Source of the DNA: an uncultured bacterium | GTDB taxonomy: Bacteria > AUK180 | Reading direction: 5' to 3' | Assembly (NCBI GenBank): GCA_937863565.1 | Contig: CALMGJ010000030.1 | Location: forward strand, 62,001 to 111,726 | DNA: 49,726 nt | In this document: piece after piece, positions 1-49,726 of the stretch | Layout: every line of letters begins with the position of its first letter | Position numbering within the stretch: position 1 is the stretch's first letter | Translations under genes and position numbers: made by a program | Notes under the pieces: model-generated | Seen by the model: the letters and a program-made list of their open reading frames with translations, nothing else | What the model was told of the DNA's origin: nothing | Database searches by the model: none

Positions 1-2
1 TG

Positions 3-500
3 AACCCGGTGAGCGCGGGTATCTGTAAAAACCCAGGCAAATACGGGTATTCGAGCGCATCGTTCTATGAAGGGAACGAAGATAATAATGTTCAGAAGAT
101 GTATAAGATAAGCGTTTTTAGAGTTAAAACGGTATATATGAAGTTCTTAAATTCGGAAGAAATAACCTTTCCCGTGTATAAGGAAACCGTTGGAGACAAA
201 AAAAGATATCTGGAGAATCAAAAACGCAAGAAAGGCAGGGAGGGTGGAACTTATAAAGAAAGGCGCGACATCGTGTCGCGTAAGCAATCGATATTGAATG
301 AAACAAGGAAATTTCTGGATCATTACAAAATTACGCTGAACTATTTCAAAGCCAATCTTAAAAGTTCAGAAATGAAGATGGTGAAAATGAACTTGATCGA
401 TCACTTATTGAAATGCGGACACTATCGAGCAGGCATTGCCTGCGCTCTTGGGTGCTCAAGATCCTGGATAAGCAAAATTTACCAAAGAAAAAAGAAATAA
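3..500 (+). mobile_element. C-terminal part of a REP-associated tyrosine (Y1/HUH, RAYT-like) transposase with C-terminal HTH; 5'-truncated by the window edge
   Basis: The frame is open from base 3 and reads NPVSAGICKNPGKYGYSSASFY, matching the RAYT C-terminal motif NPVxAG-x5-YxWSS. The C-terminus IACALGCSRSWISKI looks like an HTH. The HUH motif would lie outside the window. Confidence 0.7.
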
Positions 501-541
501 GGCCGTAATTTGTCAACAATGTCAACCAACGTCCCTGAAAA

Positions 542-887
542 TGGTGGAGGCGGCGGGAATCGAACCCGCGTCCAAAGAAGAGCACAATACGATGTCTACA
601 TGTTTGTCCCGTCTACGGTTTTCCCCGGCCTTTACCGACGGTCAGGTGGTCCGGGATATCCCTTCGTTGATCTCGCGCCGGAATGCAGAAGGAAAATGCT
701 TCCGCCGCCAGCCGCTTGAGTATGAAGGGCTTTCGGAATAAACGGCAACCTCCTGAGCCCTTCCGCATTTATAAATTATGCGGCGTAAGCGTAATTATCA
801 GCGCTTAAAAGTTTTAACCCGTCGCAGTGGAATCATACTGACATGCAACCGTACCTGCTGCTACCCTGTCGAAACCGGTTCGCCCCC
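542..887 (-). ncRNA. ssrA: tmRNA; predicted tag (A)ADNYAYAA* encoded at 802..776
   Basis: Minus-strand 5' end GGGGGCGAACCGGTTTCGAC and 3' end GACGCGGGTTCGATTCCCGCCGCCTCCACCA; internal ORF GCT GAT AAT TAC GCT TAC GCC GCA TAA; adjacent to smpB. Confidence 0.97.
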
Positions 888-888
888 A

Positions 889-1344
889 TTATCTTCTGTT
901 CTTGTTGAGACGCGCGAGTTCGCGGTTAAGTTCTCTTTCGCGGATCTCATGTCTTCTGTCCCTTTGGGTCTTTCCGGTGACCAGCGCGATCTCGATCTTG
1001 GCGAACTGCTTTTTGAAGTAAACGGATACGGGAATGATGGTAAAACCTTTTTCCTCGACCTTCCTTCTCAAGCGGATCAGTTCGCGTTTATCCAGAAGAA
1101 GTTTCCTCGGCCTTTCGGGTTCGAGTTTCACGAAATCAGAACTTCTGTAATTGTCGATGCGCATGTTCACGATAAACAGCTCTGAGCCTGTAAAAGAGCA
1201 GTATGAACCCCTGAGAGATACCTTTTTATCCCGCAGGGACTTCACTTCCGACCCGGCAAGCACTATGCCCGCTTCGAATCTTTCGATTATCGTATAATTG
1301 AAAAGATCCTTGTTCTTGCAAACAATTACATTGCCGTCGTTCAT
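889..1344 (-). CDS. smpB: SsrA-binding protein SmpB
   Basis: FEAGIVLAGSEVKSLR and RPRKLLL motifs; abuts tmRNA. Confidence 0.97.
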   Translation of the reverse strand: MNDGNVIVCKNKDLFNYTIIERFEAGIVLAGSEVKSLRDKKVSLRGSYCSFTGSELFIVNMRIDNYRSSDFVKLEPERPRKLLLDKRELIRLRRKVEEKGFTIIPVSVYFKKQFAKIEIALVTGKTQRDRRHEIRERELNRELARLNKNRR

Positions 1345-1429
1345 ATTTTCTCTTAGAGAGTATAACAGAAAACGCTATAAATATCAATGTTTTCCGCTCG
1401 ACACCGCGCCTGCGGCGCCAAATTCACTA

Positions 1430-1458
1430 TTGAATTATTGATTAAATAATGGTATAAT
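1430..1458 (+). promoter_or_regulatory. Sigma70-type promoter, probably leaderless transcript
   Basis: TTGAAT(1430-1435)-N17-TATAAT(1453-1458) with extended TG; ATG 6 nt downstream and no Shine-Dalgarno. Confidence 0.7.
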
Positions 1459-1464
1459 AAAAAA

Positions 1465-2331
1465 ATGAAAAAAATGCTATTCCTTTTTTTCACTTTCCTT
1501 TTTTCCGTTATCCGCGCGGATTTTACCGTCCAGGTCGGCTCCCTGAACAGCGAAAATGCGGCAAAAAGGCACATTTCTACGCTTAAATCCAAGATAGATA
1601 CGGCCAAATGCTATGTTCTGAGGTCGGAATTGAAGGACGGACGTATCGTGTTCCGCGTCCGGTTCGGCCGGTTCAGGGATATGGCTTCTGCCGAGAAATA
1701 CAAGAGCTCATTCATTGATAAAGGCGTTGATTCCGTTGTTTCCCGATACGAAGATCCCGGCTACGAGATATCTTACACGGATGACGCCGGCCCGGCCCCT
1801 CTCCCAGATAATACCGAAGAAACTAAAATAATCGCGATAAAGGATACACCTGCCGGAATAATCAAGATCGATGCACCCGATGACACGAAGACCAAGATGA
1901 TCGAAGATAAAACCTTCGAATACAGACTCGGTATCATCAACAGGAAATGGCTCATTGCCGTCCAGCAGGAAAAAGAAAAAGAGATAATCGAGGAGCTTAT
2001 CACCGAATACACGGGATTGATCAATGAATACTTGGACAGCAGAGAAGTCTTCAAGGGATACTACATGATCGCTCATTGCTACCTTCAGATAGGGGATCTG
2101 GACATGACGCTGAGATACCTGGACCGCTCCATTGAATCCGCCCCGTCGGACGAAAAAGCAGCGATCATGTATGAGAAAGGTTTTATGGTCTATATCTATC
2201 AGCGCGATTTCCAGAGGGCGATAGATATTTTTAAAAGACTCTTTTTCGAATTCCCGGATTCGGCCTGGGCGCATGCGGCTCAGAACATTGTGAACGAAAT
2301 ACTCAAATACAAAGTATATATGGACCATTAG
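1465..2331 (+). CDS. Exported SPOR-domain and TPR protein
   Basis: Signal peptide; FTVQVGS...FRVRFGRF SPOR motif; C-terminal TPR ending FPDSAWA (CpoB/BamD-like). Confidence 0.8.
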   Translation: MKKMLFLFFTFLFSVIRADFTVQVGSLNSENAAKRHISTLKSKIDTAKCYVLRSELKDGRIVFRVRFGRFRDMASAEKYKSSFIDKGVDSVVSRYEDPGYEISYTDDAGPAPLPDNTEETKIIAIKDTPAGIIKIDAPDDTKTKMIEDKTFEYRLGIINRKWLIAVQQEKEKEIIEELITEYTGLINEYLDSREVFKGYYMIAHCYLQIGDLDMTLRYLDRSIESAPSDEKAAIMYEKGFMVYIYQRDFQRAIDIFKRLFFEFPDSAWAHAAQNIVNEILKYKVYMDH

Positions 2332-2339
2332 GAGGCGAG

Positions 2340-3638
2340 ATGAGCATTAAAGGCAACCTCTCATCAATACCGCTTGCAGACATCATGCAGCTCGTCGGCA
2401 TGGGCGAAAAGGTCGGATGTCTGAAGATAACGGGAAGCGATGATATCGGCTATATCTATTTCGTAAAGGGAAATATCGTATATGCTTATTCCGAGAACAA
2501 CAAGGTCACGATAGAGAAGATCAATCAGCATCAGAAGATCCTCGATGCAACAAAACTGAACTCTATAATAAAGGTCTCGCAGGAAAAAAAGCTAAATCCT
2601 CTCGAGATAATGGTGAAAGGCAATATCGTTAAGAAGGACGATATCGAGAATATAGTGAAGAACTACATACTAGGGATAACATACGGTTTCTTCAAACTCG
2701 GGAAGGGTGATTTCGAATTCCTCGAGAATGAACAGCCGAAGAATCCCCTCCTTCTCATCGAGGAGCATTACGGGAACGTGATAATGGAAGGTTCGAGAAG
2801 GATCGACGAAATCGAACTCGTAAAGAAGACCATCCCTTCGGATAAGACAAGGTTCATTGTTTTCATAACCGCGCTTGACAAACTTGACAGCATTAAACTC
2901 CGGGAAGATGAGAAGAAGATACTCGCGCTGGTTTCGAAAATGACAAATATCTACGAAATATCCAGACATGTGGAACTGGAGGAATTCGACCTCATGAAAT
3001 ACGTATTCGGCTTCGTGCAGTCTAAAATTCTCGAGGTCATCCCCCAGGAATCGTACGAGATCATCCAAGAGCATGTTGACCTTGCACGGTTCTATCTCGA
3101 ACGCGCGAATGAAGATGAGGCCCTGCGTGAAGCCATACGCGCTTTTTCTCTGGCGCCCACTGACGAGAACAATATCATGCTTCTGAAACTTTGTTTGAAG
3201 AACGGGACGCTACCCGAGGAAGTGAAGAGGCATTTCGTCCATCCTTATAAATTCGCACCCTATACCAAATACGGCCCGGAAACGCTTAAATTCATCAAAG
3301 AACAGCAACCCACTCTTAAGTCCGAGATGCCGAAACCTTCCTATGCGGGCAAACCGGCACCGGCCACGGCCGCACCGGCTGCTCCGAAGATAAATCCGAA
3401 AGAAGCCCTTATTAATGCAGCGAAATATTTAAGGGACGGCCAGTATCAGGATGCCGTGAATATTCTTGTTCAAACCGGAGAGATAAGGATCTCGAACTAT
3501 TACCTCATTCTCGGCAATTCATACATCAAACTCAATAAGATCAGGGAAGCCCATGACTGTTTCTCGAAACTTCTGGTTCTTGAACCGGAAAATGAAAAGG
3601 TGAAAAAACTCGTTGAAACACTGAAAACAAAAATATGA
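2340..3638 (+). CDS. DUF4388 (PatA-N-like) domain protein with TPR repeats
   Basis: N-terminal [17 protein letters not shown]...GCLKI...[13 protein letters not shown] and GDFEF...[14 protein letters not shown]-like C-terminus; GGAGG RBS. Confidence 0.8.
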
Positions 3639-3651
3639 TAAGGAGTCTTTC

Positions 3652-4659
3652 ATGACCGAAGAAAAGAAAAAAGTAACGGATGAGAAGAAAAAAGCGCTCG
3701 ATATGGCCGTATCCCAGATTGAGAAGAACCACGGAAAAGGATCGATCATGAAGCTCGGCGGCGAAGGGCATGTTAAGCTCTCCGCCATTTCCACCGGCTC
3801 GATAGGTCTTGACTCGGCCCTCGGTGTCGGCGGTATCCCGAGAGGCAGGGTCACTGAGATATACGGTATGGAATCCGGAGGAAAAACAACACTTGCACTC
3901 CATATCATCGCTGAATCTCAAAAGAACAACGGCATTGCCGCTTTCATCGACGCCGAACACGCACTGGACGTGGAATATGCAAAAAGGATCGGTGTTAATA
4001 TTGACGATCTCATCGTCAGTCAGCCCGATTTCGGCGAGCAAGCGCTTGATATCGCGGAAACGCTCGCAAGGAGCGGTGCGGTTGATGTTATTGTTATCGA
4101 TTCTGTTGCCGCTCTTGTACCTAAAGCGGAAATAGACGGAGAAATGGGAGATTCCCATGTCGGCCTCCAAGCAAGGCTCATGTCGCAGGCAATGAGAAAA
4201 CTCGTCTCCGTCGTAAATAAATCCAACTGCGCCGTTGTCTTCATAAATCAACTCAGAATGAAGATCGGTGTGATGTTCGGGAATCCCGAGACCACAACGG
4301 GCGGTTTTGCTCTTAAATTCTACGCGTCGATCAGAATCGATATAAGAAGGATAAGCACATTGAAAAACGGAGATACCGATGAAGGCATACGCGTACGCAC
4401 GAAGATCGTAAAGAATAAAGTTGCTACACCGTTCAAACAAACCGAATTTGATATCCTTTTCGGAAAAGGCATCTCGAAAAACGGCGAGATCATCGACATC
4501 GGATCAGAGCACAATATTATAGAGAAATCAGGTACTTGGTATTCATATGCCGGCCAGAGAATAGGTCAGGGAAGGAATAATGTGGCGGAATTTCTCGATT
4601 CGAATCCCAAGATCGCCTCAGAGATCGAGAAGAAGATCCGGGAAAAGATAGGTATCTGA
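3652..4659 (+). CDS. recA: Recombinase RecA
   Basis: GMESGGKTT Walker [40 protein letters not shown]. Confidence 0.99.
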
Positions 4660-4666
4660 ACCTTGA

Positions 4667-5281
4667 ATGAAGCCGCAGAGTCTATCCGTATTTAAACGGA
4701 AGATCTTCATTTATTCGTTCTTTTTCATTTTCTTTGCAGCACTTGCCATGCTCATGGGGCTGTACCAGAATATGAAAACGGGGTTCTTCCTCCTGGAAAT
4801 GAACTCTCTGAACTACTATGTTAAGAAGGAAGGTGCCACGATAAATGTGAGGAGCGTTATTTCATGCATCTCCCCGCATGATACGAGCGTTCCCAAAACG
4901 CTCATCTTTCCGCTTCTGCTGCCCAAGAACGCTGAGCTGGAATCATTTTCCGTAACGCATAATAATATTAAAGTGAACGCCATAGTATCGGACGGTAAGA
5001 TCTCTTGGGAGTCGATCCTTCCCGAAAAGGGCGAGTCGATTATCATCTATATCGATTACGCATACAATTCCCCGATCCCGAAGATCATTCTGCCTCTTAA
5101 TGAAACGGGCGTCTTCCAGATGAAGAATACCGAGGTCATGATCTTCGCAGATGCCGACGAAAAGGTCTATTCCTTTGACAGCAACTATGAACTTACAGCA
5201 ACGTATAAAGGGTTCGCAACCTCTTTTCAATATTCCGGTTTTTTCCCCAAAAAAGGAGAAGACATGCTGCTGAACTGGTGA
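4667..5281 (+). CDS. Hypothetical membrane-anchored protein
   Basis: 204-aa ORF tightly packed between recA and polA; N-terminal hydrophobic segment. Confidence 0.7.
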   Translation: MKPQSLSVFKRKIFIYSFFFIFFAALAMLMGLYQNMKTGFFLLEMNSLNYYVKKEGATINVRSVISCISPHDTSVPKTLIFPLLLPKNAELESFSVTHNNIKVNAIVSDGKISWESILPEKGESIIIYIDYAYNSPIPKIILPLNETGVFQMKNTEVMIFADADEKVYSFDSNYELTATYKGFATSFQYSGFFPKKGEDMLLNW

Positions 5282-5282
5282 A

Positions 5283-7799
5283 ATGGATAATACACTGTAT
5301 CTTATCGATACATACTCTATAATATTCAGGGCATATTACGGGATACAAAGGCTCTCAAGGAGGGACGGTTTTGCGACAAATGCCATATTCGGCTCCGTAA
5401 AATCCCTGTTGAAAATACTAGTGGATTTCAATCCGAAATACATCTGCGCCGTATTCGACAGTGTAGGCAAAACATTCAGGAAGGAGGCGGACGGTTCATA
5501 CAAGGCCAACCGTGCCGTTGCTCCGGAAGATCTTGTTGCGCAATTCCCTGTGATCGAGGAGTTCATCGGAACAATGGGATTTCCCCGATTACGCATCGAA
5601 GGGCTGGAGGCGGATGACGTCATCGCGACGCTTGCGGTTAAATTCCGCGATGAATTCGGCCGAATAGTCATTTTCACAGGCGACAAGGACCTGTTTCAGC
5701 TGATAGACGAGAAGGTAGAGATATTTGACCCAAAACTGGAGAAGTGGTTCGACAGAAATGGGACATTCGAAAAATTCGGCGTCTATCCTTCTCAGATAAA
5801 AGATTTTCTAGCACTTGTAGGCGATTCTTCGGATAATATCCGGGGTGCCCCCGGGATCGGTGAAAAGACCGCCGTAAAACTTTTGGGCGAATACGGTTCT
5901 TTAGAAGCCCTCTATGGAACTATAGGGAACCTCCCCGAACGGATACGCCGTTCGCTCGAGGAATTCTCCGGTTACCGGAAGAATACGGAAATGCTGCTCA
6001 CACTTTTAGTAAAAGAAGATGCGGAAGTCTCCAGGGACGATCTTATACTTCATATTACGGACAGGGCGAAACTCGGGGAATTGATCGGCCAATATGAATT
6101 TCAATCTCTTCTCAAGGATTTCGAGATAGAGAAAAAAGAGAAATATCTTTCTCTGTGTACGCAGGAGGACCTGAAGGATTCGGGCATACTTTTCATCGAT
6201 TGCCCTGATGAAAAGGAGCTGTTCATCATCGACGAGGGGATATGCCGTTTCATTAAAATGGATATCGGGGAATTTCCTGAGGAATATCTTAAAAAGCGAC
6301 TTGTTTCCCCATCTGTAAAAAATGTTCTCAAGGCCTTTCTGAAAGCGGGTAAAGGAACTTTCGGGAAATTCTTCGATATCTTCATCTCTGCTCATATTCT
6401 TCACGACAGCGCCAGAGTGATCGATCTCGATGACCTTATTAATATCTACCCTGTGACCGAGAGATTCGCTTCCAGGGCGGGTCTTGAAGCCTACGATTTC
6501 GACAGGTTCAATATGCTGTTCCATGCAGCCAACTGTTATTTCGGGATAATGGACACCGAAGGATTTAAGGAGAATTATCTTCCGGTCTGCGAAAAATTGG
6601 AATTTCCCCTGATACCCGTTCTGTGCGAGATGGAGATGAACGGAATAAAGATCGACAGGGTCATTTTTGAAGATATCAAGTCGGAATACAGAAAGATCGC
6701 GAATGCCCTTGAGAAGGAAATCCTGGAAGGCTGCGGGGAGAGCTTTAATCTGGAATCCCCGAAGCAGCTGGCAGGCATTCTGTACAGCAGACTGAATTAT
6801 CCCGTCGTAAAGAAAACGAAAACAGGCCCCTCGACCGATAGTGATGCGCTCGAGAAGATCCTATCCCGCGAAGAGGATGCGAAAAGGCGAAAGGTCATCC
6901 AGGACATCCTCGATTACCGTGAAGTAAGGAAGATCCTTAGCACGTATCTCGAAGGCTTCGACAGGCATATTAAAAACGGCCGCGTGCATTCGACTTTTCT
7001 GCAGACCTCGACATCTACGGGAAGGCTGTCATCAGAGAACCCAAATATGCAGAACATCCCGATAAAAACGGAAAAGGGTGCGCTCCTCAGGAAGTTCTTC
7101 GTACCTTCTTCGGAAGGGCTCCTGATGCTTTCAATCGACTACAGTCAGATCGAATTGCGCATCCTTGCGGAGTTCTCCGGCGATGAAGCCATGAATGCTT
7201 CCTTTGCCACCGGTACGGACATACATGCGCAGACGGCTTCCAGAATCCTCGGCATCTCTCTTGATGAGGTCGGCAAGAGGGAAAGGATGATAGGCAAAAC
7301 GATCAATTTCGGGATCATATACGGTATGGGGCCGTTCCACCTTTCCGATTCCATAGGCATCTCGATGAATGAAGCGAAGCGGTTCATCGAATCGTACTAC
7401 AGGGAATTCAAGGGCGTGAAAGCCTATCAGGATGCCCTGATCTCCGAAGCGCTCAAGACAGGGTATGTTGAAACGCTGTTCAAAAGGAAAAGATATATCG
7501 CTGAACTCCTGTCTCCTAGCGAAAGGATGAAAAACGCAGGTATAAGAGCCGCGGTGAACGCCCCCATACAGGGTACCGCAAGCGAGATCATTAAACTTGC
7601 CATGATCGAGATCTTCAGACAAGAGCTTCCCGTCAAAATGCTTCTGCAGATCCACGACGAGCTGATCTTCGAGGGCCCCGCGCGTGAAATGCCATCCGCG
7701 GCTGAGAAGATCAGGGGAATAATGGAAGGCGTAGTCCGTTTTAAAGTGCCTCTTAAAGCAGAATACAAGGTCGGTTCCAACTGGTACGATATCCACTGA
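5283..7799 (+). CDS. polA: DNA polymerase I (3'-5' exonuclease region short and degenerate)
   Basis: 5'-3' exonuclease motifs (YKANR, EADDVIAT, GDSSDNI); polymerase motifs TGRLSS, DYSQIELR, KTINFGIIYG, QIHDEL. Confidence 0.99.
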   Translation: MDNTLYLIDTYSIIFRAYYGIQRLSRRDGFATNAIFGSVKSLLKILVDFNPKYICAVFDSVGKTFRKEADGSYKANRAVAPEDLVAQFPVIEEFIGTMGFPRLRIEGLEADDVIATLAVKFRDEFGRIVIFTGDKDLFQLIDEKVEIFDPKLEKWFDRNGTFEKFGVYPSQIKDFLALVGDSSDNIRGAPGIGEKTAVKLLGEYGSLEALYGTIGNLPERIRRSLEEFSGYRKNTEMLLTLLVKEDAEVSRDDLILHITDRAKLGELIGQYEFQSLLKDFEIEKKEKYLSLCTQEDLKDSGILFIDCPDEKELFIIDEGICRFIKMDIGEFPEEYLKKRLVSPSVKNVLKAFLKAGKGTFGKFFDIFISAHILHDSARVIDLDDLINIYPVTERFASRAGLEAYDFDRFNMLFHAANCYFGIMDTEGFKENYLPVCEKLEFPLIPVLCEMEMNGIKIDRVIFEDIKSEYRKIANALEKEILEGCGESFNLESPKQLAGILYSRLNYPVVKKTKTGPSTDSDALEKILSREEDAKRRKVIQDILDYREVRKILSTYLEGFDRHIKNGRVHSTFLQTSTSTGRLSSENPNMQNIPIKTEKGALLRKFFVPSSEGLLMLSIDYSQIELRILAEFSGDEAMNASFATGTDIHAQTASRILGISLDEVGKRERMIGKTINFGIIYGMGPFHLSDSIGISMNEAKRFIESYYREFKGVKAYQDALISEALKTGYVETLFKRKRYIAELLSPSERMKNAGIRAAVNAPIQGTASEIIKLAMIEIFRQELPVKMLLQIHDELIFEGPAREMPSAAEKIRGIMEGVVRFKVPLKAEYKVGSNWYDIH

Positions 7800-8344
7800 T
7801 GAAGATACTTGTGACAGGACTGATCGCTTCCGGTAAAACCCGCTTTTCACAGATACTGGCGCGCCTGTCCGGCCTGCCTCTTTTCTCGAATGACGAGATA
7901 GCAAAAAAAATAAAAACGGATGTAAAAGTGCAGAGGAAGTTGATGAGGATGTTCCGGATCGAAGACCCGCACGGGATCGATGATGCCATCCGCAGCGCTA
8001 TTTCCGATACGGGGATAAGAAGAAAACTCAATGCCATTCTGCATCCGTTAATAAAACGAGAGGACAAACGAATTTTAAAAGAGCATGAAGACTGCATCAT
8101 CGACAGCCCGATCCCGAGATCTCTCGGCATCCTGGGTCTCTTTGATCTGATAGTGCTCGTAACGGCCCCTGAACCCGTTGTCGCGGAACGGCTGAAGGGA
8201 AAGAAATTCTCAGCTGATGCGGCAGCTGCGCTTCTGGAGGCGCAGAAGGTCGAATTCGCGGGGCTGAAGGCGGACCATACGGTCCTGAACGACGGAGCAA
8301 CGGATCTTGAAAAAGCGGCTTCTGATATTGTTTTTTCTTATTAA
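7799..8344 (+). CDS. coaE: Dephospho-CoA kinase
   Basis: VTGLIASGKT P-loop and LNAILHPLI; follows polA as commonly seen. Confidence 0.88.
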   Translation: MKILVTGLIASGKTRFSQILARLSGLPLFSNDEIAKKIKTDVKVQRKLMRMFRIEDPHGIDDAIRSAISDTGIRRKLNAILHPLIKREDKRILKEHEDCIIDSPIPRSLGILGLFDLIVLVTAPEPVVAERLKGKKFSADAAAALLEAQKVEFAGLKADHTVLNDGATDLEKAASDIVFSY

Positions 8345-9311
8345 CGGCATTTTAACGGCCGATTTCACCCCTCCCGTTCTGAATAACCACCTTACGGGAA
8401 GTTCTTATTTTTCAGATCTTTTCATGAAATATTTTCCCGACGAGATGACGAACACGTTCCACTCCGAGAATTACTACATAAAAGAGGAGAGTGAGATCTT
8501 TCCGGCAGTGACCACGCTGCTGTTCTTTAATCAAAGCTATATCAGGAGGGACAGCAACTCATTCTATCTCAATATCGACCTTCTGAGCGGCAAATACATG
8601 GATTACGGGGAATTGCGGAGCAAATGCGTCAATATCTATTATTCGTTCGCCCTCAAGAACGAGATGGAGATCGGCGCGGAGGGGATCATTTCCGAAACTG
8701 TAAATGATCCTCAGCCGAATTATTACTATCTAATTTCCTCCTATTCCCTGTTCGGCCGGTTCCGCTGGAGAAGCATTTCATTCCTTGCCAAATACGGCCT
8801 GATCAGCAGCAAGGAAGTGTCTCAAGCGTGGAACCTGTATATGCGCATTAAACCGGTCGAGAATCTTACATTGGACCTTTTTGCCGGGAACTTCCCGGAT
8901 TTCGGCAATCTGAGCGGTTTTATCGAATATGTTATGAGCTCATCCTATCCGCTCCACCTTGCCGCTTCTTTGAGCTTCTCGCTTCTCGATATCCTGGACC
9001 TCTACTTAACCTCTCACGCCGTTCCGGGAGAGAATACGGAATGGGAGGTCACTTTCGGGATCAGCAAGCGATTTTATTTTCAGTATTTCATCGGGGATTC
9101 CAAGGAAGTGAAACGGCTTTTCATTTCAGTGCCATTTTCGGGAAGGTACACTGTCAGATTCGGTCCGGAGATGTATGAAAAATACTACCTGACGCTGATC
9201 TTTGAAGAAAACGTCAAGAAATACAGATTGACCTTCGGGGTCAAGAACACATTCGATCTTGATATTAAAAAGAACGTATCATTATTCCTCAGATACACTT
9301 ATTTTATTTAG
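8307..9311 (+). CDS. Hypothetical exported, probably outer-membrane beta-barrel protein
   Basis: Signal-peptide-like N-terminus, aromatic alternating beta-strand pattern, C-terminal LRYTYFI. Confidence 0.6.
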   Translation: MKKRLLILFFLINGILTADFTPPVLNNHLTGSSYFSDLFMKYFPDEMTNTFHSENYYIKEESEIFPAVTTLLFFNQSYIRRDSNSFYLNIDLLSGKYMDYGELRSKCVNIYYSFALKNEMEIGAEGIISETVNDPQPNYYYLISSYSLFGRFRWRSISFLAKYGLISSKEVSQAWNLYMRIKPVENLTLDLFAGNFPDFGNLSGFIEYVMSSSYPLHLAASLSFSLLDILDLYLTSHAVPGENTEWEVTFGISKRFYFQYFIGDSKEVKRLFISVPFSGRYTVRFGPEMYEKYYLTLIFEENVKKYRLTFGVKNTFDLDIKKNVSLFLRYTYFI

Positions 9312-9867
9312 AGACATAGACGGCCGCCGGTTTGATGATCGCGCCGTTCATCCGGAACCCTCTTTCGATGATCTTTACAACAGTATTGGACTTTTCACCT
9401 TTTCCGTCAACGGAAGCGATCGCGTTGTGGATACCGGGATCGAACGGAACACCGGTCTCCTCAATGATCTCAACGCCTTCGGCCTTAAGAGCGCTTAAAA
9501 ATTCCCCGAGGAGCATTTCAAGGCCCTTCCTCGAATTCTCGTCTTTAATATTCTCGATGCCGTGTTCAAGATGCCCGAAAACATCGATGAACCGGGTTAA
9601 AAATTTCTTCTTCTCTCTGTATAAGGTCATATCTGCGTCTTTCTGTGCCCTGAGTTTCGCCGCCTCAAGTTCCTTCAGATTGTCCTGTTTATATTTTTCG
9701 AGCGTTTCGCGGTTCTTTGCGATAGCTTCTTTGAGCCTTTTTATCTCTTCTCTCTTCTCTTCAGTTTCACGGAAGAGCTGATTGCAAAGTTTGCCGAGAT
9801 CATCGATCTTTTTTTTGTGTTTTTTGTCCTGCTGAAAATGGAATTTCTCCGTTCTCCCTCTTTTCAA
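9304..9867 (-). CDS. grpE: Nucleotide exchange factor GrpE (start reassigned to TTG at 9867)
   Basis: GVPFDPGIHNAI...ERGFRMNGAIIKPAAVYVS; GGAGG 5 nt upstream of the TTG; follows hrcA. Confidence 0.93.
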   Translation of the reverse strand: MKRGRTEKFHFQQDKKHKKKIDDLGKLCNQLFRETEEKREEIKRLKEAIAKNRETLEKYKQDNLKELEAAKLRAQKDADMTLYREKKKFLTRFIDVFGHLEHGIENIKDENSRKGLEMLLGEFLSALKAEGVEIIEETGVPFDPGIHNAIASVDGKGEKSNTVVKIIERGFRMNGAIIKPAAVYVSK

Positions 9868-9869
9868 TG

Positions 9870-10889
9870 CTACCTCCACTGTTTGAACTTATCGGAAAGT
9901 ATTCGGGAAATAAGATCCGAAAAATGACTCAGGAAGTCAATATTGTATTCGTAGTACATTGCCTTTGGTCCGAGTATTCCGAGTAGGCCGAGTACATCCT
10001 CGTGAATCTTGACGGGCGCCGTTATTATCGAAATATCTTTGAATTGCGCGTTCCCGGTCTCATTGCCTATAAGCACGTTGGGAGTGCTGATCTCAGAAAG
10101 TTTGAAAACGAGGCTTTTGATATTCTCGCTTACGGCGGGACTGCCAAGGTCTAAAGCAGCGCCGGTAATAGGCTCGATGTGGACCTTCTGAAATTCCGAG
10201 ATCACGATCGAGAGTTTTCCCAAAACGGAATTGATAAGTTCCTGGTACTGAAGAAGTTCGCCCTTAAGCGAATCGAGTTCGGTCTTGAAAGACATCTCCA
10301 TCTCAGGAAGAGTTTTGCCGCCGGCGAATTCATTGATGAAATTCTCGATCATCCTGAGAAGTTTTTTATCGGGGTCGAACTCCATTACGAAGAATATCTT
10401 GTCCATAACGATCCCGGAAGAGAGGAAGATCAGCGCAAGGATCTGATTCTTTGCAATTTTACTCAAGTGGATGCTTTTAATGATCTGGCTGTTTATCGTG
10501 ATGCCGAGCGAAAATGACATTTCGCTCGTGAACTTTGATATCATCTTTGATGCAGCGACCATGATGTTATCCACATCCGTTATCTTATCCGACAGCTCCG
10601 TTTTCAAATTCTCAAGCTCGATCTCTATATACTTGTTCAATACCAAAAGATGGTCCACATATGTCCTGAACGCGAGGTCCGTAGGTATCCTTCCCGATGC
10701 GGAGTGTTCTTTAAAAAGATATCCCTCGTCCTCCAGCCGTGCAAAGACGCCCCTCAAAGTGGCTGAAGAATGGTCCAGATTGTACCTTTCCTTAAGATGA
10801 GCGGAACTGATCGGCTTTTTGCAGCGGCAGTATTCCTTCACCAGTATCTTAAGGATGAACAATTCGCGTTCGCTGAGTTTATGTGCCAT
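9870..10889 (-). CDS. hrcA: Heat-inducible transcription repressor HrcA
   Basis: PISS...SSATLR...LEDEGYL.KEHSASGRIPTD..FRTYVD; C-terminal GLLGILGPKAMYY. Confidence 0.95.
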   Translation of the reverse strand: MAHKLSERELFILKILVKEYCRCKKPISSAHLKERYNLDHSSATLRGVFARLEDEGYLFKEHSASGRIPTDLAFRTYVDHLLVLNKYIEIELENLKTELSDKITDVDNIMVAASKMISKFTSEMSFSLGITINSQIIKSIHLSKIAKNQILALIFLSSGIVMDKIFFVMEFDPDKKLLRMIENFINEFAGGKTLPEMEMSFKTELDSLKGELLQYQELINSVLGKLSIVISEFQKVHIEPITGAALDLGSPAVSENIKSLVFKLSEISTPNVLIGNETGNAQFKDISIITAPVKIHEDVLGLLGILGPKAMYYEYNIDFLSHFSDLISRILSDKFKQWR

Positions 10890-10895
10890 AATGAT

Positions 10896-10923
10896 ATTTT
10901 ATTGATTTTTCAATAAAATTCAA
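10896..10923 (-). promoter_or_regulatory. hrcA promoter (probably leaderless) overlapped by a 10-4-10 inverted repeat
   Basis: Minus strand TTGAAT-N16-TAAAAT-N6-ATG; plus strand ATTTTATTGA-tttt-TCAATAAAAT at 10896-10919. Confidence 0.6.
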
Positions 10924-11025
10924 GCGCGGCAACACAAGCTGAGGGCTGTTCCGATTGAATTTTTGTCAATTAATGCTATAATAGATCATATGGGGCCTGT
11001 CAACGGTTGCCATGAAGGAGGCCAA

Positions 11026-12426
11026 ATGAAGAGAAATGGAAAGATCATCATGTTGCTATTGTCAATGCTGTGCGTATCCGTGTTTGGCGCTGATATTGAA
11101 AAGGAAATGTGGAAAGGCGTATTGAAAGCCGGCGCGATGGAACTCCGGCTTGTATTCCACGTATATGAAACGGAGGACGGGTCTCTGCGTGCCGAAATGG
11201 ATTCCGTCGATCAGGGGGCATACGGCCTTCCGGCTGAAAAGTTGGTGCTCAAGGACGGCCATTATGAATTCTATTTCGATAAGATGAAAGCTTCATATAT
11301 TGGCGATCTCGATCCCGATTCGGGAACGATAAAAGGTAAATTCGCTCAATCCGGTCTTTCTTTCGAGATGGACCTGGAACGCATTTCCGAGAAAATAGAG
11401 ATAAAAAGACCGCAGGAACCGAAACCCCCGTTCCCATATGAAGAAGAGGAAGTTTCCTATGTGAACAAGATCGACGGCAATACTCTTGCCGGCACTCTGA
11501 CATTCCCTTCCAAAGAAGGTAAATTCCCCGCTGTGATCCTGATCACGGGTTCCGGCACTCAGAACCGCAATGAGGAGATCTTTAATCATAAACCTTTCCT
11601 TGTGATCGCGGACCGTTTGTCAAGGAACGGCTTTGCCGTCTTAAGGGTAGATGACCGCGGAGCGGGCGGTTCTTCCGCTTTAGGTCTGGAAACCTCCACA
11701 TCGGAGAATTATTCCCTGGATGTACTTGCCGGCGTCGAATTTCTTAAGAGTCATCCCAATATTGATGCTGCTAAGATAGGCCTGATCGGGCACAGCGAAG
11801 GGGGGCTTATCGCGCCAATGGTCTATGCGGCAGCCCCGGATGATATTGCCTTCATGGTCCTTCTTGCAGGGCCCGGCGTTACGGGGAAGGATGTGATAAC
11901 GGCTCAGAAAAAACTTATCATGGAAGCGATGGGCGTAGATAAAAAGAGCATTAAAGCATCGTTTAAGGCGGATAAAAAAGTATACAAGATCATTTTCTCT
12001 AAAGATACTATCGAAGAGAAAAGAGCTAAGGTGAGAAAGCTCATCATAAGATATGCCAAGAAAGAAGGCCAGAAATTGAAAGAAGAGGAGCTTGAGGCCA
12101 AGGTCAGGACACTCACTATCGACTGGATGCTTTTTTTCCTGGCTTATGATCCTCGTCCCACCCTGAAGAAGGTATTATGCCCCGTACTCTCGATGAACGG
12201 GAAGCTCGATCTTCAAGTGCCTTATGAAGAGAATCTTGCAGAAATAGGGAAAGCGCTTGATGCTGCGGGCAATAAGAATCATACGGAAAAGGCCTTCGAA
12301 AAACTCAATCATCTATTCCAACACTGTGAAACGGGCCTTATTTCCGAGTACGGGGTCATCGAAGAGACCTTCGCTCCCGAAGCGCTCGATTTCATGACGG
12401 ACTGGCTTAAGGAGACCGTTAAATAG
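11026..12426 (+). CDS. Exported alpha/beta hydrolase (S9/S15-like); start reassigned to ATG 11026
   Basis: GHSEGG nucleophile elbow, DLQV and LNHLFQ catalytic motifs, signal peptide, GGAGG RBS before 11026. Confidence 0.9.
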   Translation: MKRNGKIIMLLLSMLCVSVFGADIEKEMWKGVLKAGAMELRLVFHVYETEDGSLRAEMDSVDQGAYGLPAEKLVLKDGHYEFYFDKMKASYIGDLDPDSGTIKGKFAQSGLSFEMDLERISEKIEIKRPQEPKPPFPYEEEEVSYVNKIDGNTLAGTLTFPSKEGKFPAVILITGSGTQNRNEEIFNHKPFLVIADRLSRNGFAVLRVDDRGAGGSSALGLETSTSENYSLDVLAGVEFLKSHPNIDAAKIGLIGHSEGGLIAPMVYAAAPDDIAFMVLLAGPGVTGKDVITAQKKLIMEAMGVDKKSIKASFKADKKVYKIIFSKDTIEEKRAKVRKLIIRYAKKEGQKLKEEELEAKVRTLTIDWMLFFLAYDPRPTLKKVLCPVLSMNGKLDLQVPYEENLAEIGKALDAAGNKNHTEKAFEKLNHLFQHCETGLISEYGVIEETFAPEALDFMTDWLKETVK

Positions 12427-12436
12427 GTAAATTCGC

Positions 12437-13375
12437 TTGCTGAAAGGGAACAGGAGCTTCAGGCGTTTCATTATAAATCCTCACGCCGGTAAGATAAGAG
12501 GCAAGAAAAAACTTGATAGATTCTTAAAGACGATAAAGGACCATTTCGATCCGGACACGACGACCATCGAGTTCACAAAAGGGCGTTTCCATGCAACTGA
12601 AATTACGGCGCGCGCTGTCAGGGACGGTATTGATACGGTTTTCTCCGTGGGGGGCGACGGTACTCATAATGAGGTGATACACGGCATTAATAAGGACCAT
12701 ATCGTTCTGGGTCTTATTCCTGCAGGTTCAGGTAATGATTTTGTTCTCGGGCTTAGACTTCCTAAAGACCCTCATAAATGCCTTGTGAAAATGAAGGAGT
12801 ACACTGCGCGACAGGTCGATCTCGGAAAAGTGAACGAACACAGTTTCCTCAACGTGATGGGTTGCGGCATTGATGCCGATGTGATTCATCTGCTCGAAGG
12901 CGGGCGAAATTATGCCTCGGGATTCTATCATGCTCTAAAAATCCACCGCCCTAAAAAACTGAAACTCACCATCGACGGCAGAGAATATTTGTACGAGAAC
13001 GCAGTGATCGCAGCTGTTGCCAACGGTCTTTTTTTCGGGAACGGGATGATGATCTCTCCGCATTCCAAATTGAACGACGGTCTTTTAAATATCATCGTTG
13101 TGCACGATATTAAGAAGATCCAGCTTGCATACCTGTTCCCGCTTCTTTACATAGGCCAGCATATAAAGTTAAAGAAGTGGGTAACCGAATACAAGGGCAG
13201 CAATATTGTCATCGAACCGGACCGGCCTACGGCTTTCCAGCGGGACGGCGAACTCTTTGAGGCCTCGAAGGTAGAGATATCGGTAATAAAGAACTTCCTC
13301 AATGTGCTTGTTCCGGATATTCATAACGGGAAGAACAGCATTTTCATTCCCGGTCCGCGATCGGAAGAGATATAA
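12437..13375 (+). CDS. Diacylglycerol/lipid kinase family protein (YegS/DgkB-like)
   Basis: IINPHAG, GGDGT..EV, IPAGSGNDF, NG.FFGNG and DGE motifs. Confidence 0.92.
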   Translation: MLKGNRSFRRFIINPHAGKIRGKKKLDRFLKTIKDHFDPDTTTIEFTKGRFHATEITARAVRDGIDTVFSVGGDGTHNEVIHGINKDHIVLGLIPAGSGNDFVLGLRLPKDPHKCLVKMKEYTARQVDLGKVNEHSFLNVMGCGIDADVIHLLEGGRNYASGFYHALKIHRPKKLKLTIDGREYLYENAVIAAVANGLFFGNGMMISPHSKLNDGLLNIIVVHDIKKIQLAYLFPLLYIGQHIKLKKWVTEYKGSNIVIEPDRPTAFQRDGELFEASKVEISVIKNFLNVLVPDIHNGKNSIFIPGPRSEEI

Positions 13376-13452
13376 GAAAATAAAGAGAAAGGTACTGTGT
13401 TCCGTTTAATGCCCTGAAAAACGGTTAACTTTTTTAAAAAATCCGGAAATTA

Positions 13453-13736
13453 TCGGGAAAAGTAAAAAAATCCGTATTTTTTATTGAAAATCGTCACCCC
13501 AAAAAACTGCGCCCCGAAAAAGTTAATAAAAAATTTCAGGGTCTCAGTACCGGGATCTCAAACCGGCAAGGAATCCCCGGAAAGTTAAACAAAAATTCAA
13601 GTATCGCGTTTTTATATTAAATAAAATTAGCGGAAATTCGCGGAAAAAAAATCGAGCATCCATTTTAAGTTATAACATTGAAAAAAAAATAATAATTTTT
13701 CATAACGATTATCCTGTTATATTGGGGAAAAGTATA
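13453..13736. repeat. Dispersed imperfect repeats (consensus about GGRAAAGTWAA) in an AT-rich intergenic region
   Basis: AGT cores at 13461, 13521, 13583, 13668 and 13731; best pair CCCCGAAAAAGTTAATAAAAAATTTC and CCCCGGAAAGTTAAACAAAAATTC. Confidence 0.5.
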
Positions 13737-13811
13737 TTGCTGCAAGATACCGGGTAAGAAAACATGGAAACGGGATATTGAAAAAAAGATGAAAAAATGA
13801 TACACAAATAA

Positions 13812-13937
13812 TATCCCGAGCTTTAAGCCCTAAAGCTGAACCGCCTTGAGGCCGGAGAGCTGAAGGCGGGCCATGGACTTGAAGCCGATAGGGGTAGCGG
13901 GGGAAACCCCTTACCCTCCCGTGCTTGGAAAGGGATA
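13812..13937 (+). ncRNA. Moco RNA motif riboswitch, P3-less (tungsten-cofactor-associated, Tuco/Wco-type) variant
   Basis: P1 TATCCC/GGGATA; P2 GCTTTAAG/CTTGAAGC enclosing CCTAAAG...CATGG (tetraloop-receptor-like); no P3; P4 GGGGTA/TACCCT capped by GGGG-GAAA-CCCC; P5 and 3' signature CTCCCGTGCTTGGAAAGG, against CTCCCGTATTTGGAAAGG recalled for the E. coli moaA leader. Confidence 0.88.
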
Positions 13938-13986
13938 CCTCAACGGAATCTCCCGGGTTCCAGGCTTTTATTCACAGGAGTGCTTT

Positions 13987-15918
13987 ATGATGAAAAGAAC
14001 GCTTGGGTTCTTCATGGTTTTTCTTATGCTCTCGCTCGCGGTATCTGCCGAGGACCTCTACATGGAGCCGGATGAGGTATACGATCTCGGAGTGATCGTC
14101 ATTTCCAATGATCAATGGAAGAATGTAGAAACGATAAGGTCCGAGGAGATCAGAAAGGGGAATCTCAACGATTTTCAGGACCTTCTTTCCATGGTGCCCG
14201 GAGTGAATTTCTCGATCGGAACAAAGGGCGAAGTATCGATCTTCATCCGCGGACTTGATAAATCCAAGATCAAGGTGATCATTGACGGCGTTCCCGTGAA
14301 CGACGCTTACTATGATACTACCGATACCGGCATGATCCCGGTCCATAATATAGAGAAGATAGAGATATACAAAGGCATCAATGCCGTCTCTTTCGGAAGC
14401 AATGCCCTGGGCGGAGTGATCAATATCGTAACAAAGAGGGACCCCGAAGGGCTCACGTTTAATCTTCAAAAGGGCACTTTCGCAGACAGGTTCTCCGCGG
14501 AGATGACCATGGGTTTCGGTTATTTCTTCGCTTCGGGGAGTTTCAATTCGGTCTATTCCAACGGATTCAAATTCGGGGGAAAGGAATCCGAGAATGATAT
14601 GGCCTTCGAAGACCTTCTTCCCGGGGAAGATGTCCTGCCGAACAGCTCTTCCGTCAAGAACGATCTTATGCTGAAAACGGGTTTTCTTTTCTCTGCGTTC
14701 GACAGCATCGTCTTCACGATGAATCTTATGAACAATAAAAGGGACCTTCCGTACCACATCTATGCCACGAAATCGGAAACCGCTTCCAGGATGTTCAGGG
14801 ACCCGAGATACTGGAGATTCCCGGTGTGGGATCAGGATGTTTTCTCGCTGGCCCTTAACAAACTGTTCATGGACAGGACGAAGCTCACCGTGACCACGGC
14901 CCATCTCAAGATATACAATCAGCTGGACATGTACATAGACAGAGAATTCACGGAGCTCGGGGAAACGGACATCTTCGACGATTACGTGAACAGCCTCAAT
15001 GTCATCGTTGAGGACGTATCATGGCTGAACCTCAAGCTCGGCTATATCTTCGAAGAGAAATATCATAAGAAAACGGCCGATATGTTCGCCTATGACGACT
15101 ATGAGGAGGAGGAGTTCACCTCCGTTTTCCACAATCTGTTCCTGATGGCCGAGAAGACGATCTCATTTTTAACGCTGAACGCGCAGATCTCTTCCAATAA
15201 GTTCATCTACGATGTGAGCGAGTGGAGCGACCTGAACTACTATATGAAAGCGAGCGGGCGTTTTATGGGGACGTTGCTGGCTCAGGTGCAGTACGGGCAC
15301 AAAACACAGTTCCCCGCCCTGAACCGTCTCGCCGATTCATTCTCAGCCGCGCTCGAACCGGAGAAATCGAACGAGGCGGACATTTCCGTGACATTCAACA
15401 AAGGAGGCCTGGGACTGAAGCTCTCATATTTCGCAAATGACGTTTTTGACCTCATTCACAGGGACGATAAGAGTCTTCCTTACTACAATATCGGGAAAGT
15501 GGCCTTCAGCGGCTTTGAAGCTGCGGTGAACTGGCAGTTCAGGATATTCTCGGCAGGACTTTCATATGAGGCGATCAAGGGAGTGAACGAAAGCGAGGAA
15601 GGCACATACGGGTCTTATATGACGGATATGCCTTATATACCGGTCAGCAAACTCGGCCTCAGGCTCGGTGTCAAGCTCTTCGGAATGGCCGATCTTACCT
15701 ATGAACTTTATCTGGCAGGCAAAAGTTACGAATACATCTCCGACGAGAGGATCGAAGTTCCATCCTACAGCCTTTCCAATGTTAACATAAATGTGGATCT
15801 TGCTCCGGTAAGAGTATTCATGAGGATCAATAATCTTCTTGATGCCTTCTACTACACGGAATACGGTTATCCGCAGCCGGGAAGGGAAGTAGTGTTCGGC
15901 TTGGAATTCGCAAAATAG
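13987..15918 (+). CDS. TonB-dependent outer-membrane receptor (start reassigned to ATG 13987)
   Basis: Signal peptide, TonB-box-like YDLGVIVIS, plug motifs IFIRG...IIDGVPV...IEKIEIYKG...FGSNALGGVINIVTK, C-terminal NNLLD..Y...PGREVVFGLEF; AGGAG RBS at 13976-13980. Confidence 0.95.
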   Translation: MMKRTLGFFMVFLMLSLAVSAEDLYMEPDEVYDLGVIVISNDQWKNVETIRSEEIRKGNLNDFQDLLSMVPGVNFSIGTKGEVSIFIRGLDKSKIKVIIDGVPVNDAYYDTTDTGMIPVHNIEKIEIYKGINAVSFGSNALGGVINIVTKRDPEGLTFNLQKGTFADRFSAEMTMGFGYFFASGSFNSVYSNGFKFGGKESENDMAFEDLLPGEDVLPNSSSVKNDLMLKTGFLFSAFDSIVFTMNLMNNKRDLPYHIYATKSETASRMFRDPRYWRFPVWDQDVFSLALNKLFMDRTKLTVTTAHLKIYNQLDMYIDREFTELGETDIFDDYVNSLNVIVEDVSWLNLKLGYIFEEKYHKKTADMFAYDDYEEEEFTSVFHNLFLMAEKTISFLTLNAQISSNKFIYDVSEWSDLNYYMKASGRFMGTLLAQVQYGHKTQFPALNRLADSFSAALEPEKSNEADISVTFNKGGLGLKLSYFANDVFDLIHRDDKSLPYYNIGKVAFSGFEAAVNWQFRIFSAGLSYEAIKGVNESEEGTYGSYMTDMPYIPVSKLGLRLGVKLFGMADLTYELYLAGKSYEYISDERIEVPSYSLSNVNINVDLAPVRVFMRINNLLDAFYYTEYGYPQPGREVVFGLEFAK

Positions 15919-16052
15919 CACATTACCCGGGAACGGGGCGCTCAGGAACGCGACGGGAACCGGATTTTTTTCCGGGGCAGTGAATGCAGTAAACTCCCTT
16001 ATTTCCTTTTCTGTTCATAAAAAAATGCGGTTCTCTCACTGTGGCGCAGGAT

Positions 16053-16081
16053 TTGACTTTTAGAGCCTTTTTTGATAAAAT
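16053..16081 (+). promoter_or_regulatory. Sigma70-type promoter of the oxidoreductase-acd-etfBA-smc gene run
   Basis: TTGACT-N17-TAAAAT with extended TG, then an AGGAG RBS. Confidence 0.7.
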
Positions 16082-16106
16082 AACTAATACTTATTAGGAG
16101 TTTATT

Positions 16107-16754
16107 TTGAACGAACGACTCATAACCGACGGGGATCGCGAAGTCCTGAAAAAGGAATTCGAAACGATCTCGAACGATGTGGACATAAAGCTTGTCCCTT
16201 CTCCGGATAAGAACGACGAATATTCGGCTTTCACTTTAGGGTTCCTTTCGGAACTTGCCGAATTGAATCCGCGTATAAAACTGGAAGTAAATGCGCACGA
16301 TTCCGAGCTCGCCGGTAAAGAGAATATCAGCTCGTATCCGTATATCCTGCTCGGTTATGACAAAGGGTTTCATATAGAGTTCATGGGTTCCCCTGCGGGC
16401 TACGAGGCCCGGACACTAATAGACGATATCATAATGCTGGGAACGGGGGAGAGCGGACTTTCAACTTCCGCGAAGGGCAAGATAAAGGAAGTGCTGAGAA
16501 AAAGCACGATGCACGTATTCGTAACTCCGCAGTGCCCGTATTGTCCGGGTGCCGTAAAGCTTGCTCATGCTTTCGCTTTTGAGAACAAGCTGATCAGGGG
16601 TATCTGCGTAGAAGCAACGGAAAATGCCGAGATTTCGGACCGTTTCAATGTCTCTTCCGTACCGCAAACCGTTCTGAACGAAAGCCAGAAGCATATCTAT
16701 ATCGGCGCGCAGCCCGAGATGAAAATGGTTTCGGAATTGCTTTCTTATTTATAA
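16107..16754 (+). CDS. Protein disulfide oxidoreductase (AhpF N-terminal domain/PDO-like)
   Basis: FMGSPAGYE, FVTPQCPYCP.AV, SSVPQT; the first thioredoxin fold lacks CxxC. Confidence 0.88.
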   Translation: MNERLITDGDREVLKKEFETISNDVDIKLVPSPDKNDEYSAFTLGFLSELAELNPRIKLEVNAHDSELAGKENISSYPYILLGYDKGFHIEFMGSPAGYEARTLIDDIIMLGTGESGLSTSAKGKIKEVLRKSTMHVFVTPQCPYCPGAVKLAHAFAFENKLIRGICVEATENAEISDRFNVSSVPQTVLNESQKHIYIGAQPEMKMVSELLSYL

Positions 16755-16772
16755 TGATGTTGGGGGAAGAAT

Positions 16773-17945
16773 ATGATGAGCAGTAAATATGATCTTACTG
16801 ACGAACAAAAAGAACTTGTAGCGATCGCAAGGGAGATCGCAGAAAAAAAGATCAAGCCGATAAGAGCGGAACTTGATGAGACCCAGGAATTCCCTTATGA
16901 TATTGTGAAGATCTTCGGCCAGTCGGATCTGTACAGGGTGTTCGTACCTTCCGAGTACGAGGGACTGGGTATGGGTGTTTATGAAAGTTCCCTGATCACC
17001 GAAGAACTCTCAAGGGTCTGCGGAGGCATCGCTTTGGCATATGCGGGCAGCCTGTTGGGTACCTTTCCGATACTCCTTTTCGGCAATGAGGAGCAAAAGA
17101 AAAGATTCCTGCCTCCGATCGCCAGCGGAGAGAAGCTTGCCGCTTTCTGCCTTACCGAACCTGAGGCCGGCTCTGACGCTTCCAATGTGAGAACGACAGC
17201 GAAGAAAGAAGGCGATTATTATATCCTCAACGGTACTAAGCAGTGGATCACGAACGGCGGAGTGGCAGGCCTCTACTCGGTTTTTGCAAATATCGACATT
17301 TCAAGGGGCATTCGCGGAATAACGGCTTTTGTCGTTGACAGGGACACTCCGGGATTCTCGATAGGCAAGAAAGAGAATAAACTCGGCATCAGGGCTTCGA
17401 ACACGACTGAGCTGATCTTCAATAACTGCAAGGTCCCCGCAGCGAACATGCTCGCAAAAGAAGGCCAGGGTTTCAAAGTGGCGATGAAAACCTTCGATAT
17501 GTCGCGCCCCGGCGTGGCAGCGCAGGCTCTGGGCATTGCTCAGGGCGCTTACGAAGAAGCTTTGAAATACGCACATGAAAGAAAACAGTTCGGGCAGACG
17601 ATCTATTCCTTCCAAGCTGTCCGCTTTATGATCGCTGATATGGCGATGAAGATAGAAGCTGCCAGAGCCCTCGTTTATCAATCGGCCAAACTCGCTGATG
17701 CCAAGGACCCCGATTCCGGCCCTTATTCCGCGATGGCGAAAGCATTCGCTTCCGATGTGGCCATGGAAGTGACGGTGAACGCCGTACAAGTGCTTGCCGG
17801 CTACGGATATATGAAGGAATACCCCGTCGAAAAGATGATGCGGGATGCGAAGATCACTCAGATATACGAAGGGACCAATCAGATCCAGAGAGAGGTCATC
17901 GCAACGCATCTTACGAAGGAACTGTCGAGGCTGGAAAAGAAATGA
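16773..17945 (+). CDS. Acyl-CoA dehydrogenase (butyryl-CoA dehydrogenase-like)
   Basis: [50 protein letters not shown]. Confidence 0.96.
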
Positions 17946-18736
17946 AGAAGGTCATTGTTTTCATAAAGCAGGTTCCCGATACTTCGGAACTTAAGATAGA
18001 CCCCGTCACAAATACGATGATACGCGAGGGTGTGCCCTCGATCATCAATCCTTTCGATATGTATGCCATCGAAGAGGCGGTGAGGATCAAAGAGAAATGG
18101 GGCGATACCGAGGTCACGGTCATTACGATGGGCCCTCCTCAGGCCGATGCCGCCCTCAGAGAGGCCATCTCTATGGGATGCGACAATGCAGTGCTCCTTT
18201 CAGACAGGAAATTCGCCGCTTCGGATACCTGGGCGACGTCCTATGTCCTTTCGAAAGCCGTAGGAAAGATCGGAGAATACGATGTGCTCCTCGCCGGTAA
18301 ACAGGCAACTGACGGCGACACGGCGCAGGTCGGTCCCGGCATCGCCACGTGGCTCGGGATCCCGTGTATCACATATGTCAACAATATCGAGGAGATAAAA
18401 CCGGGATATGTAAAACTTCACAGAATGCACGACGAGGGGTACGATGTCATAGAGATCGAGGGTAAGTTCCTTCTTACGGTACTGAAGGAATTGAACGAAC
18501 CCCGCATCGCATCATTCAGGGGAAAGATGAACGCTAAAAAGGCCGAGATCCCGGTGTGGACGGCCGAAGATATAGGCGCCGATCCCGCTAAAATAGGGTT
18601 CATGGGCTCTCCTACGAGGGTCGTGAAAGCTTTCTCCCCGCCGGTCAAACAAGGCGGGATAAAGATCTCCGCGGAAGAAGATCCTTCCGTTCCAGAGAAA
18701 CTGAAAAGTTATCTCAGGGAAAAACTTATCATCTAG
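17942..18736 (+). CDS. etfB: Electron transfer flavoprotein beta subunit
   Basis: KQVPD, NPFD, SDTWAT, GKQATDGDTAQVG, NEPR, GSPT. Confidence 0.97.
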   Translation: MKKVIVFIKQVPDTSELKIDPVTNTMIREGVPSIINPFDMYAIEEAVRIKEKWGDTEVTVITMGPPQADAALREAISMGCDNAVLLSDRKFAASDTWATSYVLSKAVGKIGEYDVLLAGKQATDGDTAQVGPGIATWLGIPCITYVNNIEEIKPGYVKLHRMHDEGYDVIEIEGKFLLTVLKELNEPRIASFRGKMNAKKAEIPVWTAEDIGADPAKIGFMGSPTRVVKAFSPPVKQGGIKISAEEDPSVPEKLKSYLREKLII

Positions 18737-18745
18737 GGGGCGGAG

Positions 18746-19726
18746 ATGGGATTCGAAAAGAAGATAGTGATAATCGGCGAAACGCGCGGCTGCAAGATAC
18801 ATCATGTGACATATGAACTTACATCGAAGGCGGCCGAGCTGGCCGGAAAGATCAATGCCGAGGTCGTGACCCTCGTCTGCGGACATGAGATAGAGAAAGG
18901 CGACCTTGAGCGCCTCTTCAAGACCGGTGCTCACAGGGCGGTAGTTGTCGATTCCCCTGAACTGGTGCTCGTGAACGATGACCATTATCTGAGGGATATC
19001 GCGGATTTCATAAAAAGCGAAAAACCGGACATGGCGCTGGCGGGCGCAACGCCTTTCGGCCGCGCGCTTGTGCCTAAACTTGCCATTACGATCGATGCGG
19101 GGCTTACGGCGGATTGTACGGAACTCGGAATTGAAGAAGGAACGGGTCTTTTGCTGCAGACGCGTCCCGCTTTCGGCGGCAACCTCATGGCCACGATAAA
19201 AACGCCGGAGAAAAGGCCTCAGATGTCAACGGTCAGACCTAAGGTCTTCAAGATCAACGAAACATATGGCAATCCCGTGAATATCGTGAAGAAGGACCAC
19301 ATCCCTGGCAAGAGCAGGATCAAGATGCTGCAGACGGTGAAGGACCTTGAGCAGGTGATCAATATCGCCGAAGCGGATATCATCGTCTCCGGCGGAAGGG
19401 GTTTGGGAAGCAAGGAGAATTTTGCTCTGATATTCGAACTCGCATCGAAACTTAATGCTGCCGTCGGCGCTTCCAGAGCGGCCGTTGACGCCGGTTGGAT
19501 CGCGTATTCCCATCAGGTGGGACAGACCGGGACCACGGTCTCTCCAAAACTCTATATAGCCGTAGGCATATCCGGCATGATACAGCATCAGGTCGGAATG
19601 AAATCGGCGGACTGCATTGTAGCGATCAATAAGGACCCCGACGCCCCAATATTCAATATCGCCGATTTCGGCATAGTGGGAGATCTTTTCGACATCGTAC
19701 CTAAACTAAGTAAAATAATGGAATAA
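18746..19726 (+). CDS. etfA: Electron transfer flavoprotein alpha subunit
   Basis: GLTADCT, RPAFGGN, VSGGRG, GASRAAVDAGW, QVGQTG, GISG.IQH..GM, AINKDPDAPIF. Confidence 0.97.
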   Translation: MGFEKKIVIIGETRGCKIHHVTYELTSKAAELAGKINAEVVTLVCGHEIEKGDLERLFKTGAHRAVVVDSPELVLVNDDHYLRDIADFIKSEKPDMALAGATPFGRALVPKLAITIDAGLTADCTELGIEEGTGLLLQTRPAFGGNLMATIKTPEKRPQMSTVRPKVFKINETYGNPVNIVKKDHIPGKSRIKMLQTVKDLEQVINIAEADIIVSGGRGLGSKENFALIFELASKLNAAVGASRAAVDAGWIAYSHQVGQTGTTVSPKLYIAVGISGMIQHQVGMKSADCIVAINKDPDAPIFNIADFGIVGDLFDIVPKLSKIME

Positions 19727-19735
19727 AGACAAAAA

Positions 19736-22700
19736 GTGAAACTAAAGAAAATCATTCTGAAAGGCTTTAAATCATTCCCTAAGAAAACCGTCATAGACTG
19801 CAGGCAAGGCATCAATATCATCATCGGTCCCAATGGTTCCGGAAAATCCAATATCGTAGATGCGATCAGATGGACCATGGGCGAGAAAAAGGTTAAAAGC
19901 CTGCGCGGCAGCGAGATGCTTGACTTCATCTTCAAAGGCACGGAGAAGATCCCGGCTTCCGGTTATGCCGAAGTAGAGATGATATTCGACAACAGCAGTC
20001 GGACCCTCCGCATGGATGTGGATGATGTTTCCATCAAACGGATCTTCGACAGGGATTCCGAAGGCAAGTTCTACATCAACGACAAACGTTCGAGAGCCAA
20101 GGATATAATGGCGCTTTTCGGCGAAACAGGTTTCTCCTCCAACGGCTATGCTATAATCGAACAGGGCCAGGTTGAAAAATTCATATCATATTCGGCTCTT
20201 GAAAGAAGAGCGATATTTGAAGAAGCCGCCGGCGTGATGGCGGAGAAAGCTCAGAAAATAGACGTTGAAAAAAAGCTCATCGAGATCAATGAAAATCTCA
20301 ACCGGCTCACGGATCTGATGCTGGAAAAGGACAAGATACACGATCAGCTCAAAAGAGCCGTTGGCAAGTACGACAGGTATATCTCGGTGAAAGGCCAGCT
20401 CGACGGGAAAAAGAAACTCCATTTTGCCAAAAAGCATCTTCATTTCCTCAAAGAGATCGAGCAGTTCGACGAGAAAAAGAACCCTCTTTACATCGAAAAA
20501 TCGGAGATCGTGAAAAAGATCGCTGCCCTGGAAGTCGAATTGAACCGCACCGACGATGAGATCAAGAAATTCTGGAACTCTCACCAGGTGAAAATGGACG
20601 GCAAGCTCGGCCTTTCAGATGCTATCGGGAAGAAGGAGAAGGAGAAAACCGTTCTTGAAAGCGATATATCCGTTCGTGTCAACAGGATAAAAGAAGATGA
20701 AGGTCTTATCGGAGAAAATGAGGAAAAAGTAAAAAAATACGGGGAGATGCTCGAGGAATGGGAAAAACGCCGCACGATCCTTGTGGAGAACAATGAACGG
20801 ATAGGGGAAAATATCCGTTCGCTTGAGAAAGAGATCGGGAACGGTCAGAATGAACTTACTGAGTTGAAAGAGGAATATGTCGGGATCGAGAGCGAGTATA
20901 TCAATTTCACGGGAAAGATATCAGGTTCGGAGAACGAGAAAATAGAACTCTCGAGCGCCCGGTCCAATAACGACAACCAGATCATGCGGCTTCACGCCCG
21001 CCTTGAGTCGTTCGACGAGAGGATAAAAACTTACGCGGCTGATCTTTCCGATATAGACCGCGACATCGAAAGGGTTGGGAAAAAACTCGCCGACTTCAAT
21101 GCCGAAGACGAGAACATCAAGAACAATATTGCCGAACTCGAAAAAAGATTCAATGACCTGGCCGCTCAGTACGGAAAGATGTCCGTGGAATTCGAATCGT
21201 CGAAGGAAAGGATCAAGATGCTCGAAAACCTGCTTAATAATTACGAGGGCTATTCCGAGGGCATCAAGAACCTTATGGCGAAATATAAAAAAGGAGACGA
21301 TACGCTTTCCGGCATACACGATACCGTGGCCAATGTGATCAGTTACTCTTCCGAACACGCAACGGCTCTTGAAGTCGCTTTCGGGCAAACGCTCCAATAT
21401 CTCATCGTTGAGACCGAAGAGGATGCTAAAAAAGCCATTCAATACCTCAACAGGAGCCATGGCGGCAGGGTGACCTTCCTTCCTCTCACATCGGAGAAGG
21501 ACAATACGAAGAATTTCGACTTGCCCCTTTCTGGAGGTGTGATCGGAAGAGCCGAGGAATTGTATTCGGCTCAGGAGACCTATAAATCGGTGATCGATAA
21601 ATTCGTGCGCAATGTGATCATCGTGAAAGATATGGATTGCGCATCCCAGCTTAAGGATAAACTGCGCAACAGAACATATAAAATAGTCACGCTGAACGGG
21701 GAACTGTTCTATTCGGACGGCCGTATCGTCGGCGGGAAGAGAAAGGAAGAAAAGGGACTTCTCGTTCTTAAAGACCAGATGCAGACAGAACGGGATGCCC
21801 TGAAGGAAAAGGAAAAAGCCCTGAACGACCTCGAGCTTGAGCACAGGGATACGTTCTTCAACAAGGAGCAGGCGCAGAAAAAACTAGAGGAACGGCAGCA
21901 GCAGCGCGAGTTCATCCTTTCAGAGATGAGGAAGTTCAGCGATGACAGGATCACCATTGAATCCAATATAAAGAATATTAAGGATAATAAGAGCGTTGAG
22001 GAAGAAACGATCGCGATGCTGGAGAAGGATAATGAGAACATCCTCACCAAAATAGCGGAGCTCGACGGCGTACTGGAAAAAATCAAGGGAGATAATCAGG
22101 ACCTTAAGGAGAGATACGACCAGTACTCGGGAACGCTCATGAAACTCCAGGGCGCTATCAATGACAAGATGCTCGAAAAGAATAAATGCGAGAACGATCT
22201 CGGGATGAACAATAATGACCTTAAAAACATTCAGGACAACAGCATACATTATGAGGAACTCCGTTCCGCTGCCGTCTCCGATATAGAGTATTATAAAAAG
22301 GAGATAGCAGAGTGCCGGAAAGCTATTGAATTAAACAGTAAAAAGAACGCTGAACTGACAGCGGAGATAACCGAGCTCACCGGCCGTCTGAATTCGTTCA
22401 ACGAAGAAATAGAGAAGTATTCGGCGGATATAGAGAAAGAGGAGAACAACAGGAAAAAACTCAAAGAAGAAGTGGAAAGCCGGGAGATCCGTCTTGGAGA
22501 GATAGAGTCACTTCTTGCCGATTCGCAGAGTTTGAAGAACGAGCTGAACGTCCAGGCGCAACTTTTCGAACAGCATCTGAGGGAACTTCTGCTTCCTGAA
22601 GAACCGTTCGAGGATATCATTAAAAGCGCCATAGAGGATCAAACGGTCCCTGAAGAACTGGAGAATGAAGTAAAAACCCTAACGGAAAAAATAGAACGAA

Positions 22701-23299
22701 TGGGGCCGATCAATTTCGAAGCGAAGGAAGAATTCGACAAGTTCACCGAGGAATACGAACTTCTCAAGGCGAATGTGAACGATATCATCGAGAGCAAGAA
22801 ACGCCTTGAAGAGATCATCGAAAAGGTCAATACCGAGATCTGCGAAAAACTCACAGAAACGATACAGAATATAAACGTGTTCTTCTCGCAGACCTTCCAG
22901 GAGATATTCGAGGGGGGCGATGCGAAGGTAGTGATGACCGATCCGGCCAATCCGCTCGAAACCGGCATCGATATCGAAGTGCGTCTTCCCGGGAAGAACA
23001 TAAGCACGAGAACCCTGTTCTCCGGCGGGGAAAAGGCGCTTGTCACCGCAGCGCTTCTTTTCGCGATCTTCCTGCAGAACCCTACGCCTCTGTGCGTTCT
23101 TGACGAGATGGACGCGCCGCTGGATGAGGTCAATATCATGAAATTCTTCAATATGATCAAGAAATTTTCCGAGAATATCCAGTTCATTGTTGTCACGCAC
23201 AATAAGAAAAGCATGGAGTTTGCGGATGTTATGTACGGCGTGACCATGGAGGAAAAAGGTGTTTCCAAGGTAATGTCGGTGGAGTTCAAAGGCGCCTGA
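19736..23299 (+). CDS. smc: Chromosome segregation protein SMC
   Basis: GFKSF, GPNGSGKSN, hinge GRVTFLPL, FSGGEK signature, LDEMDAPLD, long coiled coils. Confidence 0.98.
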   Translation: MKLKKIILKGFKSFPKKTVIDCRQGINIIIGPNGSGKSNIVDAIRWTMGEKKVKSLRGSEMLDFIFKGTEKIPASGYAEVEMIFDNSSRTLRMDVDDVSIKRIFDRDSEGKFYINDKRSRAKDIMALFGETGFSSNGYAIIEQGQVEKFISYSALERRAIFEEAAGVMAEKAQKIDVEKKLIEINENLNRLTDLMLEKDKIHDQLKRAVGKYDRYISVKGQLDGKKKLHFAKKHLHFLKEIEQFDEKKNPLYIEKSEIVKKIAALEVELNRTDDEIKKFWNSHQVKMDGKLGLSDAIGKKEKEKTVLESDISVRVNRIKEDEGLIGENEEKVKKYGEMLEEWEKRRTILVENNERIGENIRSLEKEIGNGQNELTELKEEYVGIESEYINFTGKISGSENEKIELSSARSNNDNQIMRLHARLESFDERIKTYAADLSDIDRDIERVGKKLADFNAEDENIKNNIAELEKRFNDLAAQYGKMSVEFESSKERIKMLENLLNNYEGYSEGIKNLMAKYKKGDDTLSGIHDTVANVISYSSEHATALEVAFGQTLQYLIVETEEDAKKAIQYLNRSHGGRVTFLPLTSEKDNTKNFDLPLSGGVIGRAEELYSAQETYKSVIDKFVRNVIIVKDMDCASQLKDKLRNRTYKIVTLNGELFYSDGRIVGGKRKEEKGLLVLKDQMQTERDALKEKEKALNDLELEHRDTFFNKEQAQKKLEERQQQREFILSEMRKFSDDRITIESNIKNIKDNKSVEEETIAMLEKDNENILTKIAELDGVLEKIKGDNQDLKERYDQYSGTLMKLQGAINDKMLEKNKCENDLGMNNNDLKNIQDNSIHYEELRSAAVSDIEYYKKEIAECRKAIELNSKKNAELTAEITELTGRLNSFNEEIEKYSADIEKEENNRKKLKEEVESREIRLGEIESLLADSQSLKNELNVQAQLFEQHLRELLLPEEPFEDIIKSAIEDQTVPEELENEVKTLTEKIERMGPINFEAKEEFDKFTEEYELLKANVNDIIESKKRLEEIIEKVNTEICEKLTETIQNINVFFSQTFQEIFEGGDAKVVMTDPANPLETGIDIEVRLPGKNISTRTLFSGGEKALVTAALLFAIFLQNPTPLCVLDEMDAPLDEVNIMKFFNMIKKFSENIQFIVVTHNKKSMEFADVMYGVTMEEKGVSKVMSVEFKGA

Positions 23300-23300
23300 A

Positions 23301-24218
23301 ATGGGATTCTTCGATTTTTTCAAAGGCATATTCAGGAAGAAGGAAAAACCGACACCATCCCGTGAAAGCATCATTGCCTCGAAATTGAAATCGATATTCA
23401 GGGAGGGCCGGAAGGACCCGCTTCGTGAGGCGGAAAGGATACTGATAGAAGCTGATACGGGAATAGACGTAACGCTTGAACTTCTGGAGAATATCTCAAA
23501 AGACCGCGCATACCTGAAGGATTACGAAGCGCTTGAAACGGCTCTGAAACGCGAAATACGCACCGCTCTTTCCGGCTCGGAGAAGGGCCTTTCATACGGA
23601 CCGGGTAAAAGCATCATTCTTGTCTGCGGCGTGAACGGGACGGGTAAGACGACAACCTGCGCGAAATTGGCGCTTCTTTTGAAGAACAGAGGAGAAAAAC
23701 CTGCGCTGGCTGCGGCGGATACGTACCGCGCAGCTGCGGGGGAACAGCTTGATATTTGGGCTCAGAGGATAAGCGTACGTCTTTACAGGCAGGACGCCGG
23801 CGCCGATCCGGCAAGCGTGGTTTTCGACGCAGTTACATCCTTTCAAAAAAATCCGGACCACAACTGCCTCATCATCGATACCGGCGGCAGGCTTCACAAT
23901 AATGAAAATCTGCTCCATCAGCTTGAAAAGATCAGAAAAGTAATCCACAAAGCCTCCGGTTCATTTCCCGCGGAGAGTCTTCTCATTCTCGACGGCAATA
24001 CCGGGCAGAATGCAGTGAACCAAACCGAGACTTTCATGAAGGTCTCGGAAACGACGGGGCTCATCGTAACGAAGATGGACGGAACCGCAAAGGCGGGGAT
24101 ACTCATAAATTTATATAAAAAATTCGGAATTCCGATCAAGTTCATAGGTACCGGCGAGAATGCCGGGGACCTGAAAGCCTTTTCGGTGAACGAATATATA
24201 GAAAGGATATTTTTCTAG
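23301..24218 (+). CDS. ftsY: Signal recognition particle receptor FtsY (no acidic A domain)
   Basis: GVNGTGKTTT, DTYRAAA, DTGGR, TKMDGTAKAG, PIKFIGTGE. Confidence 0.97.
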   Translation: MGFFDFFKGIFRKKEKPTPSRESIIASKLKSIFREGRKDPLREAERILIEADTGIDVTLELLENISKDRAYLKDYEALETALKREIRTALSGSEKGLSYGPGKSIILVCGVNGTGKTTTCAKLALLLKNRGEKPALAAADTYRAAAGEQLDIWAQRISVRLYRQDAGADPASVVFDAVTSFQKNPDHNCLIIDTGGRLHNNENLLHQLEKIRKVIHKASGSFPAESLLILDGNTGQNAVNQTETFMKVSETTGLIVTKMDGTAKAGILINLYKKFGIPIKFIGTGENAGDLKAFSVNEYIERIFF

Positions 24219-24227
24219 GAGATCTCG

Positions 24228-24629
24228 ATGGAAGAGAACAAAGAACATAAACTCGGAACGAAGGCCAAAATAAACTGGTCTTCAGTAGTGGTTTTCTTTC
24301 TGCTCGGATTCATGATCACCATGCCGGCGGTCATAATGAAACTCGTGCCATCCACAGGTTCGCGCATCATCAAGGTAGGCAATGAACTTCTGTTCTTGAA
24401 GGATCAGGATACGCTGATCCATGTTAAGGAGCAGAAGAACGAGCCTGTATTGTTCGATGTGATAACATCCCCGGACACTTCCGGCGTTACTTGTGAGCGG
24501 GCGGAGATGAGCTTTTCAGGGAACAGGATCTATGTGCTCAAGGACAACACCATAGATGTGTACAGAATGAACCCCAGATCAGGCCGATTCGAGTTCTATA
24601 AAACACTTGACGCAGAGAAGAAAAAATGA
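24228..24629 (+). CDS. Hypothetical single-pass membrane protein
   Basis: ORF with AGGAG RBS and one hydrophobic helix; operon-like spacing. Confidence 0.65.
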   Translation: MEENKEHKLGTKAKINWSSVVVFFLLGFMITMPAVIMKLVPSTGSRIIKVGNELLFLKDQDTLIHVKEQKNEPVLFDVITSPDTSGVTCERAEMSFSGNRIYVLKDNTIDVYRMNPRSGRFEFYKTLDAEKKK

Positions 24630-25282
24630 AAGAACGGGAAACATATCTTGAGTCGCTTTACGGCGACTATCTCAAACAGGGATATGAAGAGACATTCGCG
24701 CAGATCGAAAGAGGACCGGATCAGCATGCGGTGATAAATGATTATCTCGATTTCGCCGCTTACCTTTCCGAGAACGAATACATCGATGAATCTATCACAT
24801 TCCTCGAGAACGGACTTAAGTATGCCGAAAAGATGGAAAATCTTCCCGCCCAATCAGTGTTCCTCAACAATCTGGCTACAAATCTCACTTCCGATCCTGA
24901 AGAAAGCGAAACGGCCGGGCTTAGAAAGGCGCTTGAATATGCCCGTCGCGCCACAAAGATCAGGGAAAACCTCCCGGACAGGACCATCTACGTCAAAGCC
25001 CTCGGCCAGGAAGGTTACTGTAATTATCTTCTCGAGGATTTCGAAGAAGCGCTTTCTCTTTTCAATAAAGCGGAAAAGATCGCCCGTGAGAACGATGCGG
25101 GTAATGAACTGGGATGGGTGCTTTTCCACAAAGTGCTCTGCGTTATTGAAAGCGGGGACGACAGCATAGCGGACGAAGAGGTCATCGCGATACTGGAAGA
25201 AGCAAAAGATATCTTCAAGAATACGGATGATCAGGATGGCATAGATGAGATAAATGCACTGCTGAGTGAACTTCAAGAATAA
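24626..25282 (+). CDS. TPR-repeat protein
   Basis: TPR-like patterns (LNNLA...ALEYARRA; G.CNY.LEDFEEALSLFNKA); ATGA overlap with the upstream gene. Confidence 0.75.
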   Translation: MKERETYLESLYGDYLKQGYEETFAQIERGPDQHAVINDYLDFAAYLSENEYIDESITFLENGLKYAEKMENLPAQSVFLNNLATNLTSDPEESETAGLRKALEYARRATKIRENLPDRTIYVKALGQEGYCNYLLEDFEEALSLFNKAEKIARENDAGNELGWVLFHKVLCVIESGDDSIADEEVIAILEEAKDIFKNTDDQDGIDEINALLSELQE

Positions 25283-26714
25283 AGCGCTTCTTACGTTGAT
25301 ATTACTGCATTGCGCGTTGGCCGCCGCGCGTTCTCCATTCAGAGAAGGGCATCAATTAACATCCACTTTCGGGGAATACAGGGGCTCTTACTACCATATG
25401 GGTATCGACCTCATACCGGCAACCGAGGGAGATACGGCAGTACGCTCCGTTTCGGCAGGATATCTCTGGAGGATCAAAAGCCAACGCTATGGATACGGCA
25501 GATCGGTCTATATCAAAGGCGATGACGGCCTTACATATGTCTATGCTCATCTTGAGACCTATGCCCCGGTGCTTCTGGACGGGATCATGGTGCCGTACTG
25601 GAAAGAGAACGGCAAGGTCTATTTCGACCTTTACAGCGATTCATTCGGCATGGTCCGGTTCGAAGAAGGCGATCTTGTAGGGTATATGGGGCATTCGGGC
25701 ATTTCCGGAAAAGAGCATCTTCATTTCGAGATAAGAAAGAACGATACGCTGGCTGTGAACCCTCTTGCATACATCGAATGCGGGGATAATGCCGTTCCCG
25801 CCGGCTGCTCCTGGAGATTCGTATCCTACGGCGGTGAAAGATTCATATCCCTCGGGCTTTATGATCTTGCCGAAAGGGACAACAGGCTCGGTATATACAG
25901 GATAGAACTCAACGGTGAACTGTTCAAAAGGTTCGATGCAGTGGATTATTCAGAATACGGCAAAGGCAGATCGGTTTATGACAATGAACTGTCTTCATAC
26001 AGCTGTTACCGGTACAAGGTATCAATCGACACGGGCGCCAATACTATAGAAGCGTTCGATTATAAAGGCGGCAGCATAACGGTAGGTACTTTCATCCCGT
26101 ATGACATCTTCGTCGGCACGGATATCATCTGGTCGCCTCCGGACACTGCGCCTGTGCCCATCGCATATGCGTCCGGGATCAACGGTAAAAATCTTAAGAA
26201 AAGGATCCGCGTCATAGGTGCCGACGAAGGCATGTTCTGCTCCGTTTTTGAAAAGGACGGCGCGCTGCGCATTTCTGTCAAGCCGGAATTCCTCGGGAAC
26301 GAGAGCGTCAGCGTAAAGATAAAATTCAAAAAGAAAGAAGGCTTATATCGTAGAGCAGGAGGCCGCCTTTCGTATATACGCGTGAAGAAAGAGGAGATCG
26401 TGAAACTCGGAGGCGGTGAATACGTGATAATGAAGGATGCCATGAAACCCGCGATCAAAGCAGAAGAGGGGAAGATCACCGTTAGGGACGGCTTGAGCGG
26501 CATTGATATCTCTTCCATAACATTGAAAGCCGACGGAAGCTTCCTGATACCTGAACGCGACTTCAATATCAATGAATGGGGGGAACTTCAAATGTTCAAA
26601 AAGACTGAAGGGGAATTCCATATCCTGTGCGCAGATGAAGCCGGGAACAGAACGTGTAAAAAGATCGAAGGTCACTTCGTGAATTTCTTAACAGATCCCT
26701 TTTCGAAACCGTAA
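25266..26714 (+). CDS. Exported M23 family metallopeptidase
   Basis: STFGEYR...HMGIDL, YAHL and HLHFEIR zinc motifs; signal peptide. Confidence 0.9.
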   Translation: MNFKNKALLTLILLHCALAAARSPFREGHQLTSTFGEYRGSYYHMGIDLIPATEGDTAVRSVSAGYLWRIKSQRYGYGRSVYIKGDDGLTYVYAHLETYAPVLLDGIMVPYWKENGKVYFDLYSDSFGMVRFEEGDLVGYMGHSGISGKEHLHFEIRKNDTLAVNPLAYIECGDNAVPAGCSWRFVSYGGERFISLGLYDLAERDNRLGIYRIELNGELFKRFDAVDYSEYGKGRSVYDNELSSYSCYRYKVSIDTGANTIEAFDYKGGSITVGTFIPYDIFVGTDIIWSPPDTAPVPIAYASGINGKNLKKRIRVIGADEGMFCSVFEKDGALRISVKPEFLGNESVSVKIKFKKKEGLYRRAGGRLSYIRVKKEEIVKLGGGEYVIMKDAMKPAIKAEEGKITVRDGLSGIDISSITLKADGSFLIPERDFNINEWGELQMFKKTEGEFHILCADEAGNRTCKKIEGHFVNFLTDPFSKP

Positions 26715-27370
26715 TCTGAAATGATATTATTGTACTGATTCGCTCTGTCGAGCGATGTGTAAGGCCCCATTACGACGCTGTATCCGCCTTTCTTCTCTTC
26801 GATGAAGGCGGGGAAATGCTGTTTTACGACCTTTTTCTGGTAATCCACGGCGTCATCGAGGGATGTGAAATCCTTGAGGCTTACGATATAGAAATCAGGT
26901 ATGTTCTCAGGAAGTTTTAAAACGGTGATCTTTACTTTCGTGATGCCCTTGTTGAGATAACCGATCCTCTTTGCCGCTTCTTTTGAGAGATCGATGATCC
27001 TTCCGTGCACGTAAGGCCCGCGGTCGCGTATTACAACATTCATACTTTTGTCCAGTTCGAGGAATTCGACGAGGACTTCCGTGCCCAAAGGAAGGTATTT
27101 ATGCGCGGCGCACACTTCGTTCATATCGAAGGTCTCTCCTGACGCAGTCGGCTTGCCGTGGAAATCAGCGCCGTACCAGGAGGCGATACCCGTTTCGGTG
27201 TATCCGATCTTTGTGAACGAATAATCCCTTTTCTCCGGTTTCTTGATCGTATCCGGAACGGTAACGGCTTTCTCAGGAGCCTTCTCAACAGGAGTGTCGA
27301 TGAGATACCTGCCGCAAGAAGATAATAAGGAGCATGTGATCATGATGCAGGTTATCGCTTTAAGATCCAT
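26672..27370 (-). CDS. rlpA: Septal ring lytic transglycosylase RlpA family lipoprotein with SPOR domain
   Basis: Lipobox LSSC; GIASWYG..FHGKPTASGE, AAHKYLP, DRGPYVHGRIIDLS. Confidence 0.93.
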   Translation of the reverse strand: MDLKAITCIMITCSLLSSCGRYLIDTPVEKAPEKAVTVPDTIKKPEKRDYSFTKIGYTETGIASWYGADFHGKPTASGETFDMNEVCAAHKYLPLGTEVLVEFLELDKSMNVVIRDRGPYVHGRIIDLSKEAAKRIGYLNKGITKVKITVLKLPENIPDFYIVSLKDFTSLDDAVDYQKKVVKQHFPAFIEEKKGGYSVVMGPYTSLDRANQYNNIISDYGFEKGSVKKFTK

Positions 27371-27918
27371 TTCACACCTTCAAGTATATTCTCTGCAATG
27401 TGGTCCGGCTGCGTTTTCCATCCGTCCCTCTGAGCCTCATACTCTCCACGCCCGTACCCCGTGAGGACAAAGACCGTTTTAAGTCCTGTGTTTGCGCCGA
27501 AAAGAATATCGCGGTACCTGTCGCCTATGGTATAGGAGTTCGCAGTATCGATATCGAATATCTTGCCTGCCGTATCAAAAAGCCCTCTTCGGGGTTTTAT
27601 CGTGGGATGATCCTGCCGGTACCTGCCGATCTTGGCTTCCGGATGATAAACGGAATAAAGTGTAAGGTCGAAATAAGCCCCGTGTTCGCTGAACTCCTTG
27701 AGCATCCTTCTATGCGTTTTAAAAAGCGTCCTCTCGTCAAAATACCCTCTGGCAAGGCCAGCCTGATTCGAAGCGAGAATGGCGAGAATGCCGTGTCTGT
27801 TTAAAAGGCGCACAGCCTCAAAGGCTTCGGGGAAGATCCTGAGACGGGAGGGATGGTTGATGTATCCCATCTCCTCGTTCACGGTCCCGTCCCTGTCGAT
27901 GAAAACCGCTCTATCCAT
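27352..27918 (-). CDS. gmhB: D-glycero-D-manno-heptose 1,7-bisphosphate phosphatase (HAD IIIA)
   Basis: AVFIDRDGT, SNQAG, KP and IGDR..D motifs; in an LPS gene run. Confidence 0.88.
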   Translation of the reverse strand: MDRAVFIDRDGTVNEEMGYINHPSRLRIFPEAFEAVRLLNRHGILAILASNQAGLARGYFDERTLFKTHRRMLKEFSEHGAYFDLTLYSVYHPEAKIGRYRQDHPTIKPRRGLFDTAGKIFDIDTANSYTIGDRYRDILFGANTGLKTVFVLTGYGRGEYEAQRDGWKTQPDHIAENILEGVKWILKR

Positions 27919-28885
27919 TTTTCAGGTCCTGCATGATCCTATTATACACGGATTCGGGGGCTATGTCAAAAAGACAGCCATAGTGGCCGTACATGCAGGT
28001 CCTCTTGAAACAAGGGGAGCACGCCCTTTCCGAATAAAAGATAACGGCATTGCGGAGCGGGCCCGTCCAGACAGGCGTAGTGGAACCGAAGATGGCATAG
28101 ACCCTTGTGCCCACGGCGGAAGATACGTGCATCATCCCCGAATCGTTCGCGATCGTGAATTTGGCGTTCTTGAGGATCGAGAGCATATCGGACATCGAGG
28201 TCCTTCCAGTGAAATCGATCGCTCCTCCGGTCTTTCCGGAAAGTTCCTTTCCCGTTTCTTTTTCCGCTTTGCCTCCGAGGATGACCGGTTTCAGCCCGGT
28301 TCCGTCCCTGAGCGGATTAATGCAGTCGGCGTAATTATCCGTTCCCCACATCTTGGCGGGACCGTACGAAGCACCGGGAACTACCGCGAAATACGCGTCT
28401 TTCTCAAGCCCGAACTTTGCGCTGAACGAATCGTCGGTCCTGAACGAAGGATTCCTGGATACCGTCCTCATCCCCGCTTTTCCGAGAAGATCGAGATATG
28501 TGGAAGCAAGATGCCTCTTGCGGAAATCCTTTTCATGTATGTTGATGCCGCTTTTTATCATAAAGAAATTCTCGAGTGAAGAAAGTCCTGCAGTATTCCT
28601 TGTTTTCACGAAGAACGGCACGGTGGAGCGGAATGAAAAAGGGAGTACGAAAGCGATATCAACGGGTTCATGCTTCATCGAGAGTATGGCGGGAAGAGAA
28701 GCGTTCTTCTCTACGCTCACGATCTTGATATCGATGCCGTCCAGCATCGAGTAAAGATCGGCAACGACGGGCCTGGCGAAAACAGTGATCCGTTCCATGC
28801 CTTCCTGCATTGAAAGGCCGTATAGAAACGGAAGCGCCATTACGGCGTCGCCTATCCAATTCGGTGCCCTAACTATTGCATTCAT
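27911..28885 (-). CDS. waaF: Lipopolysaccharide heptosyltransferase II (GT9)
   Basis: RAPNWIGDAVM, PGASYGPAKMW, NDSGMMH, FGST.P.WTGP, CSPCFKRTC. Confidence 0.9.
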   Translation of the reverse strand: MNAIVRAPNWIGDAVMALPFLYGLSMQEGMERITVFARPVVADLYSMLDGIDIKIVSVEKNASLPAILSMKHEPVDIAFVLPFSFRSTVPFFVKTRNTAGLSSLENFFMIKSGINIHEKDFRKRHLASTYLDLLGKAGMRTVSRNPSFRTDDSFSAKFGLEKDAYFAVVPGASYGPAKMWGTDNYADCINPLRDGTGLKPVILGGKAEKETGKELSGKTGGAIDFTGRTSMSDMLSILKNAKFTIANDSGMMHVSSAVGTRVYAIFGSTTPVWTGPLRNAVIFYSERACSPCFKRTCMYGHYGCLFDIAPESVYNRIMQDLKNG

Positions 28886-29795
28886 TGCGGATTATCTTGA
28901 AAACCTCTTCGGGCTTGATCGATTTCATACACTGGAAGTTCATTACGGGGCAGATATCGTTCCCGATAGCCGTACACGGGCGGCAGAAAAGGAATTTCTC
29001 CATTATGATATCGGGCTTATTGTAGCGGGAAACGAAGCCGAGACGCGAAGAGGTCGCGCCGAAGATCGCGATCGTAGGTATCTTCATCCCTATGCTTATA
29101 TGCATCCAAAGCGAATCTACAGTAACCATGAGCCGGCTGTTCCGGATGATGAATGCCGATTTGTCGATAGGGAAATCCTCTTTGATATTTATCACTCTTT
29201 CCGAACTTATCTCGAGATCGTTCTCTCCGAGAATGACGATATTGAAATCGGTATTATTGAGTATCAGGTCAACGAGTTCGAGGGCGTAGGGGTAACTTTT
29301 AGTTTTCCATTTGGAGATAAGTGAAAGTGTGACGTAAGGCTCCTTCACATTTATATCGGCGGCCGGCGCGGGCGAAAATTCGAGTTTTTCCAGGTCGAGC
29401 TTGATCTTGGCCGTCTGCTCCACCGCATCTCTGTAGCGTGTGATGACATCGGGATATTTCAGGTAAAGACGCGTATTGACGAATAGCCATCTTTTGAAAT
29501 AGTATTTACGTATCACCTTCTTTCTTATCGTCTTCATCTGCCGGTAAATGGTCTGAGAGGAAACATTCATCTGAAGATCGACGAGATAATCCGTATGAAA
29601 ATCCGAGATGAACTTATCGTCTATATCCTCGATGAAAACGATCCTGTCGATGTCTTTATTGTTGCGTACGACGGGATGCATCTTCTTCTTCGTGATCAGC
29701 GTTGTGTGGAAATTCAGTTTCTTCAGCGCTTTGAAGACCGGCTGTGTAAGGACCACATCGCCGAATGAAGATAATCTAATCAGTGTGATGTCCAA
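28869..29795 (-). CDS. Glycosyltransferase family 9 (LPS heptosyltransferase-like)
   Basis: IRLSSFGDVVLT, VDSLWMHI, IFGAT, CRPCT.IG...CP. Confidence 0.9.
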   Translation of the reverse strand: MDITLIRLSSFGDVVLTQPVFKALKKLNFHTTLITKKKMHPVVRNNKDIDRIVFIEDIDDKFISDFHTDYLVDLQMNVSSQTIYRQMKTIRKKVIRKYYFKRWLFVNTRLYLKYPDVITRYRDAVEQTAKIKLDLEKLEFSPAPAADINVKEPYVTLSLISKWKTKSYPYALELVDLILNNTDFNIVILGENDLEISSERVINIKEDFPIDKSAFIIRNSRLMVTVDSLWMHISIGMKIPTIAIFGATSSRLGFVSRYNKPDIIMEKFLFCRPCTAIGNDICPVMNFQCMKSIKPEEVFKIIRNECNS

Positions 29796-30774
29796 GCTTT
29801 TCCCTCAAAACCCTTAAAAAATTCTCTTCATTATCTATTTTAACACGGATCCTTAAATAAAATAAATTCCCGATGCCGGAATTCCCGAGTTTTACGATAT
29901 CCTTCTCGGTTGTTATTACGGGCAGCCCCTTCGCAAGGGTTTTTATCTTGACAATATCCTTCAACCCGTATCTGTGGTGATCCGGGAAAAAGCATTTCCC
30001 GGCGATCACGATGCCAAGTTCTTCAAGCGTCCCCGTGAAGCCTTCCGGATTCCCGATCCCGCATAAGGCAAGCGCTTTCGGGGGCTTCGCGGCGGCCGCT
30101 CCGTCCCGGCCGACGATGCCTTCCGCAATATATTCAAACCCGAATACGGGTTTCCCGAAAGAAAGCACGCGTTCCCGCTCCCCGGATCTCAAAGCCCCGA
30201 TATTGCGGACAAGGATGATATCAGCCCTCGAAAGTGCGCCGACGGGTTCGCGGAGAATGCCGGAAGGAATGAGAAAGCGGTTGCCGAAAGGCCTTTTACC
30301 GTCCAGAAGTGCGATCGTTGCACCCGGTATCAAAGGAAAGTGCTGCATCGCGTCGTCGCATATTAAAATACTTTCCGATGTCACGGCCGAAAATTCCCGG
30401 ATATTTCCGATCCTGTTGCTGCCGACGAGCACGGCTCCTGCTCCTGAATCCCTCAGATATAAAGCGGTCTCGTCCGAAATGCCGTCCGGTTCGGGTTGGC
30501 CCTTTTTGATAATGCCCCTGAATGTTCCTCCGTAACCACGGGCAAGGATCACCGTTTTTGGAAATAGTTTAGAAAGGTGAAGCGTTACGGGTGTTTTCCC
30601 GGTGCCTCCTGCCGTAATGTTCCCGATGGCAACGGCATTATCGATGCGGTATTTCTTCGTAAGGGATCTTGAGATCTCGAACATGAACCAGTATCCCAAA
30701 GAGAACGGAAGGAGGATCACGCTCAACGCTTTTGCGAAGATCGATTCAGAACATATAAAACCGGCAAGATTCAC
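29776..30774 (-). CDS. lpxK: Tetraacyldisaccharide 4'-kinase
   Basis: IGNITAGGTGKTP, RGYG, DDAMQH, P.G.LREP, GIGNP..F, FPDHH, TTEKD.VKL. Confidence 0.95.
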   Translation of the reverse strand: MNLAGFICSESIFAKALSVILLPFSLGYWFMFEISRSLTKKYRIDNAVAIGNITAGGTGKTPVTLHLSKLFPKTVILARGYGGTFRGIIKKGQPEPDGISDETALYLRDSGAGAVLVGSNRIGNIREFSAVTSESILICDDAMQHFPLIPGATIALLDGKRPFGNRFLIPSGILREPVGALSRADIILVRNIGALRSGERERVLSFGKPVFGFEYIAEGIVGRDGAAAAKPPKALALCGIGNPEGFTGTLEELGIVIAGKCFFPDHHRYGLKDIVKIKTLAKGLPVITTEKDIVKLGNSGIGNLFYLRIRVKIDNEENFLRVLREKLGHHTD

Positions 30775-30948
30775 ATTTCATTATACCAGATTTCACGGAT
30801 AAAATAAAAAAAGCTGTAAGTATTTTGGTTAAGTTATTATCTTCTTGCCTGAAAAATGAAGACCGGGAGAATCGGCGTTCCGGTTTTTAAGGATATCCCG
30901 TAACAAGAATAGATTTGAAAAAAAACGCTTAAACGGTTATAATGAATT

Positions 30949-34134
<3,186 letters not shown>

Positions 34135-34147
34135 AATGTATTTTATT

Positions 34148-35026
34148 TCAAAGTCTTGATTTTTTCAACTTGTATTTAAGAAATTCAACATCGAGGAACA
34201 GTATTTTCTCAAGCAGGAACACTATACTGAGGGGAAGCGGCAGCACAAAAAGGAGGAGCATTATCTTGAACCGGTTCCTTCCGGAATCGTAGAGCTTCTT
34301 TAAAAGATGATCGTAAAGAGGATTGAGTAGAACATCTTCGGTTCCAGGAAAACCCAGAACAGCCATAAGGCGGACATTGAATTTCACGAAAACTCCAAGA
34401 TCGTACTCCCGCGCAAGCGAGAGAATGCTGCTTATTTTTAGCTCGTGCGAAGAGATAAGGAAATGAAGATCGAAGAACCTGTCGAGGCGGGAGAACTGGT
34501 GGGCGAAGTTATGCATGCATAGAAGGATGAAATGACAGCGGGGATCATGGTAGAGTGCCTTCGCGTAAACATCTTTTAAAAACCGTCCCTGTTTTCCCGA
34601 TATATAGCGCGTGAAAAAAGGATCGAAAAAATCGTTTTTCAGTTCTATCGAGAGGTCGCCGGAAGTAACGGCAAGACTGTTATCCTCTCTGCGGAAAAAA
34701 CGGGAAAGATATCTGAAATCTTTCCTGCGCAGAAGAAGGTCGATATCCGAGAATACGCGCATATTCCCCTCGGGGTAGAATTCATTCATGTAGATTCCTT
34801 TGTAATGAATGAAGTTAATTGCGGGGAAATGCCTCTTCAAAGCCGCATAAAGCTCGAACAGGCGTTTTTTAAGGATCGAATAGAAGAACCGTTCCTGTTT
34901 GAACAGTTCGCGGTTCACATTTGGAAATCCGGCTAATCCGTTGAGGCGAATGAATTCGGGCGCATTTCCGCAGGGAGAGCCTTCGAAATAAGAGCGTATG
35001 AAAAGCCGGGATTCTTCAGTCCTCAT
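34148..35026 (-). CDS. Uncharacterised nucleotidyltransferase family protein (NTP_transf_5-like); start uncertain
   Basis: YKG...Y....R.FSDIDLL motif and C-terminal H...H....L....DL pattern. Confidence 0.72.
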   Translation of the reverse strand: MRTEESRLFIRSYFEGSPCGNAPEFIRLNGLAGFPNVNRELFKQERFFYSILKKRLFELYAALKRHFPAINFIHYKGIYMNEFYPEGNMRVFSDIDLLLRRKDFRYLSRFFRREDNSLAVTSGDLSIELKNDFFDPFFTRYISGKQGRFLKDVYAKALYHDPRCHFILLCMHNFAHQFSRLDRFFDLHFLISSHELKISSILSLAREYDLGVFVKFNVRLMAVLGFPGTEDVLLNPLYDHLLKKLYDSGRNRFKIMLLLFVLPLPLSIVFLLEKILFLDVEFLKYKLKKSRL

Positions 35027-35630
35027 AAATGAATCTGCGGCCTTCCACCTTCCAGGATACATTGAGTATCAAGTTCAGCGCTTTGGCGTATAATTCATGC
35101 TCTATTTTCAGGATCCTGGCCGATACCTCTTCAGCGCTCGCGCATCCTTCGATAGAACAGGCGTGCTGGAGAATGATAGGTCCTCCATCAAGTGTGTCAT
35201 CCACGATATGAACAGTGGCGCCGCTTATCTTCACGCCGTGTTCGAAGGCCTGTTTCTGGGCGTCAAGTCCCGGGAAGGAAGGAAGAAGCGCAGGATGGAT
35301 ATTCACGATGACACCCTTGAAAGCCTTAATGAAATCCGCAGGTAAAACGCGCATGAAACCGGCAAGAACTACCAAAGAGATATGTTCTCTTCCGAGTATC
35401 GCAAGAAGAGAGTCCCGTCCTGCCGTATTGAAAGGAAAAGCTCCGCATTCCTTGCCGAATGCAGCCGCGTGCTCGAGGCCGGGAGCAATCTTTTTATCGG
35501 AATAAACATAACGGATCCGCCCTTTCAATGTTCCGTCCTTCTCTTTCTCGAGAAGTTTCAGCAGATTACTGCCTCTTCCGGAGATGAAAACGGCGATATC
35601 AGGGGATCTTATATTTTCTGAGGACATCAT
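35016..35630 (-). CDS. purN: Phosphoribosylglycinamide formyltransferase
   Basis: ISGRGSNL, LAGFMRVL, NIHPALLPSFPG, GATVH.V...LDGGPII, EH..Y. Confidence 0.97.
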   Translation of the reverse strand: MMSSENIRSPDIAVFISGRGSNLLKLLEKEKDGTLKGRIRYVYSDKKIAPGLEHAAAFGKECGAFPFNTAGRDSLLAILGREHISLVVLAGFMRVLPADFIKAFKGVIVNIHPALLPSFPGLDAQKQAFEHGVKISGATVHIVDDTLDGGPIILQHACSIEGCASAEEVSARILKIEHELYAKALNLILNVSWKVEGRRFIYED

Positions 35631-36063
35631 GATTATTTATCCTTATCTTTCTTAAACTTTCATTGTCTGCGGCAGTGCTTTGTTCAAGGCGCTCAAGGCT
35701 TGTATATCTTATGAATTGCAGGATCGCCGATTCTTCCTTGTTCGAAGCCGAGGGGATCAGTCCTTCCGCCATGGCCAGCGCCGATTCCCACCATCCGAGT
35801 TTCAGGTAGTTCAGTGCCATGAAAAGCTTCGCCGTGAAATAGTTCGGAGTTTCTGAAACGGTTCTTTCCAGGATCACCAGTGACCCGAGATGGTCACCGG
35901 CCATATAGGCTATAACAGCGCTCTCCATCTCCGGATCGTCCGGATACGAGGGGGTGTTATCGATCTGATTTATGCCAGCGGCGCAGGAAAAAAGTAATAT
36001 CAGCGCGATCCAGACAAGATTATAATTTTTTAAGTTCTTTACCGGGAATAAATCTGATAACAC
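35599..36063 (-). CDS. TPR-like lipoprotein
   Basis: Lipobox LFSC and TPR-like helices; start codon uncertain. Confidence 0.65.
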   Translation of the reverse strand: MLSDLFPVKNLKNYNLVWIALILLFSCAAGINQIDNTPSYPDDPEMESAVIAYMAGDHLGSLVILERTVSETPNYFTAKLFMALNYLKLGWWESALAMAEGLIPSASNKEESAILQFIRYTSLERLEQSTAADNESLRKIRINNHDVLRKYKIP

Positions 36064-36289
36064 GCTGTTTTGGTATCGTGATCATCTTTCCGGAACCCGG
36101 ATGCTTTCTTCTCATCGCTTCTCTGTTCTTCACGATAAAGCTTCCAAGCCCTCTCAACTGAATGTTCCTTTTACCGTTGATAAGAGTCTGAGCCATTTCC
36201 TCTATGATAACATCGGCGATCTGCTTGCCCTGAACATTGGTGATCTTGAGTATCTGAGCCAGTTTCTCCGCAAGTTCGTTCTTAGTCAT
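36020..36289 (-). CDS. HU/IHF family DNA-binding protein
   Basis: MTKNEL, LRGLGSF, R..R..KHP.SG, RFIPGKELK. Confidence 0.95.
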   Translation of the reverse strand: MTKNELAEKLAQILKITNVQGKQIADVIIEEMAQTLINGKRNIQLRGLGSFIVKNREAMRRKHPGSGKMITIPKQRVIRFIPGKELKKL

Positions 36290-36303
36290 ATCGTCCTCCG
36301 TTT

Positions 36304-37047
36304 TTATTGTTTAATGAAATTCCGCAGAAGCTCTATCGGGAGAGGGAATATTATCGTAGAATTCTTCTCCGCCGATATCTGAGTGAGCGTCTGCAGATAC
36401 CGAAGCTGTATGGCATTGGGATCGGATGAAAGCGTTTTTGCAGCTTCCACCAGATTCTTGCTCGCCTGCACTTCGCCTTCGGAATGGATTATCTTCGCGC
36501 GCCTCTCCCTTTCCGCTTCCGCCTGATAGGCCATGGCCCTTCTCATCGTTTCGGGAAGTTCCACCGCCTTCACCTCAACGAGGGAGACCTTGATGCCCCA
36601 CGGGTCCGTCTGCTCGTCAAGGATCTTCTGAAGGTCCTTGTTCAACCTTTCCCTCTCGGAAAGGAGCTGATCGAGCTGAACCTGGCCGAGGACGCTTCTT
36701 AAAGTGGTCTGCGCCAGCTGAGAAGTTGCATATTTATAGTTTTCGACCTCGACGATCGCTTTATTGGGGTCAATGACCCTGAAATATACAACGGCGTTTA
36801 CGCTTGCGGATACATTATCGTTCGTGATTATATCCTGAGGCGGAACATCGAGGACTATCGTTCTGAGGGATACTATCTTTATCTGGTCGATAATGGGCCA
36901 TATCCAGAAAAGTCCCGGGCCTTTAGGTTTTGACGTCAATCTGCCGAGACGGAAAACTATGGCCCTTTCATATTCGCGTATGATCTTAATAGCAGAGAAA
37001 AGAAAAACGATGCCAGCGATTATCGCTATCCAAAGAAGCGGTGACAT
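36304..37047 (-). CDS. SPFH/slipin (stomatin-like) protein
   Basis: [50 protein letters not shown]. Confidence 0.95.
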
Positions 37048-37048
37048 A

Positions 37049-37330
37049 TTAACCTCCTATAACGAGTAGAACGAGATTATCTTCAAGGGCTTCGATCACA
37101 ACGATGCTGCCTTCGGCGATCTCTCCGGAACATCTGGCCTCCCATATTTCACCTTTCAGAAAGACCTTACCGGCAGATGAACTGATAGCCGTAACGGCGC
37201 GCGCCTTCTCTCCAATAAGCCCTTCCATACCTGTTCCGGGTTTCTTGGATTGTAGAAGAAGGGCGATCGTGAGCCCTGCAATCATAAGTACTGCGACAAC
37301 AAGAAAAATCAGTATTGCTAGAATGTCCAT
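37049..37330 (-). CDS. Short NfeD family protein (OB fold); start reassigned to ATG 37330
   Basis: TG.EGLIG....V.......GKV...GEIW.A; canonical partner of the SPFH gene; upstream promoter TTGACT-N17-TACAAT (37377-37349). Confidence 0.88.
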
Positions 37331-37486
37331 ATTCTCATACCCGTAAATATTGTAATTCAAAATTGATTCCAAGTCAAGCGTTTTTTTAACGGTCCCGATC
37401 TTATCGACACACATCCGGCACGCACTTTATTATGTCATTAAGAAAACGGTATATAGATAATGTCGCTAAAATATTAATAAAAACTA

Positions 37487-37515
37487 TTGACATTATACTG
37501 ACAATATGCTATAAT
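37487..37515 (+). promoter_or_regulatory. Consensus sigma70 promoter of the MerR-family gene
   Basis: TTGACA-N17-TATAAT with extended TG. Confidence 0.85.
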
Positions 37516-37533
37516 ATCATCAAAGAGGTGAAA

Positions 37534-38106
37534 ATGGAACGGAAAAAGAAAGCGGATGAAAAGAATAAAACGGATGAGAAGGTGAAGAAAATGCGGATAG
37601 AGAGAAGCGTGCTAGAACAACTCGAAAAGGCTTCGGTAATAAGCTCTTCCGGCGAGTATACAAACGCTGACCTCGATACATTGAAGGCATACAGGAAACT
37701 TAAAAGGATGGGCTACGAAGAATCCAGCATTATGAAGATACTGAAGAGCATCGGCGCTCCGAAAGAGGAGGATTTCGAATTGAATCCCAATTACATTAAG
37801 TTAAATTCCTTAAGTATCAAAATATCCGTTCCCGAAAGGACCATTAAGTTCTATGAAAGACAGGGACTTATCCCCAAACCGGTGATTTACAAGAATAAAA
37901 GGTATTATCAAAGATCGGTCATGAAGGACCTTAAAATGATAAAAGCGCTGCAGCAGGTCGGATATAAGCTAAACGAGATCAATACAGCCCTTAAGAAAGC
38001 GGTCAGACCCGATTCGAAGGGTGAGCTGGCGCGTCTTAAGCAGGAACTTACGGAGAAGAGAAAAGTGATCGATGAGCTCATTGCGATCTTGGAGAACGGC
38101 AAATGA
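37534..38106 (+). CDS. MerR family transcriptional regulator, possibly with a degenerate second N-terminal MerR module; start reassigned to ATG 37534
   Basis: RTIKFYERQGLI.......KRYY......LKMIKALQQVGYKLNEI; GAGGTG RBS downstream of the promoter. Confidence 0.85.
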   Translation: MERKKKADEKNKTDEKVKKMRIERSVLEQLEKASVISSSGEYTNADLDTLKAYRKLKRMGYEESSIMKILKSIGAPKEEDFELNPNYIKLNSLSIKISVPERTIKFYERQGLIPKPVIYKNKRYYQRSVMKDLKMIKALQQVGYKLNEINTALKKAVRPDSKGELARLKQELTEKRKVIDELIAILENGK

Positions 38107-38810
38107 AAGAAGGAAAGATCTTTTTCATCGGCGATTCGATAACGAGGGGCATTGTTCGGGAGAATTCCGCCTACCGCGTGATACCGGATTCTTTCGTAAC
38201 CCGTTTCGGCGAACTCGTGAAAACGGAGATAATCAATCTCGGACAATTCGGCAACAATTCGCGTCGGATACTTGAACGTCTTGAAAGATTCGGCATCACG
38301 GCAGGCGATATCGTGTTCCTGCAGATCGGCGGCAATGACTGCGATTTCAACTGGGATATAATAAGCCGGGAACCGGAAGGCGATTTCGATCCCTCCGTTC
38401 CGAAAGAAGATTTCGGGAAAAATCTCAGCGCTATTTTCGAATATTTGCTTCGGCGCGGCATCAATACGGCCGCCATAAATATGCCGCCGCTCCATCCGGA
38501 GAAATATTTCGATTTCATATCGCACGGCCGGAGCCCCGATAATATCCTGAAGTGGCTGAGATCGAAGGGAAGGATTTACTCGCATCACGAGACCTTCAAC
38601 AAGATCCTCGAGGAAACGGCCATTTCTTTCGGCATCGGCATCGTGGATATCAGACGCAGGATTCTCCTTTCGGATAATTACGAGGAGCTCGTCTGCGAGG
38701 ACGGCATACATCCCAACGCGGCAGGTCATGAGGTCATTTATAAGGAGATCCTGCGCTTCATCATAGGGAAGACCTTCGGGCCTCGCGGCCGGGCCCATAT
38801 GCTTGCATGA
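38103..38810 (+). CDS. SGNH/GDSL hydrolase
   Basis: FIGDSIT, GGND and DGIHPN..GH blocks. Confidence 0.93.
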   Translation: MKEGKIFFIGDSITRGIVRENSAYRVIPDSFVTRFGELVKTEIINLGQFGNNSRRILERLERFGITAGDIVFLQIGGNDCDFNWDIISREPEGDFDPSVPKEDFGKNLSAIFEYLLRRGINTAAINMPPLHPEKYFDFISHGRSPDNILKWLRSKGRIYSHHETFNKILEETAISFGIGIVDIRRRILLSDNYEELVCEDGIHPNAAGHEVIYKEILRFIIGKTFGPRGRAHMLA

Positions 38811-39802
38811 GCGGAATGAATATTTCAACGGCAACACGCGAGGATATCTCCGGGGTCTGGAACGAGCGCTGGGGTGGCGAACCTATCGTAATCTCCGGCG
38901 AATGTATCCGGGTGCCTGAGGTGTACGGATATAAAATCTCAGAAGGAAGAAAACTCCTGGGCCTCATAACCGTCAGGGAATCGGCGCATTATCTTGAAAT
39001 AGTATCGCTCGACAGTTTTTCCGAGAACAAGGGCATCGGGAGTGCGCTTATAGAGAAGGCGGCAGAACGCGCTTTGGAAACAGATAAAAAGAGAGTAGTG
39101 CTCACAACGACAAATGACAATACGAAAGCGCTCGGATTCTATCAAAGGCAGGGGTTCGTCATCTCTTCCTTCAAAAAGAACGGAGCGGCAAGATCCCGCC
39201 GGCTTAAACCCTCAATACCTCTTTGGGGCGATCTCAATATCCCCATCAGGGATGAGATCGGACTTGAACTTCTGCTGAAAAAGGGTCGCACCGGACTTAA
39301 AAAGGGGAAAGTTGAAATTTTGAGTTACGATCCGGGATGGCGCATTTCATTCATCCAGGAGAAGATACAGATCGCTTCTGCGCTGGGGAGATATTGCTGC
39401 TGTATCGAGCATATCGGAAGCACGTCCGTCCCGGGAATGGAAGCAAAACCGGTCATCGATATCCTCATCGGCGCGGGAAGTTCTGCAAACATCGGCTGTA
39501 TCGTGAAAATTCTTGAAGACCGGGGATACGAACATTCACCGGGAGCGAGCACAAGGGAACGGGTCTTCCTGAAACGCACCGTGAAAGACCTTTCCTTATG
39601 CCACCTTCATATCGTGAAATTCGGATCGAAAGAGTGGAATAAACATATCCTGTTCAGGAATATCTTAAGAAGGAATGAAGAGGCATTTGCGAAGTATCTC
39701 CGGATAAAGCGCTCCTTAGCCGAAAACTTCCGCGTTAACAGAGAGAAATACACGGAAGCCAAATCGGAGATCATCGGCAATATTCTTAAGAGGGGCCTTT
39801 AA
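38807..39802 (+). CDS. GNAT acetyltransferase fused to a GrpB (UPF0157) domain
   Basis: N-terminal KGIGSALI...TTNDN..AL.FYQRQGF; C-terminal IEHIGSTSVPG..AKPVIDI, HLHI, LFRN.LR, YTEAK. Confidence 0.88.
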   Translation: MSGMNISTATREDISGVWNERWGGEPIVISGECIRVPEVYGYKISEGRKLLGLITVRESAHYLEIVSLDSFSENKGIGSALIEKAAERALETDKKRVVLTTTNDNTKALGFYQRQGFVISSFKKNGAARSRRLKPSIPLWGDLNIPIRDEIGLELLLKKGRTGLKKGKVEILSYDPGWRISFIQEKIQIASALGRYCCCIEHIGSTSVPGMEAKPVIDILIGAGSSANIGCIVKILEDRGYEHSPGASTRERVFLKRTVKDLSLCHLHIVKFGSKEWNKHILFRNILRRNEEAFAKYLRIKRSLAENFRVNREKYTEAKSEIIGNILKRGL

Positions 39803-39815
39803 GCCCCGCCTTTTT
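39788..39815 (+). terminator. Possible intrinsic terminator
   Basis: GGGGC-ctttaa-GCCCC followed by gccTTTTT, spanning the stop codon; short stem. Confidence 0.35.
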
Positions 39816-39862
39816 GGGAAATTCATTTTTTTAGTTTATAATACGGAAAAGGGAGGGATATC

Positions 39863-40648
39863 ATGAAAAAGAAAAACCCTACGTCTCAATTTGCCGTGAG
39901 AAAACGGATCTTGGACGGCCTTGAGACAGCTTTTTCCGGGATGAAATGCGTCCATGCGATGTGGCAGGGAGGCGCGGCCGCCTTCGGAAGAGTCGACGCA
40001 TGGTCCGATATAGACCTCGTTCTGGATGTCGACGACGGGAAATTCGGCAAGGTGTTCTCGGCAGCAGAGAGTGTGCTCAATAGATTGCACGGCATCGAGA
40101 GAACTGATGAATACCCCGTTCAGATCGTTCCGGGCGCATACCAGAAGACCTACCGCCTGAAAAAGGTCACGCCCTTTCTTATAATAGAGATCTGTTTGGT
40201 TCCGCATTCTTCAAAATCGAAACTTACGGAAAGAGAGATACACGGGAATATCATCGTTCACTTCGATCGCTCGGGCGTAACAATCCCTCCACGGCAGGAT
40301 AAAAAGGCTTTGAAGGCGCTTCTTACAGAAAAAAAGGAACGTTTGATCAATATGCATGAGATGTACGGCATCCTTGTCGAGAAAGAGTTGAACAGAGGCA
40401 ATTTCGTGGAAGCGTTGGCTTTCTACAACGGCTACAGTCTGGGCATCCTTCTGGACCTTCTGCGGATGCGATACTGTCCTGCGAGACATAATTTTAGAAC
40501 AAGATATTTTTATTACGATCTGCCTGCGAGGATCGCACAGAAATTGGAAAGATTGTACTTCGTAAAGGATGCCGCAGATCTGGCGCGGAAACATCGGATC
40601 GCAAGAAAATGGTTTAAAGAGATTTCGGAGACGATTACCGTTAAATGA
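39863..40648 (+). CDS. Pol-beta-type nucleotidyltransferase with helical C-terminal domain (antibiotic-NTase-like architecture)
   Basis: AMWQGGAAAFGRVDAWSDIDL motif; own TATAAT and GGAGG. Confidence 0.75.
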   Translation: MKKKNPTSQFAVRKRILDGLETAFSGMKCVHAMWQGGAAAFGRVDAWSDIDLVLDVDDGKFGKVFSAAESVLNRLHGIERTDEYPVQIVPGAYQKTYRLKKVTPFLIIEICLVPHSSKSKLTEREIHGNIIVHFDRSGVTIPPRQDKKALKALLTEKKERLINMHEMYGILVEKELNRGNFVEALAFYNGYSLGILLDLLRMRYCPARHNFRTRYFYYDLPARIAQKLERLYFVKDAADLARKHRIARKWFKEISETITVK

Positions 40649-41811
40649 GAAATAGTGCCGGCCTCGGACGGTATTTGCTGCGTGCATTACTCTGCAAAGC
40701 GGACATTGAGAATCTTGTCGGGAATAACACCGAGGCTTTGAAAACTGCGGATGCCGCGCTTTCCAATGCGAAGACCGCGGGAAAGGGTTCCCGTGCCGAG
40801 GCCTTGCTCCTTATGTCCAATATCCATTCTTCGCTCGGGGAATACGGACATATGCTGAAATGCGTCACAAGAGCGTTAAAACTGTACAAGGACATCGGAG
40901 ACAAGCTGAAAAGTGCGGACTGCCTTAGGATCATGGCCAATGTGCAGCACGAAAGGGGATATCCGGCAGAAGCGGAGGGACTGTTCAGGCGTTCGCTCGA
41001 ATTGAGCGCCGGAAAAAAGGACAGGGTGAGAAAGGCACTGGCCCTTTCGGGAATAGCATTGCTTAATAGTATGGGCGGCGAGAATAAGAAAGCGCTGAAG
41101 ATCCTTTTCAGAGCGCTTAGGATATTCGAGGAGCAGAACGATCCCGTGAATGCGGCAAGATGCCTTAACAATATCGCCTTCACTTATGACGCATCGGGAG
41201 ATACGGACAATGCTCTCACATATTACAGGATGTCGCTTGAAGCAAGGATGAAGACGGGTGACAATGAAGGTCAGGCCGTGTGTCTTAACAATATGGGCAT
41301 ACTGTATTTTCAAAAAGGAAATCATAAAAAAGCAATGGAGTATTACGGCAGAGTGCTGGAGATAAGGGACCGCATCGGAGATAAGATAGGATATGCGGTC
41401 ACCCTCAACTGCATAGGATATATGAAATTGGCGGAAGGGGATATAAAAAACGCCTTCATTTACTTGTCCAGATCGCTTGAACTTTCCCGGAAAACAGGGG
41501 ACATTTCAAATTCGGCATCCGCGCTGAACAATCTTGGCCTTCTTCTTATGGAAAAGAAGGATATCAAAAGAGCTTTCGGGTATTTCGATAAAGCCCTCAG
41601 GCTTTTTGAAAGATTGAGCGATCTGAGGAACATCTCGACCGTACTTTACAACAAGGCCCGCGCCAGAATGAGAGAAGACCGCTTACCGGCTGCACTCAAG
41701 TACGTGAGAAAGGCGCTGGCCGTCAACAGAAAACTTAAAGATCCCGAAGCAGTGAAAAAAACGCTTAAGGACATAGAAACGCTGAAGCGGAAGATCTGCG
41801 GAGAGAATTGA
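40645..41811 (+). CDS. TPR-repeat protein
   Basis: Repeated units of about 40 aa: A.CLNNIG..Y...G....AL.YY..SL. Confidence 0.9.
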   Translation: MRNSAGLGRYLLRALLCKADIENLVGNNTEALKTADAALSNAKTAGKGSRAEALLLMSNIHSSLGEYGHMLKCVTRALKLYKDIGDKLKSADCLRIMANVQHERGYPAEAEGLFRRSLELSAGKKDRVRKALALSGIALLNSMGGENKKALKILFRALRIFEEQNDPVNAARCLNNIAFTYDASGDTDNALTYYRMSLEARMKTGDNEGQAVCLNNMGILYFQKGNHKKAMEYYGRVLEIRDRIGDKIGYAVTLNCIGYMKLAEGDIKNAFIYLSRSLELSRKTGDISNSASALNNLGLLLMEKKDIKRAFGYFDKALRLFERLSDLRNISTVLYNKARARMREDRLPAALKYVRKALAVNRKLKDPEAVKKTLKDIETLKRKICGEN

Positions 41812-41857
41812 TTCCCTCCGGATTTTCGGTTATAATTATCAATATGAGGAGGGCATT

Positions 41858-42610
41858 ATGAAGAAAACGATCCTGTTCACCGCCTTTGCCGTTATATGCT
41901 CGATTTCTGCCGCGGTGCCGACCGCCGGCCGCGCCTGGAGTTATTTTTCAATCAATTTCACTTTGACGAAATCGCTCTCGCTCAATGTGATGCCCGGGAT
42001 AAGATATGAATTTTCGAGAAGGAACGATACGGCTGATGTCAAAGAGTTCTTTATGAATGAATTCTTCATCGGCCCGATGTATAAAATGAACTTTGGGAAA
42101 GGCATTATATTATTGCCGTTTTTTTACTATTATATGGGATATCCGGTGGAGGCTTCCGGGGCATATACGCTTTCTCACAATCTTGAGTTTTCCCCCACAT
42201 ATATTAAAAGATTAGGTATGCTCACCGCTCAGATGCGGCTGATATTTAATAATTGCATCTATTCGAATTTTTATGCCGAGGAGGAAGACCGTTCGGATTA
42301 TTCAATGCTCTTGAGATGGAGGATAATGCTGCAATACGCAGTTGCTCCGAAATTCGTCCTCGAGATCGGCGAAGAGCCCTTCTGGGGCATAATCGGTCCT
42401 TCGGAAGCAACTCCGGTCACAGGTCCCGGTTTTGCCGAAGAGGGATTCGACATGAACAGGATCAATGCAGGCTTCACCTATGTTCTGAATAAGATGCTGG
42501 CATTGAATGTCAATTATATCTATGAGACGAGTTATAAACTCATCGACGGGAAAAAGGAATTATCGGCCGTTTCACACTATATCTTTTTAACTTTTAAGGT
42601 GAACCTCTAA
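41858..42610 (+). CDS. Outer-membrane beta-barrel protein (DUF2490-like)
   Basis: Signal peptide, LRWR...Y, GEEPF, GFDMNR..AGF.Y, amphipathic C-terminal strand. Confidence 0.7.
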   Translation: MKKTILFTAFAVICSISAAVPTAGRAWSYFSINFTLTKSLSLNVMPGIRYEFSRRNDTADVKEFFMNEFFIGPMYKMNFGKGIILLPFFYYYMGYPVEASGAYTLSHNLEFSPTYIKRLGMLTAQMRLIFNNCIYSNFYAEEEDRSDYSMLLRWRIMLQYAVAPKFVLEIGEEPFWGIIGPSEATPVTGPGFAEEGFDMNRINAGFTYVLNKMLALNVNYIYETSYKLIDGKKELSAVSHYIFLTFKVNL

Positions 42611-42617
42611 TTAAAAG

Positions 42618-42842
42618 AATTGACAATTGATAATTGAGAATCGGTCGAAACGAAGTGAATAGTGAAGAGTGAACAGTGAAAAACGATAAATGGCATATTA
42701 GATCATTACACAGTTAAGGGGTTAATGGGTTAACGTGTTCAAGTAAGGAATAATAATTTTAATAACTCGTTAACTCTAAAGCGTTCCTGCGTTCGCAAGC
42801 TTCTTGTCAACTTCAAGGCGGTCCTCCGCCAACTCGTTAACT
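42618..42842. repeat. Cluster of short tandem 7-mer/8-mer repeats plus a 12-bp direct repeat
   Basis: AATTGAN x3 (42618-42638), AGTGAAN x4 (42654-42681), GTTAANNN-like x4 (42713-42744), AACTCGTTAACT at 42764 and 42831. Confidence 0.8.
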
Positions 42843-42891
42843 GAATAATAGAGAGAAGCGAAAGCCGCTATATCCTAAAGCACTTTCGGGA

Positions 42892-44325
42892 TCAATTTTT
42901 CTTCGGGGCAAGCAGAAATACCGCAGGAGCGCTGAGAAGAGAGACCAGCATGCCGATCGTTCCTGCCTGGGGAGAAGGAGTGCCCAGAATGTAAAGGACC
43001 ATGCAAGTGCCTACACCGAGAACAGAAGACACGATGGCGCTTGCCTCGTTCGCTTTTTTAGAGAAAAGGCCCCAGATGAAAGGCCCGAGGAAAACGGACC
43101 CTACGGCCCCCCAGGATATCCCGAGTATGCTCACTATCGTTGCCGGTTTAGAGAAAGCGAACACTACCGAAATGAAAATAAAGATCGCGCTCATGATCCT
43201 CATAAGCAGCGTGACGGCGGGATCACTTGCTTTGGGATTGAGAAATCCAGCATACAAGTCCTTGACTATCGATGATGCTGAAATGAGTATCAAAGCGGCA
43301 AGTGTGGACATTGAAGCGGAAAAGATAAGGAGCAGCATTGCGATACCGAGCGATGAGGGCACAACATTGGCGAACAGTTCGGGCATAAGCGCATCTACGA
43401 TGGGTTTACCCGCTTCATTGAATGCATTCGGAGTAGTAGCCGGAGATAAGAATACTCTCGTCATCGCTCCCGAGAAATAAGCGACCCCGGCAATGAGAAG
43501 CGCAAAAACCGAAGATATCCATTTTCCTTTTTTTATTGCAGTTTCATCTTTTATCGCATAGAATTTTTGAACGAGCTGAGGCATACCGAATGGAGCCACA
43601 CTTGTGAGGAATACGAGCGAGATCAAAGGCCAGAGGCCCGGCGGCCCTATAGGCGCGACGAGCTTCGGATTGACAGCATTCAGTTTCTCGATCATACCTC
43701 CGAAACCGCCCGCTTTCACGATAATGAAGAACAGAAGGATTATCACACTCACCGTCATGATAATGCCGAAGATGACATCGATCAAGGTCATCGATTTATA
43801 CCCGCCGAGCACAAGGTATATTGCCGTGAATATACCCATGAACAAAAGGGCGGCGGAATAATTGATATTGAAAGTGCTCTGGAAAAGATATGAAAGTCCC
43901 ATAAAAACTGCAGCCGAATAGGGCACGAAGAAAATAAAGATGCCTACGGATGTGAAGAACTTCATCACTCTGCTATTATACCTTTTCTCGAGGAATTCGG
44001 GCATTGTGGTAATATCCATCTGTACGGAGACCTTCTTAACTGCCGGCCCGATGAGCGCCCAAACGAGAAACGTTCCCACGAGAGCGTTCCCGAGCGATAT
44101 CCAGAGGCCGGACAGGCCGAAATTCCACCCTATATTCCCGGCAAAACCTATAAAAAGAACTGCGGAAAAGTAAGCCGTACCGTAAGTGAAGGCGGTGAGC
44201 ACGGCGCTTACCTTCCTTCCCCCGAGGAAGAAATCATTAAAACTCCTGGTTTTCTTAAGGCCCAATAACCCGATCACGATTATCATCGCCGCATATAGAC
44301 CGAGAATGATAAACTTAACGATCAT
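42892..44325 (-). CDS. Sodium:solute symporter family protein; start reassigned to ATG 44325
   Basis: DFFLGGR, YFSA..FIG.AG, TMPEFLEKRY, GMPQLVQKFY, SASMSTL; many TM helices; promoter TTGACA-N17-TATAAT (44387-44359). Confidence 0.93.
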   Translation of the reverse strand: MIVKFIILGLYAAMIIVIGLLGLKKTRSFNDFFLGGRKVSAVLTAFTYGTAYFSAVLFIGFAGNIGWNFGLSGLWISLGNALVGTFLVWALIGPAVKKVSVQMDITTMPEFLEKRYNSRVMKFFTSVGIFIFFVPYSAAVFMGLSYLFQSTFNINYSAALLFMGIFTAIYLVLGGYKSMTLIDVIFGIIMTVSVIILLFFIIVKAGGFGGMIEKLNAVNPKLVAPIGPPGLWPLISLVFLTSVAPFGMPQLVQKFYAIKDETAIKKGKWISSVFALLIAGVAYFSGAMTRVFLSPATTPNAFNEAGKPIVDALMPELFANVVPSSLGIAMLLLIFSASMSTLAALILISASSIVKDLYAGFLNPKASDPAVTLLMRIMSAIFIFISVVFAFSKPATIVSILGISWGAVGSVFLGPFIWGLFSKKANEASAIVSSVLGVGTCMVLYILGTPSPQAGTIGMLVSLLSAPAVFLLAPKKN

Positions 44326-44407
44326 TTCCCTCTCCTTTTCACGATTCAATTATTAAGCATTATACTATAAAGGCGGAGTTCTGTCAAATATCTCCGGGAC
44401 GTTAGGA

Positions 44408-47134
44408 TCACTCCGGAGAAAGGTTCCATTTCAGACGGATATTTGTTGCTTTCTCTTTTTGTCCTGCCCGAACGAGTATCAGGGCAAATATCCTGGCCGT
44501 ATATTCTGATGGAGCATCACGATACATCTTCTCGGCATGATAAAGTGCCTTGTCGATAGAACCTGTTATAAGATAATTGTAGATTAATGCGGTAATGACT
44601 GTCCGGTTTTCCGGCATGAAATTCAGAAGTTTTAAAACGATCTCCTCTTTCCCGGGAAAACGATTATTCAAAAGATATGCAGCGCCCTCCTTCGTTTGGA
44701 ACCATTCTCCCAGAAGAGCAGTGATATCCTTCATCTGATATTCGAGTTCGCTGTCCCAGGAACCCTCATCCTTCAGATCGTTCATCGAACTTTCAAGAAA
44801 AAGAAAAGCCCGGAAATAATCGGCCTGAAGCTTGTTAATATGATATTCGAGAGTGGTCTTTCCATAGAGTGCCATTCCTTTATCTGCCGCAAGTATATCT
44901 TTTAGGATGCCGGCCCTGCCGCAATTATCTTTAAGATGGCTTACTTCGCAATATTGCAGAGGTGTTTTGTCGTCAAGCGAGATGGGTCCGGGGCCACAGA
45001 AAGCAGGAAAAGTATTTTGATCCAGGATGCTCAGTTTTCCGAAATGTTCAGGGGAATCAAGATTATATTTCATCAGGTCATCGCTCACTGATTTCTTTGC
45101 GATCAACCTTGTCCAACCTTTCCGATCGATCTCGAAGGGTTGCATGGAGCCCGCCATGAGCATATATTCATTAAAAAAATACAGTTCGCAAAAAGGGAAC
45201 ACGGAATGGAACGTGCGGAGTATGACCCGGAAATCCTTTCGGGATATTCCGTGAAAAGGGAGCCATTGTATCATTTTCCCGTTACTATGCAAATGTTCTG
45301 AACAGGAGCAATAGAAATCTCTAGTATATAGTACCCACGAATCGCAGGAATTGGGATGAGTGGAATCCGATATGATCACATCGAAATCCCTCTTCGAATT
45401 ATGAACATAGGATCTTCCGTCATCGATCAGTATTTTGTCGCGGCAATTCACATGCACGCTGAAATTGTATTCTTTGAAATGTTCTGCTGCGAGAAGCACA
45501 TCCTTGACTATCTCGATACAGACGGGGTTGGTCCCGGGAATATTACACAGGGTTCCGAACGTAATGCCTCCACCGAAAGCAATGCACAGGATTTCACTTG
45601 CATCGGGATTCAGAAGGAACGGGACATATGCAAGCCCCTTAAAAACCCGGAGCGAGTTGTAATCTGTTGGAACTTCCCCAACGGAGTTTATCTTGAGCAT
45701 CTTTTTATTCTCCTTGTTCCGCGTAACGCTTACAGTGCCCAAAAGCCCCTCTTTATAAAGGAGGATCTCGTTCGTTTTGTATTCCCGGGCGGCCATTCTC
45801 CCGATATGATCAACAGGTTTTATAAAAAAAGAGCCGGCCAGGATTAAAAATATCACGATGAAATATACGGTCTTTCTCCGTGCAAACGAACGCGGAGATG
45901 AAAAGGCGGTAAAACACGCGATAATAAGGCCGAAATAAGAAAGAACGCGGAGTGTAATCGAAACACCGATAAAATAGATAAGAATGAATGTAGTAACAAG
46001 ACATCCTGTCATATTCCCGAATCCGCTGATTAACGAAATGATCCCGACCGATCTGGAATTGTCTTTCTCCGGGGAATGGATATCATAAATATCTATCTGA
46101 AGAGGAAATAAGAAACCGCAGGCGCTGACCGGAGGAACTATCAAAAGGAACGGGGCGAGGATACGTGATGAAAAAAGGCCGGCGAACGTATTATTCCCGA
46201 AGGCGCTCTTTAATGCCACTAATAAACTATTCACATGGAATGCTGTTACGGGGAAAAAAATCTGCCACGCGCTGCAGAAGGTCAGTGCAATGAAGAAAGC
46301 CTTAAATCCGCTCGTGTTCTCCAGTATGCGTTTCCGCATTATTCCGTAAATGAGGGAACCCAGAGCCAAACCCAGGATATAAAAAGCCGTGAGAAGCGTG
46401 AAACAGTAGATAGTGTTCCCTGTGAAACTGATGAGCAGTCGGTTGTAGATGATCTCATAGGATATGGTTAAAAATCCGCTTGAGAAAGTCAGAATAAAAA
46501 GAGGGAGAGGAGGTTTTCGCCAGCGCGTCAACCGGCCTCGTTCAAAACCTTTCGGGCCCTCCCCCGTTTTCCTCCTCATCGAGAGAAACAGGAAAAAAGT
46601 GAAATAGATAAGCCCCGTAAAAGAAACTGCGTGCGATGTCATCCTGATGCCCAAATGATATATAAGGAAAAAATTTGCGATCACTATCGCAAATGCCGAA
46701 ACAAAAGTTCCATATCCGTATAGAAGAGGGATATTTCCAAGAGAGAATATCTTTCCCAGAAGAGGAAAAGACATTCCGAGAAAAGTAGCCGGGAAAAGAA
46801 TGAGCATAAAGCAGAGTATTTTTGTAATGAAAGCTGAATTAATGCCCATTAGGGCATCAAGCGTGAAAGTGTATATGATGGCAATGCAGAAAAGGATGAC
46901 CTGCAGGACTAAAAAAAGGTTTTCCGGTCTTCGTATCCGATCGCGGTACTTTAAAATCAGAGAACTGCCTACGGGCGATCCCATCATCCAAGCCGCGAGT
47001 ATTAGGCTTACCGAAGGAAGAGTGCCTCCGCAAATCAGCAGCATCTTCCTTTGCCATATTGCCTGAAGGACCAGTGAAATGAATGATATGACCAGATAAT
47101 GGGTAAGGAAAATCTTTTCCTTTCTGTTTAACAA
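44408..47134 (-). CDS. Fused multi-TM/spermidine synthase-like protein; start probably TTG 47134
   Basis: About 13 TM helices followed by a Rossmann domain (LCIAFGGGIT, CIEI, DDGR, FDVIISDSTHP, LYTRDFY, QWLP). Confidence 0.85.
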   Translation of the reverse strand: MLNRKEKIFLTHYLVISFISLVLQAIWQRKMLLICGGTLPSVSLILAAWMMGSPVGSSLILKYRDRIRRPENLFLVLQVILFCIAIIYTFTLDALMGINSAFITKILCFMLILFPATFLGMSFPLLGKIFSLGNIPLLYGYGTFVSAFAIVIANFFLIYHLGIRMTSHAVSFTGLIYFTFFLFLSMRRKTGEGPKGFERGRLTRWRKPPLPLFILTFSSGFLTISYEIIYNRLLISFTGNTIYCFTLLTAFYILGLALGSLIYGIMRKRILENTSGFKAFFIALTFCSAWQIFFPVTAFHVNSLLVALKSAFGNNTFAGLFSSRILAPFLLIVPPVSACGFLFPLQIDIYDIHSPEKDNSRSVGIISLISGFGNMTGCLVTTFILIYFIGVSITLRVLSYFGLIIACFTAFSSPRSFARRKTVYFIVIFLILAGSFFIKPVDHIGRMAAREYKTNEILLYKEGLLGTVSVTRNKENKKMLKINSVGEVPTDYNSLRVFKGLAYVPFLLNPDASEILCIAFGGGITFGTLCNIPGTNPVCIEIVKDVLLAAEHFKEYNFSVHVNCRDKILIDDGRSYVHNSKRDFDVIISDSTHPNSCDSWVLYTRDFYCSCSEHLHSNGKMIQWLPFHGISRKDFRVILRTFHSVFPFCELYFFNEYMLMAGSMQPFEIDRKGWTRLIAKKSVSDDLMKYNLDSPEHFGKLSILDQNTFPAFCGPGPISLDDKTPLQYCEVSHLKDNCGRAGILKDILAADKGMALYGKTTLEYHINKLQADYFRAFLFLESSMNDLKDEGSWDSELEYQMKDITALLGEWFQTKEGAAYLLNNRFPGKEEIVLKLLNFMPENRTVITALIYNYLITGSIDKALYHAEKMYRDAPSEYTARIFALILVRAGQKEKATNIRLKWNLSPE

Positions 47135-47218
47135 TTTCTTCCTTTTAGATAATATATCTTTTTCCCGCCTGAAAATCAAGTGTATTGAACAAATAGGAAA
47201 AAAATGATAAAATAAACC

Positions 47219-47665
47219 ATGAGCTCTATAAAGAGGGTCACTCATCGTATTTTATTCATTTTTATCATGATTCTTTCTGCAGGCTGCTCTTTTGAGAGGG
47301 AAAAGGCGGCTGCGCTTGAGATCTCCGAGAAATACCTCTCCATGTTCAAAGAGCAAAGGTTCACGGATACGAAGGCTATGCTTGCAAAGAATTTTTTCGA
47401 CGAGACGCCGAAAGACATGTATCTTGATTTTCTGAATAAGGTGACCGGAAAACTCGGCGCACTGGGATCATGGGAGATAGCGGATTGGAACATCGAGAAG
47501 AAAAGGGGGCTCAATACGTTCAATGGTTACAGGATATATTTCATATTCAAGGTACAGTACGAAAAGTTCCCGGGAACGATCAAGATCACGCTCATCAGGC
47601 ATTTTGACGAAGAGGAATACAAGGTTGCCGGCGTGTTTTTCACTTCCGACGGCCTTCTGGAATAA
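47219..47665 (+). CDS. Lipoprotein (DUF4019/NTF2-like)
   Basis: Lipobox SAGC; KLG.L....., F.V.YEK and YKV.G.F pattern; promoter TTGAAC-N17-TAAAAT-N5-ATG. Confidence 0.7.
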   Translation: MSSIKRVTHRILFIFIMILSAGCSFEREKAAALEISEKYLSMFKEQRFTDTKAMLAKNFFDETPKDMYLDFLNKVTGKLGALGSWEIADWNIEKKRGLNTFNGYRIYFIFKVQYEKFPGTIKITLIRHFDEEEYKVAGVFFTSDGLLE

Positions 47666-47684
47666 ATAATAACAGGAGGGGATA

Positions 47685-49487
47685 ATGAAGAAACAACTGC
47701 TTTTCATCGGAGCTATGATGCTCCTCGGAGTTCTTGCGGGCCTTATGGCATATTCCATTATTACGGCGATCGCCGCGCCGAACTATTCCAATATGCTTCT
47801 TTCGGCAAAAGAAAATGCCGAGATAACTGAGCTTGCCGCGAGTACGGGTCTGGCGGTTAAAAACACGGGACTCATCCGTTTCGCCGCACTCCTTCTCATA
47901 GCATTGATCTTCGTTGCGTTCCTCTGGAATATTAATAGGCATCTTTTGCCTTCTCTTTTGAAAAAGCAGACTTTTTTAAAAGCCCTGACAGGTCTTGTGC
48001 TTGCTTTATTCCTTATGGTATTCATAGCCGCGCTCTCTAACCGCATGATCTCATCAGTAGGGATATCGTGGGGTTATGCGGGATTTGTTGCAGTTCTCTT
48101 CGGTTTTACTTTCATGGTGCTTGGAGAGAACGGATTCGCAAAGGATTTCACCGAAATGAGATTGAACGGCGCTACAAGGAGGGACCTGCTTATATGTTTC
48201 ATTCAAGGTATCGCGGCCGGGCTGATCTCCATCTTGTTGCTCTTCGGGGCAAAATGGTGGTTCGGGAAATTCTTCGTTCTCGTATCCGAAGTCTATGACG
48301 GATCGGGAGAAGTGACCGCTGTGGGATACAGGTATTTTAAAAGGGAATTTATATTCCTTGCTGTTTTCCTGCTTGGTTCTTTTGCCGCATTGATCTCCTC
48401 CGTTACGCCCGTGAAAAAAGAAAAAAGGGAACGTATCGTCTCTTTGACGATCGCATTGATCCTCCTTGCAGTTCTTCTGATCAGGATCATTCCGGCGTAT
48501 AATGAAGGCGTGAAAAAATACGATCTCGGTAAAAAGAGCCTTGCTGAAGCGGCCGGTATTGAAGATCTTTCAAACGGCTCCTCAGTTCTCCTCGTCCTGG
48601 TGAAAGGTGCGGACGGCTTTGCCGGGAGGATCGAACATGATATGATGTTGAACTCATATGGCGCGTTCACTGATTCGGGCAAGATAACTGTATCTCCCGA
48701 AAACCTTAAAAAACTTGAGGATTTCCTCTCATCACGCCCGAACGGGTCAGTGTATAAATTCGCTGCTTTAAGCGCGCTTTATAACGGTTATTTCATGGTT
48801 TTTGATTATGATGAGGGAATGAATAGATTGTTTGCAGCGTCAGATGATCTTGTTTTAGCAAGATATATAATGATCGCTCGCTTGAAAAGAGGACGCATAA
48901 CCGAGAAAAACCTGGAATTTATAAGGCATTTTGCCGATGAGGGAAAATTCATCGCTAACGGGAACAGTGCCGTGACAATAACCGAACTTTTTATACGCTA
49001 CGGGGCGAAGGATGATGCTTCAAAGTGGATGGAAATAGCTCACGAGCGCGCCGAATCCGATAAATTCAATGCTCTCAAGATGCCCGAGAATGTAATGGTA
49101 AACGGAAGAATAAGCGGCAATATCGATATAGGCGTACCTGTTCCGCTCGGGACGAGGATCGGTCTATTTAAATATCAGGGCAGGCTGCTCAATAAAAGCG
49201 ACCTTGGTTCTATGATGATGATGGTAGATTCCGCTGCGGTTAAAGAAGACGGGGCGTTCTCTTTCGGGAACCTTGCAGAGGATGAATATTATCTCTGCCT
49301 TCTTACCGGGAAGGATATTGTAGCTGCTGCTGAAAGCGCGAAAGTAAAAATAGAATTCAAGCCATATATTGAAGGCCCCCTTGATCCGAAGAAGAAGCCG
49401 GAGGGTTATCTGGGGGACGGCATCATCAAGATCACTGCCGAAGCGCCTTCTGCAGATCTTGGGAAGATCACACTTACAAAAGAATAG
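47685..49487 (+). CDS. Hypothetical polytopic membrane protein with large C-terminal soluble domain
   Basis: About 7 hydrophobic segments, then a helical region and a beta-sandwich-like end (DGAFSFGNL....Y.L); AGGAGG RBS. Confidence 0.75.
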   Translation: MKKQLLFIGAMMLLGVLAGLMAYSIITAIAAPNYSNMLLSAKENAEITELAASTGLAVKNTGLIRFAALLLIALIFVAFLWNINRHLLPSLLKKQTFLKALTGLVLALFLMVFIAALSNRMISSVGISWGYAGFVAVLFGFTFMVLGENGFAKDFTEMRLNGATRRDLLICFIQGIAAGLISILLLFGAKWWFGKFFVLVSEVYDGSGEVTAVGYRYFKREFIFLAVFLLGSFAALISSVTPVKKEKRERIVSLTIALILLAVLLIRIIPAYNEGVKKYDLGKKSLAEAAGIEDLSNGSSVLLVLVKGADGFAGRIEHDMMLNSYGAFTDSGKITVSPENLKKLEDFLSSRPNGSVYKFAALSALYNGYFMVFDYDEGMNRLFAASDDLVLARYIMIARLKRGRITEKNLEFIRHFADEGKFIANGNSAVTITELFIRYGAKDDASKWMEIAHERAESDKFNALKMPENVMVNGRISGNIDIGVPVPLGTRIGLFKYQGRLLNKSDLGSMMMMVDSAAVKEDGAFSFGNLAEDEYYLCLLTGKDIVAAAESAKVKIEFKPYIEGPLDPKKKPEGYLGDGIIKITAEAPSADLGKITLTKE

Positions 49488-49544
49488 AGAAAAAGGGCAA
49501 GGGGAGATCTCTTCTGCAATAAAAAGCGAATCAAAAATGCTGAT

Positions 49545-49573
49545 TTGACATAAATCCTGTTTTTTATTATAAT
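49545..49573 (+). promoter_or_regulatory. Consensus promoter of tRNA-Ser
   Basis: TTGACA-N17-TATAAT, 12 nt upstream of the tRNA. Confidence 0.85.
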
Positions 49574-49585
49574 CAATTTCATTTC

Positions 49586-49675
49586 GGAGAGGTGACCGAG
49601 TGGTTGAAGGTGCATGCCTGGAGAGCATGTGTACGGGAAACTGTACCCCGGGTTCGAATCCCGGCCTCTCCGCCA
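49586..49675 (+). tRNA. tRNA-Ser(GGA)
   Basis: Acceptor GGAGAGG/CCTCTCC-G-CCA, anticodon arm CATGC-CTGGAGA-GCATG, long variable arm GTACGG-GAAA-CTGTAC, T arm CCGGG-TTCGAAT-CCCGG. Confidence 0.98.
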
Positions 49676-49685
49676 GAAATTCAAA

Positions 49686-49706
49686 TTAATAGTTAATAGT
49701 GAATAG
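49686..49706. repeat. Short heptamer tandem repeat after the tRNA
   Basis: TTAATAG-TTAATAG-TGAATAG, related to the AGTGAAT units at 42654. Confidence 0.55.
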
Positions 49707-49726
49707 TTGAGGTAAGAAGTTTTCAT

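Follow-up and report, generated by a model that had tools for sequence, protein, structure and literature searches.

Background

The tungsten and molybdenum cofactors (Tuco and Moco) are chemically labile when free and, because they are so labile, are generally regarded as being made by each cell for itself. The Moco/Tuco riboswitch is found with the moaABCDE, modABC and tupABC genes and with those of Mo/W enzymes (Regulski 2008, PMC2408646), and the RNA investigated here belongs to the same family. The locus differs from those treated in the main text of that paper, in which the terms 'TonB' and 'outer membrane' have no occurrence, in two respects: the target gene encodes an outer-membrane receptor of the energised type, and the usual biosynthetic and oxyanion-transport targets are absent from the genome.

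A likeness is also seen to the cobalamin riboswitch and BtuB, in that a cofactor-sensing leader RNA lies immediately 5' of a small TonB-dependent receptor (TBDR; ~600-650 aa). The parallel extends to the BtuB-TonB-BtuFCD system, as operons of the Desulfuromonadales that begin in this way go on to encode TonB, a binding protein of the BtuF class and a permease of the FecCD/BtuC class. The differences from BtuB are that the aptamer is RF01055 and not of a cobalamin class, that the receptor has a W-x-F-P-x-W motif of its own, and that its cargo is a putative one. The logic of the auxotroph is likewise shared with Caldithrix, which is described as having no B12 synthesis and a B12 riboswitch before btuB-btuF (PMC5317091).

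For Pelobacter carbinolicus, one sentence of Aklujkar et al. (2012, PMC3543383) places ligand-gated channels, which 'may transport metals', close to 'molybdopterin' riboswitches and to proteins that bind molybdopterin; that passage gives no family definition, auxotrophy context or proposal of cofactor uptake, and is the only printed mention of the RNA-receptor neighbourhood that we found. A first-pass annotation of the DNA analysed here, made from its letters, had held that no such system was known. The passing remark qualifies this statement, which stands insofar as we found in the literature, supplements aside, neither an account of a TBDR under Moco/Tuco-riboswitch control as an uptake system nor one of Moco uptake by bacteria, and no report of the exchange of Moco/Tuco between bacteria.

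Peng, Xu and Zhang (2018, PMC6147048) recognised 'orphan molybdoprotein' genomes, which encode molybdoenzymes without a complete Moco pathway and mostly without a known Mo transporter; they suggest unknown biosynthetic components or Mo-independent enzymes, and uptake goes unmentioned in their account of these genomes. The family of the bacterium studied here shows the same pattern, with the difference that a cofactor-regulated importer is attached. Preformed bacterial Moco is taken up from the diet and used by Caenorhabditis elegans (e.g. PMC9793310), an animal, by a route involving neither a TBDR nor a riboswitch, and no bacterial counterpart was found in the literature. Below we present an analysis of such an RNA and receptor in the window, a stretch of 49,726 nucleotides from the genome of an uncultured bacterium (G000).

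Results and discussion

A P3-less riboswitch aptamer in front of a TonB-dependent receptor

The first-pass annotation had recognised a complete Moco-motif RNA upstream of a receptor gene. A cmscan search against Rfam recovered this RNA as RF01055 (Moco RNA motif) at 13802-13951 of the + strand, with 69.4 bits (E 9.2e-15) against a gathering score of 36 bits, over the full model (1-135). In the alignment P1, P2, P4 and P5 are present, P2 carries a 21-nt insertion, and the conserved core is formed by CCUAA/AUGG in P2, the GAAA-capped P4, the CCUCCC...GGAAAGG junction and the closure of P1. The landmarks named earlier, namely CCTAAAG, CATGG and the GAAA-capped stem, are all found in the leader, as is CTCCCGTGCTTGGAAAGG at 13917-13934. 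The word 'complete' thus stands for the landmarks and the full-model match but is properly read as 'complete P3-less variant', because the P3 positions are deleted in the alignment. Five orthologous RNAs from the family align in the same way, with the P3 columns likewise deleted. The absence of the P3 stem and the presence of an aldehyde oxidoreductase (AOR; AFOR_N) in 7/7 family genomes place the RNA in the Tuco-type subclass, and the P3-less form fits this conserved AOR because it has been linked with tungsten-cofactor metabolism, a link that is a correlation rather than a demonstrated specificity (Regulski 2008, PMC2408646). Across the whole 2.27 Mb of this 95.5%-complete genome the receptor leader is the sole match to RF01055, no Moco RNA being present at the AOR, formate dehydrogenase (FDH) and MobB loci; an Rfam scan of the window also gave no cobalamin riboswitch.

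The receptor (P0001) is encoded at 13987-15918 on the + strand, and the length of 643 aa and the assignment to the TBDRs given previously both hold. The spacer of 49 nt claimed between RNA and receptor is recovered when counting starts behind the 3' strand of P1 (~49 nt to the ATG); counted from where the Rfam match ends, it is 35 nt. The protein combines a Plug domain (PF07715, 84.8 bits, E 7e-24; residues 45-144) with a TonB_dep_Rec barrel of the 22-strand type (PF00593, 65.9 bits, E 8e-18). Its translation reads as beginning with a signal peptide (residues 1-21, ...AVSA/ED), followed by a TonB-box-like DLGVIVIS at residues 33-40; the family motif is W276-x-F-P-x-W281. Three TonB_C matches in the genome indicate that a TonB partner is available.

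Expression platform and limits of the unit

A Shine-Dalgarno sequence, AGGAG, can be read at 13976-13980 (+), 6 nt 5' of the ATG. The terminator scan and minimum free energy (MFE) folds yielded a candidate expression platform for the window's leader 5' of it, at 13945-13971 (+), where a weak terminator-like hairpin GGAATCTCCCGGGTTCC runs into AGGCTTTTAT. The hairpin has 7 pairs, 3 of them G-C, and recurs in the MFE folds; as 3.5 terminator-like sites were expected and the scan returned 4, the hairpin is not significant alone, and the fold of the whole leader has an uninformative z-score of -1.27. In relatives from genus g2, folding predicts that the Shine-Dalgarno sequence (GGAGGAAA) pairs with a CCUUUCC element once the GGAAAGG of the aptamer is kept out of the fold, and the folded leaders (G004, G006) thereby suggest a ligand-OFF anti-SD/SD design. 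No sigma-70-like promoter was found 5' of the RNA on the + strand at 13380-13802.

On the 3' side, 188 nt separate the receptor from an unrelated gene for a thioredoxin-fold PDO (16107-16754, +, with a TTG start at 16107; TIGR02187, 184.8 bits). Within this gap lies a promoter-like site, TTGACT-17-TAAAAT with a TG extension (16053-16081, +; 10/12), which marks the 3' limit of the RNA-receptor unit. The promoter previously ascribed to the next gene is therefore present as a sequence, but is weak evidence by itself, because chance alone would give 3.9 such sites and the scan returned 3. Better support for a stand-alone receptor comes from the relatives, in which the downstream genes differ.

The cassette in the family and in other lineages

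The RNA and receptor recur as a cassette in 6/7 family genomes (G000, G001, G002, G004, G005, G006), each time as a P3-less RNA immediately 5' of an orthologous receptor (37-41% identity) amid genus-specific flanking genes; neither was detected in G003. Nine further loci outside the family carry the cassette, in Geobacteraceae/Desulfuromonadales, Acidobacteriota, Ca. Eisenbacteria and unclassified MAGs. We collected 45 related loci and scanned 40 of them for RNAs, leaving out five plug-only matches (L095-L099; four labelled Acetobacter, one Thermoanaerobaculales). As the first-pass annotation had proposed looking for, Moco RNAs do recur beside the relatives of the receptor, upstream and on the same strand at 14/40 loci, with no Moco RNA at 25/40. 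A Mo/W context is likewise evident, in that homologues lacking the RNA still adjoin Oxidored_molyb proteins, TupA, MobA, FmdE or NifH/FeMo-co genes.

The loci labelled Desulfuromonadales, Geobacteraceae and Pelobacter fall into one receptor clade and have Oxidored_molyb and tetrapyrrole-methylase genes next to them. In the Desulfuromonadales the Moco RNA heads operons encoding the receptor, TonB, a BtuF-like protein and FecCD, and the order receptor-TonB-Peripla_BP_2-FecCD is found in L070, L071, L078 and L084. In other lineages a secreted protein with the molybdopterin-binding Oxidored_molyb domain is encoded directly 3' of the receptor, in six loci (L076, L065, L068, L075, L079, L085), and close homologues of the L076 version are present in L063 and L064.

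Cofactor enzymes and synthesis genes

The W/Mo enzymes that had been sought as a sign of cofactor use are present in the window's genome, which encodes AOR and FDH along with MobA, MobB and FdhD. They are arranged in two clusters, NuoE-NuoF-FdhA(898 aa)-FocA-MobA-FdhD and Fer4-AOR-ThiF, and a protein with the Oxidored_molyb fold (P0122) is paired with MobB. The missing moaA and moaC, which would favour salvage, were indeed both absent, and the absence extends further: profile searches of G000 gave 0 matches for each of MoaA, MoaC, MoaE and MoeA, and tblastn with the MoaA/B/C, MoeA and MogA of relatives and with one MoaE recovered nothing real. Among the oxyanion-binding proteins, SBP_bac_11 (ModA/WtpA) and PBP_like_2 (TupA) both had 0 matches, and two TupA queries and one TupB query in tblastn found no TupABC. 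MoCF_biosynth proteins, found in every family genome, at first resembled MogA and proved to be CinA; as the only such protein of G000 is CinA, MogA is absent there.

None of MoaA, MoaC, MoaE and MoeA is present in G000, G001, G004, G005 and G006, and over the nine genomes of the class the counts are 1/9 for Mob_synth_C, 1/9 for MoaC, 0/9 for MoaE and 1/9 for MoeA_N; these absences rest on MAGs (95.5% complete for G000, 69-96% for the relatives) of kin that are not independent. Partial pathways occur on native-looking contigs in two cases, G002 having MoaA, MoaC and MoaB together with the cassette, and G003 having MoeA and MogA.

The probable cargo of the receptor

Enzymes that are kept, a synthesis that is apparently lacking and a cofactor-sensing RNA placed on an importer together point to the uptake of ready-made cofactor. 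We accordingly give about even chances to the unit being a single-gene, riboswitch-repressed system for the outer-membrane uptake of a preformed W/Mo-pterin cofactor (Tuco/Moco, free or carrier-bound). The main competing explanation, which we consider possible but on the whole doubtful, is that the receptor imports a W/Mo chelate (a 'tungstophore' or 'molybdophore') or an oxyanion; the switch would then tune metal acquisition to cofactor sufficiency, as with modABC and tupABC, and the synthesis genes missing from the family would reflect an assembly or binning gap, or replacement by unknown enzymes. Metal transporters are the commonest targets of Moco RNAs, and baseline examples are followed by TupA (L015, L017) or by Porin_O_P and TupABC (G055), but in this last case the oxyanion route uses an anion porin and not a TBDR. 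The receptor-TonB-Peripla_BP_2-FecCD order is an architecture of siderophore systems, and TonB, BtuF-like and FecCD proteins also carry metal chelates; against this, no metallophore synthesis genes lie beside the receptor in the family. L084 fits metal scavenging equally well, because immediately 5' of its RNA-receptor unit it has a pair of TupA genes that have their own Moco RNA, and 'metal chelation' genes of the DUF364/DUF4213 type adjoin both a receptor relative (L090) and the MoaC/MoaB of G002. Furthermore, G002, with MoaA/MoaC, retains the cassette, and the carriers of RNA-linked receptors outside the family are mostly Moco-competent (MoaC 8/10, MoeA_N 10/10); because these carriers can mostly make Moco, the auxotrophy argument is confined to the window's family and the receptor is no general replacement for synthesis. 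Within that family, however, tungsten or molybdenum brought into G000 or four relatives would serve no known purpose, because MoaA, MoaC, MoaE, MoeA and a MogA-type protein are absent. The same genes would also need to have been lost from five MAGs of three genera, and G000 has no inner-membrane route of the ModA/TupA type. The wider receptor clade travels with cofactor- or chelate-type machinery and not with oxyanion machinery, which we counted for cofactor uptake. We counted on the same side that, by sequence, the solved structure closest to the receptor is that of a cofactor importer, BtuB. On the other side stand the lability of the free cofactor, the 25/40 loci with no Moco RNA, the weak expression platform of the window and the lack of a dedicated inner-membrane carrier in G000. 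The first-pass annotation had named both a chelated oxyanion and a pterin cofactor or precursor as possible cargo; for the window's family we favour the finished cofactor over a chelate.

It is improbable that the cargo is instead a pterin precursor, whether cPMP or metal-free molybdopterin (MPT), although the partial pathways of G003 (MoeA and MogA) and G002 (MoaA/MoaC/MoaB) would suit such a diet. Precursors such as cPMP are, moreover, a more stable commodity than Moco. Nevertheless, G000 has neither MoaE nor MoeA/MogA for the conversion of cPMP or the insertion of metal, and no W/Mo oxyanion transporter, whereas G003, the only genome able to use MPT, has no detected RNA or receptor. The riboswitch is also described as answering to the metal-bearing cofactor and not to precursors (Regulski 2008, PMC2408646). 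We regard as very improbable a cargo unrelated to Mo/W, such as iron, haem or B12 serving AOR and FDH, which are rich in Fe-S, or a generic TBDR that captured the riboswitch by chance. The top similarities of the receptor in NCBIfam and the PDB are indeed to haem, B12 and siderophore receptors, the closest solved relative by sequence being BtuB (E 5e-26); distant relatives bear the JGI auto-name 'vitamin B12 transporter', and L085 adjoins CobT/CobS. Yet the receptor reaches no NCBIfam equivalog cut-off, whether for BtuB (TIGR01779, 130.2 bits against 599.7; NF007926, 126 against 836) or for siderophore and haem receptors (TIGR01783, 102.7 against 223.5 bits; TIGR01785, 131.2 against 316.85). 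Its neighbours encode a lipid kinase and the thioredoxin-fold protein, with no siderophore or haem genes adjoining, and a cobalamin riboswitch was found at none of the 40 scanned loci. The RNA-receptor pairing occurs in at least 4 labelled phyla and its aptamers include P3-less as well as P3-bearing forms, and relatives without the RNA lie in the Mo/W contexts noted above. Finally, on a quick receptor tree (truncated receptors L072, L077, L080, L081, L083 and L088 left out) the RNA label is clustered, requiring 5 changes where shuffled labels need 10.3 on average, with 0/500 shuffles as low.

A model for the salvage of finished cofactor

The model that follows starts from the RNA and receptor, which are conserved side by side, and from the genes that the genomes hold; what it adds by inference is the identity of the cargo, how the window's switch responds and how the inner membrane is crossed. 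When the cytoplasmic pool is full, the cofactor would bind the P3-less aptamer and shut off synthesis of the receptor, by sequestration of the Shine-Dalgarno sequence in the g2 relatives and perhaps via the weak terminator in the window. When the pool is low, the receptor would be made and, energised by one of the TonB systems of G000, would carry the cofactor into the periplasm, whence an inner-membrane carrier would finish the import. In the cytoplasm MobA, MobB, FdhD and perhaps P0122 may tailor the cofactor and deliver it to AOR and FDH.

More tentatively, and with chances that we put a little short of even, the receptor could be where finished W/Mo cofactor passes the outer membrane in a bacterial salvage pathway, the first of its kind. 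A whole uncultured lineage would then live on the Tuco/Moco released by its neighbours and would no longer make molybdopterin or insert the metal; it would have kept only the receptor, the switch and the proteins for late tailoring and delivery (MobA, MobB, FdhD and the Oxidored_molyb-fold carrier). A cofactor-sensing switch on an importer, in genomes that keep the enzymes and have neither the pathway nor the metal transporters, makes Moco/Tuco cross-feeding among bacteria directly testable, and could account for the several hundred 'orphan molybdoprotein' genomes of 2018. If salvage is true, the wider receptor clade would amount to a widespread cofactor-sharing system of anaerobes, together with the Sec-exported partners that have a molybdopterin-binding domain and with the BtuFCD-like transporters. 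The clade as defined here spans Geobacteraceae, Acidobacteriota and several candidate phyla, and its cargo is of interest either way; a dedicated 'tungstophore' receptor, if that is what it is, would likewise be new.

As regards the inner-membrane step, no dedicated carrier was found in G000, and the ECF S- and T-units of G007 had no match there by tblastn. The candidate is the single BtuFCD-like ABC system of G000 (C11), which adjoins another TBDR, with no Rfam match at that site. Relatives of the G007 S-unit were also surveyed at 17 metagenome loci, one of which (L116) has a Moco RNA, an observation that we do not count as support.

Riboswitch and receptor in the window

An Rfam scan of the whole window recovered the Moco RNA motif (RF01055) at 13802-13951 on the forward strand, scoring 69.4 bits where the gathering threshold is 36 (full model, E 9.2e-15). 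The alignment contains P1, P2 with a 21-nt insertion, the CCUCCC...GGAAAGG junction and a P4 capped by GAAA; deletions occupy the P3 columns, which makes the RNA the P3-less variant. The gene of a 643-aa TonB-dependent receptor (TBDR; ATG at 13987, end at 15918, forward strand) starts 35 nt past the Rfam match and six nt past an AGGAG, and its product begins with a signal peptide and combines Plug (E 7e-24) and TonB-dependent barrel (E 8e-18) domains. The first-pass annotation, which had placed a Moco RNA before a 643-aa TBDR, is thus borne out. The best solved relative of the receptor by sequence is BtuB (E 5e-26), and no NCBIfam equivalog was reached, the BtuB model, for example, giving 130 bits where 599.7 are needed. 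Upstream of the cassette lies a YegS-type lipid kinase gene; on the 3' side, a 188-nt gap with a promoter-like site is followed by a thioredoxin-fold protein (16107-16754, forward; TIGR02187, PDO_seleno_TRX, 184.8 bits against a cut-off of 185) and then by acyl-CoA dehydrogenase and EtfBA genes. Elsewhere the window carries a tmRNA (542-887, reverse, 142 bits), overlapped by a weaker match to a permuted-tmRNA model (776-952, reverse), and a tRNA with a long variable arm (49586-49672, forward).

The cassette has the design of the B12-riboswitch/BtuB pair, which is shared by a TPP-riboswitch/TBDR pair in Caldithrix and Bacteroides (PMC5317091). As a kind, the riboswitch-gated TonB-dependent cofactor importer is known; it is the putative cargo that is potentially unprecedented here. 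Regulski et al. 2008 (PMC2408646) give transporters, biosynthesis genes and enzymes as targets of Moco/Tuco RNAs and find the loss of P3 to be correlated with use of the tungsten cofactor; neither "TonB" nor "outer membrane" occurs in their main text. The coenzyme-uptake classes in the relevant passages of Sun et al. 2013 (PMC3766115) are B12, thiamin, riboflavin, queuosine and folate, Moco not being among them. A single sentence of Aklujkar et al. 2012 (PMC3543383) mentions P. carbinolicus ligand-gated channels near molybdopterin-binding proteins or "molybdopterin" riboswitches, which "may transport metals". Many genomes with neither a complete pathway nor known transporters, termed "orphan molybdoprotein" genomes, are described by Peng et al. 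2018 (PMC6147048), who propose enzymes still unknown or forms that do not depend on Mo. Full-text searches turned up no account of Moco/Tuco uptake by bacteria, nor one of the receptor as a system; the 2012 and 2018 supplements may hold relevant tables.

Recurrence of the RNA-receptor cassette

The window RNA is the sole RF01055 match in its own genome, G000 (2.27 Mb, 38 contigs, 95.5% complete). The comparison set comprised seven species genomes of the family and two more of the class, relatedness beyond the class being "same domain" at best. In the family genomes G001, G002, G004, G005 and G006 a P3-less Moco RNA directly precedes an orthologous receptor, with 37-41% identity to that of the window. 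The neighbors differ by genus (epimerase and aminotransferase; methyltransferase; BioY; or pyridine-nucleotide oxidoreductases) while the cassette is kept, indicating that RNA and receptor move as a single unit in six of the seven family genomes; in the remaining one, G003, neither was found.

Searching the species-genome collection with a profile built from six receptors gave 45 loci, of which the Rfam scan covered 40 (L055-L094), all but the five weakest, plug-only ones (L095-L099). Fifteen of the 40 carry a Moco RNA, upstream on the receptor's strand in 14, so the association that the first-pass annotation proposed to look for does recur beside receptor homologs. These 14 are the five family loci, L060, L061 (genome G030), L062 (labeled Ca. 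Eisenbacteria), L076 (Holophagae), L064 (Thermoanaerobaculaceae; marginal, 36.1 bits), and L070, L071, L078 and L084 from Geobacteraceae/Desulfuromonadales. The RNA lies about 1 kb upstream of the receptor in L070, and tandem P3-less aptamers precede it in two Desulfuromonadales/Geobacteraceae MAGs (L071:2500-2811, L078:2493-2802); at L063 the RNA is in the opposite orientation. The other 25 scanned loci gave no Moco RNA match, and at some of them (L069, L073) the sequence upstream is shorter than 500 nt; at one of the 25, in a Pelobacter-labeled MAG, a c-di-GMP-I riboswitch lies upstream of the receptor relative instead (L075:2384-2464).

In a quick maximum-likelihood tree (49 rows, six truncated rows dropped, midpoint root; a careful search did not finish) every RNA-linked receptor falls within one group (SH-aLRT 98), as three sub-clades, and 5 changes suffice to explain the distribution of the RNA label, compared with a mean of 10.3 after shuffling. 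The aptamers of the window's family lack P3, as do those of the Desulfuromonadales and Holophagae loci shown, and those of L060 and L062 have it; the receptor clade is therefore coupled to either aptamer type. Downstream of the receptor, the P3-bearing branch encodes a secreted protein of roughly 400 aa (L060:5044-6258, L053:2400-3584), whose copies in the two MAGs are 88% identical. It contains two CxxCH motifs and a "VDGY" segment and matches no Pfam family.

Switch mechanism and energization

The leaders of one genus (G004 and G006) contain GGAAAGG from the 3' side of the aptamer, an element resembling CCUUUCC, and a Shine-Dalgarno sequence (SD) inside GGAGGAAA. In predicted folds, GGAAAGG pairs with CCUUUCC and leaves the SD free when the aptamer segment is available, and CCUUUCC pairs with the SD when it is not, which suggests a ligand-OFF translational switch. 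Such a design, as modeled, is what an uptake gene under feedback would be expected to show. The G002 leader has the GGAAAGG-CCUUUCC pairing only, and in G005 the SD lies nearly within the aptamer; in place of these arrangements the window leader shows a weak hairpin (13945-13961), with AGGCUUUUAU after it. G000 encodes four Plug-domain and three TonB_C proteins, the latter making energization available to the receptor, and the sole BtuFCD-like ABC system of the genome (on contig C11) would be one tentative candidate for the inner-membrane leg.

Cofactor synthesis and use in the window's family

Profile searches of G000 gave no match to Mob_synth_C (MoaA), MoaC, MoaE or MoeA_N, nor to SBP_bac_11 (ModA/WtpA) or PBP_like_2 (TupA), and tblastn with relatives' MoaA/B/C, MoeA and MogA, a MoaE and two TupA found nothing real. 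MoaA and MoaC, whose absence the first-pass annotation had said would favor salvage, thus both went undetected by either method. The sole MoCF_biosynth protein of G000, considered as MogA, is CinA and was ruled out. Across the nine genomes of the class, MoaA (Mob_synth_C), MoaC and MoeA_N each occur in one and MoaE in none; all four markers are absent from G000, G001, G004, G005 and G006, which span three genera and are 69-96% complete. In G002, MoaC-MoaB and MoaA are encoded on two separate contigs, and the cassette is there nonetheless; G003, the genome with no detected cassette, has MoeA and MogA. These genes look native, with matching GC and housekeeping neighbors, so the family looks like a lineage in the process of losing the cofactor pathway.

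Both kinds of W/Mo enzyme that the first-pass annotation said to look for are present. One enzyme of the aldehyde:ferredoxin oxidoreductase (AOR) family, 778 aa long, is encoded between a 4Fe-4S protein and a ThiF/MoeB-like protein, and an NAD-type formate dehydrogenase cluster encodes NuoE, NuoF, an 898-aa molybdopterin subunit, FocA, MobA and FdhD; AFOR_N occurs in all seven family genomes. Conversion of metal-loaded molybdopterin to the bis-pterin and bis-MGD forms needs MobA alone, with MobB helping, and FdhD hands the cofactor to formate dehydrogenase. G000 keeps this late-step set (MobA, MobB, FdhD), which would be sufficient if metal-loaded molybdopterin were supplied. MobB (L046:11742-12245, reverse) abuts a 222-aa protein, P0122 (G000:C9:124244-124909, or L046:12242-12910, reverse), a pair conserved in G001-G004. 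P0122 has two internal "...DGY..." repeats and no Pfam match; the Atlas structure neighbors of its predicted fold are Oxidored_molyb-fold proteins (TM 0.70-0.81), making it a candidate cytoplasmic cofactor carrier.

Partners in other lineages and the probable cargo

In L070, L071, L078 and L084 the Moco RNA and receptor are followed by TonB, a Peripla_BP_2 (BtuF/FhuD-class) protein and a FecCD permease, with ExbD-TonB additionally upstream in L070; at L084 the unit is immediately preceded by a pair of TupA genes that have a Moco RNA of their own. At the Acidobacteriota loci the gene after the receptor encodes a conserved Oxidored_molyb protein of about 355 aa that is secreted and shows 63-82% identity among L063:4968-6032, L064:4981-6093 and L076:3046-4107. 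Relatives lacking the RNA have an Oxidored_molyb protein directly downstream (L065:5053-6216, L068:6589-7608) or fused to a tetrapyrrole methylase (L075:5040-6869, L079:5005-6777, L085:5113-6885). Each of these partners carries a single CxxCH motif and an N-terminal signal that lacks the twin-arginine motif; such export is puzzling if they bind the cofactor, unless it is met in the periplasm. Further Mo/W context of RNA-less relatives includes TupA (L065), MobA with a short HTH_1 regulator (L068), FmdE (L066), and NifH with a FeMo-cofactor-binding protein nearby (L073).

The first-pass interpretation, a riboswitch-controlled TBDR for uptake of a W/Mo cofactor or metallophore, is supported by these observations. 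For the window's family we put at about even odds that the receptor takes up the finished W/Mo-pterin cofactor. A chelated metal is a less probable cargo, though one to be taken seriously: TonB, BtuF-like and FecCD systems carry chelates as readily as cofactors, and a cofactor-controlled, high-affinity route for a tungsten chelate would be a natural design. Uptake of a precursor or of an unrelated cargo, taken jointly, appears unlikely, and a small remainder of the probability falls to none of these readings. The case for finished cofactor from auxotrophy is confined to the window's family: among ten non-family genomes with RNA-linked receptors, MoaC is present in eight and MoeA_N in all, so these carriers are mostly able to make the cofactor and the receptor is not generally a substitute for synthesis. 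With only about 25% identity across the receptor clade, the cargo may also differ between its members.

Related arrangements

The ordinary oxyanion route differs from the cassette. In an unrelated genome that has MoaE (G055), a Moco RNA precedes the anion porin Porin_O_P, TupA, a permease and an ATPase/TOBE protein (L052, G055:C4:50400-60400; ORFs 428-4496), the porin serving a riboswitch-controlled tungstate system as its outer-membrane leg. A P3-less Moco RNA of the sister family (L023, G007:C369:1-3500; RNA 2718-2842, reverse) precedes an ECF-type module (genes 2661-2, reverse) of a 182-aa S-unit with no Pfam match, an ABC ATPase and a CbiQ T-unit, then MobB. A Moco RNA accompanies just one of 17 metagenome loci that hold an S-unit relative, namely the closest (L116, 60% identity; RNA at L116:170-294). 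In G002, MoaC-MoaB are followed by an NMT1-type binding protein, a permease, an ATPase and a DUF364 ("metal chelation") protein (L108, G002:C7:1-6099), and at L090:132-2831 DUF364/DUF4213, a BtuF-class protein and a methyltransferase precede an RNA-less receptor relative; these DUF364-containing arrangements may represent an undescribed Mo/W-handling module.
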